Of a DNA stretch of 47,944 nt, positions 1-47,944 are shown one piece after another (within the stretch, counting starts at the first letter, position 1; each line of letters begins with the position of its first letter). The notes below the pieces were generated by a model. It was not told the DNA's origin. It saw only the letters and a program-made list of their open reading frames with translations, and ran no database searches. The stretch covers positions 195,692-243,635 of the forward strand of contig JAGMAD010000003.1 in the NCBI GenBank assembly GCA_023130975.1, in the 5' to 3' direction. Source of the DNA: Candidatus Parcubacteria bacterium. Lineage in GTDB: Bacteria > Patescibacteriota > Minisyncoccia > Minisyncoccales > JAGMDC01. The translations under genes and the position numbers were made by a program.

Positions 1-7871: not shown

Positions 7872-8924
7872 ATGTTTAATAAAATATTCTCTTATTTATC
7901 CCAAGATATTGCTATTGATTTAGGAACAGCTAATTCCTTGGTCTATGTTAGAGGCAAGGGGATTGTTATTTCTGAACCGTCAGTGGTGGCCTTAAACCAG
8001 AAAACTGGTCAAATTTTAGCTATTGGAGAAGAGGCAAAAAAAATGGTGGGTAAAACCCCTGCTTATATTATAGCCAGTAGGCCTTTGGTAAAAGGGGTAA
8101 TTTCTGATTTTGAAGTAACTGAGCAAATGCTCAAATATTTTCTTGAAAAAGTTCGTAAAAGCAAACTGGCTTTTATTAATCAACCCCGAGTAATTGTTGG
8201 TATTCCTTGCGGTGTTACTGAGGTAGAAAGCAAAGCCGTTCAAGATGCCGCTAAGTCAGCCGGGGCAAGAAAGGTTTATTTAATTGAACAGCCAATAGCT
8301 GCAGCTATTGGCGCAAGATTAGCAGTGCAGGAAGCAGGAGGAAATTTTATTGTTGATATTGGCGGCGGAACAACCGAAATAGCGGTAATTTCTTTGGGGG
8401 GAATGGTTATAGCTAAAAGTTTAAGGGTAGCTGGTGACAAACTTAATGAAGATATAATCTATTATGCCCAAGAGGAGTATAAATTACTCATAGGAGAAAG
8501 AACAGCAGAGGAAATTAAAATTGGTATTGGCTCTGCTTATCCTTCAAAAGAAAAAAAAGAAATGCCAATGAGGGGAAGAAATTTAGTTACTGGCTTGCCT
8601 GAAGAAATCACTGTCTCTGATGAAGATATTCGCAGGGCATTGGAAAAATCAGTAAAACAGATTGTGGATGAAATAAAAGCTACCGTAGAAGAAACACCGC
8701 CAGAACTTTTAGCTGATGTTATGTCAAAAGGAATATATCTTGCTGGAGGTGGTTCATTGCTTAGAGATTTAGACACTCTTATCACCAAAGAGACCAAAAT
8801 TCCGGCTAAAATCATTGACGATCCTTTAACAACAGTGGCTCGGGGAGCAGGAATGGTTTTAGAAAAGTTAGACGAACTCCAAGAGGTCTTAATAGAAACA
8901 GAAGAATTACAACCACCGAAATAA
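7872..8924 (+). CDS. mreB: Actin-like rod-shape protein MreB, paralogue 2
   Basis: 350 aa. IAIDLGTANSLVY, DIGGGTTEIAVISLGG and AGGGSLLRDLDTLI motifs. Confidence 0.9.
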   Translation: MFNKIFSYLSQDIAIDLGTANSLVYVRGKGIVISEPSVVALNQKTGQILAIGEEAKKMVGKTPAYIIASRPLVKGVISDFEVTEQMLKYFLEKVRKSKLAFINQPRVIVGIPCGVTEVESKAVQDAAKSAGARKVYLIEQPIAAAIGARLAVQEAGGNFIVDIGGGTTEIAVISLGGMVIAKSLRVAGDKLNEDIIYYAQEEYKLLIGERTAEEIKIGIGSAYPSKEKKEMPMRGRNLVTGLPEEITVSDEDIRRALEKSVKQIVDEIKATVEETPPELLADVMSKGIYLAGGGSLLRDLDTLITKETKIPAKIIDDPLTTVARGAGMVLEKLDELQEVLIETEELQPPK

Positions 8925-9042
8925 CCTTTTACTTTGTAAAAGGAATTTTCAATTTTCAATTTTCAATTCTAAAATTTTCAATTAAAAATTAAAGAATTAG
9001 AAATTTAATAGAAATTAAAAATTAGAAATTAGAAATTTTATT
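8925..9042. repeat. Word-repeat palindromic spacer (TTTTCAATT / AATTAGAAATT words)
   Basis: TTCAATTTTCAATTTTCAATTC ... AAATTAGAAATTAGAAATTT. Confidence 0.7.
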
Positions 9043-9321
9043 ATGATCGATGTAGAACATATCGCAAGGCTAGCAAGATTAGAATTGTCTCAAGATGAAG
9101 TTGAAAGAATGAGAAAGGAGCTTTCTTCTATTTTGGATTACTTTGATTTATTAAAGAAAATAAACGTTAAGAAAGTTAAACCAACTAGTCATTCTTTTTC
9201 AGTTGAGAACGTGATGAGAGAAGATTTACCTAAAAAACAACCAAAAGAAAAAAATGATAAATTATTAAAAGTAATGCCGGAGAAAAAGGGAAGATACACT
9301 AAAGTCAAATCAGTGCTTTGA
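9043..9321 (+). CDS. gatC: Asp/Glu-tRNA amidotransferase subunit C
   Basis: 92 aa. IDVEHIARLARLELSQDEVERMRKELSSILDYFDLL is the GatC signature. Immediately upstream of gatA. Confidence 0.88.
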   Translation: MIDVEHIARLARLELSQDEVERMRKELSSILDYFDLLKKINVKKVKPTSHSFSVENVMREDLPKKQPKEKNDKLLKVMPEKKGRYTKVKSVL

Positions 9322-9428
9322 CTTTAAACGCAAAACTCAAAACCACAACTTAAAGCTAAAATCTTTTAATTTTAATTAGTTTTAAGTTTTGAACTGTGGC
9401 TTTGAACTTTGAACTTTGAGTTTTTATT
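9322..9428. repeat. Word-repeat palindromic spacer
   Basis: CAAAACTCAAAACCACAACTTAAAGCTAAAA is mirrored by TTTTAAGTTTTGAACTGTGGCTTTGAACTTTGAACTTTGAGTTTT. Confidence 0.7.
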
Positions 9429-10871
9429 ATGGCCCTTACTTCTCTTACTATTAGTCAAACTCATCAAGGATTAGTTAAAAAGAAATTCTCGGCTTTGGAA
9501 TTGACTAAGGAATATTTGAATAGAATAAAAAAAGAAGACAAAAAAATTCATTCCTTTTTAACGGTTTCTGAAAATTTGGCTTTTTCTCAAGCCCGGGAAA
9601 TAGATAAAAAAATTTCTAAAAAGGAAAATATAGATTTATTAGCTGGGATTCCTACTGTTATTAAAGATAATATAATGGTGGAGGATATTAAATGTACAGC
9701 TGCTTCAAAAATTTTAGAGAATTATATTGCTTGTTACGATGCTACAGTAATAGAAAAACTAAAGAAAGCGGGAACAGTAATTTTAGGCAAGACAAATTTA
9801 GATGAGTTTGCTATGGGTTCTTCCTGCGAAAATTCTGCCTTTGGAGCGACGAAAAATCCCTCTGATTTAAAACGAGTTACAGGTGGTTCTTCTGGCGGTT
9901 CAGCTGCAGCTGTGGCTGCTAATTTGTGCGGTTATGCTTTGGGTTCTGATACCGGTGGCTCTATCCGTCTGCCAGCATCATTTTGCGGGGTTGTTGGCTT
10001 GAAGCCGACTTATGGAACTGTTTCTCGTTACGGTTTAATTGCTTTTGCTTCTTCTTTAGATCAAATTGGGCCTATGACTGAAACAATTGAGGATTGTAAA
10101 ATTGTTTTTGATGTTATCAAGGGCTGGGATGAGATGGATTCTACCAGCATAAAGACTCAGTCACTCAGTCGCTCAGTCGCTAAATCACCAAGTGATTTAA
10201 AGATTGGCATTCCAAAGGAATATTTTGTAAAGGGAATGGATCCAGAAGTAGAAAAGCAGATTAAAAAAGCAATTAAAAAATATGAAGATGAAGGAGCAAA
10301 AATTATAGAGGTCTCTCTGCCTCACACAGAATATGCTCTGCCGGTTTATTATATTATTAGTAATTCAGAGGCAAGTGCTAATCTGGCCCGTTACGACGGA
10401 ATAAGATACGGAAAGTCAAAAGTCAAAAGTCAAAAGTCAAAAGTCAAAAGTTTATTAGATGTTTATTTAGAAAATAGGGGGCAAGGTTTTGGAGATGAGG
10501 TAAAAAGAAGAATAATGCTTGGAACCTATGCTTTATCTGCTGGTTATTATGATGCCTATTATTTAAAAGCTCAGAAAGTTAGAACCTTAATTAAAGAGGA
10601 TTTTGAAAATGTTTTCAAGAAAGTAGATGTTCTTTTGACCCCGGTTTCTCCTACTACTGCTTTTAAGATCGGAGAGAAAATTGATAACCCTTTATCAATG
10701 TATCTTTCTGATATTTTTACCATTTCAGTTAATTTAGCCGGCTTACCTGCTTTGTCTTTGCCTTGTGGTAAAGTTGGTAAACTGCCAGTGGGTCTACAAA
10801 TTATTGGTCAGCCATTTGAAGAAAAAAGAATCTTAGAGATAGGGAAAATTATAGAAGAAGTTAAAAATTAA
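9429..10871 (+). CDS. gatA: Asp/Glu-tRNA amidotransferase subunit A
   Basis: 480 aa. Amidase signature GGSSGGSAAAVAA...GSDTGGSIRLPASFCG. Confidence 0.93.
   Translation: MALTSLTISQTHQGLVKKKFSALELTKEYLNRIKKEDKKIHSFLTVSENLAFSQAREIDKKISKKENIDLLAGIPTVIKDNIMVEDIKCTAASKILENYIACYDATVIEKLKKAGTVILGKTNLDEFAMGSSCENSAFGATKNPSDLKRVTGGSSGGSAAAVAANLCGYALGSDTGGSIRLPASFCGVVGLKPTYGTVSRYGLIAFASSLDQIGPMTETIEDCKIVFDVIKGWDEMDSTSIKTQSLSRSVAKSPSDLKIGIPKEYFVKGMDPEVEKQIKKAIKKYEDEGAKIIEVSLPHTEYALPVYYIISNSEASANLARYDGIRYGKSKVKSQKSKVKSLLDVYLENRGQGFGDEVKRRIMLGTYALSAGYYDAYYLKAQKVRTLIKEDFENVFKKVDVLLTPVSPTTAFKIGEKIDNPLSMYLSDIFTISVNLAGLPALSLPCGKVGKLPVGLQIIGQPFEEKRILEIGKIIEEVKN
10412..10450 (+). repeat. Heptanucleotide tandem repeat (GTCAAAA x5) inside gatA
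   Basis: GTC recurs at 10415, 10422, 10429, 10436 and 10443. Translated as KSKVKSQKSKVKS. Confidence 0.9.
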
Positions 10872-10973
10872 AAGTTCAAAGTTCGTAGTCAAAGTTTTAA
10901 GTTAAAAGTTTTAATTCATAATTTTTCACTTTTCACTTTTAACTTTTAACTTGACCGAGCGAAGCGAGGGAAC
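10872..10973. repeat. Word-repeat palindromic spacer ending in the TTGACCGAGCGAAGCGAGGGAAC cassette
   Basis: AAAGTTCAAAGTT...GTTAAAAGTT is mirrored by CACTTTTAACTTTTAACTT. The cassette at 10951-10973 abuts the GTG start. Confidence 0.7.
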
Positions 10974-11489
10974 GTGGATTTTTCAAATCTAATTTCATAT
11001 TTAAGTTCAAACGAAATAAGCAAGACATTGTTCCATTTTCGGAATGCTTTTTTTCTTCTTTCTCTTTTCTTTTTCATAATTGTTCTTTCGCTTTTCTTAA
11101 AAACCAATTGGAAAAAATACGCTTTTATAGAAGATGCTGTTCATTTCTTCTTTTTTAGGCCTTATGGAATTAAGAAATTTACTAAGTCCTGGCAAAAAAT
11201 TGCTAAAAAGTTGAAAAGCGGCGATGAGTCAGAATATAAATTAGCCATTATTGAAGCAGATGAGATACTAAATGATATTTTAGAAAAAGTAGGGTATTCA
11301 GGAGAGACATTAGAAGAAAAAATAGATAAAGTGAGTTTAGTTGTTATTTCTAATAAAGAAGAAATTTTAGAAGCCCATAAGGTTAGGAGTAGCATTGTTT
11401 ATAATCCCAATTATAAAGTAGAATTAGAAGAAGCAAAAAAATTATTAGAAATTTATAGAAAAGCACTTACGGATTTAGGAATGCTGTAG
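10974..11489 (+). CDS. Hypothetical membrane-anchored protein
   Basis: 171 aa, GTG start. One N-terminal hydrophobic helix (FFLLSLFFFIIVLSLFL), then a helical charged domain. No family recognised. Confidence 0.6.
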   Translation: MDFSNLISYLSSNEISKTLFHFRNAFFLLSLFFFIIVLSLFLKTNWKKYAFIEDAVHFFFFRPYGIKKFTKSWQKIAKKLKSGDESEYKLAIIEADEILNDILEKVGYSGETLEEKIDKVSLVVISNKEEILEAHKVRSSIVYNPNYKVELEEAKKLLEIYRKALTDLGML

Positions 11490-11519
11490 GCACATAGTAC
11501 ATAGCACATAACATGGGGG

Positions 11520-11548
11520 TTGAATTTAGTTTAAAATTGAGATATGAT
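11520..11548 (+). promoter_or_regulatory. sigma70-like promoter for the tRNA cluster
   Basis: GGGGG-TTGAAT (11520-11525), 17 nt, TATGAT (11543-11548). Confidence 0.5.
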
Positions 11549-11606
11549 GGAGTATCAATAATATAGCAAGTCAGAGGCTTGATATATCACGCTAAAGCGT
11601 GTTATA

Positions 11607-11675
11607 GCGGGGTGGAGAAGTAGTATCTTGCCAGCCTCATAAGCTGGAGACCCAGGCGCAATTCCTGGCCCCGCA
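11607..11675 (+). tRNA. Degenerate tRNA-like sequence with CAU anticodon loop (possible pseudo-tRNA or atypical tRNA)
   Basis: Acceptor GCGGGGT/GCCCCGC. Anticodon arm CCAGC-CTCATAA-GCTGG. The D arm lacks GG and the T loop reads CGCAATT instead of TTCRANY. Confidence 0.35.
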
Positions 11676-11683
11676 ACTAGTTT

Positions 11684-11756
11684 GGCGGTGTAGCTCAGTG
11701 GTTAGAGCAGTAGAATCATAATCTACGTGTCGTGGGTTCGAATCCCTCCACCGCTA
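11684..11756 (+). tRNA. tRNA with CAU anticodon (elongator Met or lysidine-type Ile2)
   Basis: GGCGGTG-TA-GCTC-AGTGGTTA-GAGC-A-GTAGA-ATCATAA-TCTAC-GTGTC-GTGGG-TTCGAAT-CCCTC-CACCGCT-A. No three G-C pairs in the anticodon stem, so not an initiator. Confidence 0.85.
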
Positions 11757-11772
11757 CATAATTTAATTTTAT

Positions 11773-11845
11773 GGTCGCGTGGTGTAGCGGTTAACATGTC
11801 GCCCTGTCACGGCGAAGATCGTGGGTTCAAATCCCATCGCGACCG
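11773..11845 (+). tRNA. tRNA-Asp (GUC)
   Basis: GGTCGCG-TG-GTGT-AGCGGTTA-ACAT-G-TCGCC-CTGTCAC-GGCGA-AGATC-GTGGG-TTCAAAT-CCCAT-CGCGACC-G. Confidence 0.9.
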
Positions 11846-11885
11846 CCCAAAGAGTATTTTTTCAACACTTTCAATAAAAAAACAT

Positions 11886-11912
11886 TACTGGATTTATAGT
11901 CCAGTATTTTTT
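11886..11912 (+). terminator. Rho-independent terminator after the tRNA cluster
   Basis: TACTGGA-TTTATAG-TCCAGTA followed by TTTTTT. Confidence 0.7.
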
Positions 11913-11962
11913 GTTTTCCACAGTTGATTTTAAGTTTAAAATAAGTTATTATAAATATAATA

Positions 11963-12985
11963 ATGGATATAAAAACAATCAAAAAAGAGGTAAAAAAACA
12001 GATAAATTCAGCTGAAACTTTAAAAGATTTAGATGATATTTTTAAGAAATATCTGGGTAAAAAAGGCAAAATTACCCAGATTTTGCGTTCTTTAAAGGAC
12101 TTGTCAGAAAAACAAAAAAAAGAAACAGGTAAATTGGCTAATGAAATTAAGAAAGAATTAGAATCAGCTGTAAAAGAAAAAAAATATGTATTTCAATCTG
12201 CTGACTGGCTGGCAAGTAAATTTCAGGATATTTTTGATATTTCTGTTCCAAGCAAAAAACCATTAGTTGGTCATCTTCACCCGATTACTCTTGTTAGAAG
12301 AAAAGTTGAAGAAATTTTTCAGCAAATGGGTTTTTCCGTGGTTGAAGGTCCAGAAGTAGAAACTGAATGGTATAATTTTGATGCCTTAAATATTCCCAAA
12401 GACCATCCGGCTCGGGATGCCTGGGATACATTGTGGTTAAAACCTGAAAGTCAAAAGTTGTTATTAAGAACTCATACCTCACCAGTACAAATCAGATATA
12501 TGGAAAAGAATCAGCCGCCATTAAGGATTATTGTGCCTGGCAGGGCTTTCCGACATGAAGCCACTGATGCTTCTCATGATGTTCAGTTTTATCAATTAGA
12601 GGGATTGATGGTTGGCAAAGATATTTCAGTGGCTAATTTTAAAGCAATAGCAAAAGAATTTTTTCAAAGATTTTTTAATAAAGAGATTAAAGTACGATTG
12701 AGGCCCGGTTATTTTCCATTTACAGAGCCAAGTTTTGAGATAGATGTCCAATGTGTTATTTGTGGAGGTAAAGGTTGTTCGACTTGCAAGCAAACCGGCT
12801 GGCTCGAGCTTTGGCCTGGTGGAATGGTTCATCCTAATGTATTAAAAGCAGTTGGCTACAACCCAAAATTCTGGCAGGGTTTTGCCTTCGGAATGGGTTT
12901 AGACCGTTTAGTGATGATGAAATACAAAATTAACGATATAAGGCTTTTTTATGGCGGCGATCTTAGATTTTTACAACAATTTTGA
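11963..12985 (+). CDS. pheS: Phenylalanyl-tRNA synthetase alpha subunit
   Basis: 340 aa. HPITLVRRKVEEIF, class II motifs (RTHTSPVQIR, FRHEATDASH, GFAFGMGLDRLVM). Confidence 0.93.
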   Translation: MDIKTIKKEVKKQINSAETLKDLDDIFKKYLGKKGKITQILRSLKDLSEKQKKETGKLANEIKKELESAVKEKKYVFQSADWLASKFQDIFDISVPSKKPLVGHLHPITLVRRKVEEIFQQMGFSVVEGPEVETEWYNFDALNIPKDHPARDAWDTLWLKPESQKLLLRTHTSPVQIRYMEKNQPPLRIIVPGRAFRHEATDASHDVQFYQLEGLMVGKDISVANFKAIAKEFFQRFFNKEIKVRLRPGYFPFTEPSFEIDVQCVICGGKGCSTCKQTGWLELWPGGMVHPNVLKAVGYNPKFWQGFAFGMGLDRLVMMKYKINDIRLFYGGDLRFLQQF

Positions 12986-13071
12986 AATAAAATTATTCTA
13001 CCTGTCCCGTATAATCGCGAAGCGATTTATTCGGGGTTCCAGCGATTTGCGATTTTTAGAACAGTTTTAAT

Positions 13072-13166
13072 TATGATATTTTCCTAAAATGCGAAGCATT
13101 TCAAGGTTCTTGAGCAAAGCGAAAGGTTCTTATAATTGGCTAATAGTAAAATATGATATTTTCCTA
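13072..13166 (+). repeat. 65-nt insertion flanked by a 15-nt direct repeat that duplicates the pheT start
   Basis: TATGATATTTTCCTA occurs at 13072-13086 and 13152-13166. Between them lie the AATGC-GAA-GCATT mini-hairpin and TCAAGGTTCTTGAGCAAAGCGAAAGGTTCTTAT (13101-13133). Confidence 0.8.
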
Positions 13167-15195
13167 TAACTTACTACAATCTCTTTTTGATAAAAAATTA
13201 CCAAAACCGGAGAAGCTGGCAGAGGTTTTGACAATGCATAGCTTTGAGGTTGAAAGCTTAGCAAGGAAAGGAGGAGACTGGCTCTTAGATATTGATGTTA
13301 CTCCTAATAGGGCAAGTGATTGTTTTTCCCATATTGGAATTGCTCGTGAGATTGCAGCAATATTAAAATACAAATTTAAAACTCCCGCCTTCGTTAAAAC
13401 TACGGCGGGCAAGAAAGATTTTATAAAAATAGAAGTTAAAGATAAAAATGCCTGTCCTAGATATACTGCCAAGGTGATTACTGATGTTAAGGTAGGGGAT
13501 TCACCTAAATGGATTAAAGAGAGATTAGAAGTTTGCGGCTTGCAGCCGATTAACAATGTAGTTGATATTGCTAATTATATGATGCTGGAAACTGGACAGC
13601 CCCTACACGCTTTTGATTTTGATAAATTAGAAGGAAAAAAAATAATAGTGCGATTTGCCAAACAAGGAGAGAAAATAATTACTCTTGACAACCAAAAATT
13701 TGATTTAAATAAGAATATTTTAATTATCGCGGATTCTAAACAACCATTGGCTATTGCTGGGATTAAAGGCGGGAAAAAAGCAGAGATTGATAAAAATACC
13801 AAAACAATAGTTTTGGAATCAGCTAATTTTGATTATAAAAGCATTCGTCTGGCATCAAGATTATTAAATCTAAAAACAGATGCTTCTTGGCGATTTGAGC
13901 ATGGGCTTGACCCGAACTTAACTGAACAGGCGATAAATAGAGCAGCATCTTTAATTCTGGAAATAGCTAAGGGAAAAGTAGCAAAGGGGTTAAGTGATTT
14001 CTATCCTAAAAAAGTTTTTCCCAAAAAAATTAAATTAGATTTGAATTATGTAGAAAAATTATTAGGAGTAAAAATTCCTCAAAAAGAAATAATTAAAATC
14101 TTTCAAAAATTAGATTTTACACCTATAAACCAGTGCGTAGGTGCAAAAGAAATTTTACTTGTAGAAGTTCCTACTTTCAGATTAGACATTTCTATTCCAG
14201 AAGATTTAATTGAAGAAATTGGCAGAATTTACGGCTATGAAAAGATTAAGCCAATAATGCCATTGAGCAGTTTAATTCCTCCAAAGAAAAATGAAAATAT
14301 TTTTTGGCAGGATTTTATTAAAAATATTTTAAAAGAGCTTTGTTTTACAGAGGTCTATAACTATTCTTTTGTTAGCGAAAAAGACAGAGAGATTTTTACA
14401 TTAAAAGATAATTTGGTTGAAATAGAAAATCCGATGAGTGTTGAGCAGAAATATTTAAGGCCAACATTGCTCATTAATTTGTTAAAGAATATTAAGAGCA
14501 ATATCAAAAATTATGAAGAGATGAAGCTTTTTGAAATCGGAAAAAAGCATACAAAAAATTCAGGACGAAGAATAGATGAAAGAGCAATGTTTTCTGGAAT
14601 AATTATCAAAAAAGACAAAAAAGAATTATTTTATGAATTAAAGGGAGTGATTGACTTGTTATTAAATAAATTAGGTATTAGTGATATCTGGTATGATGAA
14701 CACAAAGTATCTTTTGAAGATATTAAACTTTGGCATTTGAAAAAATGCGCCGAAATTAAAATTAAAGGAGAAAAAATTGGATTTTTAGGAGAAATTTCTC
14801 CCAATATTTTGGATGCCTTAAAGATAAAGAAAAATGTTTGCGCTTTTGAAATTGATTTTGAAAAATTAAAGGAACTTTGTTCAGAAGAAAGTGAATATCA
14901 ACCAATTCCTCTTTTTCCAACTGCTGTCCGGGATTTGGCAGTTTTAGTGCCAAGAAAAGTAAAAGTGGTAGATGTTTTAAATAAAATAAATATTTCTGGA
15001 GGAGCTTTAGTAAGAGACGTGGATTTATTTGATATGTATGAAGGGAAAGAATTACCAGAAGATAAGAAGAATTTAGCTTTTCATATAATATATCAGGCAA
15101 AGGACAGAACTTTGTCGGCAAGAGAAATAGACGAGGTTCATAATAGAATTATTAAAAACTTAGAAAAGAACCCAACTTGGGAAGTAAGAAAATGA
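13153..15195 (+). CDS. pheT: Phenylalanyl-tRNA synthetase beta subunit (short form)
   Basis: 680 aa. B3/4 domain motifs (NNVVDIANYMMLETGQPLHAFD), B5 domain, C-terminal anticodon-binding/FDX-ACB region. Follows pheS. Confidence 0.92.
   Translation: MIFSYNLLQSLFDKKLPKPEKLAEVLTMHSFEVESLARKGGDWLLDIDVTPNRASDCFSHIGIAREIAAILKYKFKTPAFVKTTAGKKDFIKIEVKDKNACPRYTAKVITDVKVGDSPKWIKERLEVCGLQPINNVVDIANYMMLETGQPLHAFDFDKLEGKKIIVRFAKQGEKIITLDNQKFDLNKNILIIADSKQPLAIAGIKGGKKAEIDKNTKTIVLESANFDYKSIRLASRLLNLKTDASWRFEHGLDPNLTEQAINRAASLILEIAKGKVAKGLSDFYPKKVFPKKIKLDLNYVEKLLGVKIPQKEIIKIFQKLDFTPINQCVGAKEILLVEVPTFRLDISIPEDLIEEIGRIYGYEKIKPIMPLSSLIPPKKNENIFWQDFIKNILKELCFTEVYNYSFVSEKDREIFTLKDNLVEIENPMSVEQKYLRPTLLINLLKNIKSNIKNYEEMKLFEIGKKHTKNSGRRIDERAMFSGIIIKKDKKELFYELKGVIDLLLNKLGISDIWYDEHKVSFEDIKLWHLKKCAEIKIKGEKIGFLGEISPNILDALKIKKNVCAFEIDFEKLKELCSEESEYQPIPLFPTAVRDLAVLVPRKVKVVDVLNKINISGGALVRDVDLFDMYEGKELPEDKKNLAFHIIYQAKDRTLSAREIDEVHNRIIKNLEKNPTWEVRK
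13384..13409 (+). repeat. GC-rich hairpin cassette read in-frame in pheT
   Basis: CCCGCC-TTCGTTAAAACTAC-GGCGGG encodes PAFVKTTAG. Same family as 16901-16946 and 38678-38838. Confidence 0.8.
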
Positions 15196-17195
15196 AAAAA
15201 ACAAAAATAAAAACAAAAGAAACAAAAGAGAGTTACGGAGCAAAGGATATATATGTACTTGAGGGTCTTGAGCCAGTGAGGCGAAGGCCTGGAATGTATA
15301 TTGGTTCAACTGGTTCTGACGGATTGCACCATTTGGTCTGGGAATGTGTTGATAATTTTATTGATGAATCCATTGCTGGTTTCGCCACTCAAGGAGAAAT
15401 AGTTCTTTCGCCTAATAATCGAGTAAAGGTCTTTGATAATGGTCGGGGAATTCCAATAGATATCCATCCCCAAACGAAAAAATCAGCTTTAGAAACAGTA
15501 ATGACCACTCTCCATGCCGGAGCAAAATTTGGAGGAAAGGCATATCAGGTAGCTGGAGGCCTTCACGGTGTTGGCGTATCAGTGGTTTGTGCTCTTTCCC
15601 AATGGATGAGAGCAGAAGTTTGTAGGCAGGGGATAAAATATACCCAGGAGTATTCAAAAGGGAAAACCACTACTAAAGTTAAAAAAGATGGAAAATGCAG
15701 ACAAACAGGAACTACAGTGATGTTTGAGCCAGATAAAGAAATTTTTAAAGAGGCTAAATTTGATCTAAAAAGAATAATAAATCATTTGCGTCAGCAGGCC
15801 TATCTGACTAAGGGAATAAAAATAAAGATTATGGATGAAAGAGAGAAAGAAAAACAGGTGTATAATTTCTATTTTGAGGGTGGATTAGTTGCTTATATCA
15901 AACACTTAGTGAGGGGAGTAGAGCCGAAAAATGATAATATCTTTTATGTTTCTGGAGAAAAAGATGAAATTTTAGTAGAGGCGGCTTTTCAATACACTCA
16001 AGAGTACGAATGTTATGAAGAGAGTTTTACTAATAATATTTATACCGGAGAAGGAGGCACTCATCTCACTGGCTTTAGAGCAGCTTTAACTAGAGGTTTG
16101 AATGATTATGCCAGAAAGAATAGTTTTATTAAGGAAGGCGATGATAATCTTAGCGGTGAAGATGTGAGGGAGGGACTTACCGGTGTGGTTTCAGTGAAAA
16201 TAAAAGAGCCGCAGTTTGAAGGTCAAACCAAGGCAAAGTTAGGCAACCCGGAGGCAAAACTAGCAGTAGAAACAGTTGTTTTTGAAGGATTAGCTGATTT
16301 CTTAGAAAGAAACCCTCAAGATGCCAGAGCTATTATTGAAAGCTGTTTTTTATCTGCTAAAGCCAGAAAAGCAGCTAAGGCAGCCCGGCAAACAGTTTTA
16401 AGAAAAGGCGCTTTAGATGGCTTGGCTTTGCCCGGTAAATTAGCTGACTGTGCTTCCAGAAGACCAGAAGAATCAGAACTATATATTGTTGAAGGCGAGA
16501 GCGCCGGCGGAAGTGCAAAAGGAGGTCGGGACAGAAGATTTCAAGCCATTTTGCCGTTAAGGGGTAAGATTCTTAATACTGAAAGGGCGCGTTTAGACAA
16601 GATTTTGGCTTCAAAAGAAATTAAATCCCTGATTATTGCTTTAGGTACTGCTATTGCCGAGGATTTTAATATTGAAAAAGCAAGATATCAGAGGATAATA
16701 ATAATGTGCGATGCTGATTCTGACGGCAACCATATTAGAACTCTGCTTTTGACACTTTTCTTTAGATATTTCAAACCCATTATTGAGGCCGGCTATCTTT
16801 ATATTGCCCAGCCGCCTCTTTACAGAATTCAGGCAGGTTCAAGAATTGAGTATGCTTATACTGATTCAGATAAAGCTGAGATTTTAAGCTCTATAAAAGA
16901 GCCCGTCTCCGCTAAAGCTTCGGCGAACAAGAAGGTTCTGGCGGGCAAAGGAAAAGAGGTAGAGGAGAAATTGAAAGGGATTAGTATTCAACGTTATAAA
17001 GGTTTGGGAGAAATGAATCCAGAGCAATTATGGTCAACAACCATGAATCCAGAAAACAGAGTTTTGTTAAAAGTCACTATTGAAAACGCTAAAGAAGCAG
17101 ATAGAATTTTTGATACTCTTATGGGCGAGGAGGTTCTTCCTCGTAAAAGGTTTATTCAGACACATGCCAAAAAAGTAAAGAATCTTGACATTTGA
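15192..17195 (+). CDS. gyrB: DNA gyrase subunit B
   Basis: YGAKDIYVLEGLEPVRRRPGMYIG, GGLHGVG, EGESAGGSAK, IMCDADSDGNHIRTLLLT (Toprim). ATG 15192 overlaps the pheT stop (ATGA). Confidence 0.93.
   Translation: MKKTKIKTKETKESYGAKDIYVLEGLEPVRRRPGMYIGSTGSDGLHHLVWECVDNFIDESIAGFATQGEIVLSPNNRVKVFDNGRGIPIDIHPQTKKSALETVMTTLHAGAKFGGKAYQVAGGLHGVGVSVVCALSQWMRAEVCRQGIKYTQEYSKGKTTTKVKKDGKCRQTGTTVMFEPDKEIFKEAKFDLKRIINHLRQQAYLTKGIKIKIMDEREKEKQVYNFYFEGGLVAYIKHLVRGVEPKNDNIFYVSGEKDEILVEAAFQYTQEYECYEESFTNNIYTGEGGTHLTGFRAALTRGLNDYARKNSFIKEGDDNLSGEDVREGLTGVVSVKIKEPQFEGQTKAKLGNPEAKLAVETVVFEGLADFLERNPQDARAIIESCFLSAKARKAAKAARQTVLRKGALDGLALPGKLADCASRRPEESELYIVEGESAGGSAKGGRDRRFQAILPLRGKILNTERARLDKILASKEIKSLIIALGTAIAEDFNIEKARYQRIIIMCDADSDGNHIRTLLLTLFFRYFKPIIEAGYLYIAQPPLYRIQAGSRIEYAYTDSDKAEILSSIKEPVSAKASANKKVLAGKGKEVEEKLKGISIQRYKGLGEMNPEQLWSTTMNPENRVLLKVTIENAKEADRIFDTLMGEEVLPRKRFIQTHAKKVKNLDI
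16901..16946 (+). repeat. GC-rich hairpin cassette (expanded) read in-frame in gyrB
   Basis: GCCCGTC-TCCGCTAAAGCTTCGGCGAACAAGAAGGTTCT-GGCGGGC encodes PVSAKASANKKVLAG. Contains an AAGGTTCT word. Confidence 0.7.
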
Positions 17196-17249
17196 TTGTT
17201 ATTTTGTTATTTTGATAATGAAGCCCGCAGGGGCTGTTTTAAAAATATT

Positions 17250-17447
17250 ATGAATATCAAACAATTTCCAAATAAAATTATTACTTTTCTCAAAGAAGCA
17301 AAGCTGGAGCTGAAAAAAGTTAATTGGCCTACTCGCCAAGAAACCTTAAGATACACTTTAATTGTTATTGGTATTTCTGTGGCAGTAGCCATATTTTTAG
17401 GCGGATTAGATGTTATCTTCAGCAGATTATTAGAAAAATTATTATAA
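17250..17447 (+). CDS. secE: Preprotein translocase subunit SecE
   Basis: 65 aa from ATG 17250. FLKEAKLELKKVNWPTRQETLRYTLIVIGISVAVAIFLGGLD is the SecE pattern. Upstream of nusG. Confidence 0.85.
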   Translation: MNIKQFPNKIITFLKEAKLELKKVNWPTRQETLRYTLIVIGISVAVAIFLGGLDVIFSRLLEKLL

Positions 17448-17520
17448 TTTTTCATTTTTCATTTTTAACTTTTAACTTGACTGAGCGAGCCGAAGCCGAA
17501 GGCGAGGCGAGCGAAGGAAC
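17448..17520 (+). repeat. CACTTTTAAC word spacer plus an expanded GC-rich start-proximal cassette
   Basis: TTGACTGAGCGAGCCGAAGCCGAAGGCGAGGCGAGCGAAGGAAC (17477-17520) abuts the nusG GTG. Confidence 0.7.
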
Positions 17521-18066
17521 GTGCCCAAACAACAAATTCCTCAAGAAAAAAACTGGTATGTTTTACACACCTATTCTGGTTATGAAGATGCTGTAGCTAA
17601 AAGCTTGAAACAGCGCATCGAGTCCTTGGGTATGGAAGATAAAATTTTTGATGTCATCGTACCTAAAGAAAAAAAGATTAAAATTAAAAATAGTAAAAGA
17701 AAAACAGTGGAAGAAAAAATTTATCCGGGATATGTTTTGGTCCAAATGATAGTTACAGACGATTCTTGGTATGTTGTCAGGAATACTCCTAATGTTACTG
17801 GTTTTGTTGGCGCTGGAACTACACCGGTCCCAGTTTCCAAAGGAGAAATTGAAATTTTAAAAAAGAGAATGGGCGTAGAAACACCTCAGTATAAAATTGA
17901 TGTTAAAATTGGAGATGCGGTGAAAATTACAGATGGACTTTTTAAGGATTATGACGGAAAGGTTGCAGAGATTGACCAAGAAAAAGGAAAAGTTAAGGTT
18001 TTGGTGAATATGTTTGGCAGAGACACGCCTGTGGAATTAGATTCGTTGCAGATTAAGAAGATCTAA
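17521..18066 (+). CDS. nusG: Transcription termination/antitermination factor NusG
   Basis: 181 aa, GTG start. WYVLHTYSGYEDAVAKSL (NGN domain) and a C-terminal KOW (GDAVKITDGLFKDYDGKV). Confidence 0.92.
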   Translation: MPKQQIPQEKNWYVLHTYSGYEDAVAKSLKQRIESLGMEDKIFDVIVPKEKKIKIKNSKRKTVEEKIYPGYVLVQMIVTDDSWYVVRNTPNVTGFVGAGTTPVPVSKGEIEILKKRMGVETPQYKIDVKIGDAVKITDGLFKDYDGKVAEIDQEKGKVKVLVNMFGRDTPVELDSLQIKKI

Positions 18067-18218
18067 CGCTCGAGAATTAGTTTTTAGGACACGCAAATTT
18101 CTCCAGCGGAAATTTGCTACTACTCACGAATTGTCCCCTCCTTTTGCGCAAGCGCGAAAAGGAGGGGGACCAAGCCAATTCGCTGCGGATTGTCCTAAAA
18201 ACTAATTTCCTCGCTTAT
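18067..18218. repeat. About 150-nt multi-stem palindromic element, copy 2 (starts at the nusG stop codon)
   Basis: Collinear with 5144-5289. Same GCAAATTTC...GAAATTTGC and CGAATTG...CAATTCG stems. The outer stem carries compensatory changes. The central hairpin is replaced by CCCCTCCTTTTGCGC-AA-GCGCGAAAAGGAGGGG. Confidence 0.85.
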
Positions 18219-18248
18219 GCTCTAAATTTTTCGTAATTTGTAGAAAAT

Positions 18249-18385
18249 ATGAAAAAAGTAAAAGCAATTATAAGAACCTTTCGCTTTACGAAAGAACCTT
18301 GATTACTTCGTAATTAAGAACCTTTCGTTTTACGAAAGAACCTTGAAATTACTTGTAATTTTATGAAAAAAGTAAAAGCAATTAT
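18249..18385 (+). repeat. 91-nt insertion (two tandem inverted GGTTCT units) flanked by a 23-nt direct repeat that duplicates the rplK start
   Basis: ATGAAAAAAGTAAAAGCAATTAT occurs at 18249-18271 and 18363-18385. Units AAGAACCTTTCG(C/T)TTTACGAAAGAACCTTGA plus ATTACTT(C/T)GTAATT at 18272-18362. Confidence 0.85.
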
Positions 18386-18782
18386 TAAACTTCAAATTGA
18401 GGCCGGAAAGGCAACACCAGCTCCGCCAATAGGTTCGGCTTTAGCTCAGCATGGACTAAATATTGCTGAGTTTTGTCAGAAGTTTAATGATGCCACAAAA
18501 AACCAAACTGGTTTCAAGATTCCAGTTGACATTACTGTTTATGAAGACAGAACATATGATTTTAAATTGAAACAGCCGCCAGTTGCCGAGCTTTTAAAAA
18601 AAGCAGCCGCCATTGAGAAAGGTTCTGGGACACCGAATAAAACAAAAGTAGCTAAGATTACTAAAGCCCAGGTTCAAGAAATTGCTCAGAAAAAAATGCC
18701 CGACCTTAATGCATTAGATATTGAGAGAGCAATGAAGATAGTAGAGGGAACAGCCAAGCAAATGGGAATAGAAATAGAATAG
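18363..18782 (+). CDS. rplK: Ribosomal protein L11
   Basis: 139 aa. [34 protein letters not shown] is the L11 signature. Confidence 0.95.
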
Positions 18783-18796
18783 GTTAAATTTTGCTC

Positions 18797-18863
18797 GGAT
18801 TCCAAATTTTCCTTGCGCTTTACCCTAAAGGGCTCCGACGCGTCTTCGGAAAATTCAGAATCC
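18797..18863. repeat. Imperfect inverted repeat downstream of rplK
   Basis: GGATTCCAAATTTTCC (18797-18812) versus GGAAAATTCAGAATCC (18848-18863), with an internal CCCT-AA-AGGG hairpin. Confidence 0.5.
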
Positions 18864-18894
18864 TCGCCAACCCAATTTTAAAAATTTGTTTTCT

Positions 18895-19416
18895 ATGATT
18901 ATGAGGCCTACTAAAGACCAATATTATCTCAATATTGCCAAGCAAGTAGCTCAAAGGTCAACTTGTTTTCGGGTTAGGTTTGGGGCAATTATTGTTAGAG
19001 ATGACCAGATTATTGCTACTGGCTATGTTGGTGCACCAAGGAAAACTAAGGACTGTTTTGAAAGGGGAAATTGTTTAAGAGACCAATTAAAAATTCCCCA
19101 TGGCCAAAAATACGAGCTTTGCCGAAGCGTTCATAGCGAACAAAACGCTATTATCAATGCTGCTCGAGCTGGAGTAAGTTTGCTTGGCGGGGATATGTTT
19201 ATTTATGCGGAAAATAAAGAGAGAGAAGCAATAGATGCTTTTCCTTGTTTTATTTGTAAAAAGATGATTATTAATGCTGGCTTAAATAGAGCAGTTTGCT
19301 CAACAAGCGATGGTAAATACAAGGTTTTTAATATCCAGGATTGGGTTCGCGATTGGCAGGAAAGAGACATCTTAGATGACCAGCATCAATACGGAAAGGA
19401 CCAGAATAGGGGTTGA
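18895..19416 (+). CDS. comEB: Deoxycytidylate (dCMP) deaminase, ComEB-type
   Basis: CDA zinc motifs HSEQNAI and PCFICKKMIINAG. Size about 170 aa. Start ATG 18895 or 18901. Confidence 0.85.
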   Translation: MIMRPTKDQYYLNIAKQVAQRSTCFRVRFGAIIVRDDQIIATGYVGAPRKTKDCFERGNCLRDQLKIPHGQKYELCRSVHSEQNAIINAARAGVSLLGGDMFIYAENKEREAIDAFPCFICKKMIINAGLNRAVCSTSDGKYKVFNIQDWVRDWQERDILDDQHQYGKDQNRG

Positions 19417-19433
19417 CCCCCCTTTTTGTTTTT
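19409..19433 (+). terminator. Short GC hairpin plus T-run overlapping the comEB stop
   Basis: GGGG-TTGA-CCCC followed by CCTTTTTGTTTTT. Confidence 0.4.
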
Positions 19434-19461
19434 GATACTGTAAAATTACAGCACATAAATA
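19432..19461 (+). promoter_or_regulatory. Possible promoter of the purine-rich operon
   Basis: TTGATA (19432-19437), 18 nt, TAAATA (19456-19461). Weak match. Confidence 0.3.
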
Positions 19462-19487
19462 GTTAAATAATTGAAGAGGGAAAGAAA

Positions 19488-19745
19488 ATGTATGAAGAAG
19501 AAAAAGTATGGGAAGAAATAAAATATTGTATAGAGATAGGAAGACGAAACGATATACAAAGATGTTTGGAGAACAAGCTACAGACAAGAAGGCGGAGAGC
19601 AATAGAAATGAAGAAGGCATTGGACAAAGAATATTTGGAAATAGAGCAAATAGAGGAAGTATTGGAGAAACTACAAGAAGGGGTTGTTGTAAAAAACACA
19701 GAACAAGAGGCAGAGCGAAGAATAGTAGGAGCAATACAGGTGTAA
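19488..19745 (+). CDS. Small charged helical protein (85 aa), operon gene 1
   Basis: SD GAGGGAAAGAAAATG. MYEEEKVWEEIKYCIEIGRRNDIQRCLENKLQTRRRRAIEMKK... No family recognised. Confidence 0.5.
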   Translation: MYEEEKVWEEIKYCIEIGRRNDIQRCLENKLQTRRRRAIEMKKALDKEYLEIEQIEEVLEKLQEGVVVKNTEQEAERRIVGAIQV

Positions 19746-19768
19746 TATAAATAAAAGGAGCAATAGAA

Positions 19769-19972
19769 ATGGGAGAGAAAGAAAAAATAGACGTTGTGAT
19801 AGTTTGGAAGAAAGAAAAACCGGAGAAGAAAGGAGAATCAGAGAATACAGGAATTTCAAAGACAATCAAGGATATTTCAGAAGAGAAACTTAAGAGTCTT
19901 CTAAAAAGCAAGAAGTGCAATGGCTTTCAGGTGGTTTGGAAATGGGAAAAAGCAGGTGAGAAAAATGTCTGA
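19769..19972 (+). CDS. Small Lys/Glu-rich protein (67 aa), operon gene 2
   Basis: SD AAGGAGCAATAGAAATG. Its stop overlaps the next start (ATGTCTGA). Confidence 0.5.
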   Translation: MGEKEKIDVVIVWKKEKPEKKGESENTGISKTIKDISEEKLKSLLKSKKCNGFQVVWKWEKAGEKNV

Positions 19973-20117
19973 AGAAAGAAAGCCATTTGAGTCAGATATA
20001 GAAAGAATTGAAAACAGGAACAAAAAGTGGATGGAAATACAAAAAGAGCCACATGGTAGAACATTAATGAGATTAAAACTGATATTCGGATTCTCAGAGA
20101 GAGAAGAAAAAGAATAA
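19965..20117 (+). CDS. Small protein (50 aa), operon gene 3
   Basis: SD AGGTGAGAAAAATG. MSEERKPFESDIERIENRNKKWMEIQKEPHGRTLMRLKLIFGFSEREEKE. The track ORF from 19920 is an upstream extension without an SD. Confidence 0.45.
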   Translation: MSEERKPFESDIERIENRNKKWMEIQKEPHGRTLMRLKLIFGFSEREEKE

Positions 20118-20134
20118 AAAGGAGGTGATAGAAA

Positions 20135-20875
20135 ATGGAATTAAAAGAATTAGAAAAAAGAGTACGCCTTTTTTTAAAAGGAGAGTATGCAACGGACAAG
20201 ATATACGATCAACTATACAGAATAGCGGTTCTCGATTCTCAGACTGGCGATTTGGCAAAATTTGTCTATCATGACCCGAAATACAATCCAGAAGCTCGAA
20301 TCGTTGGCACTTTCGAAGACGAAGTTTCAATTTCTGGTGAGGCAGTGTGTCATCTAATAGCTCTGATGATGAGCAGGGGAATAGATTTATCCGATGCTCT
20401 GGAAGCAGGAATTAAAAAATTGGAAGAAAAAGATGGGTACAAGAAAAAGGGTGAAGTTATAGAGATAGATAACATAACGACGCTAAAAGGATACCGAACG
20501 GCCTCTGGTATAGTTGAAGGAATAGCAATAGTAATACTGTTCGCCTCAGAAAAAAAGTTAGAGAAGTTGCTAACGAATTTGAAATTGAAAGATGAAAAGA
20601 AAATACTTGTGACAGAAAGTTTAAGCGCCCATTCAGTTTCAGTTGGTTTTTTGAGAGCAATAAATTTAGTAGGAATAGTAACCAATCAGGGAGGGAGTAC
20701 TTCACACGGAGCAATAATAGCCAGAGAGATGGGAATTCCTTGTGTTTCAGGGACAGAAGTTTCAGAAACAGAAAAAGCGACAAAGATAATTCATAGTGGT
20801 GACAAAATTATAGTAAATGGAAACGCAGGAGAAGTAGTTTTAATAAAGAGAGAAGTAATTTTGAGAAAGAGGTGA
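20135..20875 (+). CDS. Fusion protein: MazG-like all-alpha NTP-pyrophosphohydrolase-fold N-domain plus PEP-utilising-enzyme mobile (phosphohistidine swivel) domain
   Basis: SD AAGGAGGTGATAGAAAATG. N-half: LDSQTGDLAKFV...GEAVCHLIALMMSRGIDLSDALEAGIKKLEEK (MazG-like, acidic motif partly substituted). C-half: ILVTESLS...GIVTNQGGSTSHGAIIAREMGIPCVSG...GDKIIVNGNAGEV (PF00391 pattern; His codon at 20705-20707). Confidence 0.75.
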   Translation: MELKELEKRVRLFLKGEYATDKIYDQLYRIAVLDSQTGDLAKFVYHDPKYNPEARIVGTFEDEVSISGEAVCHLIALMMSRGIDLSDALEAGIKKLEEKDGYKKKGEVIEIDNITTLKGYRTASGIVEGIAIVILFASEKKLEKLLTNLKLKDEKKILVTESLSAHSVSVGFLRAINLVGIVTNQGGSTSHGAIIAREMGIPCVSGTEVSETEKATKIIHSGDKIIVNGNAGEVVLIKREVILRKR

Positions 20876-20880
20876 TAGAA

Positions 20881-22197
20881 ATGGTAAAAATAGGTTTTAT
20901 AGAAGATGAGCCGATTATACTCGCAGCAGTTGGAGTAAAAATCTCCCAAACGCCATTTGAACAGGGGAGTATTCAAGATATTTACGAGGAATGTCGGGGA
21001 AGCGAGTTAGAAAAGGAAGCAGGCAAGCTAAAAGAAGCTGGAAATTTTGAAGGAGCTAAAAAATTGAAACAAGAGGTTGAGAGACGCATAGAGAATTCTA
21101 AAAAATTAGTCAATGAGATAATGATAAAGCACAGACATCTAATCCTCGGTGATTTCCTGCCCTACACGGTAGCATTAGAGGATATTTCACGGCTGGCAGC
21201 GATTTATCTCTGGCGAAATGTGAATGTCTTGAACTTCGTATTCGGCGCTGGTATAGAAGCATCATTTAGAGTGATAAAGCCAAACAGATATAACAAAGCA
21301 GTTAGTGACTTAGGTAAAATAGCATTTGAGGCATACGAGAAGGCGGTTGATCTCGGAGTTCCAGAACAAGACGCAAGGTATATGTTGCCAGAAGGAATAC
21401 TAACCAGAATGATATTTTCTAGTACGCCTCGTTATTTAGGGAAACTGGCAAATTCTTCGAAGAATGCACCATTATCAGAATTCAAAGAAATCGGTAAACA
21501 AATTGAGACACTGGTTAAGGAAAAATTTGGCTTAGAACTACTTCAAGAAACATTACCTTCGGAATGGAAATTCTGGGGACAGGAAAAAATAAAAGAAGGA
21601 ATTTCTCTTGACTATCAAGGAAAGATTCATTCTTTTTCCTTGAATATGGGAGTAAAAGGAAGCTTAGCGATGTATGCTCAACTAGTGCGACAGAGATTGT
21701 TACTATGTGATGTAGAACCATTAGAAGGAATAAGCAAAAAAGGAAGATTCGTTGTTCCTTTTACCTTTCCAAGAGCAACAAGAAAAGATTACCAAGAAAT
21801 AGCCAGTCAGGCAAAGCAAAAGCAGATAGAGTCAATAGAAAGACATGAACAGGATTTCGTTTATTACCTTTTACTTGGACAAGAGGCTGAAGCAATAATA
21901 TATGGGAAAGGTGCTACAGTGATTGAAACTTCACAGGCAAGAAGCGAGGGTGTGGCTCAATGGGAAATAAGGAACCAAGTAGGAATTCCAATAACCAGAG
22001 AATTGGCAAAATATAAAGAGCTGGAAACAGAAATTGGTCCCAGATGCTGGAGAGAAAAACAGTGCATAGAACCCGGAACTTTTAAAACAAAGAAGAGTAT
22101 CTGTAAAGCATTTTTTCAAGCAGAGGGAAATTGGAAAGGAACTTTGAAAGAACTACTTGATACCTTAACTGAACATTACGAGACTTTCAGGGTGTAA
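20881..22197 (+). CDS. Tandem double ThyX-like (flavin-dependent thymidylate synthase fold) protein with a divergent signature
   Basis: SD AGAGGTGATAGAAATG (alternative GTG at 20872). First half aligns by eye to T. maritima ThyX (KHRHLILGDFLPYTVALEDISRLAAIYLWRN..., VPEQDARYMLPEGILTRMIFSS). Second half repeats the pattern (SLAMYAQLVRQRLLL..., SQARSEGVAQWEIRNQ). Confidence 0.7.
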   Translation: MVKIGFIEDEPIILAAVGVKISQTPFEQGSIQDIYEECRGSELEKEAGKLKEAGNFEGAKKLKQEVERRIENSKKLVNEIMIKHRHLILGDFLPYTVALEDISRLAAIYLWRNVNVLNFVFGAGIEASFRVIKPNRYNKAVSDLGKIAFEAYEKAVDLGVPEQDARYMLPEGILTRMIFSSTPRYLGKLANSSKNAPLSEFKEIGKQIETLVKEKFGLELLQETLPSEWKFWGQEKIKEGISLDYQGKIHSFSLNMGVKGSLAMYAQLVRQRLLLCDVEPLEGISKKGRFVVPFTFPRATRKDYQEIASQAKQKQIESIERHEQDFVYYLLLGQEAEAIIYGKGATVIETSQARSEGVAQWEIRNQVGIPITRELAKYKELETEIGPRCWREKQCIEPGTFKTKKSICKAFFQAEGNWKGTLKELLDTLTEHYETFRV

Positions 22198-22228
22198 GAG
22201 AGCAAAATATACAAAAATAAAAAAATTC

Positions 22229-22270
22229 ATGGCTTCTGTAATTTTTTCAAAAAAAGAGGCCATTTTTTTA
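22229..22270 (+). terminator. Rho-independent terminator closing the operon
   Basis: ATGGCTTCT...AGAGGCCAT stem (one G-U) with an internal TTTTTT/AAAAAA extension, followed by TTTTTTT. Confidence 0.65.
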
Positions 22271-22377
22271 TCTTTAAAATAGAGACCTTGACTCCTTGCG
22301 TTTTTTTTCTAATTATGTATAATAAAATAACAGTTGTTTTAAATAAAAATAAAAAATAGGGGGTGAGATTAAAAAAA

Positions 22378-22737
22378 ATGGCAACAGAAATCAAGAATCG
22401 GTTTTTATCAGCGATATTACAAATAAAAGAAATTAGAGGGGAGCAAGCAGAGGAAAAAGTTAAGGAGGCACTTAAAGAACTTCAAAAGGAGGGGAAAATC
22501 GAAAATTTCGGCCAGACCATGAAATTTAGCATAGAGGATCTAACCGGTATAGATTTTATCATTTTTTGGAAAGCTAAGAAAAAAATATTACTTCAAGTCA
22601 AAGGATATCCCTTTGAAAACAAAAGAAAATATCGAAAAAGGAATATTCAAGTGATTATGGCCTTGCCGGAAGAAAATGTATCAGAGGTAAAAAGAAAAAT
22701 TTTTGCTATCATAGAAAGAAAAACAAAAAGAAAATAA
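22378..22737 (+). CDS. Small basic hypothetical protein (119 aa from ATG 22378)
   Basis: AGGGGGTGA SD region upstream. E...D(GIDFIIF)...LLQVK arrangement faintly reminiscent of PD-(D/E)xK nucleases. Lys/Arg-rich tail. Confidence 0.55.
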   Translation: MATEIKNRFLSAILQIKEIRGEQAEEKVKEALKELQKEGKIENFGQTMKFSIEDLTGIDFIIFWKAKKKILLQVKGYPFENKRKYRKRNIQVIMALPEENVSEVKRKIFAIIERKTKRK

Positions 22738-22738
22738 T

Positions 22739-22768
22739 GGGCTTTATTTAAAGCCCTTGTTTTTTTTA
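22739..22768 (+). terminator. Rho-independent terminator
   Basis: GGGCTTT-ATTT-AAAGCCC followed by TTGTTTTTTTT. Confidence 0.75.
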
Positions 22769-22814
22769 TTCAACAATAGTGGATGGATTTTCTAAAATGT
22801 GGTAATATAAAAAA

Positions 22815-23354
22815 ATGATATTAGGGGTGAAAGAATTACTAAAATTAGTAAAGGAGAGAAAGATAGTAGAAAATCTTTCAGAAAGAGAACTCAAGAATCC
22901 AGAAGGAGCAGGTTTTGATTTTCGGCTCGGAGAGATTTATGAAATTTCTGGAAAAGGATTTTTAGGCATAGACGAAAGAGAGACGCCAAAAACAAAGCTA
23001 TTAGCAAAATATGAGCCAAAAAAGAAACAAAATTTTATTTTTGAACCGGGTAAATACTACTTAATGAAAACAATAGAAGAAGTGAATTTACCGGAAAATA
23101 TTTTATGTCTTCTGCGACAAAGATCAACTTTGCATAGGTCGGGAATAATGATTTTTACTGGCAATGTTTCACCAGGATATCAAGGTGTCTTAACCTTTGG
23201 GATTGTGAATTTAGGTCCTTGTGATATAAAAATTGAACTTGGCGCAAGAGTAGTTCATGCTATGTTCCATGAAGTAAAAGGAGAAACCAATTTGTACCGA
23301 GGCCAGTGGCAGGGCGGCCGGGTCTCAACTGGTAAAAAAGAAAAACAAATTTAA
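22815..23354 (+). CDS. dcd: dCTP deaminase / dUTPase-superfamily protein (Dcd-like)
   Basis: 179 aa. GAGFDFRLG..., LRQRSTLHRSGI, SPGYQGVLTFGIVNLG patterns of the trimeric dUTPase/Dcd fold. Confidence 0.75.
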   Translation: MILGVKELLKLVKERKIVENLSERELKNPEGAGFDFRLGEIYEISGKGFLGIDERETPKTKLLAKYEPKKKQNFIFEPGKYYLMKTIEEVNLPENILCLLRQRSTLHRSGIMIFTGNVSPGYQGVLTFGIVNLGPCDIKIELGARVVHAMFHEVKGETNLYRGQWQGGRVSTGKKEKQI

Positions 23355-23356
23355 TT

Positions 23357-24052
23357 ATGAAAAATATTGCTAAATTTACCCGCCATAATTTTTCTTTTGA
23401 AAATTTAGGCGGGTTAATTGACCATACTAATATTAAGAAAGAAGCTACTGCTAAAGATATTAAAAAAACCTGTGAAGAGGCAAAGAAATATAATTTTCGG
23501 AGTGTTTGCATAAATCCAGAATGGGTGAGATTAGTTAAAAAAGAGTTAAGCGGAACAGACATAAAAAAGGTAGTTTTAATTGATCCACCAATGGGCTTGA
23601 GTTCTTCTCAAAAACGATTGAAAATGTGTCAGAAAGCAAAAAGAGATGGCGCAGATGAATTAGATGTAGTAATGAATATTATTGGCTTAAAATATGAGAG
23701 GTATGATAATGTCTTAAACGACCTAAAAGGAATTTGTAAAATTTTGCCAACAAAAGTGATTATTGGAAGTGGCTATTTAACTGATGATGAAATAAAAATT
23801 GCTTCTCAATTAGTTAAAAGAGCTGGAGCAATTTGTGTCAAAACGGCAACTTTTAAAGATCCGTTAGAAAATAGAGAATTAGAAGAAAAAGCGAGACATC
23901 TTAAAATTATGCGAAAGGCAGCTCCTGGACTCTTAATAAAAGCAGCTGGCAAAATAAAATGTCTCAATGATTTGAAAATAATGGTCAAAGCCGGCGCTGA
24001 TATAATTGGAACCAGCTCAGGAGTTTCAATAATAAAAGAAGCCAAAAAATGA
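23357..24052 (+). CDS. deoC: Deoxyribose-phosphate aldolase
   Basis: 231 aa. [37 protein letters not shown] and CVKTATF (Schiff-base Lys region) match the DeoC pattern. Confidence 0.82.
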
Positions 24053-24056
24053 TTTT

Positions 24057-24986
24057 ATGAGTTATTTTCCAACCGTCGGCCTCGAGATCCATGCCGAATT
24101 AAAAACAAAATCAAAAATGTTTTGCTCTTGTGTCAATAACCCGGATGAAAAACAACCAAATGTTAATGTTTGCCCTGTTTGTTTATCGCATCCAGGGACC
24201 TTGCCGGTGATAAATAGAGATGCAGTGAGAAAAGTAATTAAAACTGGCTTGGCTTTAAATTGTCAAATTCCTCAATATTCTAAATTTGATAGAAAAAACT
24301 ACTTCTATCCCGATCTACCTAAAGGGTATCAAATCTCTCAACTTTATATGCCGTTTTGTGAAAATGGATTTTTAGAAATTAATTGCAGTCCCGAAGGAGA
24401 ACAAGTTCCCTACGGGACAGGCAGGAAAATCAGAATAAGAGAAATTCATTTAGAAGAAGATACAGGAAAATTAATTCACCCAGAAGGAGCCGATTATAGT
24501 TTAGTGGATTTTAATCGGGCAGGTGTTCCTCTAATGGAATTGGTTACTGAGCCGAATATTCATTCAGCAAAAGAAGCGAGGAAATTTGCTGAAGAATTCC
24601 AATTAATTTTAAGATATCTTGATGTTTCTTATGCCAATATGGAAAAGGGACAATTACGCATTGAAGTGAATATTTCACTTCAATGCAAATCCAAAATCCA
24701 AATGCCAAAATCCAAATCAAATCCAAAATCCAAAATCCAAAATCCAAAACTGGGAACTAAAGTAGAAATTAAAAACTTGAATTCTTTTCGAGCAGTGGAA
24801 AAGGGGATTGACTATGAAATTGAAAGGCAATCGGAAATTTTAGAAAAAGGAGAAAAAATTGTTCAGGAAACGCGGGGTTGGCATGATACAAAACAAATTA
24901 CCATAAGCCAGAGAGAAAAAGAGGAAGCTCATGATTATAGATATTTTCCAGAACCAGACCTGCCGATGCTTCACATTGGAAGTTGA
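24057..24986 (+). CDS. gatB: Asp/Glu-tRNA amidotransferase subunit B, N-terminal (catalytic cradle) segment of a split gene
   Basis: [25 protein letters not shown]...[13 protein letters not shown]...[11 protein letters not shown], then stop TGA at 24984-24986. Confidence 0.85.
24686..24750 (+). repeat. AATCCAAA octamer-type tandem repeat inside gatB
   Basis: CAAATCCAAAATCCAAATGCCAAAATCCAAATCAAATCCAAAATCCAAAATCCAAAATCCAAAAC, translated as [21 protein letters not shown]. Confidence 0.85.
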
Positions 24987-24990
24987 AACT

Positions 24991-25653
24991 ATGAATATCA
25001 ATATTAATAAAATTAAATCAGAGATTTCTGAACTACCTCAAGCCAAAAGAAAGAGGTTTAAGGCAGAGTATAATTTATCAGATAAAGAGATAGAAGTTTT
25101 TGTTCAAAATAAAAATCTTGGAGAATATTTTGAAAAAGTAATGTCAGAATTAAGAAACTGGGTAAAAGAAGCAGAGATAAAGAGAGAAGTTGAAAGAGAT
25201 GAATTTTTAAAATTAGCAAAATTTTGCACTAGTTATCTAATTACTGATCTTCAGGGATTATTAAAAGGTGGTGATGTTGCCCCCCACCACTTTTTTGAAA
25301 AAAGTGGTGGGGGGTTGATCACCCCAGAAAACTTTGCTGAATTTATCACTTTAGTTTATAAAAAAGAAATTTCCTCAAAAATCGCTAAAATAGTTTTAAG
25401 CGAAATGTTTAAAACCAGTGCTGACCCGTCGCACATTATTAAAGAAAAGGCATTGAGCCAGGTAACCGATGAATTAGAAATTGAGAAAGTTATAAAGAAC
25501 ATAATTTCAAAAAATCCCAAACCAGTTGAAGATTATAAAAAAGGAAAACAAAACGCTTTACAATTTTTAGTAGGCCAGGTAATGGCAGCTACCAGAGGCA
25601 AAGCCAAACCAGATATAGTTAACAACATTCTAAAAAGAGTTCTTTCAAAATAA
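24991..25653 (+). CDS. gatB: Asp/Glu-tRNA amidotransferase subunit B, C-terminal (helical plus YqeY-like tail) segment
   Basis: ELPQAKRKRFKAEYNLSDKEIEVF...GEYFEKV...ISSKIAKIVLSEM...ALQFLVGQVMAATRGKAKP. In the +1 frame relative to the N-segment. This frame is open from 24931. Confidence 0.82.
   Translation: MNININKIKSEISELPQAKRKRFKAEYNLSDKEIEVFVQNKNLGEYFEKVMSELRNWVKEAEIKREVERDEFLKLAKFCTSYLITDLQGLLKGGDVAPHHFFEKSGGGLITPENFAEFITLVYKKEISSKIAKIVLSEMFKTSADPSHIIKEKALSQVTDELEIEKVIKNIISKNPKPVEDYKKGKQNALQFLVGQVMAATRGKAKPDIVNNILKRVLSK
25280..25314 (+). repeat. Perfect 17+1+17 nt palindrome inside the gatB C-segment
   Basis: CCCCCCACCACTTTTTT-G-AAAAAAGTGGTGGGGGG, translated within GGDVAPHHFFEKSGGGL. Confidence 0.9.
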
Positions 25654-25673
25654 AAAAATAGGAGGTGAAAAAA

Positions 25674-26027
25674 GTGGGAGATTTTACAATAAGATTAGAA
25701 AGGGGAATAATAGCAAGTCATTCAGTAGAAATAAACGGAATATTCAAGAAAGAGTGGAAAAAAGAAGAAATAGAAGACTTCATTAGAGCGAAAATAAGCG
25801 AGATAAACGAGGCGTTTCAAGCCGAGATAGAGCTTTTAAGTATTGAAATGGGAAAAAAGACAAGAATAAGGATTCAAGTTTTGATTGCTTCTGTGGGTTC
25901 TGCAAAAACAATGGAACGTTGGTCGCGTGAGTGGTTAGGGAACCATATAGAAAAAAATGAAGCTTGTATTACCCGTTTAAAAGTGAGGGCTATTTCTCCT
26001 CTTTCAGGAATGATGAATGAGGATTAA
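25674..26027 (+). CDS. Hypothetical protein (about 117 aa)
   Basis: Consensus SD GGAGGTGAAAAAAGTG (alternative GTG 25665). Purine-rich coding strand like the 19.5-22.2 kb operon. No family recognised. Confidence 0.55.
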   Translation: MGDFTIRLERGIIASHSVEINGIFKKEWKKEEIEDFIRAKISEINEAFQAEIELLSIEMGKKTRIRIQVLIASVGSAKTMERWSREWLGNHIEKNEACITRLKVRAISPLSGMMNED

Positions 26028-26028
26028 A

Positions 26029-27396
26029 TTAGCCTCTTTTTTTTACCAATTTACCTTTCAATCCCCAGGGGATAGCGTTAGTTACTTTAACCTTCACGAA
26101 TTTCCCAATTAACTTTTTATTAACTGGTTTAAATTTTATTGTTTTATATTCCCTTGTTTTTCCAATCAGCCAATCCTTTCTTTCATATTCTGGCAAAACT
26201 TCTACCATTTTTCCAATATATTTTTTATTATTTTCTAAAGCAGTTTTTTTAAGAACTTCAGTCAAAACCTTATCTCTTCTTTCCTTTTCTTGATGAGATA
26301 CACTATCTTTCATTTTTGCTGCCGCAGTACCTGGTCTTGGAGAATACTGGGCAATATAAGCCATATCCGGTTTGATTGCTTTGAGAAGTTTTATAGTGTT
26401 TTCAAATTGCTTTTTTGTTTCCCCTAGAAAACCCACAATTATATCAGTAGATAAAGTAACATTAGGGATTTTTTTTCTGATTTTTTTAACTAAATTTTTA
26501 TAATCTTTAACAATATAAGGCCGATTCATTTCTTTTAAAATTTCATTATCTCCTGACTGGATAGGCAAACTGATATATTTTGTTACTTTCTCGCACTCAG
26601 CAATTGTTCTAATCAATTCGTCAGAAAAATCTTTGGGATGCGAAGAAGTAAATCTAATCCAAAAATCCCCGGGAATCTTATTTATCATTTTAAGTAATTT
26701 CGCGAAATTTGTAATATTAAAATTGCCATAGGTGCCACCTATGGCAATTTTTGTGTTTTGTGATTTATAACTATTCACATTTTCTCCGAGTAACCATATT
26801 TCCTTGTATCCCTTTTTAGCTAAATCTTTTATTTCTTTTAAAATATCTTTTGCAGGTCTTGAGATTTCTTGCCCCCGAGTATAGGGAACTACACAATATG
26901 TACAAAAATTATTACAGCCAATAATAATTGGGACATAAGCCGAAAATTTAGTTCTATATTTCGGCTGGGTTTTTAGGTAAGCACAATCTAATCTATTGAG
27001 GTTCAACCTCAATAGAGAGGTTGAACCTCTTAATATTGGATAGTAAAAGTATTTATCTTTTTTCAAAAATTTCTTCCAATGAGGTAAACTTTTAATAGAT
27101 AGAATATAGTCAAATTTTTCTTTGAATTTTCTTAGATCTGACTTTAAAACACAACCAGTCAGTAAAGTTTTTAATTTAGGATTTCTCCTTTTTAATTTCA
27201 AAAAATTTTTTACTTGGCCGTAAACTCTATCAACAGCTGATTGTCGAACAGAACACATATTAACCACAATCAAATTCGCCTCATCCATTTTTGAAGCTGG
27301 CTTATAGCTTATATCCTCCAAAACCGAAGCGATTCGTTCCAAGTCAGAGAAATTCATCTGACAGCCATAAGTAATGATATAATATTTTTTCATCAT
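26029..27396 (-). CDS. miaB: Radical-SAM methylthiotransferase, MiaB/RimO family
   Basis: 455 aa. YIITYGCQMNFSDLE (MTTase N-domain), CNNFCTYCVVPYTRG (radical SAM CxxxCxxC), C-terminal TRAM. Confidence 0.88.
   Translation of the reverse strand: MMKKYYIITYGCQMNFSDLERIASVLEDISYKPASKMDEANLIVVNMCSVRQSAVDRVYGQVKNFLKLKRRNPKLKTLLTGCVLKSDLRKFKEKFDYILSIKSLPHWKKFLKKDKYFYYPILRGSTSLLRLNLNRLDCAYLKTQPKYRTKFSAYVPIIIGCNNFCTYCVVPYTRGQEISRPAKDILKEIKDLAKKGYKEIWLLGENVNSYKSQNTKIAIGGTYGNFNITNFAKLLKMINKIPGDFWIRFTSSHPKDFSDELIRTIAECEKVTKYISLPIQSGDNEILKEMNRPYIVKDYKNLVKKIRKKIPNVTLSTDIIVGFLGETKKQFENTIKLLKAIKPDMAYIAQYSPRPGTAAAKMKDSVSHQEKERRDKVLTEVLKKTALENNKKYIGKMVEVLPEYERKDWLIGKTREYKTIKFKPVNKKLIGKFVKVKVTNAIPWGLKGKLVKKRG
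26993..27030. repeat. Nested palindromes read in-frame in miaB
   Basis: CTATTGAGG-TTCAA-CCTCAATAG, plus two 13-nt palindromes GAGGTTCAACCTC and GAGGTTGAACCTC. Encodes GSTSLLRLNLNRL on the minus strand. Confidence 0.8.
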
Positions 27397-27477
27397 AGTT
27401 TTAGATTAAAATAAAACCTCGGCTTTTTCAATCCAAGGTTTTATTCAATTTAGTTGTATTATTATAAAATCTTGTTT

Positions 27478-28689
27478 TTATTTACACACTCCCTTATAAT
27501 CAATTTCTACTTCCGCTAAATTGGCAAAACAGGTATTACTATAAGTTTTTCCATCCTTTCCACAAACTGGGTTCCATAAAGTAATACAAGCCTGGGGTTT
27601 TGTTAGTTTTTGAGGGATTTGAATCTCTGACGGAATTACACATTTAAAAGAAACAATACAACCGTTTTCGTCTCTTTCTAAAAGAATTCTTCCGTTGCCG
27701 CAAAAGCCGAGAGGTGGTTTTTCAATGTCAATTTCGGGACAATTTCTGTCTATTTCTTCAATTTTTTCTAAGATATTTTCTCTTACTTCCATTATTTTTT
27801 GCCTCAGGACAGGTTTTTCTTGTAATTCTGATTTTAGATTTTCCAAAATTTCAAGATGTATTTCTTTTTCTCCGGAAATTTTGTCAATATATTCCTTGAA
27901 TCTTTCTTGATTCTCTGGAGACATTTTTTCTAAATCGCCTTGCAATCTTTTGAGCGAATTTTCTTGAGCTTTTCTAATTGCTTCTTTTGCCTGTTCAGGC
28001 ACCTTTTCTTCCAGCTTTAGTAAAACTTCTAAATTCTTAAAGTTCTTATATTTACTTCCTTTTATTTCTGCCATATTTTTCTCTAATCGTTCAGAAATGT
28101 TATCTTCTCTATCTTCTAATTTTGTCATAACCTCACCAAATCTTTCAAGGTGTCTCTCTCGGGCTTGTTCTATTTTTTCAAATACTTCAGTCGGAACCTG
28201 AGTTTGTAATTTTTCAAGAATTCTATAATGAAGAGTTTGATGTTTAATAAACTTATCTAAAAAAGCACCAACTTTTGGATTTGCTTCTGCCTTTTCTTTT
28301 ATTTTTTCAGATGCCTCCTTAATTTTATCCATTTCATTTTGATAATTTTCTAAGCTATTTTCTATAATATCTGGATCTTTTACTTCTTCAATCATCTTTT
28401 TTACTTCAATTAATCTTTCGTTAGCAAATTTTGATTTCAATTCGGCTTTTTTGATTGGATTAAAAGCAAAGAAAGACCGAATTCCTCTGCCCCAATCTTT
28501 TAAGAAATAAAAAGGACTATCCGGTAATAAAGTTGGTTCTTCAATATCCAGATCTTCTGCCTGAATATTCTCATCAAGATTTACTGCTTCAGTTGCATTT
28601 TCTTGTGCTAAACTTACTGAAGCAAACCCTAATCCCAGACAAAGAGCGATTAAGATTAGGCATATAAAAGATTTGGTTGAGTAAAACAT
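27478..28689 (-). CDS. Secreted/anchored DUF5667-like coiled-coil protein with a C-terminal Kazal-like domain
   Basis: Signal/anchor MFYSTKSFICLILIALCLGLGFASVSLAQ. LPDSPFYFLKDWGRGI (DUF5667-like). C-terminus ACITLWNPVCGKDGKTYSNTCFANLAEVEIDYKGVC (Kazal pattern). Start set at ATG 28689. Confidence 0.8.
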   Translation of the reverse strand: MFYSTKSFICLILIALCLGLGFASVSLAQENATEAVNLDENIQAEDLDIEEPTLLPDSPFYFLKDWGRGIRSFFAFNPIKKAELKSKFANERLIEVKKMIEEVKDPDIIENSLENYQNEMDKIKEASEKIKEKAEANPKVGAFLDKFIKHQTLHYRILEKLQTQVPTEVFEKIEQARERHLERFGEVMTKLEDREDNISERLEKNMAEIKGSKYKNFKNLEVLLKLEEKVPEQAKEAIRKAQENSLKRLQGDLEKMSPENQERFKEYIDKISGEKEIHLEILENLKSELQEKPVLRQKIMEVRENILEKIEEIDRNCPEIDIEKPPLGFCGNGRILLERDENGCIVSFKCVIPSEIQIPQKLTKPQACITLWNPVCGKDGKTYSNTCFANLAEVEIDYKGVCK

Positions 28690-28846
28690 CTTTTTTAAAT
28701 CCCAAGCACCAAGCACCAAATTCCAAATGAGCACCAATTTTCAAAATTCAAATGATTAAAATTTATTTAGAGTTTTAGAAATTGGGATTTGGGATTTGTT
28801 TGGGATTTGGGATTTGTAATTTGGAATTTACACTGTGAAGTAGTGT
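28690..28846. repeat. Word-repeat palindromic spacer (AAATCCCAA/CCAAATTCCAAAT versus TTGGGATTT/ATTTGGAATTT)
   Basis: Directly visible inverted word blocks on either side of about 28760. Confidence 0.7.
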
Positions 28847-30463
28847 TCAATGTATTTCTTCCTTCTTTTCTTTTAAAAAGTATCGCCATTGCTCTAAGAA
28901 TTTTACAAAAGAAAGGAAAGGCATATCAATTAGAGCAGCGATCATTAAAGCAATATTTAATTTAGCCCATTTTCTTGAAAACCATCTTCCCACACTTACT
29001 ACTGGCAGAGTAAAGAAATCAAAAAGAGTGCGTAAAAATGTTTCTTTTTCTTTTTCTATTGTAAGTTCTTTGCCTCTTTCTCTGATTTTTACTCCGAAAA
29101 AACTAATCATTGACAGGAATAAAAGAAATATAATCATAGAAAGAGTTCCGAAATCTAATCTTTGGAGTAATAAGATAATTATACCAAATGAAAAAATAAA
29201 AGCCAAGGAATAAATACCAAGAATTATAGTATTTAAAATTTTTCCTCTCTTTTTTGGTATTTTTATTTCATAAATATCTTTTTTTTCTCTTACAAAGACA
29301 AGCTTCATCACTTCCATTATTACTCGCTGGAGATTTTCTTTTTTTGGAGGTCTAACGGTTGCTACCAAAAGAAACATCAGAAAAGGAGGGAAAAGAATAT
29401 TCACTCCTAAGCTGAGATAATTAAAATCACCAGTAATAAATTTATCAAAAGGTATTTCAATTGATAACGCCAAGACCATTTTAGTTATAAAAATAGAAAG
29501 AGTGGTATAAATAGCTGCTCGTCTCATTACTCCTTTTAATTTAATTACTCTTTTGTTATAGGACTTTTTAATCAATTCTTCTAAAATTTCCGGTTTTTCA
29601 AAGTTTTCTTTTACTTTCATTGGATTTTCTCCTATAACATCTCCTAAAATTAAATAAGGAGTATCGTATTTTTCGCAAAGATGATAGAATTTTTCCGCTA
29701 AAGGATGATAGAGAGCTTTTTCAACTTTTCTTTTGGTGGAATAGATATTTTGAGCAATTTCTAAAAGTAGAGGAGAAGAAGGAGAAAGCTCATTCCATCC
29801 TATGTATTGTTTTTCTAAAAGATTATAACCAATTATAGAGTCGTCTACCTTGAAAAGAGCTTTCTGGACAGCAATATAAATTTGAATATTTTTTTCATTC
29901 TCTGTCATTTTCTCTATTGTTATTCCTGCCATACTAATAGTTCCTTCCCGAATTTTTATTTGTTCCTTTATCAATCCAAACATATATTCAATCGATGCTT
30001 CTTCTTTTACAGGAGGGGAAAGAGTTTTTTCTAATTCATAACTGGCAATTTCTATGAGCCAATCCTGAAGTTCTTTTTTTTCTTTTTCTGGCCTATTGGG
30101 TCTGTTTTCTAAAATATAAAAGTATTTGTCAATGAGTTTCTGAACAACTGTTATTTTTGATTCAGGAATAGTATCGTTGGGAAAATGTCCACCCCTAATC
30201 AATTCATAAGTTAGCGATTCAGCCATTCCTTGTCTTTTTTCTTGGCCAAAAATAATTCTTCTTTTTAAAGACCGCTCAATAGCTCTTTTTCTTAAAAGAT
30301 GCTCTTCTCTCCAATCAATCACACCTTTTATTTTTTCATAAAAAGCAGCCACCCTGGAAGCAACTTCATCTACATGAATAGTAGAGACACCCTCCTTTGG
30401 TTGAAGGGATTGATGCCAGTTTTGGTATTTTTGAACTAGCTTTTCTGTTTCTTGTGATAACAT
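28847..30463 (-). CDS. Hypothetical multi-pass membrane protein (538 aa)
   Basis: Soluble helical N-terminal region of about 320 aa, then about 5 hydrophobic helices (e.g. ILNTIILGIYSLAFIFSFGIIILLL). No family recognised with confidence. Confidence 0.7.
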   Translation of the reverse strand: MLSQETEKLVQKYQNWHQSLQPKEGVSTIHVDEVASRVAAFYEKIKGVIDWREEHLLRKRAIERSLKRRIIFGQEKRQGMAESLTYELIRGGHFPNDTIPESKITVVQKLIDKYFYILENRPNRPEKEKKELQDWLIEIASYELEKTLSPPVKEEASIEYMFGLIKEQIKIREGTISMAGITIEKMTENEKNIQIYIAVQKALFKVDDSIIGYNLLEKQYIGWNELSPSSPLLLEIAQNIYSTKRKVEKALYHPLAEKFYHLCEKYDTPYLILGDVIGENPMKVKENFEKPEILEELIKKSYNKRVIKLKGVMRRAAIYTTLSIFITKMVLALSIEIPFDKFITGDFNYLSLGVNILFPPFLMFLLVATVRPPKKENLQRVIMEVMKLVFVREKKDIYEIKIPKKRGKILNTIILGIYSLAFIFSFGIIILLLQRLDFGTLSMIIFLLFLSMISFFGVKIRERGKELTIEKEKETFLRTLFDFFTLPVVSVGRWFSRKWAKLNIALMIAALIDMPFLSFVKFLEQWRYFLKEKKEEIH

Positions 30464-30568
30464 AGTTTTTTATTTCGGCGGTTCTCATCCCCGTTGTAAA
30501 CAACGGGGTATTTCCGCCGCCGAAAGAACTTGCCCGAAGGGATACCCTGTCCTTTAGGGCAGGGTAGT
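30464..30568 (-). other. GC-rich multi-hairpin intergenic region between thrS and the membrane-protein gene
   Basis: On the plus strand: TTCGGCGG...[CCCCGTTG-TAAA-CAACGGGG]...CCGCCGAA nested stems, CCC-GAA-GGG, and ACCCTGTCC-TTT-AGGGCAGGGT. Confidence 0.5.
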
Positions 30569-32302
30569 TCATTTTTTTTGAATTTTTTCCAAAAATTTAT
30601 TTAATTTCATCATTCCAATATCACCCTTGCCTCTTTCACGGATGCGGACTGCATTTGATTTTTCTTCTTTATCACCAATTACTAAAAGATAAGGAATTTT
30701 TTGAATTTCTCCTTCCCTGATTTTTTTAGAAACTGTCTCATTCTCATCTTTTAACGCGCACCGAGAACGGTTCTCAATGAGTTTTTCTGTGATTTGTTTG
30801 GCGTATTTTTCGTGCCGTTTTCCGACCGGAATAACCCAAACCTGGACAGGGGAGAGCCACAAAGGCAAAGCACCAGCATAATGTTCTAACAATATACCGA
30901 TAAATCTTTCCAGAGAGCCCATTAAGGCACGGTGAATAATAACTGGTCTTTTCTTTTTTCCTTTATTGTCAACATATTCAAGATTGAAACGTTCTGGCAT
31001 AAAGAAATCTAATTGGATAGTGCCCATTTGCCAGGTTCTTCCTATAGAATCATCAATATGAATGTCAATTTTAGGTCCATAAAATGCCCCGTCTTTTTCC
31101 TTTAGTCCGTATTTTATATTGTTTTTTTTCAGAGCATATTTAAGGGCTTTTTCTGCTTTTTCCCAAGTTTTTTTATCTCCAATGGCATCGTCAGGTCTTG
31201 TAGACAGATAAACTTTTCTTTTCATTGAGAACGGCTTATAAATCTCATCCACAATTTTTAAAAGCGTAGTTACTTCAGATTCTATGTTTTCTTTTGCGAC
31301 AAAAATATGTGCGTCATCTTGAGTTATTTCTTGTACCCTAAACAGGCCATGCAATTCTCCGGATTTTTCATTTCTGAAAACAATCCCTAACTCTCCGATT
31401 CTCATAGGCAAATCTTTATAGCTGCGCGGACTTTCTTTGTATAATAATATTGTCCCCGGACAATCCATTGGCCTTAAGGCCAATTTTTTCTTTTCCCTAA
31501 TGGTAAAAAACATATTATCTTTATAATGTTCATAATGGCCTGATTGCTTCCAAAGTTTAACATCTAAAATATTTGGTAATTTTACTTCTTGATAGTTATA
31601 TTTTGATTGAATTTTTCGCCAGTGTTCAACAAGCATATTGAAAATTAATAGTCCTTTGTGATGCCAAAATGGCATACCGGGCGCTTCTTCATGAAAAGAA
31701 AATAAATCAAGTTTCGGACCCATTTTTCTATGGTCTCTTTTCTCGGCTTCTTTTTGCTGATGAAGATAGTCCTGAAGTTCTCTTTTTGTCTGAAAGGCAA
31801 TGCCGTAAATCCGGGTAAGCATCGGATTTTTTTCATCTCCTTTCCAATAAGCGCCAGCAATTTTAGTTAGTTTGAACGCATCAATAATTTCTTTTGCCTT
31901 CCCTGAATGAAATTGAAGAGTTGATTTAATATGCGGTCCCTTACACAAATCTATGAAATCACCCACTTTGTAAATTGATACTGGCAGAGAACTGTTCTCT
32001 GTCAATTCTTTAATTAATTCTAATTTGTAGGACTGATTTTTAAATAATCTATCAAAGTCGGACTTCGATAACTTGGATTTCTTAAAAGAAATGTTTCTTT
32101 TGATAATCTCTCGCATTTTCTTTTCTATTTTTGGCAGGTTTTCAGAAGATATAGAGGATGGCAAATCAAAATCATAATAAAAACCGTTTTCTATTGCTGG
32201 CCCAATACCAAATTTGGTTCCGGGATAAAGTTCTTGCATTGCGTAAGCAAGAATATGAGCAAGTGAATGTCTCACCGTGTCTATTTTAATTTGTTTTGCC
32301 AT
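30569..32302 (-). CDS. thrS: Threonyl-tRNA synthetase (no N-terminal TGS domain)
   Basis: MAKQIKIDTVRHSLAHILAYAMQ (editing-domain HxxxH), class II core and anticodon-binding domain. Start set at ATG 32302. The 26 upstream in-frame codons are the AATTGAAAATTTTTT repeat. Confidence 0.9.
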   Translation of the reverse strand: MAKQIKIDTVRHSLAHILAYAMQELYPGTKFGIGPAIENGFYYDFDLPSSISSENLPKIEKKMREIIKRNISFKKSKLSKSDFDRLFKNQSYKLELIKELTENSSLPVSIYKVGDFIDLCKGPHIKSTLQFHSGKAKEIIDAFKLTKIAGAYWKGDEKNPMLTRIYGIAFQTKRELQDYLHQQKEAEKRDHRKMGPKLDLFSFHEEAPGMPFWHHKGLLIFNMLVEHWRKIQSKYNYQEVKLPNILDVKLWKQSGHYEHYKDNMFFTIREKKKLALRPMDCPGTILLYKESPRSYKDLPMRIGELGIVFRNEKSGELHGLFRVQEITQDDAHIFVAKENIESEVTTLLKIVDEIYKPFSMKRKVYLSTRPDDAIGDKKTWEKAEKALKYALKKNNIKYGLKEKDGAFYGPKIDIHIDDSIGRTWQMGTIQLDFFMPERFNLEYVDNKGKKKRPVIIHRALMGSLERFIGILLEHYAGALPLWLSPVQVWVIPVGKRHEKYAKQITEKLIENRSRCALKDENETVSKKIREGEIQKIPYLLVIGDKEEKSNAVRIRERGKGDIGMMKLNKFLEKIQKK

Positions 32303-32366
32303 ATTTCTAATTTTTAATTGAAAATTTTTTAATTGAAAATTTTTTAATTGAAAATTGAAAATTATT
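32303..32366. repeat. 16-nt-period tandem repeat spacer (TTAATTGAAAATTTTT units)
   Basis: TTTTTAATTGAAAATTTTTTAATTGAAAATTTTTTAATTGAAAATTGAAAATT between the dnaE stop and the thrS start. Confidence 0.8.
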
Positions 32367-35300
32367 TTATCCTTCTTCAACTACTTCCTCAATTTCGTTG
32401 CAGATTATTTTAGGAACTCCGCCACGGTTGTCAACTCTTCCTTTAACCATTACGATTTTATTCTCTTGGAAAATAGTTGGATTTTGTTCAATCACTGATG
32501 GAAAAACCACTAATTCAATTTTATCTGTTTGGTCTTCTAATTTGACAAAAAGCATTGGCTTGCCGTTTTTGGCAATGATTTTTTTAATGCTGCAAATTAC
32601 TCCTCCGATTCTTACTATTTTTCCAGTTATGTCTTGAGAAATTTTTACCAAAGGCAGAACCCTTTTTTCAAATGCCTTTTTAAAATCTTCCATAGGATGA
32701 CTGGTAATATATAGCCCTAAAAGTTCTTTTTCCCAGTTCAATCTTTCTTTCTTTGAAGCTGAAGGAGCAGAAGAGAGAGTTATGCCATTATTTGAATTTT
32801 TTCCTTGATGATTAGCAGGCAAGGCCTCAAAAAGTCCTTTTTGTCCATTAGCTTTATTTTTTTGGGTCTCCCGACTCCACTCTAATAATCTTTCCAGATT
32901 TTGCAAGAGCTTGTTCCTTTCTTCAAATTTATCAAAAGCACCAGTTTTAATCAAGCTCTCCAATGATTTTTTATTAAGGTCTTTAGAACTAACTCGATTA
33001 ACAAAGTCGTCAATTGAAGCAAAAGAACCGTTTTTCTTTCTTTCTTCTACAATTGCTTCTACTACATTATAACCAACATTTTTAATAGCTAAAAGCCCAA
33101 AGCGAATTTTCTTTTCATCTGGCACTACGCTGAAGTTTCTGAAACTTTCATTAATATCCGGCGCCAGAACTTCTATTTTCATTTTCTTACATTCTTCAAT
33201 CAAAAAGGCAATTTTTTCAATATCATTTTTTTCAGAAGTTAAAGCAGCAGCCATAAATTCAACCGGATAATTAGTTTTAAGATAAGCAGTCCGATAAGCG
33301 ATCATTGCATAAGAAGCTGCATGCGAGCGGTTGAAGCCATAGCTGGCAAAAGGTAAAATCCATTCCCAGATTTTTTGAGCAATTTCTTTTTTCACTCCTT
33401 GATTTATTGCTCCGTTAATGAACTTTTCTTTTTGTTCTAAAAGAAGTTTTTTAATTTTCTTACCAACTGCTTTTCTTAATATATCTGCTTCAGATAAAGA
33501 AAATCCAGCTAGTTTTTGGGCAATTTGCATCAACTGTTCCTGATAAACCATTATTCCATAGGTTCTTTCTAAAATTGGTTGTAATTTTGGATGAATATAT
33601 TTTATTTTCTTGGGATTATGTTTTCCCTTGATGTAGCTTGGTATAAACTGCATTGGTCCGGGTCGGTACAAAGCAACCATAGCAATGATATCTTCAAATT
33701 CAGAAGGTTTTAATTGTTTCAAATATCTTTTCATTCCATCGCTTTCCAACTGAAACACACTTGTGCTTTCTCCTTTTTGTAAAAGTTCATAGGTTTTTTT
33801 ATCATCTAAAGGAATATTTTCAATTTTGAGAGATTTATTTTGAACTTTATAGATACGGCTTAGGGTATCTTCAATAATAGTCAAGTTTTTCAATCCCAAA
33901 AGGTCCATTTTCAATAACCCTAAATCTTCAATTGAATGCATTTCATACTGGGTGACAATAGTTTCATCATTTTGGGTTGGATGTTGAAGAGGTACTAATT
34001 CAGTCAAGGGTTCTTTGGCAATTACTACGCCGCAAGCATGAGTAGAAGCGTGCCGGGCAACTCCTTCTAATTTTTTAGCCAAATCAATCAGCCGAGTTGC
34101 TTTTTCATCTGATTGATAAATCTGCTTGAACTCATCAATTCTCTCAAGAGTTTGATCTAAAGTAAAACCAAAAGGAATCATTTTAGCAATTTGGTCACAG
34201 TAGCTGTAAGGATACTGTAATGCTCTGCCAACGTCCCTTATTACTGCCCGAGAAGCCATTGTTCCAAAAGTAATAATTTGAGCTACTTTATCTCTTCCAT
34301 ATTTTTGGGAAATATAATTTATTACTTCATCTCTTCTCCAATCAGTAAAATCAAGGTCAATATCAGGAAGAACGCCTTCTAACCGGCCCGGGTTTAAAAA
34401 TCTTTCAAATAATAGATTATATTTAATCGGGTTAATATCCGTGATATTCAAAAGATAAGAAACAATGGAGCCGGCCGCGGAACCTCTTCCCGGACCAACA
34501 ACAATCCGGTTTTCTTTTGCCCAATTGACAAAATCCTGGACAATAAGAAAATAAGAAGCAAAGCCGGTTTGTTTAATTACAGATAGTTCATATTCCAATC
34601 GTTTTATTGCTTCATCACGGTTTTTTATCTGGTCTTTGCGCTTTTTCAATCCCTGCTCGCACAACTTTTTTAAATATTCATCGTGATTTTCATTTTCTGG
34701 CAAAGGAAAGTAAGGAAGTTTTGTCTCGCCTAATTTAAATTCAAAATTACAGAGTTCTTTTATTTTTTGAGTATTTTCAATGGCGCTGGGAACCTCTTTA
34801 AAATCATTAATCATTTTTTCTGGATTTCTTAGGGAATAATCATCCCATTTCATTGTTTTGCGATTAAGATTATCTGCTTTTGTTTCTGTATTAATTAACA
34901 TTAAAACATCTTGAGCTTCATTATCTTCAGGATGAAGGTAATGGCAGTCATTTGTTGCAACCAATGGAATGTCTAACTTTTTAGAAAAGGAAATTAAAGC
35001 ATCATTTACGGTTTTTTGTCCGGGCAGATTAGGATGGTGTTGAATCTCTAAATAAAAATTGTCTTTGCCAAAAATTTCTTGATATTTTAGAGCTGTTTTT
35101 TCTGCTTCTTCAATTTTTTTATTTAAGATAAGGCAAGGAATTTTTCCCTGCAGACAGCTCGTCAAGGCAATAAGCCCCTCACTATGTTTGCTTAAAAGCT
35201 CCTCATCAATTCTTGGCTTGTAGTAAAAACCATCCAGATGGGCTTTAGTAACTAATTGAACCAGATTTTTATAACCTTGTTCGTTCTTAACTAAAAGAAC

Positions 35301-35567
35301 CAAATGATATTTTTTGTCATCAATGTTTGGCCGACGTTGGGTCATTTTTTCGTATGCCATATAAAGTTCGGCACCGATAATGGGCTTAATTCCTCTTGCT
35401 ACAGCTTTTTTATAAAATTCTACTGCGCCATACAAAACACCGTGGTCAGTTAGGGCAACTGAATCCATTCCCAATTCTTTTACATAATCCAAAAGCTCGT
35501 CAATCTTTGACAAGCCGTCTAATAGGGAATAGTGGCTATGGACATGGAGATGAGTAAATTTCGGCAT
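32367..35567 (-). CDS. dnaE: DNA polymerase III alpha subunit
   Basis: 1066 aa. PHP domain start MPKFTHLHVHSHYSLLDG, polymerase core motifs, C-terminal OB fold. Confidence 0.95.
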   Translation of the reverse strand: MPKFTHLHVHSHYSLLDGLSKIDELLDYVKELGMDSVALTDHGVLYGAVEFYKKAVARGIKPIIGAELYMAYEKMTQRRPNIDDKKYHLVLLVKNEQGYKNLVQLVTKAHLDGFYYKPRIDEELLSKHSEGLIALTSCLQGKIPCLILNKKIEEAEKTALKYQEIFGKDNFYLEIQHHPNLPGQKTVNDALISFSKKLDIPLVATNDCHYLHPEDNEAQDVLMLINTETKADNLNRKTMKWDDYSLRNPEKMINDFKEVPSAIENTQKIKELCNFEFKLGETKLPYFPLPENENHDEYLKKLCEQGLKKRKDQIKNRDEAIKRLEYELSVIKQTGFASYFLIVQDFVNWAKENRIVVGPGRGSAAGSIVSYLLNITDINPIKYNLLFERFLNPGRLEGVLPDIDLDFTDWRRDEVINYISQKYGRDKVAQIITFGTMASRAVIRDVGRALQYPYSYCDQIAKMIPFGFTLDQTLERIDEFKQIYQSDEKATRLIDLAKKLEGVARHASTHACGVVIAKEPLTELVPLQHPTQNDETIVTQYEMHSIEDLGLLKMDLLGLKNLTIIEDTLSRIYKVQNKSLKIENIPLDDKKTYELLQKGESTSVFQLESDGMKRYLKQLKPSEFEDIIAMVALYRPGPMQFIPSYIKGKHNPKKIKYIHPKLQPILERTYGIMVYQEQLMQIAQKLAGFSLSEADILRKAVGKKIKKLLLEQKEKFINGAINQGVKKEIAQKIWEWILPFASYGFNRSHAASYAMIAYRTAYLKTNYPVEFMAAALTSEKNDIEKIAFLIEECKKMKIEVLAPDINESFRNFSVVPDEKKIRFGLLAIKNVGYNVVEAIVEERKKNGSFASIDDFVNRVSSKDLNKKSLESLIKTGAFDKFEERNKLLQNLERLLEWSRETQKNKANGQKGLFEALPANHQGKNSNNGITLSSAPSASKKERLNWEKELLGLYITSHPMEDFKKAFEKRVLPLVKISQDITGKIVRIGGVICSIKKIIAKNGKPMLFVKLEDQTDKIELVVFPSVIEQNPTIFQENKIVMVKGRVDNRGGVPKIICNEIEEVVEEG

Positions 35568-35604
35568 TAACTCATTATATCACCCCCAATTTTACAAGCA
35601 ACTA

Positions 35605-35632
35605 TTGACAAATTCCGTAAGAGTTCTATGAT
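35605..35632 (+). promoter_or_regulatory. sigma70-like promoter for the lipoprotein gene
   Basis: TTGACA (35605-35610), 16 nt, TATGAT (35627-35632). Confidence 0.55.
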
Positions 35633-35670
35633 ATTTAGTAGTTCATTGAAACAAATAATATGGAAAAGAT

Positions 35671-35722
35671 ATTACCTCCTTGATTGGCTATCAATTTTTT
35701 GGCAACCAGCCAAGGAGGTAAT
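35671..35722 (+). promoter_or_regulatory. 5'-UTR hairpin that pairs with the SD of the lipoprotein gene
   Basis: ATTACCTCCTT (35671-35681) is the exact complement of AAGGAGGTAAT (35712-35722). GGCT/AGCC extends the stem. Confidence 0.55.
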
Positions 35723-35729
35723 GTAAAAA

Positions 35730-36158
35730 ATGAAAGATAGAAAAATAATAAGCGGGATAGTGATTACGGTGGTGTTGATGGCGATTGCTTCGATGGCCGG
35801 CTGTTTAGGAACGGAATTGGAAAAAGAATATAAAATTTGCCTTTTGAAAGGTGAAACGACAAGAATTAGTGAAGACAGCGATTATTATATACAATTACGA
35901 GAAGCACGAAGTTATACTGATGAACCAGATGAAGCAGTGATCGCAATTTACTACATACATATTTATGGAGACCCCTTTGCACAACCACTCCTTAAAAAAG
36001 ATGCAGAGCCGGTCAAGATAGATAAATTGACCATATCATTGGAAGAAGTAGACAAAAGGGAAGAATATGCCAGTATAGTTGTAAGAGAGATTAAGGGAGA
36101 GGTAGATATTTCTCCTGTCGCGGATTTCTTTAAAAAAATAAAAGATTTAATAGGGTAA
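35730..36158 (+). CDS. Putative lipoprotein (142 aa)
   Basis: Signal peptide plus lipobox-like MAIASMAGC. Strong SD AAGGAGGTAA. No family recognised. Confidence 0.65.
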   Translation: MKDRKIISGIVITVVLMAIASMAGCLGTELEKEYKICLLKGETTRISEDSDYYIQLREARSYTDEPDEAVIAIYYIHIYGDPFAQPLLKKDAEPVKIDKLTISLEEVDKREEYASIVVREIKGEVDISPVADFFKKIKDLIG

Positions 36159-36217
36159 AAAATGAATTTTTCAATTTTTACCTTTTTTTTATTTTTGGTT
36201 TGTGATATTATAAATAT

Positions 36218-36541
36218 ATGATTTACATAGCTATTTTAATTGCTGGGTTTGGCGGTGGGGTAGTGAGAGGGCTAATTGGTTATATCAAACATCAGTATTC
36301 ATATAAAAATGTTGGTTTTGACCTGCCATATTTTTTTACAATGATGTTTCTTTCCGGAATGATTGGGGTTTTAACAGCTATGACTATAAAAGAATTCGGG
36401 GTTAGTTTTTTAGGATTAGATACTTTTTCTCCGGCCTTAGGATTTATTGTCGGTTATGCTGGTGGTGACTTTATTGAAAATGTCTATAAAATAATCACCA
36501 AAAAGCAATCATTATACAAATCAGAAAGTACTAAAAAGTGA
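36218..36541 (+). CDS. Small membrane protein (107 aa)
   Basis: Three hydrophobic, Gly-rich helices (IAILIAGFGGGVVRGLIGY...). No family recognised. Confidence 0.6.
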   Translation: MIYIAILIAGFGGGVVRGLIGYIKHQYSYKNVGFDLPYFFTMMFLSGMIGVLTAMTIKEFGVSFLGLDTFSPALGFIVGYAGGDFIENVYKIITKKQSLYKSESTKK

Positions 36542-36676
36542 TTTGCTATTGTCAAATCTTTTTTTATTTGTTAGCATCAAAAGAGTTATAAATTTTAACT
36601 TTAAATAGTTAAATTTTAATTTTGAATTGTAATTTTTCACTTTTCACTTTTAACTTTTAACTTGAGCGTAGCGAAC

Positions 36677-36958
36677 ATGGCAGTTCCAAAACAAAGACAC
36701 ACTAAATCAAGAAGAGACAGGCGCCGAATGCATATTTTTCTTAAAGCGCCGGTTTCGATTAAGTGTCCAAAATGCGGGAAGCCAGTTTTACCTCATACTG
36801 TGTGTCAATTTTGTGGATACTTTAAAGGTAGAGAAGTAATTGATGTAATGAAGAAACTGACAAAAAAAGAAAGAAAAAAGAAAGAAAAAGAAATAGCAGC
36901 CAAAGAAGGAGAAAAAAAGGAAAAACCATTAAGCATGGAAGAACTGTCAAAAAAGTAA
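36677..36958 (+). CDS. rpmF: Ribosomal protein L32 with a Lys/Glu-rich C-terminal tail
   Basis: MAVPKQRHTKSRRDRRR and CPKCG...CQFCG zinc ribbon. Start ATG 36677 is directly preceded by the TTGAGCGTAGCGAAC cassette. Confidence 0.9.
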   Translation: MAVPKQRHTKSRRDRRRMHIFLKAPVSIKCPKCGKPVLPHTVCQFCGYFKGREVIDVMKKLTKKERKKKEKEIAAKEGEKKEKPLSMEELSKK

Positions 36959-36959
36959 T

Positions 36960-37047
36960 TCACTAATCAATCGCGAATTTTATCTCTAATAATCACTAAT
37001 AATATTCGAGATAATTTGTGATAGAATTAGAGATTGATTAGAGATTT
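36960..37047. repeat. Word-repeat palindromic spacer
   Basis: CACTAATCAATC...ATCTCTAATAATCAC is mirrored by GTGATAGAATTAGAGATTGATTAGAG. Confidence 0.7.
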
Positions 37048-37473
37048 ATGGCAAGCAGACATTTATCACGTTCCATAGCAATGCAAAGTTTATATGAGTG
37101 GGATTTTTCTGGTAAAAACCCAGACGGATTAAAGAAAATAACAGAAAGAAATATAAAGGAATTTGGTCCTGGTTTAGAAAATGTTGATTTGGTTTGGGAG
37201 TTGGTTAATGGAGTGAAAGATAATTTATCTCGTCTTGATAAGATTATTGAGAAAGCGGCTCCGGAATGGCCGGTGAACCAGATAAATATCATAGATAGGA
37301 ATGTTTTAAGGATTGGGCTTTATGAACTTCTTTATAGTGATAAGGAAGCCGTACCGCCAAAAGTAGCCATCAATGAAGCAATTGAATTAGCTAAAACCTT
37401 TAGCGGTGAATCATCAGGGAAATTTATAAATGGCGTATTGGGAACAGTGTTTAAAGAAATAGAGAAAAAATAA
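37048..37473 (+). CDS. nusB: Transcription antitermination factor NusB
   Basis: 141 aa. [18 protein letters not shown]...[14 protein letters not shown]...[10 protein letters not shown] pattern. Confidence 0.88.
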
Positions 37474-37551
37474 ATCATTTTAACATTTTAACATATAAAC
37501 ATTTTAACACTTTGTTTGTATGTTAGCATGTTAGGATGTTAATATGTTTTC
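37474..37551. repeat. Word-repeat palindromic spacer (CATTTTAACAT family)
   Basis: ATCATTTTAACATTTTAACATATAAACATTTTAACAC is mirrored by GTATGTTAGCATGTTAGGATGTTAATATG. Confidence 0.7.
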
Positions 37552-38241
37552 GTGAAAGATTTTTCGTCTTTAGAAAAAAAATTAGGTATAAAATTCAAAA
37601 ACAAGGACTTACTGACTCAGGCATTTATTCATCGTTCTTATTTGAATGAAAATCCAGATTTTTATCTTTTTCACAACGAACGATTGGAATTTTTAGGTGA
37701 TGCTGTTTTGGAATTAGTAGTTACTCGATATCTTTTTGAAAATTATCCTAAGAAACAAGAGGGGATGATGACTAACTGGCGAGCGGCTTTAGTGAATTCT
37801 AAAATGCTTTCAAAAATTGCTAAACGGCTTGGGTTTAATGATTTTCTTTTACTCTCCCAAGGCGAAGAAAAAGAGACCGGTAAAGCTCGTCAATTTATAT
37901 TAGCAAACACTTTTGAGTCATTCATAGGAGCTTTATATTTAGATCAAGGTTATGATGCTTGTGATGGATTTATTCGTCAACATTTAATAAAGACATTGCC
38001 AGAAATTATTAAAAAAGGTCTTTTTAAAGATGCTAAATCTTCTTTTCAAGAGCAAGCCCAGGAAAAAGTAGCAGTTACCCCGTCTTATAAAGTTTTGAAA
38101 GAATGGGGGCCAGACCATAATAAGAATTTTGTAGTTGGTGTTTTTCTTAAAGAAAAACTAATTGCTGAAGGCATAGGTTCTTCAAAACAAGAAGCAGAAG
38201 AAAAGGCAGCTAAAAAGGCCTTGGAAACAAAGGGATGGTAA
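37552..38241 (+). CDS. rnc: Ribonuclease III
   Basis: 229 aa, GTG start. NERLEFLGDAVLELVV signature and a C-terminal dsRBD (GPDHNKNFVVGV...GSSKQEAEEKAAKKAL). Confidence 0.93.
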   Translation: MKDFSSLEKKLGIKFKNKDLLTQAFIHRSYLNENPDFYLFHNERLEFLGDAVLELVVTRYLFENYPKKQEGMMTNWRAALVNSKMLSKIAKRLGFNDFLLLSQGEEKETGKARQFILANTFESFIGALYLDQGYDACDGFIRQHLIKTLPEIIKKGLFKDAKSSFQEQAQEKVAVTPSYKVLKEWGPDHNKNFVVGVFLKEKLIAEGIGSSKQEAEEKAAKKALETKGW

Positions 38242-38392
38242 GCGCTCCGCTAAATTCAAAATTCAAATTTCAAAAGTCAAAAATACAATTTAAAATTCAA
38301 AATTTTTAAGATTAAAATAATTTTACATTTAGCTCTGTCATTTTGCATTTTACATTTTGAATTTTGCATTTGACCGAGTGAAATGAGGGAAT
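38242..38392. repeat. Word-repeat palindromic spacer ending in the TTGACCGAGTGAAATGAGGGAAT cassette
   Basis: AAATTCAAAATTCAAATTTCAAAAGTCAAAAA is mirrored by TTTTGCATTTTACATTTTGAATTTTGCATTT. Cassette at 38370-38392. Confidence 0.7.
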
Positions 38393-38848
38393 GTGTTAGT
38401 TATTCGTTTTTTAAGAAAAGGTAAAAAAAATCAACCGTTTTTCAGAATAGTGGTCACTGATAAAAGAAATCCTCCTCAAGGAGGTCGGTTTTTGGAAATT
38501 TTAGGTTTTTATAATCCTTTAACAAAAGAAAAAAAAGTAAAAACAGAGCGGGTAAAACATTGGTTGTCAGTCGGCGCAAAACCATCAGACACAGTTTATA
38601 ATTTGCTAATTTCAGAAGGTGTTATAAAAGCAAAAAAATTGCCTGTTCATTCTAAAGCAAAGAAAAAGAAAAAAGAACCTGCCTCTACTGAAGCTACGAA
38701 GGGCAAGGAAGAACCAAAGGTAAAATCAGCCGCTCCCGAAGGGAGCGAGCCTCGCCCAGAAAATTCTGGGCGGGAAGAAAAGCCAGTAGAAAAGAAACCA
38801 AAAGAACCTGCCTCCGCTGAAGCTACGGCAGGCAGGGAAAAACCTTAA
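38393..38848 (+). CDS. rpsP: Ribosomal protein S16 with a repeat-derived C-terminal extension of about 65 aa
   Basis: MLVIRFLRKGKKNQPFFRIVVTDKR...ERVKHWLSVGAKPSDTV is S16. The tail KKEPASTEATKGKEEP...KKPKEPASAEATAGREKP is built from hairpin cassettes. Confidence 0.9.
   Translation: MLVIRFLRKGKKNQPFFRIVVTDKRNPPQGGRFLEILGFYNPLTKEKKVKTERVKHWLSVGAKPSDTVYNLLISEGVIKAKKLPVHSKAKKKKKEPASTEATKGKEEPKVKSAAPEGSEPRPENSGREEKPVEKKPKEPASAEATAGREKP
38673..38838 (+). repeat. Two copies of the GC-rich hairpin cassette plus two other GC hairpins, all inside the rpsP 3' extension
   Basis: AAAGAACCTGCCTCTACTGAAGCTACGAAGGGCAAGGAA (38673-38709) and AAAGAACCTGCCTCCGCTGAAGCTACGGCAGGCAGGGAA (38802-38838). CGCTCCC-GAA-GGGAGCG and CGCCCAGA-AAAT-TCTGGGCG lie between them. 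Confidence 0.85.
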
Positions 38849-38916
38849 CCCCCACACCATAACGAGCATTGCGCTAAGCGCAAACAAATGAAATTTATGC
38901 TCGTTTGGTGTGGGGG
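38849..38916 (+). terminator. Long GC-rich stem-loop immediately after rpsP (terminator-like, no clear U-run)
   Basis: CCCCCACACCATAACGAGCAT...ATGCTCGTTTGGTGTGGGGG (one mismatch/bulge) with an inner TGCGC-TAA-GCGCA hairpin. Confidence 0.5.
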
Positions 38917-38944
38917 TTGACAAATTCTATAAAAGTAATAATAT
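38917..38944 (+). promoter_or_regulatory. sigma70-like promoter upstream of the KH-protein gene
   Basis: GGGGG-TTGACA (38917-38922), 16 nt, TAATAT (38939-38944). Confidence 0.5.
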
Positions 38945-39053
38945 AATGAATATAGTAGCTTTTTCAGATTTGCCGATTCTCAGAAAGAAAGAATCGGAAG
39001 CAAAAGGTCGGGCTACTGAATGAAGAAAAATTAAATTAAGATAGTAAAGATTT

Positions 39054-39374
39054 ATGCCAAAAGACAGTGATAAAGAATTTCTTGAGTACATTATTAAGGC
39101 ATTAGTTGATCACCCTGAGGATGTTAAGGTAGACAGAAAAGTAGATGAAATGGGGGTATTGCTTTCTCTTAAAATTAACTCTGAAGATATGGGTCAGATT
39201 ATTGGGAAAGCCGGCTCCACTGCGAGGTCTATTCGAAACTTAGTCAGGATTGTTGGTCTTAAAAACCATGCTCGGGTCAATTTGAAGATTGAAGAACCTG
39301 AAGGTGGTAGAGCTGCTCCTCGAGAAAGAAAAGAAACCAGTGCTAAAGAAGGACTGGATGACTTAAAACTGTAA
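39054..39374 (+). CDS. KH-domain RNA-binding protein (YlqC/UPF0109 family)
   Basis: 106 aa. LVDHPEDVKVDRKVDEMGVLLSLKINSEDMGQIIGKAGSTARSIRNLV. Conserved position between rpsP and trmD. Confidence 0.85.
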   Translation: MPKDSDKEFLEYIIKALVDHPEDVKVDRKVDEMGVLLSLKINSEDMGQIIGKAGSTARSIRNLVRIVGLKNHARVNLKIEEPEGGRAAPRERKETSAKEGLDDLKL

Positions 39375-39408
39375 ACGCGATCTCAAGAATCGTTTACAAA
39401 CAATAAGA

Positions 39409-39445
39409 AACCGTGCTATCATACTTGATAGCGCGGTTTTCGTTT
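39409..39445 (+). terminator. Hairpin plus T-rich tract between the KH gene and trmD
   Basis: AACCGTGCTATCA-TACT-TGATAGCGCGGTT (13 bp, one G-U) followed by TTCGTTT. Confidence 0.5.
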
Positions 39446-40132
39446 ATGATGAGATTTGACATTATTACAATTTTTCCAGAGATTTTCGACTCTTATTTTA
39501 AAGAGAGTTTGATTTTCCGTGCCCAAAAAAAGAAATTAATCCAGATTAAAGTCCATAATCTAAGAGATTATACTAATAATAGACATCAAGTTGTTGATGA
39601 TAGGCCTTTTGGCGGCGGTTTTGGAATGGTGATGAAGATAGAACCAATTTTTAAGGCAGTCAAGAGCATTAAGTCAAGAGTCAAGAGTCAAGAGTCAAGA
39701 GTCATATTATTTACTCCCAGAGGCAGAAAGTTTAATCAAAAAACAGCTTATCAACTTTCTAAAAATGACCAGCTTATTTTAATTTGCGGCAGATATGAAG
39801 GCATTGATGAACGGGTAGCAAAAATTGCTGATATGGAGGTGTCAATAGGTGATTACGATTTAATGGGAGGGGAATTGCCAGCAATGATAGTAATAGAGAC
39901 GGTTTCCAGATTAATCCCGGGAGTGATTAAATCTCAATTATTGAAAGAAAGGATACCTTCTGTTCGCGGAAGAGCTGGCAGGGGATTTATTGAATATCCC
40001 CAATATACCAGGCCAGAAGTATTTAGTCCTAAAAAGGGTGTTTCTTGGAAAGCTCCAAAAATTCTGTTATCCGGTGATCATAAAAAAATTCAAGAGTGGC
40101 GAAAAAAACATCAAAAAATCATCTCGTCCTGA
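39446..40132 (+). CDS. trmD: tRNA (guanine37-N1)-methyltransferase
   Basis: MMRFDIITIFPEIFDSYF..., VDDRPFGGGFGMVM, GRYEGIDERV, IGDYDLMGGELPAM. Start set at ATG 39446. Confidence 0.92.
   Translation: MMRFDIITIFPEIFDSYFKESLIFRAQKKKLIQIKVHNLRDYTNNRHQVVDDRPFGGGFGMVMKIEPIFKAVKSIKSRVKSQESRVILFTPRGRKFNQKTAYQLSKNDQLILICGRYEGIDERVAKIADMEVSIGDYDLMGGELPAMIVIETVSRLIPGVIKSQLLKERIPSVRGRAGRGFIEYPQYTRPEVFSPKKGVSWKAPKILLSGDHKKIQEWRKKHQKIISS
39659..39700 (+). repeat. Heptanucleotide repeat (GTCAAGA; 1 + 4 tandem copies) inside trmD
   Basis: GTCAAGA at 39659, then 39673, 39680, 39687 and 39694. Translated as VKSIKSRVKSQESRV. Confidence 0.9.
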
Positions 40133-40186
40133 ACCTGCCAAAGGATTGAAAATTAAAACTTTTTATGGTAGATTATAGATATAAAA

Positions 40187-40269
40187 GGGTAGGTGGCGGA
40201 GTAGTCAAACGCAGCAGTCTGTAAAACTGCCGACTTCGGTCTACGGGGGTGCGAATCCCTCCCTGCCCA
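40187..40269 (+). tRNA. tRNA-Tyr (GUA), long variable arm
   Basis: GGGTAGG...GCAGT-CTGTAAA-ACTGC, variable arm CGACTTCGGTCTA, T arm GGGGG-TGCGAAT-CCCTC, acceptor CCTGCCC-A. Confidence 0.85.
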
Positions 40270-40325
40270 CAAGCGGTTACTTTCAGCGACCTAAAATCAA
40301 AAATCAAATCTCAAAAATCAAAAAA

Positions 40326-40409
40326 ATGACAGAATTGATTTATTATCAAGACCAATATAAAACAGAAATTGAAGCGAAGGTAATAAAGGTTGAAGGAAAT
40401 AAAATTTTT
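40326..40409 (+). pseudogene. Possible remnant of the 5' end of an AlaX-type (alanyl-tRNA-synthetase-related editing protein) gene
   Basis: MTELIYYQDQYKTEIEAKVIKVEGNKIF resembles the conserved N-terminus of COG2872/AlaX proteins. The frame runs straight into tRNA-Thr and stops at 40428-40430. Confidence 0.3.
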
Positions 40410-40481
40410 GCCCGGATAGTTCAGTGGTAGAACATCTTCTTGGTAAGAAGAAGGTCGTGAGTCCAATTCTCACTCCGGGCT
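40410..40481 (+). tRNA. tRNA-Thr (GGU)
   Basis: GCCCGGA-TA-GTTC-AGTGGTA-GAAC-A-TCTTC-TTGGTAA-GAAGA-AGGTC-GTGAG-TCCAATT-CTCAC-TCCGGGC-T. Confidence 0.88.
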
Positions 40482-40565
40482 CAAAAGGTTTATTTTTAAT
40501 TTTTGCTTTGTCATTTTGCATTTTTCATTTTGAATTTTACACTTGACTAAGCGAAGCGAGGGAAC

Positions 40566-40730
40566 ATGGCAACAAAAAAGAAACCATTTATAAAAATGCA
40601 GTGTCAAATCTGCAAAAGAATAAATTATTTCACAAAGAAATCAAAGGGTATGATTGAGGAGAAGTTAGAATTGAAGAAATTCTGCAAGTGGTGCAGGAAG
40701 CATACAAAGCATAAAGAGATGAAGAGATGA
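40566..40730 (+). CDS. rpmG: Ribosomal protein L33
   Basis: Below the ORF-track cutoff. MATKKKPFIKMQCQICKRINYFTKKSKGMIEEKLELKKFCKWCRKHTKHKEMKR (54 aa; CxxC...CxxC). Preceded by the TTGACTAAGCGAAGCGAGGGAAC cassette. Confidence 0.85.
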   Translation: MATKKKPFIKMQCQICKRINYFTKKSKGMIEEKLELKKFCKWCRKHTKHKEMKR

Positions 40731-40801
40731 TTTAGAATTTAAAATTAAGACATTAAAAATTATCTAAAAATTACAAAATTAAAAATTAAAAATTTACATA
40801 A

Positions 40802-40876
40802 AGGGGCGTGGTGAAATGGCTATCATAGGAATCTCCAAAATTCTTGTTTCGGGTTCGAATCCTGGCGCCCCTGCCA
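40802..40876 (+). tRNA. tRNA-Trp (CCA), 3' CCA encoded
   Basis: AGGGGCG-TG-GTGA-AATGGCTA-TCAT-A-GGAAT-CTCCAAA-ATTCT-TGTT-TCGGG-TTCGAAT-CCTGG-CGCCCCT-G-CCA. Confidence 0.88.
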
Positions 40877-40881
40877 AAAAT

Positions 40882-42492
40882 ATGGCTAAAAAAAATATTA
40901 TTATCATAGCCGTTGTCCTGATAATCGTTGTTTTATTCGGTTATCAGAAATTTTTTAGGGAAACAGAGTTGCCTTTTACTTTGGCTGAAGTTGTAATGGG
41001 AGATATTTTCCAGGAAATTTCTGAAACCGGTGAGATAAAAAAAGGAGAAGAAATCAATCTTAGCTTCAAAAGCACAGGAATAATTGAAAAAATATATGTT
41101 AATAAAGGCGATATAGTTGAGAAAGGCGCTTCTTTAGTAAAAATAGATGACAGCCAGCTTCAAATTCAGCTCAAGGAAGCTCAAGCTGGATTAGATTTAT
41201 ATCAGGCAAAGTTAGATAAGCTTTTAGCTGGTTCAAGCCCAGAAGAAATTCAGGTCGCTGAAACCGCTATGGTTAATGCTCAAATTTCTTTAGAAAATGC
41301 CAGAAAAAATTTAGAGGATGTAGAAACAAAAGCAAATGAAAATATTAATCAGGCATATGAAGACGCCTTAAATGTTTTAGATGATTCTGAATTAAAAATT
41401 TACAATGCCTTGAATACAGCAGATTCAATTCAAAGAACATATTTTACTTCCAATGACCAGGAAAGCATTAAAGTGGTGGAAAACAGAGATAAAATAAAGA
41501 CAGCTTTAGATACAGTAAAGCCTTATCTTGATGAAGCAAAGCTGGATTCTAAAAATGAAGATATTGATATTGCTCTTTCAGAAATAAAAAAAGCGCTTGA
41601 GGATACCTATGATAGTCTAAAGATTATTAGAGAAAGTTGTGAAGAACCGCTTTATCGCGGCACTGTTTCTTCTACTGATAAGTCTTCTTTGGACACTCAT
41701 CGGGGATATATTAATACTGCTTTAACTAATACAGTGAATTCCCAGCAGACGATTTCTTCTGCCAAAATTACCAACACTACAAACATTAATACTGCTCAGG
41801 CAACTGTTTCTTCATCTGAAGGCGCTTTAAAGGCGGCGCAGGATGCTTTAGCTGTATTATTAGCTGAGCCTCGTAAAGAGGACATTATATTATATCAAGC
41901 CCAAGTCAACCAGGCAAAAGCCCAAGTCCAGCTTTTAAACGAGCAAATTCAAGAGACAATTTTAAGGAGTCCTGCTGATGTGCAGATTACCAAGATACAT
42001 AAAAAGGTAAAAGAAATGGTGCAGCCATCATTGCAAGATCCTGTGATTTCTTTGCTGCCGCTTGCCTTATTTGAAATAGAGGTGAATATTTATGAAGAAG
42101 ATGTAGTAAAAATGGATATTGGCAACCCTGTAGACATTTTTTTAGTTGCTTTTCCTGGCCAGGCCTTTCAAGGGGAGGTAATATCAATTGATCCGGCACA
42201 AGAGCTTATTGACGGAGTGGTTTATTATAAGGCAGCTATCAATCCCGGAGAAATTCCAGATCAGGTTAAGCCTGGAATGACTGCTGACTTAATTATTAAA
42301 ACTGCATTCAGGGAAAACGTATTAATTATTCCTGAAGATGGAATCCAATACAAAGAAGGTAAAAAGGTAGTTAAAGTTTTTAAAGACGGTTCAATAGAAG
42401 AAAGAGAAGTTATTATTGGACTTCAAGGCAGTGACTATATGGTTGAGGTTGTATCTGGTTTAGAAGAAGGTGAGAATATAATTTTGCCATAA
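40882..42492 (+). CDS. Periplasmic adaptor (HlyD/MacA-like membrane-fusion protein) of an ABC exporter
   Basis: N-terminal anchor MAKKNIIIIAVVLIIVVLF, long coiled-coil hairpin region, beta-barrel C-terminus. Followed by MacB-like ATPase and permease. The track ORF from 40816 overlaps tRNA-Trp. Confidence 0.8.
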   Translation: MAKKNIIIIAVVLIIVVLFGYQKFFRETELPFTLAEVVMGDIFQEISETGEIKKGEEINLSFKSTGIIEKIYVNKGDIVEKGASLVKIDDSQLQIQLKEAQAGLDLYQAKLDKLLAGSSPEEIQVAETAMVNAQISLENARKNLEDVETKANENINQAYEDALNVLDDSELKIYNALNTADSIQRTYFTSNDQESIKVVENRDKIKTALDTVKPYLDEAKLDSKNEDIDIALSEIKKALEDTYDSLKIIRESCEEPLYRGTVSSTDKSSLDTHRGYINTALTNTVNSQQTISSAKITNTTNINTAQATVSSSEGALKAAQDALAVLLAEPRKEDIILYQAQVNQAKAQVQLLNEQIQETILRSPADVQITKIHKKVKEMVQPSLQDPVISLLPLALFEIEVNIYEEDVVKMDIGNPVDIFLVAFPGQAFQGEVISIDPAQELIDGVVYYKAAINPGEIPDQVKPGMTADLIIKTAFRENVLIIPEDGIQYKEGKKVVKVFKDGSIEEREVIIGLQGSDYMVEVVSGLEEGENIILP

Positions 42493-43208
42493 TGGAAAAA
42501 CCCATCATTAAATTAGAAAATGTTTGGAAGACCTATAAATTAGGCAAAGTTGACCTCAATGCTATTAAGGGGATAGACCTGGAAGTTTTTCCAGGTTCTT
42601 TTGTAACTATAATGGGCGCTTCAGGCTCTGGAAAATCTACTCTCTTAAACATTATAGGTTGTTTAGATACTCCAACTAAAGGAAAAGTTTTTTTAAAAAA
42701 CAAGGATATTTCTATGCTTTCTGAAAATCAGTTGTCCCAACTTAGGGGCAAAACAATTGGTTTTATCTTTCAGGAATTTAATTTGTTGCCTAATCTTAAT
42801 GCTTTAGAAAATGTGATGCTGCCAATGGTTTTCCAGGGAGTGCCGTTAGAAGAGAGAAAAAAACGAGCAAAGCAGCTTTTAATCTCAATGCATTTAGGAG
42901 AAAGAATTTTTCACCAGCCAGCCGAACTTTCCGGAGGCGAACGACAAAGGGTGGCTGCGGCCCGGGCTTTTGCCAATAATCCAGAGCTAGTAATAGCTGA
43001 TGAGCCTACTGGGAATTTGGATTCAACAACTGGAAAAAAAATAATGGAAGTTTTGACAAATTTCCACAAAGAACGAGGAAAAACCATAATAGTTGTTACC
43101 CATGATCCAAATATTGCCAGCTATACTGAAGAAATAATTAATATTAAAGACGGCGAAATAATCGCTAATCATAAGCAAGCAGATAAGGTTTTATGGAACA
43201 AACAATAG
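42492..43208 (+). CDS. ABC transporter ATP-binding protein (MacB/LolD/FtsE-like)
   Basis: Walker A GASGSGKST, Q-loop, signature LSGGERQR, Walker B VIADEPT. Confidence 0.92.
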   Translation: MEKPIIKLENVWKTYKLGKVDLNAIKGIDLEVFPGSFVTIMGASGSGKSTLLNIIGCLDTPTKGKVFLKNKDISMLSENQLSQLRGKTIGFIFQEFNLLPNLNALENVMLPMVFQGVPLEERKKRAKQLLISMHLGERIFHQPAELSGGERQRVAAARAFANNPELVIADEPTGNLDSTTGKKIMEVLTNFHKERGKTIIVVTHDPNIASYTEEIINIKDGEIIANHKQADKVLWNKQ

Positions 43209-44434
43209 AGCAAACAAAGGAATATTTTTATATCGCCTTAAGAAACATAAGAACCAGACGTTTAAGAAGTTCATTGACTGTTTTAGGCATTGTTATTGGC
43301 GTGTTTTTAATAATTTCCTTACTTTCTTTAAGCGAAGGACTGAAAACAACCATTAACCAGCAATTACAGGCAATGGGCGGGGAAATGGTTATAGTAATGC
43401 CCGGCGGCGAGGAAGATATTCTTACCAGCATGATGTTTGGCGGCGCAAAATTAGAAAAACAAGATATTGAGGCAATCAAAAAAGCAAAAGGCGTAGATAA
43501 AGTTTTAGGATATTCTTATACCGGAACTATTGCAAGATATAAAGATGAATCAAAACAAATTGCTATGTGTGGTTACGACCCTTGGAAAGAAGGTTTGGAT
43601 ATTTTGAGTATTTTTCAGGGTTGGAGTTTAGCAGAAGGAAGATGGCCCAGCAAGCAAAATCAGATTTTAATCGGTCAATACATAGCTAATGAAATTTTCT
43701 CAAAAAAGATAAAAGCAGGCTCAGAAATGGTGATAAAAGGAAAAAAGTTTGAGGTGGCGGGAATATTAAATTCCTTGGGAAGCCGGCAGGATGACAGCAT
43801 GGTTTATATGGATATGAAGATATATCAAGATTTAACCGGAGAAAAACGCGGTACTGCCGCGTATGCAATAGTTAAACTTGAACAAGGAGCAGACGAAAAC
43901 GCGGTGAAAACAGAGATTGAAGCCAGCCTTGAAAAAACAAGAAAAAGAAGGGCTGGAACAGATGTTGCTGATTTTAGTGTAATTACTTCAGAAAAGATGG
44001 GTGAACTTGTAGGTACTATTTTAGGCATAATTCAGATTGTTATTATTGGATTTGCCAGTATTGCCATTCTCGTGGGCGGCATTGGAATTACAAACAGTAT
44101 GTTTACTTCAGTTAGAGAGAGAACTAAAGAGATTGGCATTATGAAAGCGATTGGAGCCAAGAATTCAGCAATTCTGTCAATCTTTTTAATTGAAGCAGGA
44201 ATAGTGGGGATTTTTGGCGGTGTAGGCGGATTATTGCTTGGCAGTATTCTTGCTAAAGCAATTGATTATTATAGTCAGATTAATCCCACCTTTTATTTTA
44301 CAACAACCATTTCTCCTTGGATGATTATTTTTGCTTTAATTTTTTCTTTTTCTATAGGATGTTTAGCAGGATTTTTTCCGGCTAGGGCAGCTGCTAAACT
44401 TAAACCAGTTGAAGCATTAAGAAGATATGAATAA
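43193..44434 (+). CDS. ABC transporter permease, MacB/FtsX family
   Basis: 413 aa. N-terminal TM, large periplasmic domain, C-terminal FtsX-type 3-TM bundle (VRERTKEIGIMKAIGA). Confidence 0.9.
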   Translation: MEQTIEQTKEYFYIALRNIRTRRLRSSLTVLGIVIGVFLIISLLSLSEGLKTTINQQLQAMGGEMVIVMPGGEEDILTSMMFGGAKLEKQDIEAIKKAKGVDKVLGYSYTGTIARYKDESKQIAMCGYDPWKEGLDILSIFQGWSLAEGRWPSKQNQILIGQYIANEIFSKKIKAGSEMVIKGKKFEVAGILNSLGSRQDDSMVYMDMKIYQDLTGEKRGTAAYAIVKLEQGADENAVKTEIEASLEKTRKRRAGTDVADFSVITSEKMGELVGTILGIIQIVIIGFASIAILVGGIGITNSMFTSVRERTKEIGIMKAIGAKNSAILSIFLIEAGIVGIFGGVGGLLLGSILAKAIDYYSQINPTFYFTTTISPWMIIFALIFSFSIGCLAGFFPARAAAKLKPVEALRRYE

Positions 44435-45056
44435 TTTAGTAGATTCTTTAATCAAAGAGGGGTGGCTGAAAACGCCGAGAATTATTGAAGCATTTAGGAA
44501 AATCAAAAGAAAAGATTTTTTGCCAGAAAACACAAGGCATTTGGCCGAGTTAAACGAGGCATTGCCTATTGGTTTTGGCCAGACAATTTCTCAGCCCCTG
44601 GTTGTTGCTTTTATGCTGGAGAAATTAGAGCCAGATGCAGGGGACAGGATTTTAGATATAGGTTCTGGTTCTGGCTGGACAACGGCTCTTTTGGCAGAAA
44701 TTGTTGGTGAAAAGGGGACTGTTTTTTCTTTTGAAATCATTCCTGAACTTATGGAGTTTGGTAAGAAAAATGTAGAAAAATATAATTTCTTAAAGAAAGG
44801 GATTGTAGAATTCTTTTGTGATGACGGTTCTAAGGGATATAGAGAAAAAGCTCCTTATGATAAGATTTTGGTTTCTGCTGCATTATATAAAGAACTTCCT
44901 CAAGCTTGGAAAAAACAGCTTGAAGTTCAAGGTAGAATTGTTGTTCCAATTGGCTCTTCAATTTGGCTTTTTGTTAAAAAATCCGAAGATAAATTTGATG
45001 AATACGAATATCCCGGCTTTGCTTTCGTCCCTTTAGTTACTAATAATAAATGTTGA
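44427..45056 (+). CDS. pcm: Protein-L-isoaspartate O-methyltransferase
   Basis: 209 aa. GFGQTISQPLVVAFMLE and SAM motif ILDIGSGSGWTTALLAEIVG. Confidence 0.88.
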   Translation: MNNLVDSLIKEGWLKTPRIIEAFRKIKRKDFLPENTRHLAELNEALPIGFGQTISQPLVVAFMLEKLEPDAGDRILDIGSGSGWTTALLAEIVGEKGTVFSFEIIPELMEFGKKNVEKYNFLKKGIVEFFCDDGSKGYREKAPYDKILVSAALYKELPQAWKKQLEVQGRIVVPIGSSIWLFVKKSEDKFDEYEYPGFAFVPLVTNNKC

Positions 45057-45174
45057 TGTTTGACATCAACAGCCACATCAACAGCCATCACGCATTAATT
45101 TTATGAAAAAATTTGAAAGAGAATCAAAAATTGGAATAAAGAAAGAAGAAGATAGAGAAGAAGGAAAACAAGAG

Positions 45175-45202
45175 TTGACATGGTTTTTTGATAATCTATA
45201 AT
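45175..45202 (+). promoter_or_regulatory. Consensus sigma70 promoter
   Basis: TTGACA (45175-45180), 16 nt, TATAAT (45197-45202), 27 nt upstream of ATG 45230. Confidence 0.65.
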
Positions 45203-45229
45203 GAAAATATATAAACTAAAATATTAATT

Positions 45230-45481
45230 ATGTTGATTGATGAAGATATTCAAAAAATCATAGAAGCTGAGAGAGAAGTATTCGCGACAAAAGAAGAATT
45301 TGAAGATTTTAGAGAAGAAATGAGAAAAAACTTTTCTGATTTACAGATTTCGGTTGATTCTTACGCTAAAAAAGCAGATAGTTACTTCCAGGAAATGGTT
45401 ATGTTAAGTCATAAAGTTGAAAGACATGAGAAATGGTTTCAGCAGATTGCAGATAAGATTGGAGTAAAATTAGAATACTAA
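45230..45481 (+). CDS. Small coiled-coil hypothetical protein (83 aa)
   Basis: Own promoter and terminator. Charged helical sequence. No family recognised. Confidence 0.6.
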   Translation: MLIDEDIQKIIEAEREVFATKEEFEDFREEMRKNFSDLQISVDSYAKKADSYFQEMVMLSHKVERHEKWFQQIADKIGVKLEY

Positions 45482-45511
45482 TCTTTTCTGTTATATTTAA
45501 ATTTACTTTTT

Positions 45512-45535
45512 ACCCGAGATTTTTCTCGGGTTTTA
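45512..45535 (+). terminator. Rho-independent terminator
   Basis: ACCCGAGA-TTTT-TCTCGGGT followed by TTTTA. Confidence 0.75.
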
Positions 45536-45599
45536 TGATAAAATAACTGTGATGAAAAAACTTATTATTTTCCGAGCGAAGCAAGGAAAACAAGGTTCT

Positions 45600-46583
45600 A
45601 TGAAACAGGTTCTTATTTTTTTAATATTATTTTTAATAGCGATTTTTTTTATTTGGCAGGGGATTTATACTTCAAAAGATTCTACTTCTCTTGAAGAGAA
45701 AGTATTTTCAGTTGAAAGAGGCCAGGGTTTATTTCAAATTGGAGAAAATTTAGAAAAGCAAGATTTAATTAAGAGTAGATTTTTATTTAATTTTTATGTA
45801 ATTTCCAAGAAAAAACAAGGCAATCTTCAGGCCGGCCAGTATTTATTAAGTTCTTCAATGAATATTCCACAAGTTGCTCAGAAGATGATTTTAGGTGATG
45901 TTTATAAGATAAAAATTACTATTCCCGAAGGATTCACCCTAAAACAAATAGAAGAAAGAATAACCTCAAATTTGACGAGAACATTTCTCATCAATATTGA
46001 AATTAATGAGTTTAAAGATGAGTATGATTTTCTAAAAGATATGCCAGACAGTGCTTTATTAGAGGGTTTTTTGTTTCCTGATACTTATTATTTTTTTCCA
46101 GAAGCAGAGACCGAAGAAATAGTTAAAGTTTTTTTAGATAATTTTGACAGGAAGCTAACTTCGGAATTAAGAGCAGAGATTGAAAAGCAAGGCAAGACCG
46201 TTTTTGAAATTATTACTATGGCTTCAATGATTGAGAAAGAAGTAATAACCCTGAAAGATAAAAAAATGGTCTCTGGAATTTTATGGAAGCGTCTGGAAAA
46301 TAAAATGCCTTTTCAAGTTGATGCTACTATTGCATATCTTACTGGCAAAAAAACAACAAAGGTCAGTACCGAAGACCTTAAAATTGATTCTCCATATAAT
46401 ACCTATAAATATTTAGGTCTGCCTATTGGTCCAATCTGCAATCCTGGACTTGACAGTATTTTAGCTGCGGTTTATCCTGAAGACAGCAATTACTGGTATT
46501 ATTTATCTACCTCGGAAAAAGAAACAATTTTCAGCAAGACCCTGAAAGAGCATCGTATAAACAAAGCAAAGTATTTACAATAA
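45600..46583 (+). CDS. mltG: Endolytic murein transglycosylase MltG (YceG-like)
   Basis: N-terminal TM MKQVLIFLILFLIAIFFIW, then YceG domain (ITIPEGFTLKQIEERI..., EGFLFPDTYYF, ASMIEKE, YNTYKYLGLPIGPICNPG). An in-frame upstream start at 45549/45552 would add a repeat-encoded 17 aa. Confidence 0.88.
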   Translation: MKQVLIFLILFLIAIFFIWQGIYTSKDSTSLEEKVFSVERGQGLFQIGENLEKQDLIKSRFLFNFYVISKKKQGNLQAGQYLLSSSMNIPQVAQKMILGDVYKIKITIPEGFTLKQIEERITSNLTRTFLINIEINEFKDEYDFLKDMPDSALLEGFLFPDTYYFFPEAETEEIVKVFLDNFDRKLTSELRAEIEKQGKTVFEIITMASMIEKEVITLKDKKMVSGILWKRLENKMPFQVDATIAYLTGKKTTKVSTEDLKIDSPYNTYKYLGLPIGPICNPGLDSILAAVYPEDSNYWYYLSTSEKETIFSKTLKEHRINKAKYLQ

Positions 46584-46585
46584 TT

Positions 46586-47119
46586 ATGACCAATAAAATA
46601 GCAATGGTTATTGCCCATAGGGATTTTAGAGACGAAGAGTATTTTATTCCTAAACGTATTCTAATGATTAGGAATTTTGAGGTTGTTACAGTGAGCACTT
46701 CTAATGAAAAAGCCATTGGAATGCACGGCGGTGAGATCAAGATAGATATGATAATAGATGATTTGAGGCCAGAGGACTTTGATGCTGTTTTATTTATTGG
46801 CGGCGCCGGAGTTATAGATAATATAGATAATCCTGAATTTCATAGAGTGGCTAAAGAAACCATTGCCAAAGGCAGAGTTTTAGGAGCAATCTGTGTTGCT
46901 CCAATGATTTTGGCCAAAGCCGGTCTCTTAAACGGAAAAAAGGCAACTGTCTGGTCAAGTCCTATGAATAAGAATCCCATAAAAGTTTTGGAAGAAAAGG
47001 GAGCAATTTATACAGATGAGACAGTGGTCATAGACGGGAAAATTATTACCGCTAATGGTCCTCTTGCTGCTGACCAATTTGCTCAAACAGTGGCTGAGGT
47101 ATTGACCCCGCACCTTTAG
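46586..47119 (+). CDS. DJ-1/PfpI family protein
   Basis: 177 aa. Nucleophile-elbow region GAICVAPMILAKAGLL and FIGGAG motifs. Confidence 0.85.
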   Translation: MTNKIAMVIAHRDFRDEEYFIPKRILMIRNFEVVTVSTSNEKAIGMHGGEIKIDMIIDDLRPEDFDAVLFIGGAGVIDNIDNPEFHRVAKETIAKGRVLGAICVAPMILAKAGLLNGKKATVWSSPMNKNPIKVLEEKGAIYTDETVVIDGKIITANGPLAADQFAQTVAEVLTPHL

Positions 47120-47244
47120 TGGATTATTTTTATCTCAAATGATGATTATCAGTTAGTCCTCATAAATTTGGTTAATCTTTGTTAAAGATATTATACTTTG
47201 CAAATTCATTTTATGAATTCGCTTATCCACTAAAGGTGCGGGGT
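47105..47244. repeat. Perfect 20-bp inverted repeat flanking 100 bp (MITE-like or large stem-loop)
   Basis: ACCCCGCACCTTTAGTGGAT (47105-47124, covers the DJ-1 stop) and ATCCACTAAAGGTGCGGGGT (47225-47244). Internal palindrome GAATTCAT-TTT-ATGAATTC. Confidence 0.85.
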
Positions 47245-47271
47245 TGACAAGGAAGAAGTAATTTGTATAAT
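47244..47271 (+). promoter_or_regulatory. Consensus sigma70 promoter upstream of rplJ
   Basis: GGGG-TTGACA (47244-47249), 16 nt, TATAAT (47266-47271). A leader of about 100 nt precedes rplJ. Confidence 0.65.
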
Positions 47272-47369
47272 TAAAAATACCGTAGACAATAGGCAAGTAA
47301 GACCTATTTAGGTAATTAAGTAATCATTGATTATTTATCATTATGTCTGCGGTAAAACGCAGTTTTTTT

Positions 47370-47888
47370 ATGGCAAAAACAAAAGAGCAAAAACAAAAGA
47401 TTTTAGAGGAATTAAAAGAAAAAATAGAAAAGCAGAAATCAATGGTTTTTGTGGATTTTTCTGGTTTAGAGGTAAAGGCAATTACTGAATTAAGAAAAAA
47501 AATGAGAGAAAAAAATTGCGAATTTAAGGTAGCTAAAAAAACTTTCATAGAAATAGCGCTTAAAGATTCTAAAGAAGATACAGCTAAAAAAGTGAGGGAA
47601 TTACAAGGAGAAATTGCTATTGGCTTTGGTTATCAAGATGAGATTATGCCTTTTAAAATCTTAGGCGATTTTTCTAAAAAGCAGGAGAATTTGAAATTAT
47701 TAGCTGGATTAATAGGCGATGAGTTTTTAGAAAAAGACAAGGCAATTACTGTGTCTGAATTACCAACAAGAGAAGAAATTCTAAGCAGAATAGTAGGAAG
47801 CATTAAAGCGCCAATTTCTAATTTAGTTTATGCCCTTCAGGGCAACATTAAAGGTCTGATATGTGTTTTGGCTAAAGCCAAAACATAA
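47370..47888 (+). CDS. rplJ: Ribosomal protein L10
   Basis: MAKTKEQKQKILEELKEKIEKQKSMVFVDFSGLEVKAITELRKKMRE is the L10 N-terminal pattern. Alternative ATG at 47343. Confidence 0.9.
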   Translation: MAKTKEQKQKILEELKEKIEKQKSMVFVDFSGLEVKAITELRKKMREKNCEFKVAKKTFIEIALKDSKEDTAKKVRELQGEIAIGFGYQDEIMPFKILGDFSKKQENLKLLAGLIGDEFLEKDKAITVSELPTREEILSRIVGSIKAPISNLVYALQGNIKGLICVLAKAKT

Positions 47889-47944
47889 TTTCTAATTTTC
47901 AATTTCTAATCAATTTCTAATTATTTAATTTCTAATTTTCAATT
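47889..47944. repeat. Word-repeat spacer (AATTTCTAATTTTCAATT family), runs off the right edge
   Basis: Same words as 1885-1950. Confidence 0.7.

What the first reader, a model, noticed from the sequence alone, without database searches (positions are those of the whole stretch)
19440..22270. Purine-rich five-gene operon (3 micro-ORFs, a MazG-like::PEP-swivel fusion and a tandem ThyX-like protein): candidate undescribed pyrimidine-nucleotide system
Five tightly packed same-strand ORFs sit between the comEB hairpin/T-run and a strong terminator (22229-22270). They are 19488-19745, 19769-19972, 19965-20117 (ATGTCTGA stop/start overlap), 20135-20875 and 20881-22197 (5-nt gap).

- Every ORF has a near-consensus SD, and two share the context GGTGATAGAAA(A)ATGG. 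Most housekeeping genes in this window have weak or no SD.
- By eye the coding strand is strikingly A+G-rich and T-poor (AGA/GAA/ATA/GGA codons). The antisense frame is stop-free for 182 codons as a result. This suggests a different evolutionary origin from the surrounding genes.
- The two large products combine three folds I do not know to act together: an all-alpha NTP pyrophosphohydrolase, a phosphohistidine swivel domain and a flavin-dependent thymidylate-synthase fold.
- The flanking genes are all pyrimidine deoxynucleotide enzymes (dCMP deaminase, dCTP deaminase, DeoC).

Hypothesis (inference): a nucleotide-processing machine that makes, modifies or depletes a dU/dT-type nucleotide, with phosphoryl or pyrophosphoryl transfer through the swivel His.
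Basis: partly seen in the sequence, partly recalled or inferred. Interest (0 to 1): 0.85.

Follow-up and report, generated by a model that had tools for sequence, protein, structure and literature searches.

The report
Phosphohistidine MazG-like partner of thymidylate synthase
In this small-genome bacterium the thymidylate synthase gene is coupled to an uncharacterised two-domain gene (a nucleotide-pyrophosphatase-like fold plus a phosphohistidine "swivel" domain) whose relatives sit beside thymidylate synthases of unrelated types, or are fused to thymidine kinase, in many other reduced-genome microbes, which points to an undescribed step in making the DNA base T.

Summary
The ORFs, the ATGTCTGA overlap, the strong Shine-Dalgarno sites and the flanking pyrimidine genes are real. 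The "purine-rich five-gene operon of foreign origin" is only partly real. Extreme purine bias (71-75%) is limited to the three micro-ORFs; D and E (61-63%) match their neighbours.

- **E** belongs to a well-conserved (45-75% identity), domain-duplicated ThyX-type family in Patescibacteria and DPANN. In the three more distant loci examined it lacks D and sits with SHMT, FolD, Tmk and Dcd. It is probably the housekeeping thymidylate synthase.
- **Micro-ORFs** B and C are a clade-specific small-gene pair. A varies (0, 24 or 85 codons). All three are absent from one close relative.
- **D** is the interesting part. It joins a divergent MazG-like four-helix domain, not covered by Pfam or NCBIfam, to a PEP-utilizer swivel domain with an invariant His.
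- In 82 non-redundant loci, relatives of D lie next to ThyX of at least four architectures, ThyA, Tmk, Dcd or formiminotransferase. One is fused to thymidine kinase.

My best reading is that D is a covalent-His (pyro)phosphoryl-transfer enzyme acting on pyrimidine deoxynucleotides at the dTMP node. Its substrates and direction are unresolved.

The parts
18886..19416 (+). dCMP deaminase (ComEB-like), the upstream flank. It supplies dUMP.
   Evidence: Pfam dCMP_cyt_deam_1 at 6.9e-18 and TIGR02571 at 1.7e-19. It is syntenic in L001-L003, L016 and L042.
19408..19424 (+). Terminator-like hairpin plus T-run at the end of comEB.
   Evidence: Consensus scan. The same hairpin is kept in L002.
19488..19745 (+). 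Micro-ORF A (85 codons, 75% purine). A doubtful or rapidly expanding gene.
   Evidence: Only its first ~22 residues are conserved, as a 24-codon ORF in L042. It is absent from L002 and L001. It has no convincing family hit (only sub-threshold matches, best E 0.003-0.05). A second ORF overlaps it in another frame.
19769..19972 (+). Micro-ORF B (67 aa). A small protein conserved within the clade, function unknown.
   Evidence: 38% identity to L002:5202-5366 (E = 1e-10). tblastn hits in L002, L003 and L042. 6-nt SD.
19965..20117 (+). Micro-ORF C (50 aa), overlapping B's stop (ATGTCTGA). A shortened copy of a 66-aa protein in relatives.
   Evidence: The overlap and the MSEE(R/K)xP start are kept in L002 and L042. 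The relatives' 66-aa versions are alike. The window copy keeps only the ends.
20135..20455 (+). D, N-terminal domain (residues 1-107). A divergent MazG-like four-helix domain with the family motif THDPxLNPxARPxG.
   Evidence: The family profile hits YpjD 2gta (E = 3e-4) and 5ie9 (E = 8e-4) over their full length. AF2 gives pLDDT 89.5. Foldseek matches 2gta at probability 1.0 and TM 0.61, and phage NTP-PPases at TM up to 0.70. No Pfam hit at E <= 10. Invariant residues: R29, H46, P52, R55, G68.
20456..20875 (+). D, C-terminal PEP-utilizer phosphohistidine swivel domain. His191 is the codon CAC at 20705-20707.
   Evidence: PF00391 at 1.2e-18. Foldseek matches rifampin phosphotransferase and PPDK central domains at 5e-8. 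GGxTSH His is invariant in 33 family members.
20881..22197 (+). E, a domain-duplicated ThyX-type (Thy1) protein. Probable flavin-dependent thymidylate synthase.
   Evidence: PF02511 at 6.7e-17 with 2 stretches. Two repeats map to residues 113-226 and 294-407. More than 130 homologues at 45-75% identity. Its context elsewhere includes SHMT, FolD, Tmk and Dcd.
20998..21090 (+). Lineage-specific K/E-rich, purine-rich insertion inside E (residues ~40-70).
   Evidence: Absent from all other family members aligned.
22229..22270 (+). Terminator-like hairpin (9-bp stem, 17-nt loop) plus T-run after E.
   Evidence: RNA fold gives -14.9 kcal/mol with z = -2.3. The consensus scan did not call it.
22815..23354 (+). 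dCTP deaminase / dUTPase-family gene, in the downstream flank.
   Evidence: PF22769 at 3.4e-23. TIGR02274 scores 90.4 bits, just under its cutoff of 92.8.
23357..24052 (+). Deoxyribose-phosphate aldolase (DeoC).
   Evidence: TIGR00126 at 1e-47, above its cutoff.

Best explanation
The functional unit is a two-gene module, D-E, inside a housekeeping pyrimidine-deoxynucleotide cluster (comEB ... D-E ... dcd-deoC).

**E** is the organism's thymidylate synthase. It is a domain-duplicated ThyX-type enzyme that makes dTMP from the dUMP supplied by ComEB and Dcd.

**D** is an accessory enzyme of the dTMP node. Three steps are proposed.
1. Its MazG-like domain binds a pyrimidine deoxynucleotide. The classical acidic metal ligands are largely replaced by invariant Arg/His residues.
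2. The swivel domain carries a phosphoryl or pyrophosphoryl group on His191, as in the first partial reaction of PPDK and PEP synthase.
3. No ATP-grasp or PEP-binding domain accompanies D. The simplest self-contained mechanism is therefore ping-pong transfer at one nucleotide site: (d)NTP + His gives (d)NMP or (d)NDP plus His~PP or His~P, and the group then passes to a second nucleotide such as dTMP or dTDP, or to water.

**Shown:** the domain folds, the invariant His, and the gene linkage to dTMP-forming enzymes.
**Inferred:** catalysis through His, the substrates and the direction.

The micro-ORFs are not part of this module.
For: **Architecture**
- PF00391 swivel with invariant His191, and a MazG-like N-domain.
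- The family is real and widespread. About 30 full-length two-domain proteins appear in the top 150 of an exhaustive profile search. There are 94 genes in 82 non-redundant loci from CPR, DPANN and phage-like contigs.

**Linkage to dTMP-forming enzymes, whatever their type**
- E-type tandem ThyX: window, L001, L002.
- 287-aa single-domain ThyX: L042, whose D is 71% identical to the window's.
- ThyA-like: L046 (D 64% identical), L016, L025, L089, L104, L108, L109 and a JGI contig.
- 473-554-aa tandem ThyX: L010, L028, L029, L040, L044, L103.
- A thymidylate synthase is adjacent in 14 and within 3 genes in 18 of the 82 loci.
- Rosetta stone: L051 encodes thymidine kinase (PF00265, 2e-36) fused in frame to D.
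- Tmk is adjacent in L027, L028 and L054. Dcd, comEB, DeoC, HD-domain and formiminotransferase genes recur.

**Other support**
- D and E are 5 nt apart, and both have strong SD sites in a genome that mostly lacks them.
- No ATP-grasp or PEP-binding partner is encoded in the neighbourhoods inspected.
Against: - There is no biochemical evidence of any kind.
- The canonical MazG EExxE...ExxD metal ligands are not kept (S35-Q36-x-x-D39; I66...E69). Nucleotide binding is therefore itself an inference from the fold.
- Swivel domains can be non-catalytic, as in the extra C-terminal domain of Geobacillus pyruvate kinase (2e28, which also appears).
- In DPANN archaea D is not next to a thymidylate synthase. 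It lies next to an unknown 282-aa protein (c1), Sua5 and zinc-ribbon genes.
- Tmk, a Dcd/Dut-family gene and an AAA_18 kinase coexist with D in some loci (L027, L010, L049). D is therefore not a simple replacement for any one of them.
- That E is catalytically a thymidylate synthase is inferred from context. It scores below the TIGR02170 cutoff and lacks the canonical RHR...S motif.
Confidence: 0.5

Rival explanations
1. D is simply a MazG-type dUTP/dCTP pyrophosphohydrolase that feeds dUMP to the thymidylate synthase. This would parallel T4 gp56 feeding gp42 and td, or MazZ feeding PurZ. The swivel domain would be regulatory or structural, not a covalent carrier.
For: - The N-domain has the MazG/NTP-PPase fold.
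- Dcd, which makes dUTP, is a frequent neighbour (WIN, L010, L046, L059, L103).
- D-ThyA pairs occur on phage-like contigs.
- The D-less relative L007 carries NUDIX and CYTH genes in the same cluster.
Against: - The canonical acidic metal ligands are lost, while Arg/His residues are invariant.
- The swivel His and its TSH context are invariant across members only 30% identical, which argues for catalysis.
- A fusion to thymidine kinase and adjacency to Tmk point to the product side (dTMP) rather than only to dUMP supply.
Confidence: 0.2
2. D is a phosphocarrier or regulator charged in trans. His191 would be phosphorylated by a separate PEP- or ATP-dependent enzyme (PPDK, PEP synthase or an EI-like protein). 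D would then phosphorylate a nucleotide (a PEP-driven dTMP or dTDP kinase) or modulate the thymidylate synthase.
For: - All characterised swivel domains work with separate donor and acceptor domains.
- D carries only the swivel domain.
- Whole-chain Foldseek matches to the N-terminal domain of Enzyme I, which has a helical subdomain plus a swivel, are weak (TM 0.26-0.28).
Against: - No PPDK_N, PEP-utilizers_C or PTS gene recurs near D in 82 loci.
- The N-domain is a nucleotide-enzyme fold, not an HPr- or protein-binding fold.
- The high AF2 pTM (0.80) suggests a fixed two-domain unit.
Confidence: 0.12
3. One reading: all five genes form one machine that makes, modifies or depletes an unusual dU/dT-type nucleotide, for example a hypermodified base or nucleotide depletion for defence.
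For: - The five genes are tightly packed with strong SD sites.
- D-ThyA pairs on phage-like contigs could serve base modification there.
Against: - A, B and C are absent from L001. In L002 and L042 T-rich spacers (about 430 nt, no long ORF) separate them from D.
- E's family sits with SHMT, FolD and Tmk as a housekeeping enzyme.
- There are no meaningful PADLOC defence hits (only a weak Cas11f match to ORF A, E 0.003).
- The cluster lies in a conserved NusG-L11...GatB core region.
Confidence: 0.05
4. Micro-ORFs A, B and C are not genes. They would be chance open frames in a T-poor, purine-rich spacer.
For: - A T-poor sequence has few stop codons. Overlapping ORFs occur in two frames and on the antisense strand.
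- There are no convincing family hits.
- A varies from 0 to 85 codons among relatives.
Against: - B is conserved at the protein level in three lineages (E = 1e-10).
- The B/C ATGTCTGA junction and C's termini are conserved. The 66-aa C versions of L002 and L042 are alike.
- B and C have 6-nt SD sites.
Confidence: 0.25

Closest known systems
Flavin-dependent thymidylate synthase ThyX (Pfam Thy1, e.g. T. maritima TM0449), including the uncharacterised domain-duplicated form noted in Chloroflexi (PMC3224940)
   Same: - E matches Thy1 above the gathering score.
- It aligns to T. maritima ThyX over the region holding the dUMP-binding arginines (DARY and PPRY).
- It has two Thy1-type repeats.
- Its relatives sit with dCMP deaminase, SHMT, FolD and Tmk.
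   Different: - The canonical RHR(x7-8)S signature is absent. Domain 1 reads WRNVN and domain 2 reads RQR.
- It scores 31 bits against a TIGR02170 cutoff of 87.9.
- The family has three invariant and one near-invariant Cys near the C-terminus.
- The window copy carries a 31-residue K/E-rich stretch (net +27 aa).
- Activity is untested.
Central phosphohistidine swivel domain of PPDK, PEP synthase and rifampin phosphotransferase
   Same: The C-terminal half of D has the same fold and the same GGxTSH catalytic-His context. Those enzymes cleave ATP between the alpha and beta phosphates and carry the beta phosphate, or the pyrophosphate, on His.
   Different: D lacks both the ATP-grasp nucleotide domain and the PEP or substrate domain. 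A ~105-aa MazG-like helical domain takes their place. The whole protein is 210-250 aa instead of 800-900.
All-alpha NTP pyrophosphohydrolases (MazG, YpjD, dimeric dUTPase, phage MazG/MazZ)
   Same: D has the four-helix fold, matched by profile and by structure. There is biological precedent for such enzymes supplying dNMP substrates to ThyA- or PurZ-type enzymes (from my own knowledge of phage T4 and Z-genome phages).
   Different: - The EExxE...ExxD metal-binding motifs are not conserved.
- The family-specific loop THDPxLNPxARPxG and the invariant residues R29, R55 and R81 have no MazG counterpart.
- There is no Pfam MazG hit.
- The domain is always fused to a swivel domain.
Nucleoside diphosphate kinase (analogy only)
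   Same: It is a ping-pong phosphoryl-transfer enzyme that works between nucleotides through a phosphohistidine at a single nucleotide site. This is the mechanism class proposed for D.
   Different: There is no sequence or fold relationship. The analogy is inference only.

Membership tests
ThyX / Thy1 (PF02511) | Significant match to the Thy1 profile | tested here: met
   62.3 bits against a cutoff of 24.8, with two stretches. Two repeats at residues 113-226 and 294-407.
ThyX / Thy1 (PF02511) | ThyX signature motif RHR(x7-8)S | tested here: not met
   Read from the family alignment and sequences. Domain 1 reads W-R-N-V-N. Domain 2 reads R270-Q-R272 with no following Ser. The motif definition comes from my own knowledge.
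ThyX / Thy1 (PF02511) | Equivalog-level score (TIGR02170 thyX) | tested here: not met
   31.1 bits against a cutoff of 87.9.
ThyX / Thy1 (PF02511) | dUMP-binding arginines (T. maritima R147 and R174) | tested here: met
   The profile alignment to 1o26-type chains places DARY (R166) and PPRY (R184) on ARIVLP and NARSL. R184 is invariant and R166 nearly invariant in the family. The residue roles come from my own knowledge.
ThyX / Thy1 (PF02511) | FAD- and CH2-THF-dependent dUMP methylation | not testable with these tools
   Only context supports it. SHMT, FolD, Tmk, ComEB and Dcd lie next to family members.
PEP-utilizer swivel domain (PF00391) | Profile match and fold | tested here: met
   66.9 bits against a cutoff of 23.1. 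Foldseek matches 5hv2 and 1vbg at 5e-8.
PEP-utilizer swivel domain (PF00391) | Catalytic His in the T-S-H context | tested here: met
   His191 is invariant in 33 members. It aligns to the TSH of PEP synthase.
PEP synthase / PPDK / rifampin phosphotransferase (full enzymes) | ATP-grasp (PPDK_N) and PEP/substrate domains in the same protein | tested here: not met
   D matches these models only over its ~100-130 swivel-domain residues. Scores are 30-56 bits against cutoffs of 460-1700.
MazG-like all-alpha NTP pyrophosphohydrolase | Four-helix NTP-PPase fold | tested here: met
   The profile matches 2gta at E = 3e-4 over its full length. Foldseek gives probability 1.0 with TM 0.61 to 2gta and up to 0.70 to phage NTP-PPases.
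MazG-like all-alpha NTP pyrophosphohydrolase | EExxE...ExxD acidic metal-binding motifs | tested here: not met
   In the alignment to YpjD, EELGE corresponds to S-Q-x-G-D and EEEIGD to x-x-I-x-G-(E/Q/H).
MazG-like all-alpha NTP pyrophosphohydrolase | Match to the Pfam MazG family models | tested here: not met
   None of 29 N-domains hit any nucleotide-enzyme family at E <= 10.
MazG-like all-alpha NTP pyrophosphohydrolase | NTP to NMP + PPi activity | not testable with these tools
   This needs an enzyme assay.

The most novel reading that the evidence does not exclude
D is a nucleotide pyrophosphotransferase. His191 takes the beta,gamma-pyrophosphate from dUTP (made by Dcd) or from ATP at the MazG-like site and hands it to dTMP, the product of ThyX, ThyA or TK. 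The reaction would be dUTP + dTMP -> dUMP + dTTP. Together with the thymidylate synthase this closes a cycle that turns dCTP into dTTP without Dut, Tmk, Ndk or extra ATP. That would suit energy-poor CPR and DPANN cells and their phages.
Probability: 0.1. Interest if true: 0.9.

Novelty: new variant of a known kind. Interest (0 to 1): 0.62.

Why it matters
CPR bacteria and DPANN archaea make up a large part of microbial diversity and depend on salvage and minimal pathways. How they balance dUTP, dUMP, dTMP and dTTP is poorly known.

A conserved, unannotated enzyme stays beside the thymidylate synthase gene even when that gene is replaced by a non-homologous type, and it can be fused to thymidine kinase. 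That pattern suggests a missing step, or an alternative step, in thymidylate metabolism.

D would also be the first phosphohistidine-swivel enzyme that uses a MazG-type nucleotide domain as its partner. It is small (~25 kDa) and directly testable in vitro.

The finding also adds a diverged, domain-duplicated ThyX family whose catalytic competence has not been tested.

Tried and rejected
- **Foreign origin of D and E:** rejected. GC, GC3 and purine content match the neighbours, and synteny is conserved.
- **Defence system:** rejected. PADLOC gives no hit for D or E.
- **Non-coding RNA in the purine-rich stretch:** Rfam finds nothing but tRNAs elsewhere in the window.
- **D as a PEP-synthase fragment or pseudogene:** rejected. 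D belongs to a family of full-length 210-250-aa proteins with its own conserved N-domain.
- **D as a replacement for Tmk, Dcd/Dut or the AAA_18/DNMK-like kinase:** each coexists with D somewhere (L027, L010, L049). A simple one-for-one displacement is not supported.
- **First AF2 run on 7 sequences:** poor (pLDDT 56). The 33-sequence alignment was needed.
- **The search for related loci with the 33-sequence alignment:** failed for lack of a conserved stretch. I replaced it with a back-translated motif pattern.
- **hhalign of the two halves of E:** no direct similarity between them. The duplication shows only through a ThyX-seeded profile.
- **c1 (the DPANN neighbour), c11 and the L046 ThyA-like protein:** no Pfam, NCBIfam or PDB sequence hits.
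- **Cultured-phage GenBank:** it holds only swivel-domain kinases, with no full D.
- **Literature searches:** nothing on this architecture.

Full report
**1. What is in the sequence**

The window is a low-GC (34%) stretch of housekeeping genes. These include MurA-like EPSP-fold, MreB x2, RRF, PheS/T, GyrB, NusG, L11, GatB, RNase III and TrmD. Close homologues of its proteins come from Patescibacteria (Parcubacteria, Nealsonbacteria) metagenome bins.

The five ORFs exist at the stated coordinates.
- The ATGTCTGA overlap of B and C, the 5-nt D-E gap and the shared GGTGATAGAAA(A)ATGG context are all read directly from the sequence.
- I counted matches to AAGGAGGTGAT upstream of 45 ORFs. B, C, D and E have 6, 6, 11 and 8 nt. 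Only two other genes reach 6 or more.
- The purine claim holds only for 19.44-20.13 kb. A, B and C are 71-75% purine, the maximum in the window. D and E (63% and 61%) are like dcd, deoC, L11 and NusG (60-61%).
- GC and GC3 of D and E are ordinary.
- In such T-poor DNA, stop-free frames are expected. A second 80-codon ORF overlaps A, and the antisense strand is open for 182 codons.
- The downstream 'terminator' is a 9-bp stem with a 17-nt loop and a T-run (-14.9 kcal/mol, z = -2.3). It is plausible but modest.

**2. E is a conserved, domain-duplicated ThyX-type protein**

E matches Pfam Thy1 (6.7e-17, two stretches). It falls far below the TIGR02170 equivalog cutoff (31 against 87.9 bits).

It has more than 130 homologues of ~410 aa at 45-75% identity in Patescibacteria, Aenigmarchaeota and Omnitrophica bins. 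Many are auto-named 'FAD-dependent thymidylate synthase'.

A family profile aligns to T. maritima ThyX only over the segment holding the two dUMP-binding arginines (DARY and PPRY; E = 1e-6). A search seeded with a single-domain ThyX finds two repeats in E, at residues 113-226 and 294-407, on the same profile region. Direct hhalign of the two halves finds nothing.

The canonical RHR...S motif is not kept. The family has three invariant and one near-invariant Cys near the C-terminus.

In more distant relatives E lacks D and sits with other thymidylate-pathway genes.
- One locus reads dCMP deaminase, AAA_18 kinase, Dcd, SHMT, E, Tmk, CYTH, NUDIX, DeoC (L007).
- Another reads comEB, E, SHMT, FolD (L004).
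- An archaeal locus pairs E with an AAA_18 kinase (L006).

This is the context of a housekeeping thymidylate synthase. A duplicated, uncharacterised ThyX form has been mentioned before (PMC3224940). I therefore treat E as a probable but unproven thymidylate synthase of a known kind.

**3. The micro-ORFs**

None of A, B or C has a convincing family hit; the only matches are sub-threshold (best E 0.003-0.05 for A).
- B is conserved in L002, L003 and L042. Identity is 35-39%, with E = 1e-10 for the pairwise comparison.
- The B/C ATGTCTGA junction is conserved, and the 66-aa C versions of L002 and L042 resemble each other. The window's C keeps only the two ends.
- A is 85 codons here, 24 in L042 and absent in L002.
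- L001, whose D and E are about 70% identical to the window's, has only an 88-nt spacer and no micro-ORFs.
- In L002 and L042 about 430 nt separate C from D, containing T-rich stretches and no long ORF.

B and C are therefore a real but clade-specific small-gene pair of unknown function. A is doubtful. None of the three belongs to the conserved D-E module.

This lineage also carries purine-rich coding insertions inside E (residues ~40-70) and D (EVSET).

**4. D is a distinct, widespread, undescribed family**

Residues 154-232 of D are a PEP-utilizer swivel domain with the GGxTSH histidine. The first ~105 residues hit nothing in Pfam or NCBIfam.

An exhaustive profile search of 1.8 billion representative proteins found about 30 full-length two-domain proteins of 207-255 aa among the top 150 hits. 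In a 33-sequence alignment the invariant residues are R29, H46, P52, R55, G68, G119, G186 and H191. D47, N51, E63 and R81 are nearly invariant, and the family motif is THDPxLNPxARPxG.

The fold of the N-domain is supported in three ways.
- A profile of the N-domain matches B. subtilis YpjD (2gta, a MazG-like pyrophosphatase) at E = 3e-4 and 5ie9 at 8e-4, both full length.
- With the deeper alignment AlphaFold gives pLDDT 89.5 and pTM 0.80. The model has four helices followed by the swivel domain.
- Foldseek matches the swivel domain to rifampin phosphotransferase and PPDK (5e-8). It matches the N-domain to 2gta (probability 1.0, TM 0.61) and to many phage MazG/NTP-PPase models (TM up to 0.70).

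The MazG metal ligands are not kept, however. EExGE becomes S-Q-x-G-D, and the ExxD motif is lost.

Database names for family members are only 'hypothetical' or 'phosphohistidine swiveling domain-containing protein'. Seven literature searches found nothing on this architecture.

**5. Genomic linkage of D**

I back-translated the N-domain motif into a DNA pattern and scanned three collections: species-representative genomes (37 loci), metagenomes (61 loci) and IMG/VR (1 locus). In total 94 D-family genes were confirmed with a family HMM, giving 82 non-redundant loci.

Named hosts are DPANN archaea (Nano-, Woese- and Aenigmarchaeota) and CPR bacteria (Saccharibacteria, Paceibacteria, Nealson-, Yanofsky-, Wildermuth-, Kerfeld- and Falkowbacteria). 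A few other bins also appear.

I labelled neighbours by clustering plus Pfam and NCBIfam. The neighbours of D include the following.
- E-type tandem ThyX: window, L001, L002.
- A 287-aa single-domain ThyX: L042.
- Tandem ThyX of 473-554 aa: L010, L028, L029, L040, L044, L103.
- ThyA (PF00303): L016, L025, L089, L104.
- A ThyA-like 255-aa protein: L046. This call is weak (E = 1e-5 to the L025 ThyA, with PPC and RSRD motifs).

Counts over the 82 loci are as follows.

| Neighbour | Adjacent to D | Within 3 genes |
|---|---|---|
| Any thymidylate synthase | 14 | 18 |
| Any deoxynucleotide or folate gene | not counted | 27 |
| c1 (unknown 282-aa protein) | 12 | 24 |

For a single-copy gene in genomes of roughly a thousand genes, the thymidylate synthase figures are far above chance. 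They are also independent of the synthase type.

Among D proteins 64-71% identical to the window's, the gene after D is E-type ThyX, single-domain ThyX or ThyA-like. The synthase has therefore been displaced in place while D stayed.

Three further look-ups found D overlapping or within three genes of ThyA. Those contigs are full of short unannotated genes, with invertase, methylase and unknown PHROG hits, so they are phage-like.

Other recurrent neighbours are Tmk (L027, L028, L054), a Dcd/Dut-family gene, comEB, DeoC, HD-domain proteins and formiminotransferase.

One ORF, L051:50-1366, is thymidine kinase (PF00265, 2e-36, residues 23-204) fused in frame to D (residues 222-435). The related L030 has a TK/dNK gene, then D, then formiminotransferase. 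Another group fuses a ~160-200-aa domain to D. By eye this domain resembles a nucleoside 2-deoxyribosyltransferase, but it has no Pfam hit. An unknown 401-aa protein follows it.

In DPANN archaea D lies next to an unknown ~282-aa protein (c1), Sua5 or zinc-ribbon genes. That context does not bear on the hypothesis.

**6. Mechanism**

Three things are shown: a nucleotide-enzyme fold, an invariant carrier His, and conserved linkage to enzymes whose common product is dTMP (ThyX, ThyA, TK) or that act just before or after it (Dcd, ComEB, Tmk).

The rest is inferred. D has no ATP-grasp or PEP-binding partner, and none recurs nearby. The MazG-like domain is therefore the likely nucleotide site for the swivel His. 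MazG enzymes and the PPDK/PEP-synthase first half-reaction cleave the same alpha-beta bond. A ping-pong (pyro)phosphoryl transfer between nucleotides is thus chemically natural.

I cannot decide between three options:
- supply of dUMP from dUTP or dCTP, with or without capture of the pyrophosphate;
- phosphorylation of dTMP or dTDP;
- both at once, which is the novel case: dUTP + dTMP -> dUMP + dTTP.

The TK fusion and Tmk adjacency favour the product side. Dcd adjacency and the phage D-ThyA pairs favour the substrate side. The plain-hydrolase and trans-charged carrier models remain live rivals.

**7. Verdict**

- The 'five-gene machine' dissolves into a clade-specific micro-ORF pair, a probable housekeeping thymidylate synthase, and D.
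- D is a new architecture built from two known folds. It forms a sizeable uncharacterised family in CPR, DPANN and phage-like contigs, and it has an unusually informative gene-neighbourhood signal.
- I rate it a new variant of a known kind, of moderate-to-high interest.

Noticed in passing
window 20998-21090 (E residues ~40-70); 20756-20770 (D residues 208-212); 19560-19745 (ORF A beyond residue ~24): This lineage carries K/E-rich, purine-rich coding insertions that relatives lack. E has a 31-residue K/E-rich stretch where relatives have 4 residues (net +27 aa). D has a 5-aa EVSET insertion. ORF A is extended from 24 to 85 codons. Together they suggest a local purine-rich expansion process.
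   Followed up: partly
window 20881-22197 (E residues C276, C389, C395, C408): The E family has three invariant and one near-invariant cysteine (GPRCWRExxCIEPxTFKTKKxxC). This may be a metal or Fe-S site, and I do not know of one in characterised ThyX.
   Followed up: no
window 24057-24986 and 24931-25653: gatB is split into two overlapping ORFs (GatB_N and the GatB/Yqey part). It is also split in L002 but is a single gene in L007, L040 and L046. The first ORF contains a low-complexity KSK/IQ repeat.
   Followed up: no
window 22363-22737: A 124-aa ORF lies between E and dcd. It has only weak hits (MCM4 winged helix, NERD). Relatives carry different small ORFs at this position, for example an 80-aa ORF in L001.
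   Followed up: no
L051:50-1366; L030:565-3957: In L051 thymidine kinase is fused in frame to a D-family protein. The related L030 has a TK/dNK fusion gene, then D, then formiminotransferase.
   Followed up: yes
L047, L069, L080, L088, L091, L105 (e.g. L091:342-1499 and L091:1519-2724): A subgroup of D proteins carries an extra ~160-200-aa N-terminal domain (MWKIYLCG...ADLVxAN). By eye it resembles a nucleoside 2-deoxyribosyltransferase, but it has no Pfam hit. An unknown 401-aa protein (c11) always follows it, and HD-domain and Tmk genes lie nearby.
   Followed up: partly
L015:5383-6231 and 23 other loci: An unknown ~282-aa protein (c1) has no Pfam, NCBIfam or PDB sequence hit. It is the commonest neighbour of D in DPANN archaea and is often divergently transcribed.
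   Followed up: partly
L108:4252-5690; L109:2257-3717; JGI 3300075153 contig (no DNA); L110 (IMG/VR UViG, same contig as L096): D-family genes lie next to ThyA on contigs dense with short unannotated genes, with invertase, Dam methylase and PHROG hits. These look like phages or mobile elements of uncultured hosts.
   Followed up: partly
L085:2-1243 (- strand): One ORF joins a D N-domain to a calcineurin-like metallophosphoesterase. It may be a real fusion or an assembly chimera.
   Followed up: no
window 2004-3011 and 7872-8924; 27478-28737 (-): There are two MreB paralogues within 6 kb of each other. A DUF5667 protein with a C-terminal Kazal protease-inhibitor domain is conserved next to the MiaB-like gene in relatives.
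   Followed up: no
L007:2649-3200; L006:6276-6854; L049: An AAA_18 P-loop kinase resembling deoxynucleotide monophosphate kinase accompanies E-type ThyX in D-less loci of a CPR bacterium and a DPANN archaeon. In L049 it also occurs together with D.
   Followed up: partly

What the first reader, a model, noticed from the sequence alone, without database searches (positions are those of the whole stretch)
20135..20875. Unusual domain fusion: a degenerate MazG-like domain joined to a stand-alone PEP-utiliser phosphohistidine swivel domain
- The C-terminal part (about 120 aa) carries the PF00391 pattern including GGSTSHGAIIAREMGIPCVSG. The His in the G-G-x-T-S-H context is the phosphocarrier in PPDK, PEP synthase and Enzyme I.
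- The protein has neither an ATP-grasp nucleotide-binding domain nor a PEP/pyruvate TIM-barrel domain.
- The N-terminal part (about 110 aa) looks like the MazG/HisE all-alpha NTP pyrophosphohydrolase fold: four-helix pattern ending in GIDLSDALEAGIKKLEEK.
- The usual acidic metal-binding motif (EExxE...ExxD) is partly replaced (DSQTGD, GEAVCH).

In PPDK/PEPS the swivel His attacks the beta-phosphate of a bound NTP. A nucleotide-binding MazG-like domain could play that donor role here (inference).
Basis: partly seen in the sequence, partly recalled or inferred. Interest (0 to 1): 0.75.

Follow-up and report, generated by a model that had tools for sequence, protein, structure and literature searches.

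The report
MazG-like domain fused to phosphohistidine swivel
This gene encodes an unnamed two-domain protein, a nucleotide-binding MazG-type helical bundle tethered to a phosphate-carrying histidine domain, that is conserved in ultra-small bacteria and archaea beside thymidine-nucleotide genes and probably represents an undescribed kind of nucleotide phosphotransfer enzyme.

Summary
Window 20135-20875 (+) is a 246-aa ORF with a strong ribosome-binding site.

- **C-terminal domain:** residues about 115-240 are a PF00391 swivel domain (E 1.2e-18). Its His191 is invariant in 75 of 75 family members.
- **N-terminal domain:** residues 1-103 match no Pfam model. A 73-sequence profile hits the MazG-like YpjD structure (E 1.3e-5; hhalign 92%). 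AlphaFold gives pLDDT 93.6, and Foldseek returns mainly all-alpha NTP pyrophosphohydrolases.
- **Metal site:** the canonical Mg2+ tetrad is not conserved. A different signature is conserved instead (R29, H46-D47, N51-P52, R55, E63). In tandem-domain relatives it degenerates in a complementary way, which suggests a composite site across a dimer.
- **Distribution:** 87 clusters at 50% identity, found in CPR bacteria and DPANN archaea. Databases call it "hypothetical" or "PEP-utilizing enzyme", and I found no paper on it.
- **Context:** it sits next to ThyX, thymidylate kinase, thymidine kinase, dCMP deaminase, DeoC and NUDIX genes. Some members are fused to a deoxyribosyltransferase/DNPH1-like domain.

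Best reading (inferred, about 0.4): a miniature dikinase-like enzyme in which the MazG-like domain presents a pyrimidine (d)NTP to His191.

I rate it a new variant of known kinds, with interest about 0.7.

The parts
20120..20128 (+). Shine-Dalgarno sequence AGGAGGTGA, 6 nt upstream of the start codon
   Evidence: Read directly from the sequence.
20135..20875 (+). Complete ORF of 246 aa: MazG-like domain, linker and phosphohistidine swivel domain
   Evidence: ORF list. Seven close homologues at 56-100% identity, all from Parcubacteria-type MAGs.
20135..20443 (+). N-terminal all-alpha NTP-pyrophosphohydrolase (MazG/YpjD-like) domain, aa 1-103, with helices 3-15, 25-45, 60-80 and 85-97
   Evidence: AlphaFold pLDDT 93.6. 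Foldseek PDB top hits are 2gta, 5ie9, DCTPP1, 1vmg and HisE. Profile against PDB gives E 1.3e-5. hhalign gives 92%. No Pfam hit.
20237..20251 (+). S35-Q36-T-G38-D39, the position of the canonical MazG E-E-x-x-E motif on helix 2
   Evidence: Alignment to YpjD EELGE. Family composition at these columns is S/T, Q(49)/E(18), G and D(45)/S(13).
20270..20299 (+). Family signature loop H46-D47-P-K-Y-N51-P52-E-A54-R55
   Evidence: H46 in 69/73, D47 in 67/73, N51 in 63/73, P52 in 70/73 and R55 in 66/73 sequences. In tandem-domain relatives it is retained mainly in the swivel-proximal copy.
20330..20341 (+). I66-S-G68-E69, the position of the canonical MazG E-x-x-D motif on helix 3; the conserved E63 lies one turn before it
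   Evidence: Alignment to YpjD EIGD. Position 66 is A/I/D and position 69 is Q/H/E/D across the family; E63 is present in 64/73.
20444..20476 (+). Lys-rich, probably flexible linker (aa 104-114, KKGEVIEIDNI)
   Evidence: No regular secondary structure and low pLDDT in both models.
20477..20854 (+). Phosphohistidine swivel domain (PEP-utilizers mobile domain), aa about 115-240
   Evidence: PF00391 E 1.2e-18. NCBIfam matches fall only on swivel segments of PEPS, PPDK, RPH and EI. Foldseek gives RPH 5hv2 at E 3e-8 and 36% identity, plus PPDK, the pyruvate kinase C-terminal domain and EI.
20690..20707 (+). G186-G187-S-T189-S190-H191, with the phosphocarrier His191 codon at 20705-20707
   Evidence: H191 is present in 75/75 and G186 in 74/75 swivel-bearing family members. 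The T/SxxGGxxxH motif is described for dikinases in PMC12167813.
20881..22197 (+). Divergent two-lobed ThyX-like gene, translationally coupled to the target. The mechanical ORF starts at GTG 20872; the likely start is ATG 20881. The target's TGA stop (20873-20875) lies inside this gene's SD, AAGAGGTGA (20867-20875).
   Evidence: PF02511 E 6.9e-17 in 2 stretches. Sequence read directly.
22363..22737 (+). 124-aa ORF of unknown function, the last gene before the terminator-like hairpin
   Evidence: Only sub-threshold Pfam hits. Hairpin at 22739-22756.
19408..19423 (+). Terminator-like hairpin plus T-run after the dCMP deaminase gene; the proposed upstream boundary of the operon
22739..22756 (+). 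Terminator-like hairpin plus T-run; the proposed downstream boundary of the operon
18886..19416 (+). dCMP deaminase (ComEB-like), a neighbouring pyrimidine deoxynucleotide gene
   Evidence: PF00383 E 6.9e-18.
22815..23354 (+). dCTP deaminase/dUTPase-family gene
   Evidence: PF22769 E 3.4e-23. TIGR02274 scores 90.4 bits, just under its cutoff of 92.8.
23357..24052 (+). DeoC-family aldolase (deoxyribose-phosphate aldolase-like)
   Evidence: PF01791 E 3.8e-10.

Best explanation
The gene encodes one member of an uncharacterised two-domain protein family found in CPR bacteria and DPANN archaea.

Shown:
- An N-terminal domain homologous to all-alpha NTP pyrophosphohydrolases (MazG/YpjD/DCTPP1 type) is joined by a flexible Lys-rich linker to a C-terminal PPDK/PEPS/RPH-type swivel domain.
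- The phosphocarrier His191 is invariant across the family.
- The MazG-like domain has exchanged the canonical four-carboxylate Mg2+ site for a different conserved set: R29, Q/E36, D39, H46-D47, N51-P52, R55 and E63.
- The gene sits in deoxypyrimidine/thymidylate gene clusters. In the window it is translationally coupled to a ThyX-like gene.

Inferred mechanism:
- The protein works as a miniature dikinase-like phosphotransferase.
- A pyrimidine (d)NTP, such as dUTP or dCTP, binds in the groove of the dimeric MazG-like module.
- His191 takes the place of the hydrolytic water and attacks the beta-phosphate. This releases the (d)NMP, which would be dUMP for ThyX.
- The result is a pyrophosphoryl- or phospho-histidine. 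That group is either hydrolysed or passed to an acceptor: a deoxynucleoside or deoxynucleotide bound by the same site, or by a partner or fused deoxyribosyltransferase/DNPH1-like domain.

My confidence is above 0.9 for the domain identities and the link to deoxynucleotide metabolism. The figure given here is for the mechanism.
For: Domain identities:
- PF00391 E 1.2e-18.
- Swivel fold with RPH as the best structural match, 36% identity.
- N-domain profile hits YpjD and BcMazG at E 1.3e-5 and 4.7e-5, with hhalign 92%.
- AlphaFold pLDDT 93.6.
- Foldseek returns mainly NTP-PPases in the PDB and viral libraries.

The two domains work together:
- 70 of 87 representatives carry both domains.
- One apparently split case has the two halves as adjacent, overlapping ORFs.
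- His191 is present in 75/75 members.

The N-domain has a functional site:
- R29, H46, D47, P52, R55 and E63 are each conserved in at least 64 of 73 sequences.
- In at least 7 of 11 tandem-domain relatives, copy 1 keeps more of R29/E36/G38/D39 and copy 2 keeps more of H46-D47-N51-P52-R55-E63. This is the pattern expected for one composite site across a pseudo-dimer that serves one swivel domain.

No alternative donor is nearby:
- No ATP-grasp or PEP-binding domain is in the protein.
- No second swivel-bearing (PEPS/PPDK-type) protein was found in any of the 36 loci searched; separate ATP-grasp subunits were not specifically screened for.

The chemistry is compatible:
- Dikinase His attacks the beta-phosphate of ATP (PMC12167813).
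- In dimeric all-alpha dUTPases the water attacks the beta-phosphate (PMC12524310).

Genomic context:
- ThyX lies immediately downstream in the window clade and in L006, L008, L020 and L032.
- Thymidylate kinase is adjacent in L015, L020 and L039.
- Thymidine kinase is adjacent in L021, L023 and L033.
- dCMP deaminase, DeoC, NUDIX, DHFR and Cmk also occur nearby.
- A deoxyribosyltransferase/DNPH1-like domain is fused in P0023, P0030 and P0049, and is an adjacent gene in L020, L025 and L029. This gives a two-substrate-domains-plus-C-terminal-swivel layout like that of RPH.
Against: - No biochemical data exist, and there is no precedent for a MazG-fold domain donating to a swivel histidine.
- Loss of the Mg2+-binding carboxylates could equally mean weakened or lost NTP binding.
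- The acceptor is unknown.
- The only full-length structure model was low-confidence for the N-domain (pTM 0.47), so I could not check whether His191 can reach the groove.
- Part of the ThyX linkage lies within a conserved NusG-L11-X-ThyX-GatB block in Patescibacteria. It may therefore partly reflect inherited synteny rather than independent association.
- About half of the loci, especially the DPANN ones, show no nucleotide gene within two genes of the target.
- The window already encodes a dCTP deaminase/dUTPase-family protein and a dCMP deaminase, so dUMP supply may not need this protein.
Confidence: 0.4

Rival explanations
1. The protein is a housecleaning or dUMP-supplying (d)NTP pyrophosphatase with a regulatory swivel domain. 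The MazG-like domain still hydrolyses non-canonical or pyrimidine dNTPs to dNMP plus PPi. The swivel domain acts as an autoinhibitory or allosteric module, possibly switched by His or Thr phosphorylation, like the extra C-terminal domain of Bacillus pyruvate kinase.
For: - The closest structural relatives of the N-domain are housecleaning NTP-PPases: YpjD, BcMazG and DCTPP1.
- NUDIX and 8-oxoguanine glycosylase genes lie next to some family members.
- D39, E63 and E69 are acidic in the window protein.
- There is a precedent for a regulatory PF00391 domain in pyruvate kinase (bioRxiv 10.1101/2024.08.15.607825; structures 2e28 and 3t05 among the Foldseek hits).
- A T189-S190-H191 motif like the regulatory Thr site of PPDK/PEPS is present.
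Against: - None of the four canonical Mg2+ ligands is conserved across the family (the tetrad is defined in PMC10014863).
- His191 is invariant in 75/75 members. In the purely regulatory pyruvate kinase domain the His is not universally kept, for example in S. aureus.
- T189 is present in only 39/75 members.
Confidence: 0.2
2. The protein is a nucleotide kinase phosphorylated in trans. His191 is charged by a separately encoded ATP-grasp or PEP-utilising protein, as in the two-component dikinases PpsAB, CreHI and HpeHI. It then phosphorylates a (d)NMP or (d)NDP held by the MazG-like domain, which acts as acceptor site rather than donor.
For: - Two-component dikinases in which a separate ATP-grasp subunit charges the swivel His are documented (PMC12167813).
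- A MazG-like site stripped of its water-activating carboxylates but rich in Arg, Lys and His could hold a mono- or diphosphate acceptor.
- Thymidylate-pathway neighbours fit a kinase role.
Against: - No PEPS/PPDK-like, second swivel or recurrent candidate partner gene appears in any of the 36 loci. Known two-component dikinase genes are adjacent to each other.
- Tmk, TK and Cmk are often encoded next to the gene, so the obvious kinase steps are already covered.
Confidence: 0.15
3. The protein is a non-catalytic sensor or scaffold. The MazG-like domain only dimerises or senses dNTP levels, and the protein modulates ThyX or another partner without any phosphotransfer of its own.
For: - Translational coupling to the ThyX-like gene.
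- Loss of the catalytic tetrad.
- In 11 archaeal loci a conserved wHTH-type protein of about 280 aa is encoded nearby.
Against: - An invariant phosphocarrier His and GG motif is not expected for a scaffold.
- Complementary retention of polar and charged residues in tandem copies points to a ligand or catalytic site.
- Fusions to Metallophos and deoxyribosyltransferase-like enzyme domains suggest catalysis.
Confidence: 0.1
4. The protein is a relative of the Enzyme I N-terminal module (EIN). On this reading the helical N-domain is an HPr-type carrier-binding subdomain, and the protein is a truncated PTS-like phosphorelay component.
For: - The overall size (about 250 aa) and the numbering of the His are close to EIN. 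PDB sequence alignments place query 147-239 on EI 148-233.
- EI chains align over about 240 columns to the low-confidence full-length model.
Against: - None of the top 50 PDB hits for the N-domain alone is an EI chain, and most are NTP-PPases.
- Sequence profiles link the N-domain to YpjD.
- In EIN the helical subdomain is inserted within the swivel domain, not N-terminal to it.
- No PF05524 hit.
- No HPr or PTS genes were seen in the annotated part of the window or among the recurrent neighbour families.
Confidence: 0.02

Closest known systems
YpjD / Bacillus-conserved MazG (PDB 2gta, 5ie9) and other small all-alpha NTP pyrophosphohydrolases (DCTPP1/RS21-C6, SSO3215, HisE)
   Same: Same helical-bundle fold (TM 0.6-0.76) with detectable sequence homology over the whole domain. 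Shared anchor residues are G38, H46, P52 and G68, and the helix 4 motif 'GI(D/S)LxxA' is also shared.
   Different: - The E-x-x-E...E-x-x-D Mg2+ tetrad is not conserved. In the window protein it reads Q36, D39, I66, E69.
- A new invariant set is present: R29, D47, N51, R55, E63.
- The domain is not recognised by any Pfam MazG-type model.
- It is covalently linked to a swivel domain.
Rifampin phosphotransferase and small-molecule dikinases (RPH; two-component PpsAB/CreHI/HpeHI)
   Same: A C-terminal swivel His domain that is the best structural and sequence relative (36% identity, E 3e-8). It shares the T/SxxGGxxxH motif and a modular donor-domain/swivel/acceptor-domain logic. The three-domain relatives with a deoxyribosyltransferase-like domain mimic the RPH layout.
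   Different: There is no ATP-grasp domain and no rifampin- or phenol-binding domain. The only candidate nucleotide module is MazG-like. The context is deoxynucleotide metabolism, not antibiotic or aromatic-compound metabolism.
Pyruvate phosphate dikinase / PEP synthase
   Same: Same phosphohistidine swivel domain, with the GGxTSH, AR(E/G)xGIP and CV motifs, and a flexible tether.
   Different: [quoted passage not shown]
Extra C-terminal (PEPut) domain of Bacillota pyruvate kinase
   Same: Another case where a PF00391 domain is attached to an enzyme that has no dikinase donor domain.
   Different: In pyruvate kinase the domain is regulatory and its His is not always conserved. Here the His is invariant and the partner domain is a small nucleotide-binding bundle.
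Dimeric dUTPases and T4-type dCTPase/dUTPase (all-alpha superfamily members in dTMP synthesis)
   Same: Same superfamily. They have a pathway role upstream of thymidylate synthase. In dimeric dUTPases the nucleophile attacks the beta-phosphate.
   Different: Those enzymes use water and a full carboxylate/Mg2+ site, and have no phosphocarrier domain.
Nucleoside diphosphate kinase (functional analogy only)
   Same: A nucleotide enzyme that works through a phosphohistidine intermediate. dTDP-to-dTTP conversion is the thymidylate-pathway step not seen among the neighbouring genes.
   Different: The fold is unrelated and there is no evidence of homology. The analogy is a hypothesis and has not been tested.

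Membership tests
All-alpha NTP pyrophosphohydrolase superfamily (MazG/HisE/dimeric dUTPase) | Compact all-alpha helical-bundle fold | tested here: met
   The AlphaFold model has pLDDT 93.6 with helices 3-15, 25-45, 60-80 and 85-97. Foldseek PDB top hits are 2gta, 5ie9, 2a3q, 7mu5 and 1vmg, with TMq 0.58-0.70 and probability 0.99-1.0. The viral library returns NTP-PPase/MazG proteins.
All-alpha NTP pyrophosphohydrolase superfamily (MazG/HisE/dimeric dUTPase) | Sequence homology to a bona fide member | tested here: met
   The 73-sequence profile against PDB gives 2gta at E 1.3e-5 and 5ie9 at E 4.7e-5 over about 100 residues. hhalign gives 92.3% probability.
All-alpha NTP pyrophosphohydrolase superfamily (MazG/HisE/dimeric dUTPase) | Four-residue Mg2+ site E-x-x-E...E-x-x-D (for example Mtb MazG E119/E122/E138/D141) | tested here: not met
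   The aligned positions are Q36, D39, I66 and E69 in the window protein. Across 73 family members none is conserved as an acid: position 36 is Q49/E18, 39 is D45/S13, 66 is A/I/D, and 69 is Q/H/E/D (motif definition from PMC10014863).
All-alpha NTP pyrophosphohydrolase superfamily (MazG/HisE/dimeric dUTPase) | Match to a curated family model (PF03819 MazG, PF01503 PRA-PH and similar) | tested here: not met
   No Pfam hit at E up to 10 for the N-domains of the 7 close homologues, and none at E up to 0.01 among the 87 relatives.
All-alpha NTP pyrophosphohydrolase superfamily (MazG/HisE/dimeric dUTPase) | NTP to NMP + PPi hydrolytic activity | not testable with these tools
   Requires an enzyme assay.
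PEP-utilising enzyme mobile (swivel phosphohistidine) domain, PF00391 | Pfam model above the gathering score | tested here: met
   66.9 bits against a cutoff of 23.1, E 1.2e-18, aa 154-232.
PEP-utilising enzyme mobile (swivel phosphohistidine) domain, PF00391 | T/SxxGGxxxH motif with the phosphocarrier His | tested here: met
   T183-N-Q-G186-G187-S-T-S-H191 is present. H is found in 75/75, G186 in 74/75 and T183 in 65/75 family members. The motif is described in PMC12167813.
PEP-utilising enzyme mobile (swivel phosphohistidine) domain, PF00391 | Swivelling beta/beta/alpha fold | tested here: met
   In the full-length model the C-terminal half has pLDDT about 65-81. Foldseek gives RPH 5hv2 at E 3.3e-8, and also hits PPDK, the pyruvate kinase C-domain and EI.
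PEP-utilising enzyme mobile (swivel phosphohistidine) domain, PF00391 | His is actually phosphorylated | not testable with these tools
   Requires 32P labelling or mass spectrometry.
PPDK / PEP synthase / RPH-type dikinases (whole enzymes) | ATP-grasp nucleotide-binding domain | tested here: not met
   The only Pfam hit is PF00391. NCBIfam alignments cover only the swivel segments of these enzymes, and the 246 aa are fully occupied by the two domains.
PPDK / PEP synthase / RPH-type dikinases (whole enzymes) | Second substrate domain (PEP/pyruvate TIM barrel or small-molecule-binding domain) | tested here: not met
   Absent from the window protein. Three distant relatives instead carry a deoxyribosyltransferase/DNPH1-like domain.
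PTS Enzyme I N-terminal module (EIN) | HPr-binding helical subdomain (PF05524) inserted in the swivel domain | tested here: not met
   There is no PF05524 hit. The helical domain is N-terminal rather than inserted, and none of the top 50 Foldseek PDB hits for it is an EI chain.

The most novel reading that the evidence does not exclude
The family is a new class of nucleotide phosphotransferase specific to organisms with reduced genomes. In it, a MazG-fold domain replaces the ATP-grasp domain of dikinases. The enzyme would couple cleavage of dUTP or dCTP, which yields dUMP for ThyX, to histidine-mediated phosphorylation or pyrophosphorylation of a thymidine nucleotide or deoxynucleoside. This would substitute for missing Dut-, Ndk- or kinase-type steps in CPR/DPANN dTTP synthesis.
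Probability: 0.2. Interest if true: 0.9.

Novelty: new variant of a known kind. Interest (0 to 1): 0.7.

Why it matters
CPR bacteria and DPANN archaea make up a large share of microbial diversity. They lack de novo nucleotide synthesis and must rebuild their dNTP pools from scavenged material, and many steps of that process are unassigned.

This is a conserved, unnamed protein that sits inside thymidylate operons. It combines a nucleotide-binding fold with an invariant phosphocarrier histidine, which makes it a concrete candidate for one of those missing steps.

Mechanistically, it would be the first swivel-histidine enzyme whose nucleotide module is not an ATP-grasp domain. It would also be the first MazG-fold domain used for group transfer rather than hydrolysis. 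That would widen the known repertoire of both superfamilies.

The hypothesis can be tested directly with a 246-aa soluble protein and labelled nucleotides.

Tried and rejected
- **Pfam and NCBIfam on the N-domain alone:** nothing found. Homology appeared only after an exhaustive profile search allowed a 73-sequence alignment to be built.
- **First AlphaFold run (7-sequence alignment):** the N-domain was unusable, with pLDDT below 50. This model was used only for the swivel domain.
- **The search for related loci with the full N-domain alignment:** failed for lack of a conserved stretch. A subset alignment (A5) worked.
- **The search for homologous proteins with the N-domain alignment:** returned only 2 proteins, so it was uninformative.
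- **Viral contigs:** no relatives.
- **PADLOC:** no defence-system match for the target, the ThyX-like gene, the 124-aa ORF or the DCD-like gene. Only the dCMP deaminase resembles the deaminase domain of a defence dCTPase model. A defence role is not supported.
- **Rfam:** no riboswitch or RNA family in the 720-bp upstream gap.
- **Literature:** three searches for the fusion found no paper on this architecture, and two further searches on the CPR/DPANN nucleotide-metabolism background turned up nothing on the family either.
- **EIN-like reading:** considered because of the matching length and His numbering. Rejected on fold and profile evidence.
- **Recurrent archaeal neighbour of about 280 aa:** no significant Pfam or PDB match. 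It looks like a wHTH regulator and gave no functional clue.
- **N-terminal extension of about 175 aa in P0058, P0068 and P0071:** no PDB match.
- **Nearby partner dikinase component:** searched for and not found.
Full report
**Observation.** The window is a low-GC (about 34%) chromosomal segment full of housekeeping genes. These include MurA-type EPSP-fold transferase, MreB, RRF, ProRS, PheRS, GyrB, NusG, L11, GatB, ThrRS and DnaE. The closest relatives of the target come from Parcubacteria-type (CPR) metagenome bins. An ORF of 246 aa runs from 20135 to 20875 on the + strand. A strong Shine-Dalgarno sequence, AGGAGGTGA, lies 6 nt upstream.

**C-terminal domain.** Residues 154-232 match PF00391 (PEP-utilizers mobile domain) at 66.9 bits, E 1.2e-18. 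NCBIfam and PDB sequence searches align residues about 105-240 only to the swivel segments of PEP synthase, PPDK, rifampin phosphotransferase, Enzyme I and the C-terminal domain of pyruvate kinase. In the full-length model this half folds with pLDDT about 65-81. Its best structural match is the swivel domain of rifampin phosphotransferase (E 3e-8, 36% identity), followed by PPDK. The motif T183-x-x-G-G-x-T-S-H191 is intact. Among 75 family members that carry the domain, His191 is present in 75 and G186 in 74. This fits a working phosphocarrier. In a merely structural or regulatory copy the His can be lost, as in the S. aureus pyruvate kinase domain.

**N-terminal domain.** Residues 1-110 match nothing in Pfam, even at E = 10.
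- Only seven close homologues exist in the 5.8-billion-protein index.
- An exhaustive profile search of 1.84 billion representatives found 87 relatives, 27 of them at E ≤ 1e-10.
- A 73-sequence alignment of these N-domains (A4) hits the MazG-like proteins YpjD (2gta, E 1.3e-5) and BcMazG (5ie9, E 4.7e-5) over their full length, with MazZ and SSO3215 as weaker matches.
- hhalign gives 92% probability in the same register.
- With this alignment AlphaFold gives pLDDT 93.6 and four main helices plus a short fifth.
- Foldseek returns YpjD, BcMazG, DCTPP1/RS21-C6, SSO3215, AF1178, HisE, DR2231 and dimeric dUTPases from the PDB. It returns NTP-PPase/MazG proteins from the viral library.

The fold assignment is therefore secure.

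**Active-site comparison.** MazG-type enzymes bind Mg2+ through E-x-x-E on one helix and E-x-x-D on the next (PMC10014863). In the alignment these four positions are Q36, D39, I66 and E69 in the window protein. Across the family none is conserved as an acid. Other residues are nearly invariant instead:

| Residue | Conservation (of 73) |
|---|---|
| R29 | 68 |
| G38 | 66 |
| H46 | 69 |
| D47 | 67 |
| N51 | 63 |
| P52 | 70 |
| R55 | 66 |
| E63 | 64 |
| G68 | 67 |
| R81 | 60 |

So the domain is re-tooled rather than decayed. Eleven relatives have two tandem N-domains. In at least 7 of these the first copy keeps more of R29/[E,Q]36/G38/D39 but has lost much of the H46-D47-N51-P52-R55-E63 block, and the second copy shows the reverse. 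I infer that the two residue groups come together across a dimer interface to form one composite site, and that a pseudo-dimer needs only one such site for its single swivel domain. This argues for a real ligand-binding or catalytic site.

**Family and distribution.**
- 70 of 87 representatives carry both domains.
- One apparent stand-alone N-domain is followed by an overlapping PF00391 ORF, so it is either a split gene or a frameshift.
- True stand-alone N-domains also exist.
- A motif-seeded scan of one genome per GTDB species found 31 loci: 10 in CPR/Patescibacteria lineages, 19 in archaea (mostly DPANN, plus two Methanosarcinales bins), and 2 in bins labelled Gammaproteobacteria.
- None was found in viral contigs.
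- Source names are only "hypothetical protein" or "PEP-utilizing enzyme".
- Five literature searches, three of them aimed at the fusion itself, found nothing on this architecture.

**Genomic context in the window.**
- A terminator-like hairpin follows the dCMP deaminase gene at 19408-19423.
- The target then runs directly into a divergent two-lobed ThyX-like gene. The target's TGA stop lies inside that gene's Shine-Dalgarno sequence, with the likely ATG start at 20881.
- A 124-aa ORF follows, then a second hairpin at 22739-22756.
- A dCTP deaminase/dUTPase-family gene and a DeoC aldolase gene lie immediately downstream.

**Genomic context in relatives.**
- ThyX is immediately downstream in Yanofskybacteria, in two Saccharibacteria and in another Patescibacteria lineage (L006, L008, L020, L032).
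- Thymidylate kinase is adjacent in L015, L020 and L039.
- Thymidine kinase is adjacent in L021, L023 and L033.
- NUDIX genes occur in six loci.
- dCMP deaminase, DeoC, DHFR, cytidylate kinase, formiminotransferase, Ogg and CYTH each occur at least once.
- Three representatives carry an N-terminal domain of about 150 aa. Combined in a profile with small neighbour proteins from L020, L025 and L029, this domain hits only nucleoside 2-deoxyribosyltransferase and DNPH1/Rcl structures: 24 of 24 PDB hits, with the best 21 at E 7e-4 to 1.5e-2 and the last three weaker, up to 0.19.
- One relative is fused to a calcineurin-like phosphoesterase.

Thymidylate-specific genes lie within a few genes of the target in roughly a quarter to a third of independent loci. 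I estimate, without a formal test, that this is well above what the handful of such genes in an 800-1000-gene genome would give by chance. One caveat applies: part of the ThyX linkage sits in a conserved NusG-L11-X-ThyX-GatB block and may be inherited synteny.

**Mechanism.**

*Shown:*
- a nucleotide-fold domain with a conserved non-canonical site;
- a tethered swivel domain with an invariant His;
- no other donor or acceptor domain in the protein;
- no second swivel-bearing (PEPS/PPDK-type) protein in any of the 36 loci searched;
- embedding in deoxypyrimidine metabolism.

*Established elsewhere:*
- dikinase swivel histidines attack the beta-phosphate of the bound NTP, giving NMP and a pyrophosphoryl-His (PMC12167813);
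- in dimeric all-alpha dUTPases the nucleophile also attacks the beta-phosphate (PMC12524310).

*Inferred:* in this family His191 replaces the water. A (d)NTP in the MazG-like groove, most plausibly dUTP or dCTP given the context, is cleaved to (d)NMP while the enzyme becomes phosphorylated. The phosphoryl group is then hydrolysed or passed to a deoxynucleoside or deoxynucleotide acceptor. That acceptor may be bound by the same site, or by a fused or neighbouring deoxyribosyltransferase-like domain, which would recreate the RPH domain logic. I put this at about 0.4.

*Rivals:*

| Rival | Weight |
|---|---|
| Pyrophosphatase with a regulatory swivel domain | 0.2 |
| Acceptor-site nucleotide kinase charged in trans | 0.15 |
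| Non-catalytic sensor or scaffold | 0.1 |
| EIN-like module (rejected on fold evidence) | 0.02 |

**Comparison and novelty.** The protein belongs to the all-alpha NTP-PPase superfamily by fold and homology, but it fails the defining metal-site test. It has a bona fide PF00391 domain. It is not a PPDK, PEPS, RPH or EI enzyme, because it has neither the ATP-grasp domain nor the second substrate domain. The combination is absent from the curated libraries searched. It is best described as a new variant of known kinds: a swivel-histidine protein whose nucleotide module is MazG-like.

**Limits.**
- Whole-genome phyletic profiling against ndk, dut and tmk could not be done with 12-kb loci.
- All functional statements beyond domain identity and context are inference.

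Noticed in passing
window 20872-22197: The ThyX-like gene is unusually long (441 aa by the mechanical ORF call, or 438 aa from ATG 20881) and has two PF02511 stretches. It is very divergent from solved ThyX structures (PDB E about 4e-3; NCBIfam thyX scores 31 bits against a cutoff of 88). Conserved ThyX elements appear to be split between its halves: 'ARYMLP' lies in the first half and 'AQWEIR' in the second. In the close relatives L001 and L004 the gene is called as 331+72 aa and 287+85 aa pieces. In L006, L008, L020 and L032 it is 473-554 aa.
   Followed up: partly
window 24057-25653: GatB is encoded as two overlapping ORFs in different frames: GatB_N at 24057-24986 and GatB_Yqey at 24931-25653. 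The same split is seen in L001 (279 + 207 aa), but the gene is intact in L003 and L004 (503 and 525 aa). This is either a real split gene or a recurrent frameshift or assembly error.
   Followed up: no
window 19417-20134: A 720-bp purine-rich gap lies between the dCMP deaminase terminator and the target, and contains only short ORFs. One of them (19769-19972, 67 aa) is weakly conserved with the 54-56-aa ORFs called at the same place in L001 and L004 (tblastn E 2e-7 and 9e-6). No Rfam family matches the region.
   Followed up: partly
window 22363-22737: A 124-aa ORF sits between the ThyX-like gene and a strong bidirectional terminator-like hairpin. It has only sub-threshold hits (MCM4 winged helix, NERD). 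This ORF and the following DCD-like gene are absent from the equivalent position in L001 and L004, where DeoC follows ThyX.
   Followed up: no
L007, L012, L014, L016, L017, L019, L023, L024, L026, L028, L034 (alignment A6): A well conserved protein of about 280 aa, with 58 invariant columns, lies within three genes of the family member in 11 archaeal loci and is often divergently adjacent. Its N-terminus looks like a winged helix-turn-helix (PRTVQE...NWRTA) and its C-terminus has an 'IEIRH..QPLRGFIIDD' motif. It has no significant Pfam or PDB match.
   Followed up: partly
P0058, P0068, P0071 (aa 1-175): A conserved N-terminal extension of about 175 aa precedes two tandem MazG-like domains and the swivel domain. 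It has no Pfam or PDB sequence match and may be a further substrate-binding domain.
   Followed up: partly
window 28847-30463 (-) and 27478-28737 (-): A 537-aa ORF has no Pfam hit at all. Next to it is a DUF5667 protein with a C-terminal Kazal-type protease-inhibitor domain, which is unusual in bacteria. The DUF5667 gene is syntenic in L001 and L003.
   Followed up: no
window about 26000 and about 36000: Gene orientation and GC/AT skew flip together: + strand genes up to 26 kb, - strand genes from 26.0 to 35.6 kb (including dnaE), then + strand genes again. This suggests an inverted segment of about 10 kb rather than a replication origin or terminus.
   Followed up: no
L038 (P0066, 2139-2477): A stand-alone copy of the MazG-like domain (112 aa, no swivel partner) lies in a short contig next to a Dam-type methylase and small ORFs, which may be a mobile-element or phage-like context.
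   Followed up: no

Follow-up and report, generated by a model that had tools for sequence, protein, structure and literature searches.

The flavoenzyme ThyX (FDTS), a flavin-dependent thymidylate synthase, has an unusual mechanism and serves as a drug target. The best described examples are those of T. maritima (TM0449, PDB 1O26), M. tuberculosis (2AF6/3GWC), PBCV-1 and H. pylori. In PMC6514825 (section 3.1), a summary based on structures from M. tuberculosis and H. pylori, canonical ThyX is a homotetramer in which each of the four active sites is formed by three subunits. Subunit A supplies the RHR motif and the R174-type arginine, subunit B the FAD-phosphate arginine, and subunit C the Ser-x-Arg substrate loop and the 'ISR' arginine. 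The PBCV-1 structure agrees, with one monomer contributing Gln75 and Arg182 and another Ser88 (PMC3498832). Since three identical subunits share the active site, subunit roles in ThyX are hard to assign. A more distant system is PolB, reportedly described by Chen and colleagues in Nat Chem Biol in 2016 as a ThyX-like UMP C5-methylase of polyoxin biosynthesis. PolB has one domain, belongs to a secondary-metabolite cluster and owes its shifted substrate specificity to altered loops.

The window analyzed here, a 47,944-nt stretch of DNA, encodes a protein that differs from canonical ThyX in carrying two diverged domains in one polypeptide, with no RHRX7S signature inside any single domain. We consider it likely that this gene encodes the flavin-dependent thymidylate synthase of this small-genome bacterium, a fused and specialized ThyX pair derived from one old duplication, which would work as a two-site pseudo-tetramer with a metal-binding tail. 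The tandem split-site architecture is an uncharacterized variant of a known enzyme; searches of the literature outside subscription journals for tandem, duplicated or pseudo-dimeric ThyX, for Fe-S or zinc ThyX and for ThyX of candidate phyla radiation (CPR) bacteria gave no relevant description. Chlamydial ThyX is possibly a characterized tandem form. Coordinates of the features discussed below are collected in Table 1.

Table 1. Features of the tandem ThyX gene and its neighbours, in window coordinates (family, 123 closer sequences; superfamily, 132 diverse tandem ThyX)
Feature	Coordinates	Strand	Basis or conservation
dCMP deaminase, dUMP supply, conserved upstream neighbour	18886..19416	+	Pfam dCMP_cyt_deam_1 E 6.9e-18
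Tandem ThyX gene, 438 aa + stop	20881..22197	+	ORF; Pfam Thy1 E 6.7e-17; 136 homologues; Shine-Dalgarno sequence
Half 1, residues 1-216, full-length ThyX domain, 'B' and 'C' role residues	20881..21528	+	Pfam Thy1, hhalign, PDB ThyX sequence matches
Lineage-specific helical insertion, residues 41-68, SELEKEAGKLKEAGNFEGAKKLKQEVER	21001..21084	+	Homologue alignment, AF2 model
H86 = T. maritima H53, folate/NADPH side of site	21136..21138	+	Family 123/123, superfamily 129/132
R104 of 'ISR' = M. tuberculosis R87, binds dUMP from subunit C	21190..21192	+	123/123; role from PMC6514825 section 3.1
R112-N113-V114, degenerate half 1 RHR	21214..21222	+	Register from ISR + 7 residues
E126-A-S128-F-R130 substrate loop = T. 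maritima E86/S88/R90	21256..21270	+	S128 and R130 each 131/132 superfamily, 123/123 family
R166 = T. maritima R147 (DARY motif)	21376..21378	+	131/132; aligned to Tm VAR147IVLP
R184 = T. maritima R165 / M. tuberculosis R190, FAD phosphate, subunit B role	21430..21432	+	123/123, 119/132; PMC6514825 section 3.1
Inter-domain linker, residues 217-239	21529..21597	+	No regular secondary structure in AF2 model
Half 2 core, residues 240-375, truncated ThyX domain without N-terminal helices, 'A' role residues	21598..22005	+	Pfam, hhalign, model
Q267...R270-Q271-R272 = T. maritima Q75 and R78-H79-R80	21679..21696	+	R270 131/132, R272 130/132
C276, candidate fourth metal ligand in window clade	21706..21708	+	109/123 family, covariation
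R354 (= T. maritima R174, dUMP activator), E356, A359-QWEIR364	21940..21972	+	Superfamily: R354 132/132, every AQWEIR position at least 84%
Cys-rich tail GPRC389WREKQC395IE397PGTFKTKKSIC408K	22036..22107	+	C389, C395, C408 123/123 family
dCTP deaminase / dUTPase-family enzyme, dUMP/dUTP supply	22815..23354	+	Pfam DCD E 3.4e-23; TIGR02274 90.4 bits

Two ThyX domains in one reading frame

The reading frame opens with an ATG at 20881, 6 nt 3' to the Shine-Dalgarno sequence GAGGTGA, and its stop codon ends at 22197; the MVK start is shared by homologues. The whole protein matches Pfam Thy1 (PF02511) at 62.3 bits (E 6.7e-17) in two separate stretches. When the halves were scored alone, half 1 reached 42.1 bits (E 1.1e-10) and half 2 24.5 bits (E 2.6e-5), slightly under the curated cut-off of 24.8 bits. 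Using hhalign, both halves of the tandem family matched a profile of 90 single-domain ThyX proteins, with E 1.7e-15 for half 1 and 1.8e-13 for half 2. The ORF encodes two ThyX domains, well above chance expectation, as a sequence-only reading of this DNA had proposed; profile alignment found both domains and not just one. Halves 1 and 2 share the Pfam family of canonical ThyX. Direct comparison of half 1 with half 2 by hhalign, using the window family profiles only, was not significant (E 0.25) because the halves are too diverged, and the duplication is visible only via a third profile, that of single-domain ThyX. Half 2 matched the lone T. maritima sequence weakly (hhalign E 0.007), and half 1 was the only part matched when the family profile was compared with PDB sequences. 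The protein scores 31.1 bits with the NCBIfam thyX equivalog TIGR02170, below its cut-off of 87.9; this shortfall (31 against 87.9) and the Gln in place of the RHR histidine were counted against the ThyX reading.

An AF2 model of the whole protein has a pLDDT of 93.9, and half 2 modelled alone 90.4. Confidence stays high across the inter-domain linker and falls to 68-78 in the Cys-rich tail. Comparison with ThyX structures, which the same reading had recommended, was done with Foldseek against PDB; whether the query was the whole model or half 2 alone, the best 50 matches listed were all ThyX chains. The whole two-domain model gave low TM-scores and an rmsd of 16-17 Å because the alignments span both domains, and half 2 was therefore rerun alone; its matches had probability 1.00, TMq 0.47-0.56 and an rmsd of about 3.2-3.8 Å over 140-150 columns. 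Both halves are thus predicted to have the canonical ThyX fold. The insertion at residues 41-68, helical in the model, is missing in 35 of 36 aligned homologues, P0048 alone having it.

Tandem ThyX is widespread in CPR bacteria, DPANN archaea and anaerobes. We found 136 homologues of 45-76% identity, and the maintenance of this level of identity over so many proteins indicates a family under selection. In a neighbor-joining tree, all half-1 domains formed one clade and all half-2 domains another, a placement that had also been suggested beforehand; two pure clades of this kind point to a single old duplication. The breadth of the family also disposes of the idea that two adjacent thyX genes were joined by a frameshift or assembly error, or that the gene is a decaying pseudogene. 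A split-looking gatB nearby could mean sequence errors or frameshifts on this contig, but the same one-ORF architecture recurs in over 120 full-length homologues, taken from independent assemblies, the identical protein occurs on 8 contigs, the model is confident through the linker and invariant residues are found in both halves. We regard the chance of such an artefact as negligible.

Division of the active-site residues between the halves

The RHRX7S signature was looked for inside each domain and is intact in neither, in agreement with the sequence-only reading. That reading placed WRN at 21211-21219, RQR at 21688-21696 and AQWEI at 21955-21969, and these positions translate as given; the half 1 equivalent of RHR, though, is shifted to R112-N113-V114. 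This register is anchored on the conserved spacing of 'ISR' plus 7 residues, and has a precedent in half 1 of the relative P0157, with ISRLASFLLVRHR. From R112-N-V, 13 residues lead to S128, since an insertion of about 7 residues has shifted the Ser/Arg loop; RHRX7S is therefore broken in half 1, yet the catalytic Ser and Arg are kept. The equivalence of S128/R130 to S88/R90 comes from a multiple alignment with intermediate sequences; direct profile alignments put this segment on the next strand instead. In the window clade V131 stands in place of T. maritima Y91.

Half 2 keeps both RHR arginines, with Gln for the His between them and Pro at the Ser position. Among the 132 tandem proteins, 72 have H at position 271, 36 have Q, 13 have N and 9 have E. 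What one half keeps, the other tends to lack. Half 1 has no R174 equivalent, AQWEI helix motif or third RHR Arg in essentially all members, which upholds the earlier remark that AQWEI survives only in half 2; half 2 has neither the Ser-x-Arg loop nor the N-terminal helical region bearing H53. The equivalents of T. maritima R78, R80, S88, R90, R147, R165, R174 and H53 are all present and near-invariant, divided between the halves, and the set of dUMP and FAD contacts matches that of canonical ThyX once the halves are combined, except for Tyr91 (Val) and the RHR histidine (H79, Gln). These complementary losses are near-invariant over 132 diverse tandem relatives and are no oddity of one gene.

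On the M. tuberculosis subunit map, half 2 has A-role residues only and half 1 B and C only, so that roles borne together by every canonical subunit are fixed on separate halves. The proposal of an asymmetric composite site, made from the complementary motif loss, fits these three canonical roles. Given A on half 2 and B and C on half 1, a dimer is expected to hold two complete sites rather than four. Two chains would pair into a pseudo-tetramer in which each half 2, with both half 1 domains, could make up one complete site; such a dimer would have two active sites and two FAD, instead of the four FAD of a canonical homotetramer, and the remaining two sites would be vestigial. In tandem ThyX, nature may thus have dissected the active site, dividing its roles between diverged domains, and a two-site enzyme is predicted.

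It might instead be supposed that all four pseudo-sites function, or that a monomer has an intramolecular site, the degenerate motifs being tolerated substitutions. The first RHR Arg is indeed retained in half 1 (R112 in 117/123), and some tandem relatives such as P0157 have RHR in both halves. Both versions of this idea seem unlikely to us given the residues missing from half 1 in essentially all members, the absence from half 2 of the Ser-x-Arg loop and the H53-bearing helices, and the need of a canonical site for three subunits.

The C-terminal cysteine cluster

The most unusual conserved feature of tandem ThyX, which the sequence-only reading did not mention, is a cluster of Cys residues at the C-terminus. 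We know of no solved ThyX that has this Cys-rich tail. The pattern of conservation suggests that C389, C395 and C408, together with C276 or the residue at position 356, form a putative metal site. Position 356 is Cys in 111/132 of the superfamily and Glu in the window protein, and C276 inversely covaries with Cys at this position (Fisher p = 3e-5). A four-ligand site of this composition would tie the R354 helix to the C-terminal tail; a structural Zn or an Fe-S cluster could fit.

The same two elements occur in a single-domain ThyX group of anaerobes, which is also the best profile match to both tandem halves. These proteins have the R-x-C-x-x-AQWEIR helix of the tandem superfamily, and 88 of 90, among the matches listed, have its GPxC-x4-9-C-x5-10-C tail; the set was gathered with a degenerate DNA pattern for R.C..AQWEIR and its counts are lower bounds. 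Among the matches listed were proteins from Clostridia (including Clostridium fallax DSM 2631), Ruminococcoides, Halanaerobium, Coriobacteriia, Synergistetes, Chloroflexi, Thermoplasmatota and Bathyarchaeia. Unlike the tandem form, they are about 230-290 aa long, have a complete VRHRxxSxxxxSQRY and are presumably ordinary homotetramers; the window clade differs further in mostly having Glu for the helix Cys, with C276 instead. A tandem group without the Cys residues also exists, and its cluster look-ups give only 'WOR-3' and generic names.

The tail suggests an undescribed metal cofactor which, if redox-active, would change the understanding of flavin reduction in ThyX. Judging from the sequence pattern, it is conceivable, if doubtful, that the four Cys bind a redox-active [4Fe-4S] cluster beside the R174-type helix, both in tandem ThyX and in a very large single-domain clade of strict anaerobes. 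In that event, electrons could enter FAD from a ferredoxin-type donor, replacing or supplementing NADPH, and the physiological reductant route for ThyX of anaerobes would be identified. On this reading, with one FAD and one cluster in each chain, tandem ThyX would be a naturally two-site enzyme, and a natural heterodimer-like system for separating the catalytic roles of the three subunits.

Gene neighbourhood and the predicted reaction

Tandem ThyX lies in a housekeeping chromosomal region (GyrB-NusG-L11). Besides the dCMP deaminase and the DCD/dUTPase-family enzyme of Table 1, the window encodes DeoC. A dCMP deaminase is also a neighbour of tandem ThyX at four related loci (L001, L006, L007 and L132). 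The order is dCMP deaminase - ThyX - SHMT - FolD in L001, dCMP deaminase - DCD - SHMT - ThyX - Tmk in L006, and dCMP deaminase - Tmk - ThyX - SHMT in L007. Such dCMP deaminase - SHMT - (FolD) - thymidylate kinase operons in close relatives indicate an ordinary thymidylate cycle, the metabolic context of canonical ThyX, and the predicted reaction would be dUMP + CH2-H4folate + reductant -> dTMP + H4folate. A search for a second thymidylate synthase, recommended for the genome, covered the window, where no other ThyA or ThyX was found.

The sequence-only reading had further suggested that the chemistry may depart from canonical dUMP methylation. A ThyX-fold enzyme of this kind could be a UMP or dCMP C5-methylase like PolB, or a hydroxymethylase, its remodelled motifs reflecting a new specificity. 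Several features could be read in this way: neither half has an unbroken RHRX7S, Y91 and H79 are replaced, the score is far under the thyX equivalog cut-off, and the putative extra metal site could serve other redox chemistry. The replacement of Tyr91 by Val131 in the window clade also speaks against canonical activity, the Y91A substitution making T. maritima ThyX more than 100-fold slower (PMC8316439). On the other side, the operon partners of relatives (SHMT, FolD, dCMP deaminase, dCTP deaminase and thymidylate kinase) make up the dTMP cycle and count against new chemistry, the dUMP-contacting Arg and Ser are all kept in trans, and the window has no second thymidylate synthase. PolB also has a ThyX fold with altered loops, but tandem ThyX is found in a dTMP-cycle context, in a housekeeping region where nothing points to a biosynthetic cluster. 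The suggestion of altered chemistry thus finds little support here, and we judge it very unlikely.

Under the preferred reading as a thymidylate synthase, tandem ThyX appears to be the sole enzyme of this function in many members of the CPR bacteria and the DPANN archaea. Metabolic reconstructions of both groups are affected, because it escapes the strict thyX equivalog model.

Two neighbours were considered as parts of the system and rejected. A small downstream ORF is not conserved between relatives, and an upstream gene with a PEP-utilizer domain is not conserved beside ThyX in L001, L006, L007 and L132. No family or structure match was obtained for the upstream protein's N-terminal domain or for the short ORFs at 19.4-20.1 kb. 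The neighbouring gatB looks split into two overlapping ORFs.

Two ThyX domains in one chain

The ORF had been read from the sequence as a tandem of two ThyX-like domains, and this was borne out by Pfam, profile-profile alignment and Foldseek, all of which matched both halves to ThyX. Pfam Thy1 (PF02511) matched the whole protein in two stretches (E 6.7e-17), half 1 alone (residues 1-216) with E 1.1e-10, and half 2 alone with E 2.6e-5 and 24.5 bits, slightly below the 24.8 cut-off. The match of half 2 to the single T. maritima sequence was weak (E 0.007), and direct profile alignment of the two halves to each other gave no significant match (E 0.25). With a single-domain ThyX profile, built from 90 proteins gathered in this analysis, halves 1 and 2 of the family (123 aligned close homologues) gave E 1.7e-15 (98.5%) and 1.8e-13 (98.0%), the half-2 alignment extending through the C-terminal Cys motif; the halves of the superfamily (132 diverse tandem proteins) gave 2.4e-52 and 1.4e-42, respectively. 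In the AlphaFold2 model of the whole protein (pLDDT 93.9, pTM 0.90), the order strand-helix-strand ... helix-helix-strand-helix-helix occurs twice. The top 50 Foldseek matches in the PDB were ThyX chains only, both for this model and for half 2 modelled alone (pLDDT 90.4; TMq 0.47-0.56, rmsd about 3.2-3.8 A, 140-150 columns). Half 2 is a truncated domain that begins at the first strand, without the N-terminal helical region that bears the GH(x)S..EH segment.

A ribosome-binding site, GAGGTGA, precedes the ATG by 6 nt, and homologues share the same MVK start, which makes an alternative GTG start at 20872 appear unlikely. A word-indexed search found 136 homologues, mostly of 405-440 aa and 45-76% identity, in Patescibacteria (CPR: Parcubacteria, Nealsonbacteria), Aenigmatarchaeota and Omnitrophota; databases already call these proteins 'FAD-dependent thymidylate synthase', or else 'hypothetical'. 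The exact window protein is present on 8 assembled contigs. When 1.84 billion cluster representatives were searched with a profile, 1157 matched at E <= 0.001; the best 150 of these are mostly 420-520 aa long and matched in two stretches, which indicates that the tandem architecture is that of a broad superfamily with several subgroups. In a neighbour-joining tree that included single-domain ThyX, crude in its BLOSUM distances and midpoint root, all 108 half 1s grouped in one pure clade and the 120 half 2s all in a second, the two being roughly equidistant from single-domain ThyX. This pattern is consistent with a single old duplication, after which the halves specialised.

Division of the catalytic residues

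Translation confirmed the positions that had been assigned to the WRN, RQR and AQWEI motifs. The letters WRN at the half-1 RHR position are correct, but the register is one residue further right, at R112-N113-V114, because of the conserved spacing of 'ISR + 7 residues + RHR' seen in half 1 of the homologue P0157 (ISRLASFLLVRHR) and in half 2 of the window protein (GSLAMYAQLVRQR). In half 2, AQWEIR is kept. The central position of the half-2 RHR varies among the 132 superfamily proteins (His 72, Gln 36, Asn 13, Glu 9) and is Gln in the window protein.

As proposed, neither half has an intact RHRX7S, but the signature Ser of half 1 is not lost. E126-A-S128-F-R130 probably corresponds to the E86-x-S88-x-R90 loop, displaced from the RHR position by an insertion of about 7 residues. 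This assignment is based on a multiple alignment that passes through intermediate subgroups (from GVGTEMSLRYV by way of FTVKSRRYV to canonical SQRYV) and on the location of the equivalent strand in the AlphaFold2 model; direct profile alignments instead put EASFRVIKP one strand further on, at T. maritima YEFYIP. The T. maritima Tyr91 position is Val131 in the window clade (107/123).

Conservation of putative active-site residues in tandem ThyX proteins
Residue	Half	T. maritima	Superfamily (of 132)	Family (of 123)
H86	1	H53	129	123
R104 ('ISR' motif)	1		77	123
S128	1	S88	131	123
R130	1	R90	131	123
R166	1	R147	131	118
R184	1	R165	119	123
Q267	2	Q75	Q 76, H 54	119
R270	2	R78	131	123
R272	2	R80	130	123
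R354	2	R174	132	123

In the M. tuberculosis and H. pylori structures, each ThyX active site is formed by three subunits (PMC6514825, section 3.1). In M. tuberculosis, subunit A supplies the RHR motif and R199 (T. maritima R78-H79-R80 and R174), subunit B S71 and R190 (T. maritima R165), and subunit C R87 (the 'ISR' arginine), S105, R107 and Y108 (T. maritima S88, R90 and Y91) (PMC6514825). The PBCV-1 structure, in which one monomer provides Gln75 and Arg182 and the other provides Ser88 (PMC3498832), agrees with this division. In the tandem proteins, A-role residues are conserved in half 2 only, and B- and C-role residues in half 1 only. The simplest reading of this distribution is that two chains would associate as a pseudo-tetramer, with two copies of each half, in which each half 2 would build one complete site with both half 1s. 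The two sites requiring half 1 in the A role would be dead, which would leave a dimer with two that are active and with two FAD.

The protein is a ThyX in its fold, its match to the family model, its set of residues and its gene context. It is not a typical member by RHRX7S, which is not found in strict form within one domain, or by the NCBIfam thyX equivalog (31 bits against a cut-off of 87.9). In reviews, ThyX appears only as a homotetramer. No description of a tandem ThyX or of a Cys/metal tail was found in the literature searched, which lay mostly outside subscription journals.

A C-terminal Cys cluster

The sequence-only reading missed a Cys-rich C-terminal extension, GPRC389-x5-C395-I-E397-P-x10-C408. 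Its three Cys residues are invariant in the family (123/123) and present in 118-123 of 132 superfamily proteins, of which 111 have a fourth Cys two residues past the R174-type arginine (R-x-C-x-x-AQWEIR). In the window clade the fourth position is mostly Glu (E356), and 109/123 members have a Cys at 276, in a remodelled half-2 loop. Cys is found at 356 in 10 of the 14 family members without C276 versus 17 of the 109 with it (Fisher p = 3e-5, ignoring phylogeny); this inverse occurrence looks like a ligand swap. The pLDDT of the AlphaFold2 model falls to 68-78 in the tail, as is common for metal loops modelled without metal.

A DNA-pattern scan for R.C..AQWEIR, using one genome per GTDB species, found at least 120 loci. 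The 113 motif-bearing ORFs from the loci listed are mostly single-domain ThyX of about 230-290 aa with a complete VRHRxxSxxxxSQRY motif; only five are tandem. A C-x4-9-C-x5-10-C tail is present in 88 of the 90 listed ORFs of single-domain size, which indicates that the putative Cys4 site is older than the tandem form and is a property of the large ThyX clade from which that form arose. The sources are mainly anaerobe-rich groups: in Bacteria, Clostridia (including Clostridium fallax DSM 2631 and Ruminococcoides intestinihominis), Halanaerobium, Coriobacteriia, Synergistetes, Negativicutes and Chloroflexi; in Archaea, Thermoplasmatota, Bathyarchaeia and Methanomassiliicoccales. Given this distribution and the lack of CxxC pairs, we lean slightly towards Fe-S over Zn for the predicted metal site. 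The tail is in no description of the solved ThyX structures matched (T. maritima, M. tuberculosis, H. pylori, PBCV-1 and a few others).

The four-Cys motif R-x-C-x-x-AQWEIR ... GPxC-x4-6-CPEGKxxCG marks a very large single-domain set from anaerobic bacteria and archaea (loci L010-L129 in other genomes, for example L053 of Clostridium fallax, L068 of Ruminococcoides and L070 of Halanaerobium). One tandem subgroup, from candidate division WOR-3 and others, has no Cys tail (proteins P0161, P0187, P0203, P0229, P0250, P0253, P0254 and P0258) and a canonical RLREDxHAQWEIR helix including the His178 equivalent; it may reflect secondary loss or an earlier branch.

Gene context

The window order is GyrB - NusG - L11 - dCMP deaminase - ... 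- tandem ThyX - ... - dCTP deaminase/dUTPase - DeoC - GatB. The GyrB-NusG-L11-dCMP deaminase synteny recurs at four loci in other genomes, where it continues with ThyX - (132 aa) - SHMT - FolD (L001), kinase - DCD - SHMT - ThyX - thymidylate kinase - ... - DeoC - GatB (L006), thymidylate kinase - ThyX - SHMT - GatB (L007) or ThyX (L132). In the dTMP cycle, SHMT regenerates CH2-H4folate, deaminases supply dUMP and Tmk consumes dTMP. These neighbours (dCMP deaminase, dCTP deaminase, SHMT and Tmk), and the absence of a detectable second ThyA or ThyX within the 48-kb window, speak for ordinary thymidylate synthesis; the suggestion that the chemistry may differ from canonical dUMP methylation is thus not supported.

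Features of the tandem ThyX region in the window
Feature	Positions	Strand	Product
dCMP deaminase	18886-19416
Purine-rich stretch	19417-20134
Upstream ORF	20135-20875		246 aa
Tandem ThyX (ATG to stop)	20881-22197	+	438 aa
W111-R-N	21211-21219
R270-Q-R	21688-21696
A359-QWEI	21955-21969
Downstream ORF	22363-22737		124 aa
dCTP deaminase/dUTPase	22815-23354
gatB, two overlapping ORFs	24057-25653
gatB, first ORF	24057-24986		GatB_N
gatB, second ORF	24931-25653		GatB_Yqey domain
MiaB-like	26029-27396
DUF5667 protein	27478-28737		419 aa

The upstream ORF, with its stop codon 6 nt from the ThyX ATG, encodes an unrecognised N-terminal domain of about 120 aa, with no match in PDB or Pfam, joined to a stand-alone PEP-utilizer mobile (phosphohistidine) domain. 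Relatives show no conserved pairing of this ORF with ThyX. In the 0.7-kb purine-rich stretch preceding it, the ORFs are all short and Lys/Glu-rich (85, 67 and 65 aa) and match no family; the stretch may be a decayed gene, since Tmk, DCD or SHMT genes occupy this position in relatives. The downstream ORF, which separates ThyX from the dCTP deaminase gene, gave weak matches only (MCM4 winged-helix, E 2e-4; NERD, E 0.07) and is not related to the 132-aa ORF that L001 and L132 have in its place.

The split of gatB, a single gene of 482-483 aa in L006 and L007, is likely a frameshift, caused by sequencing error or real disruption. In L007, from a CPR relative, a 732-aa fusion (10056-12254) joins a MiaB-like radical-SAM methylthiotransferase (UPF0004 - Radical_SAM - TRAM) to a MiaA-type isopentenyltransferase (IPT/IPPT); the window has the MiaB-like part only. 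L007 also has a DUF5667 protein at the corresponding position; the one in the window carries a C-terminal Kazal-type protease-inhibitor domain, to our knowledge unusual in bacteria.
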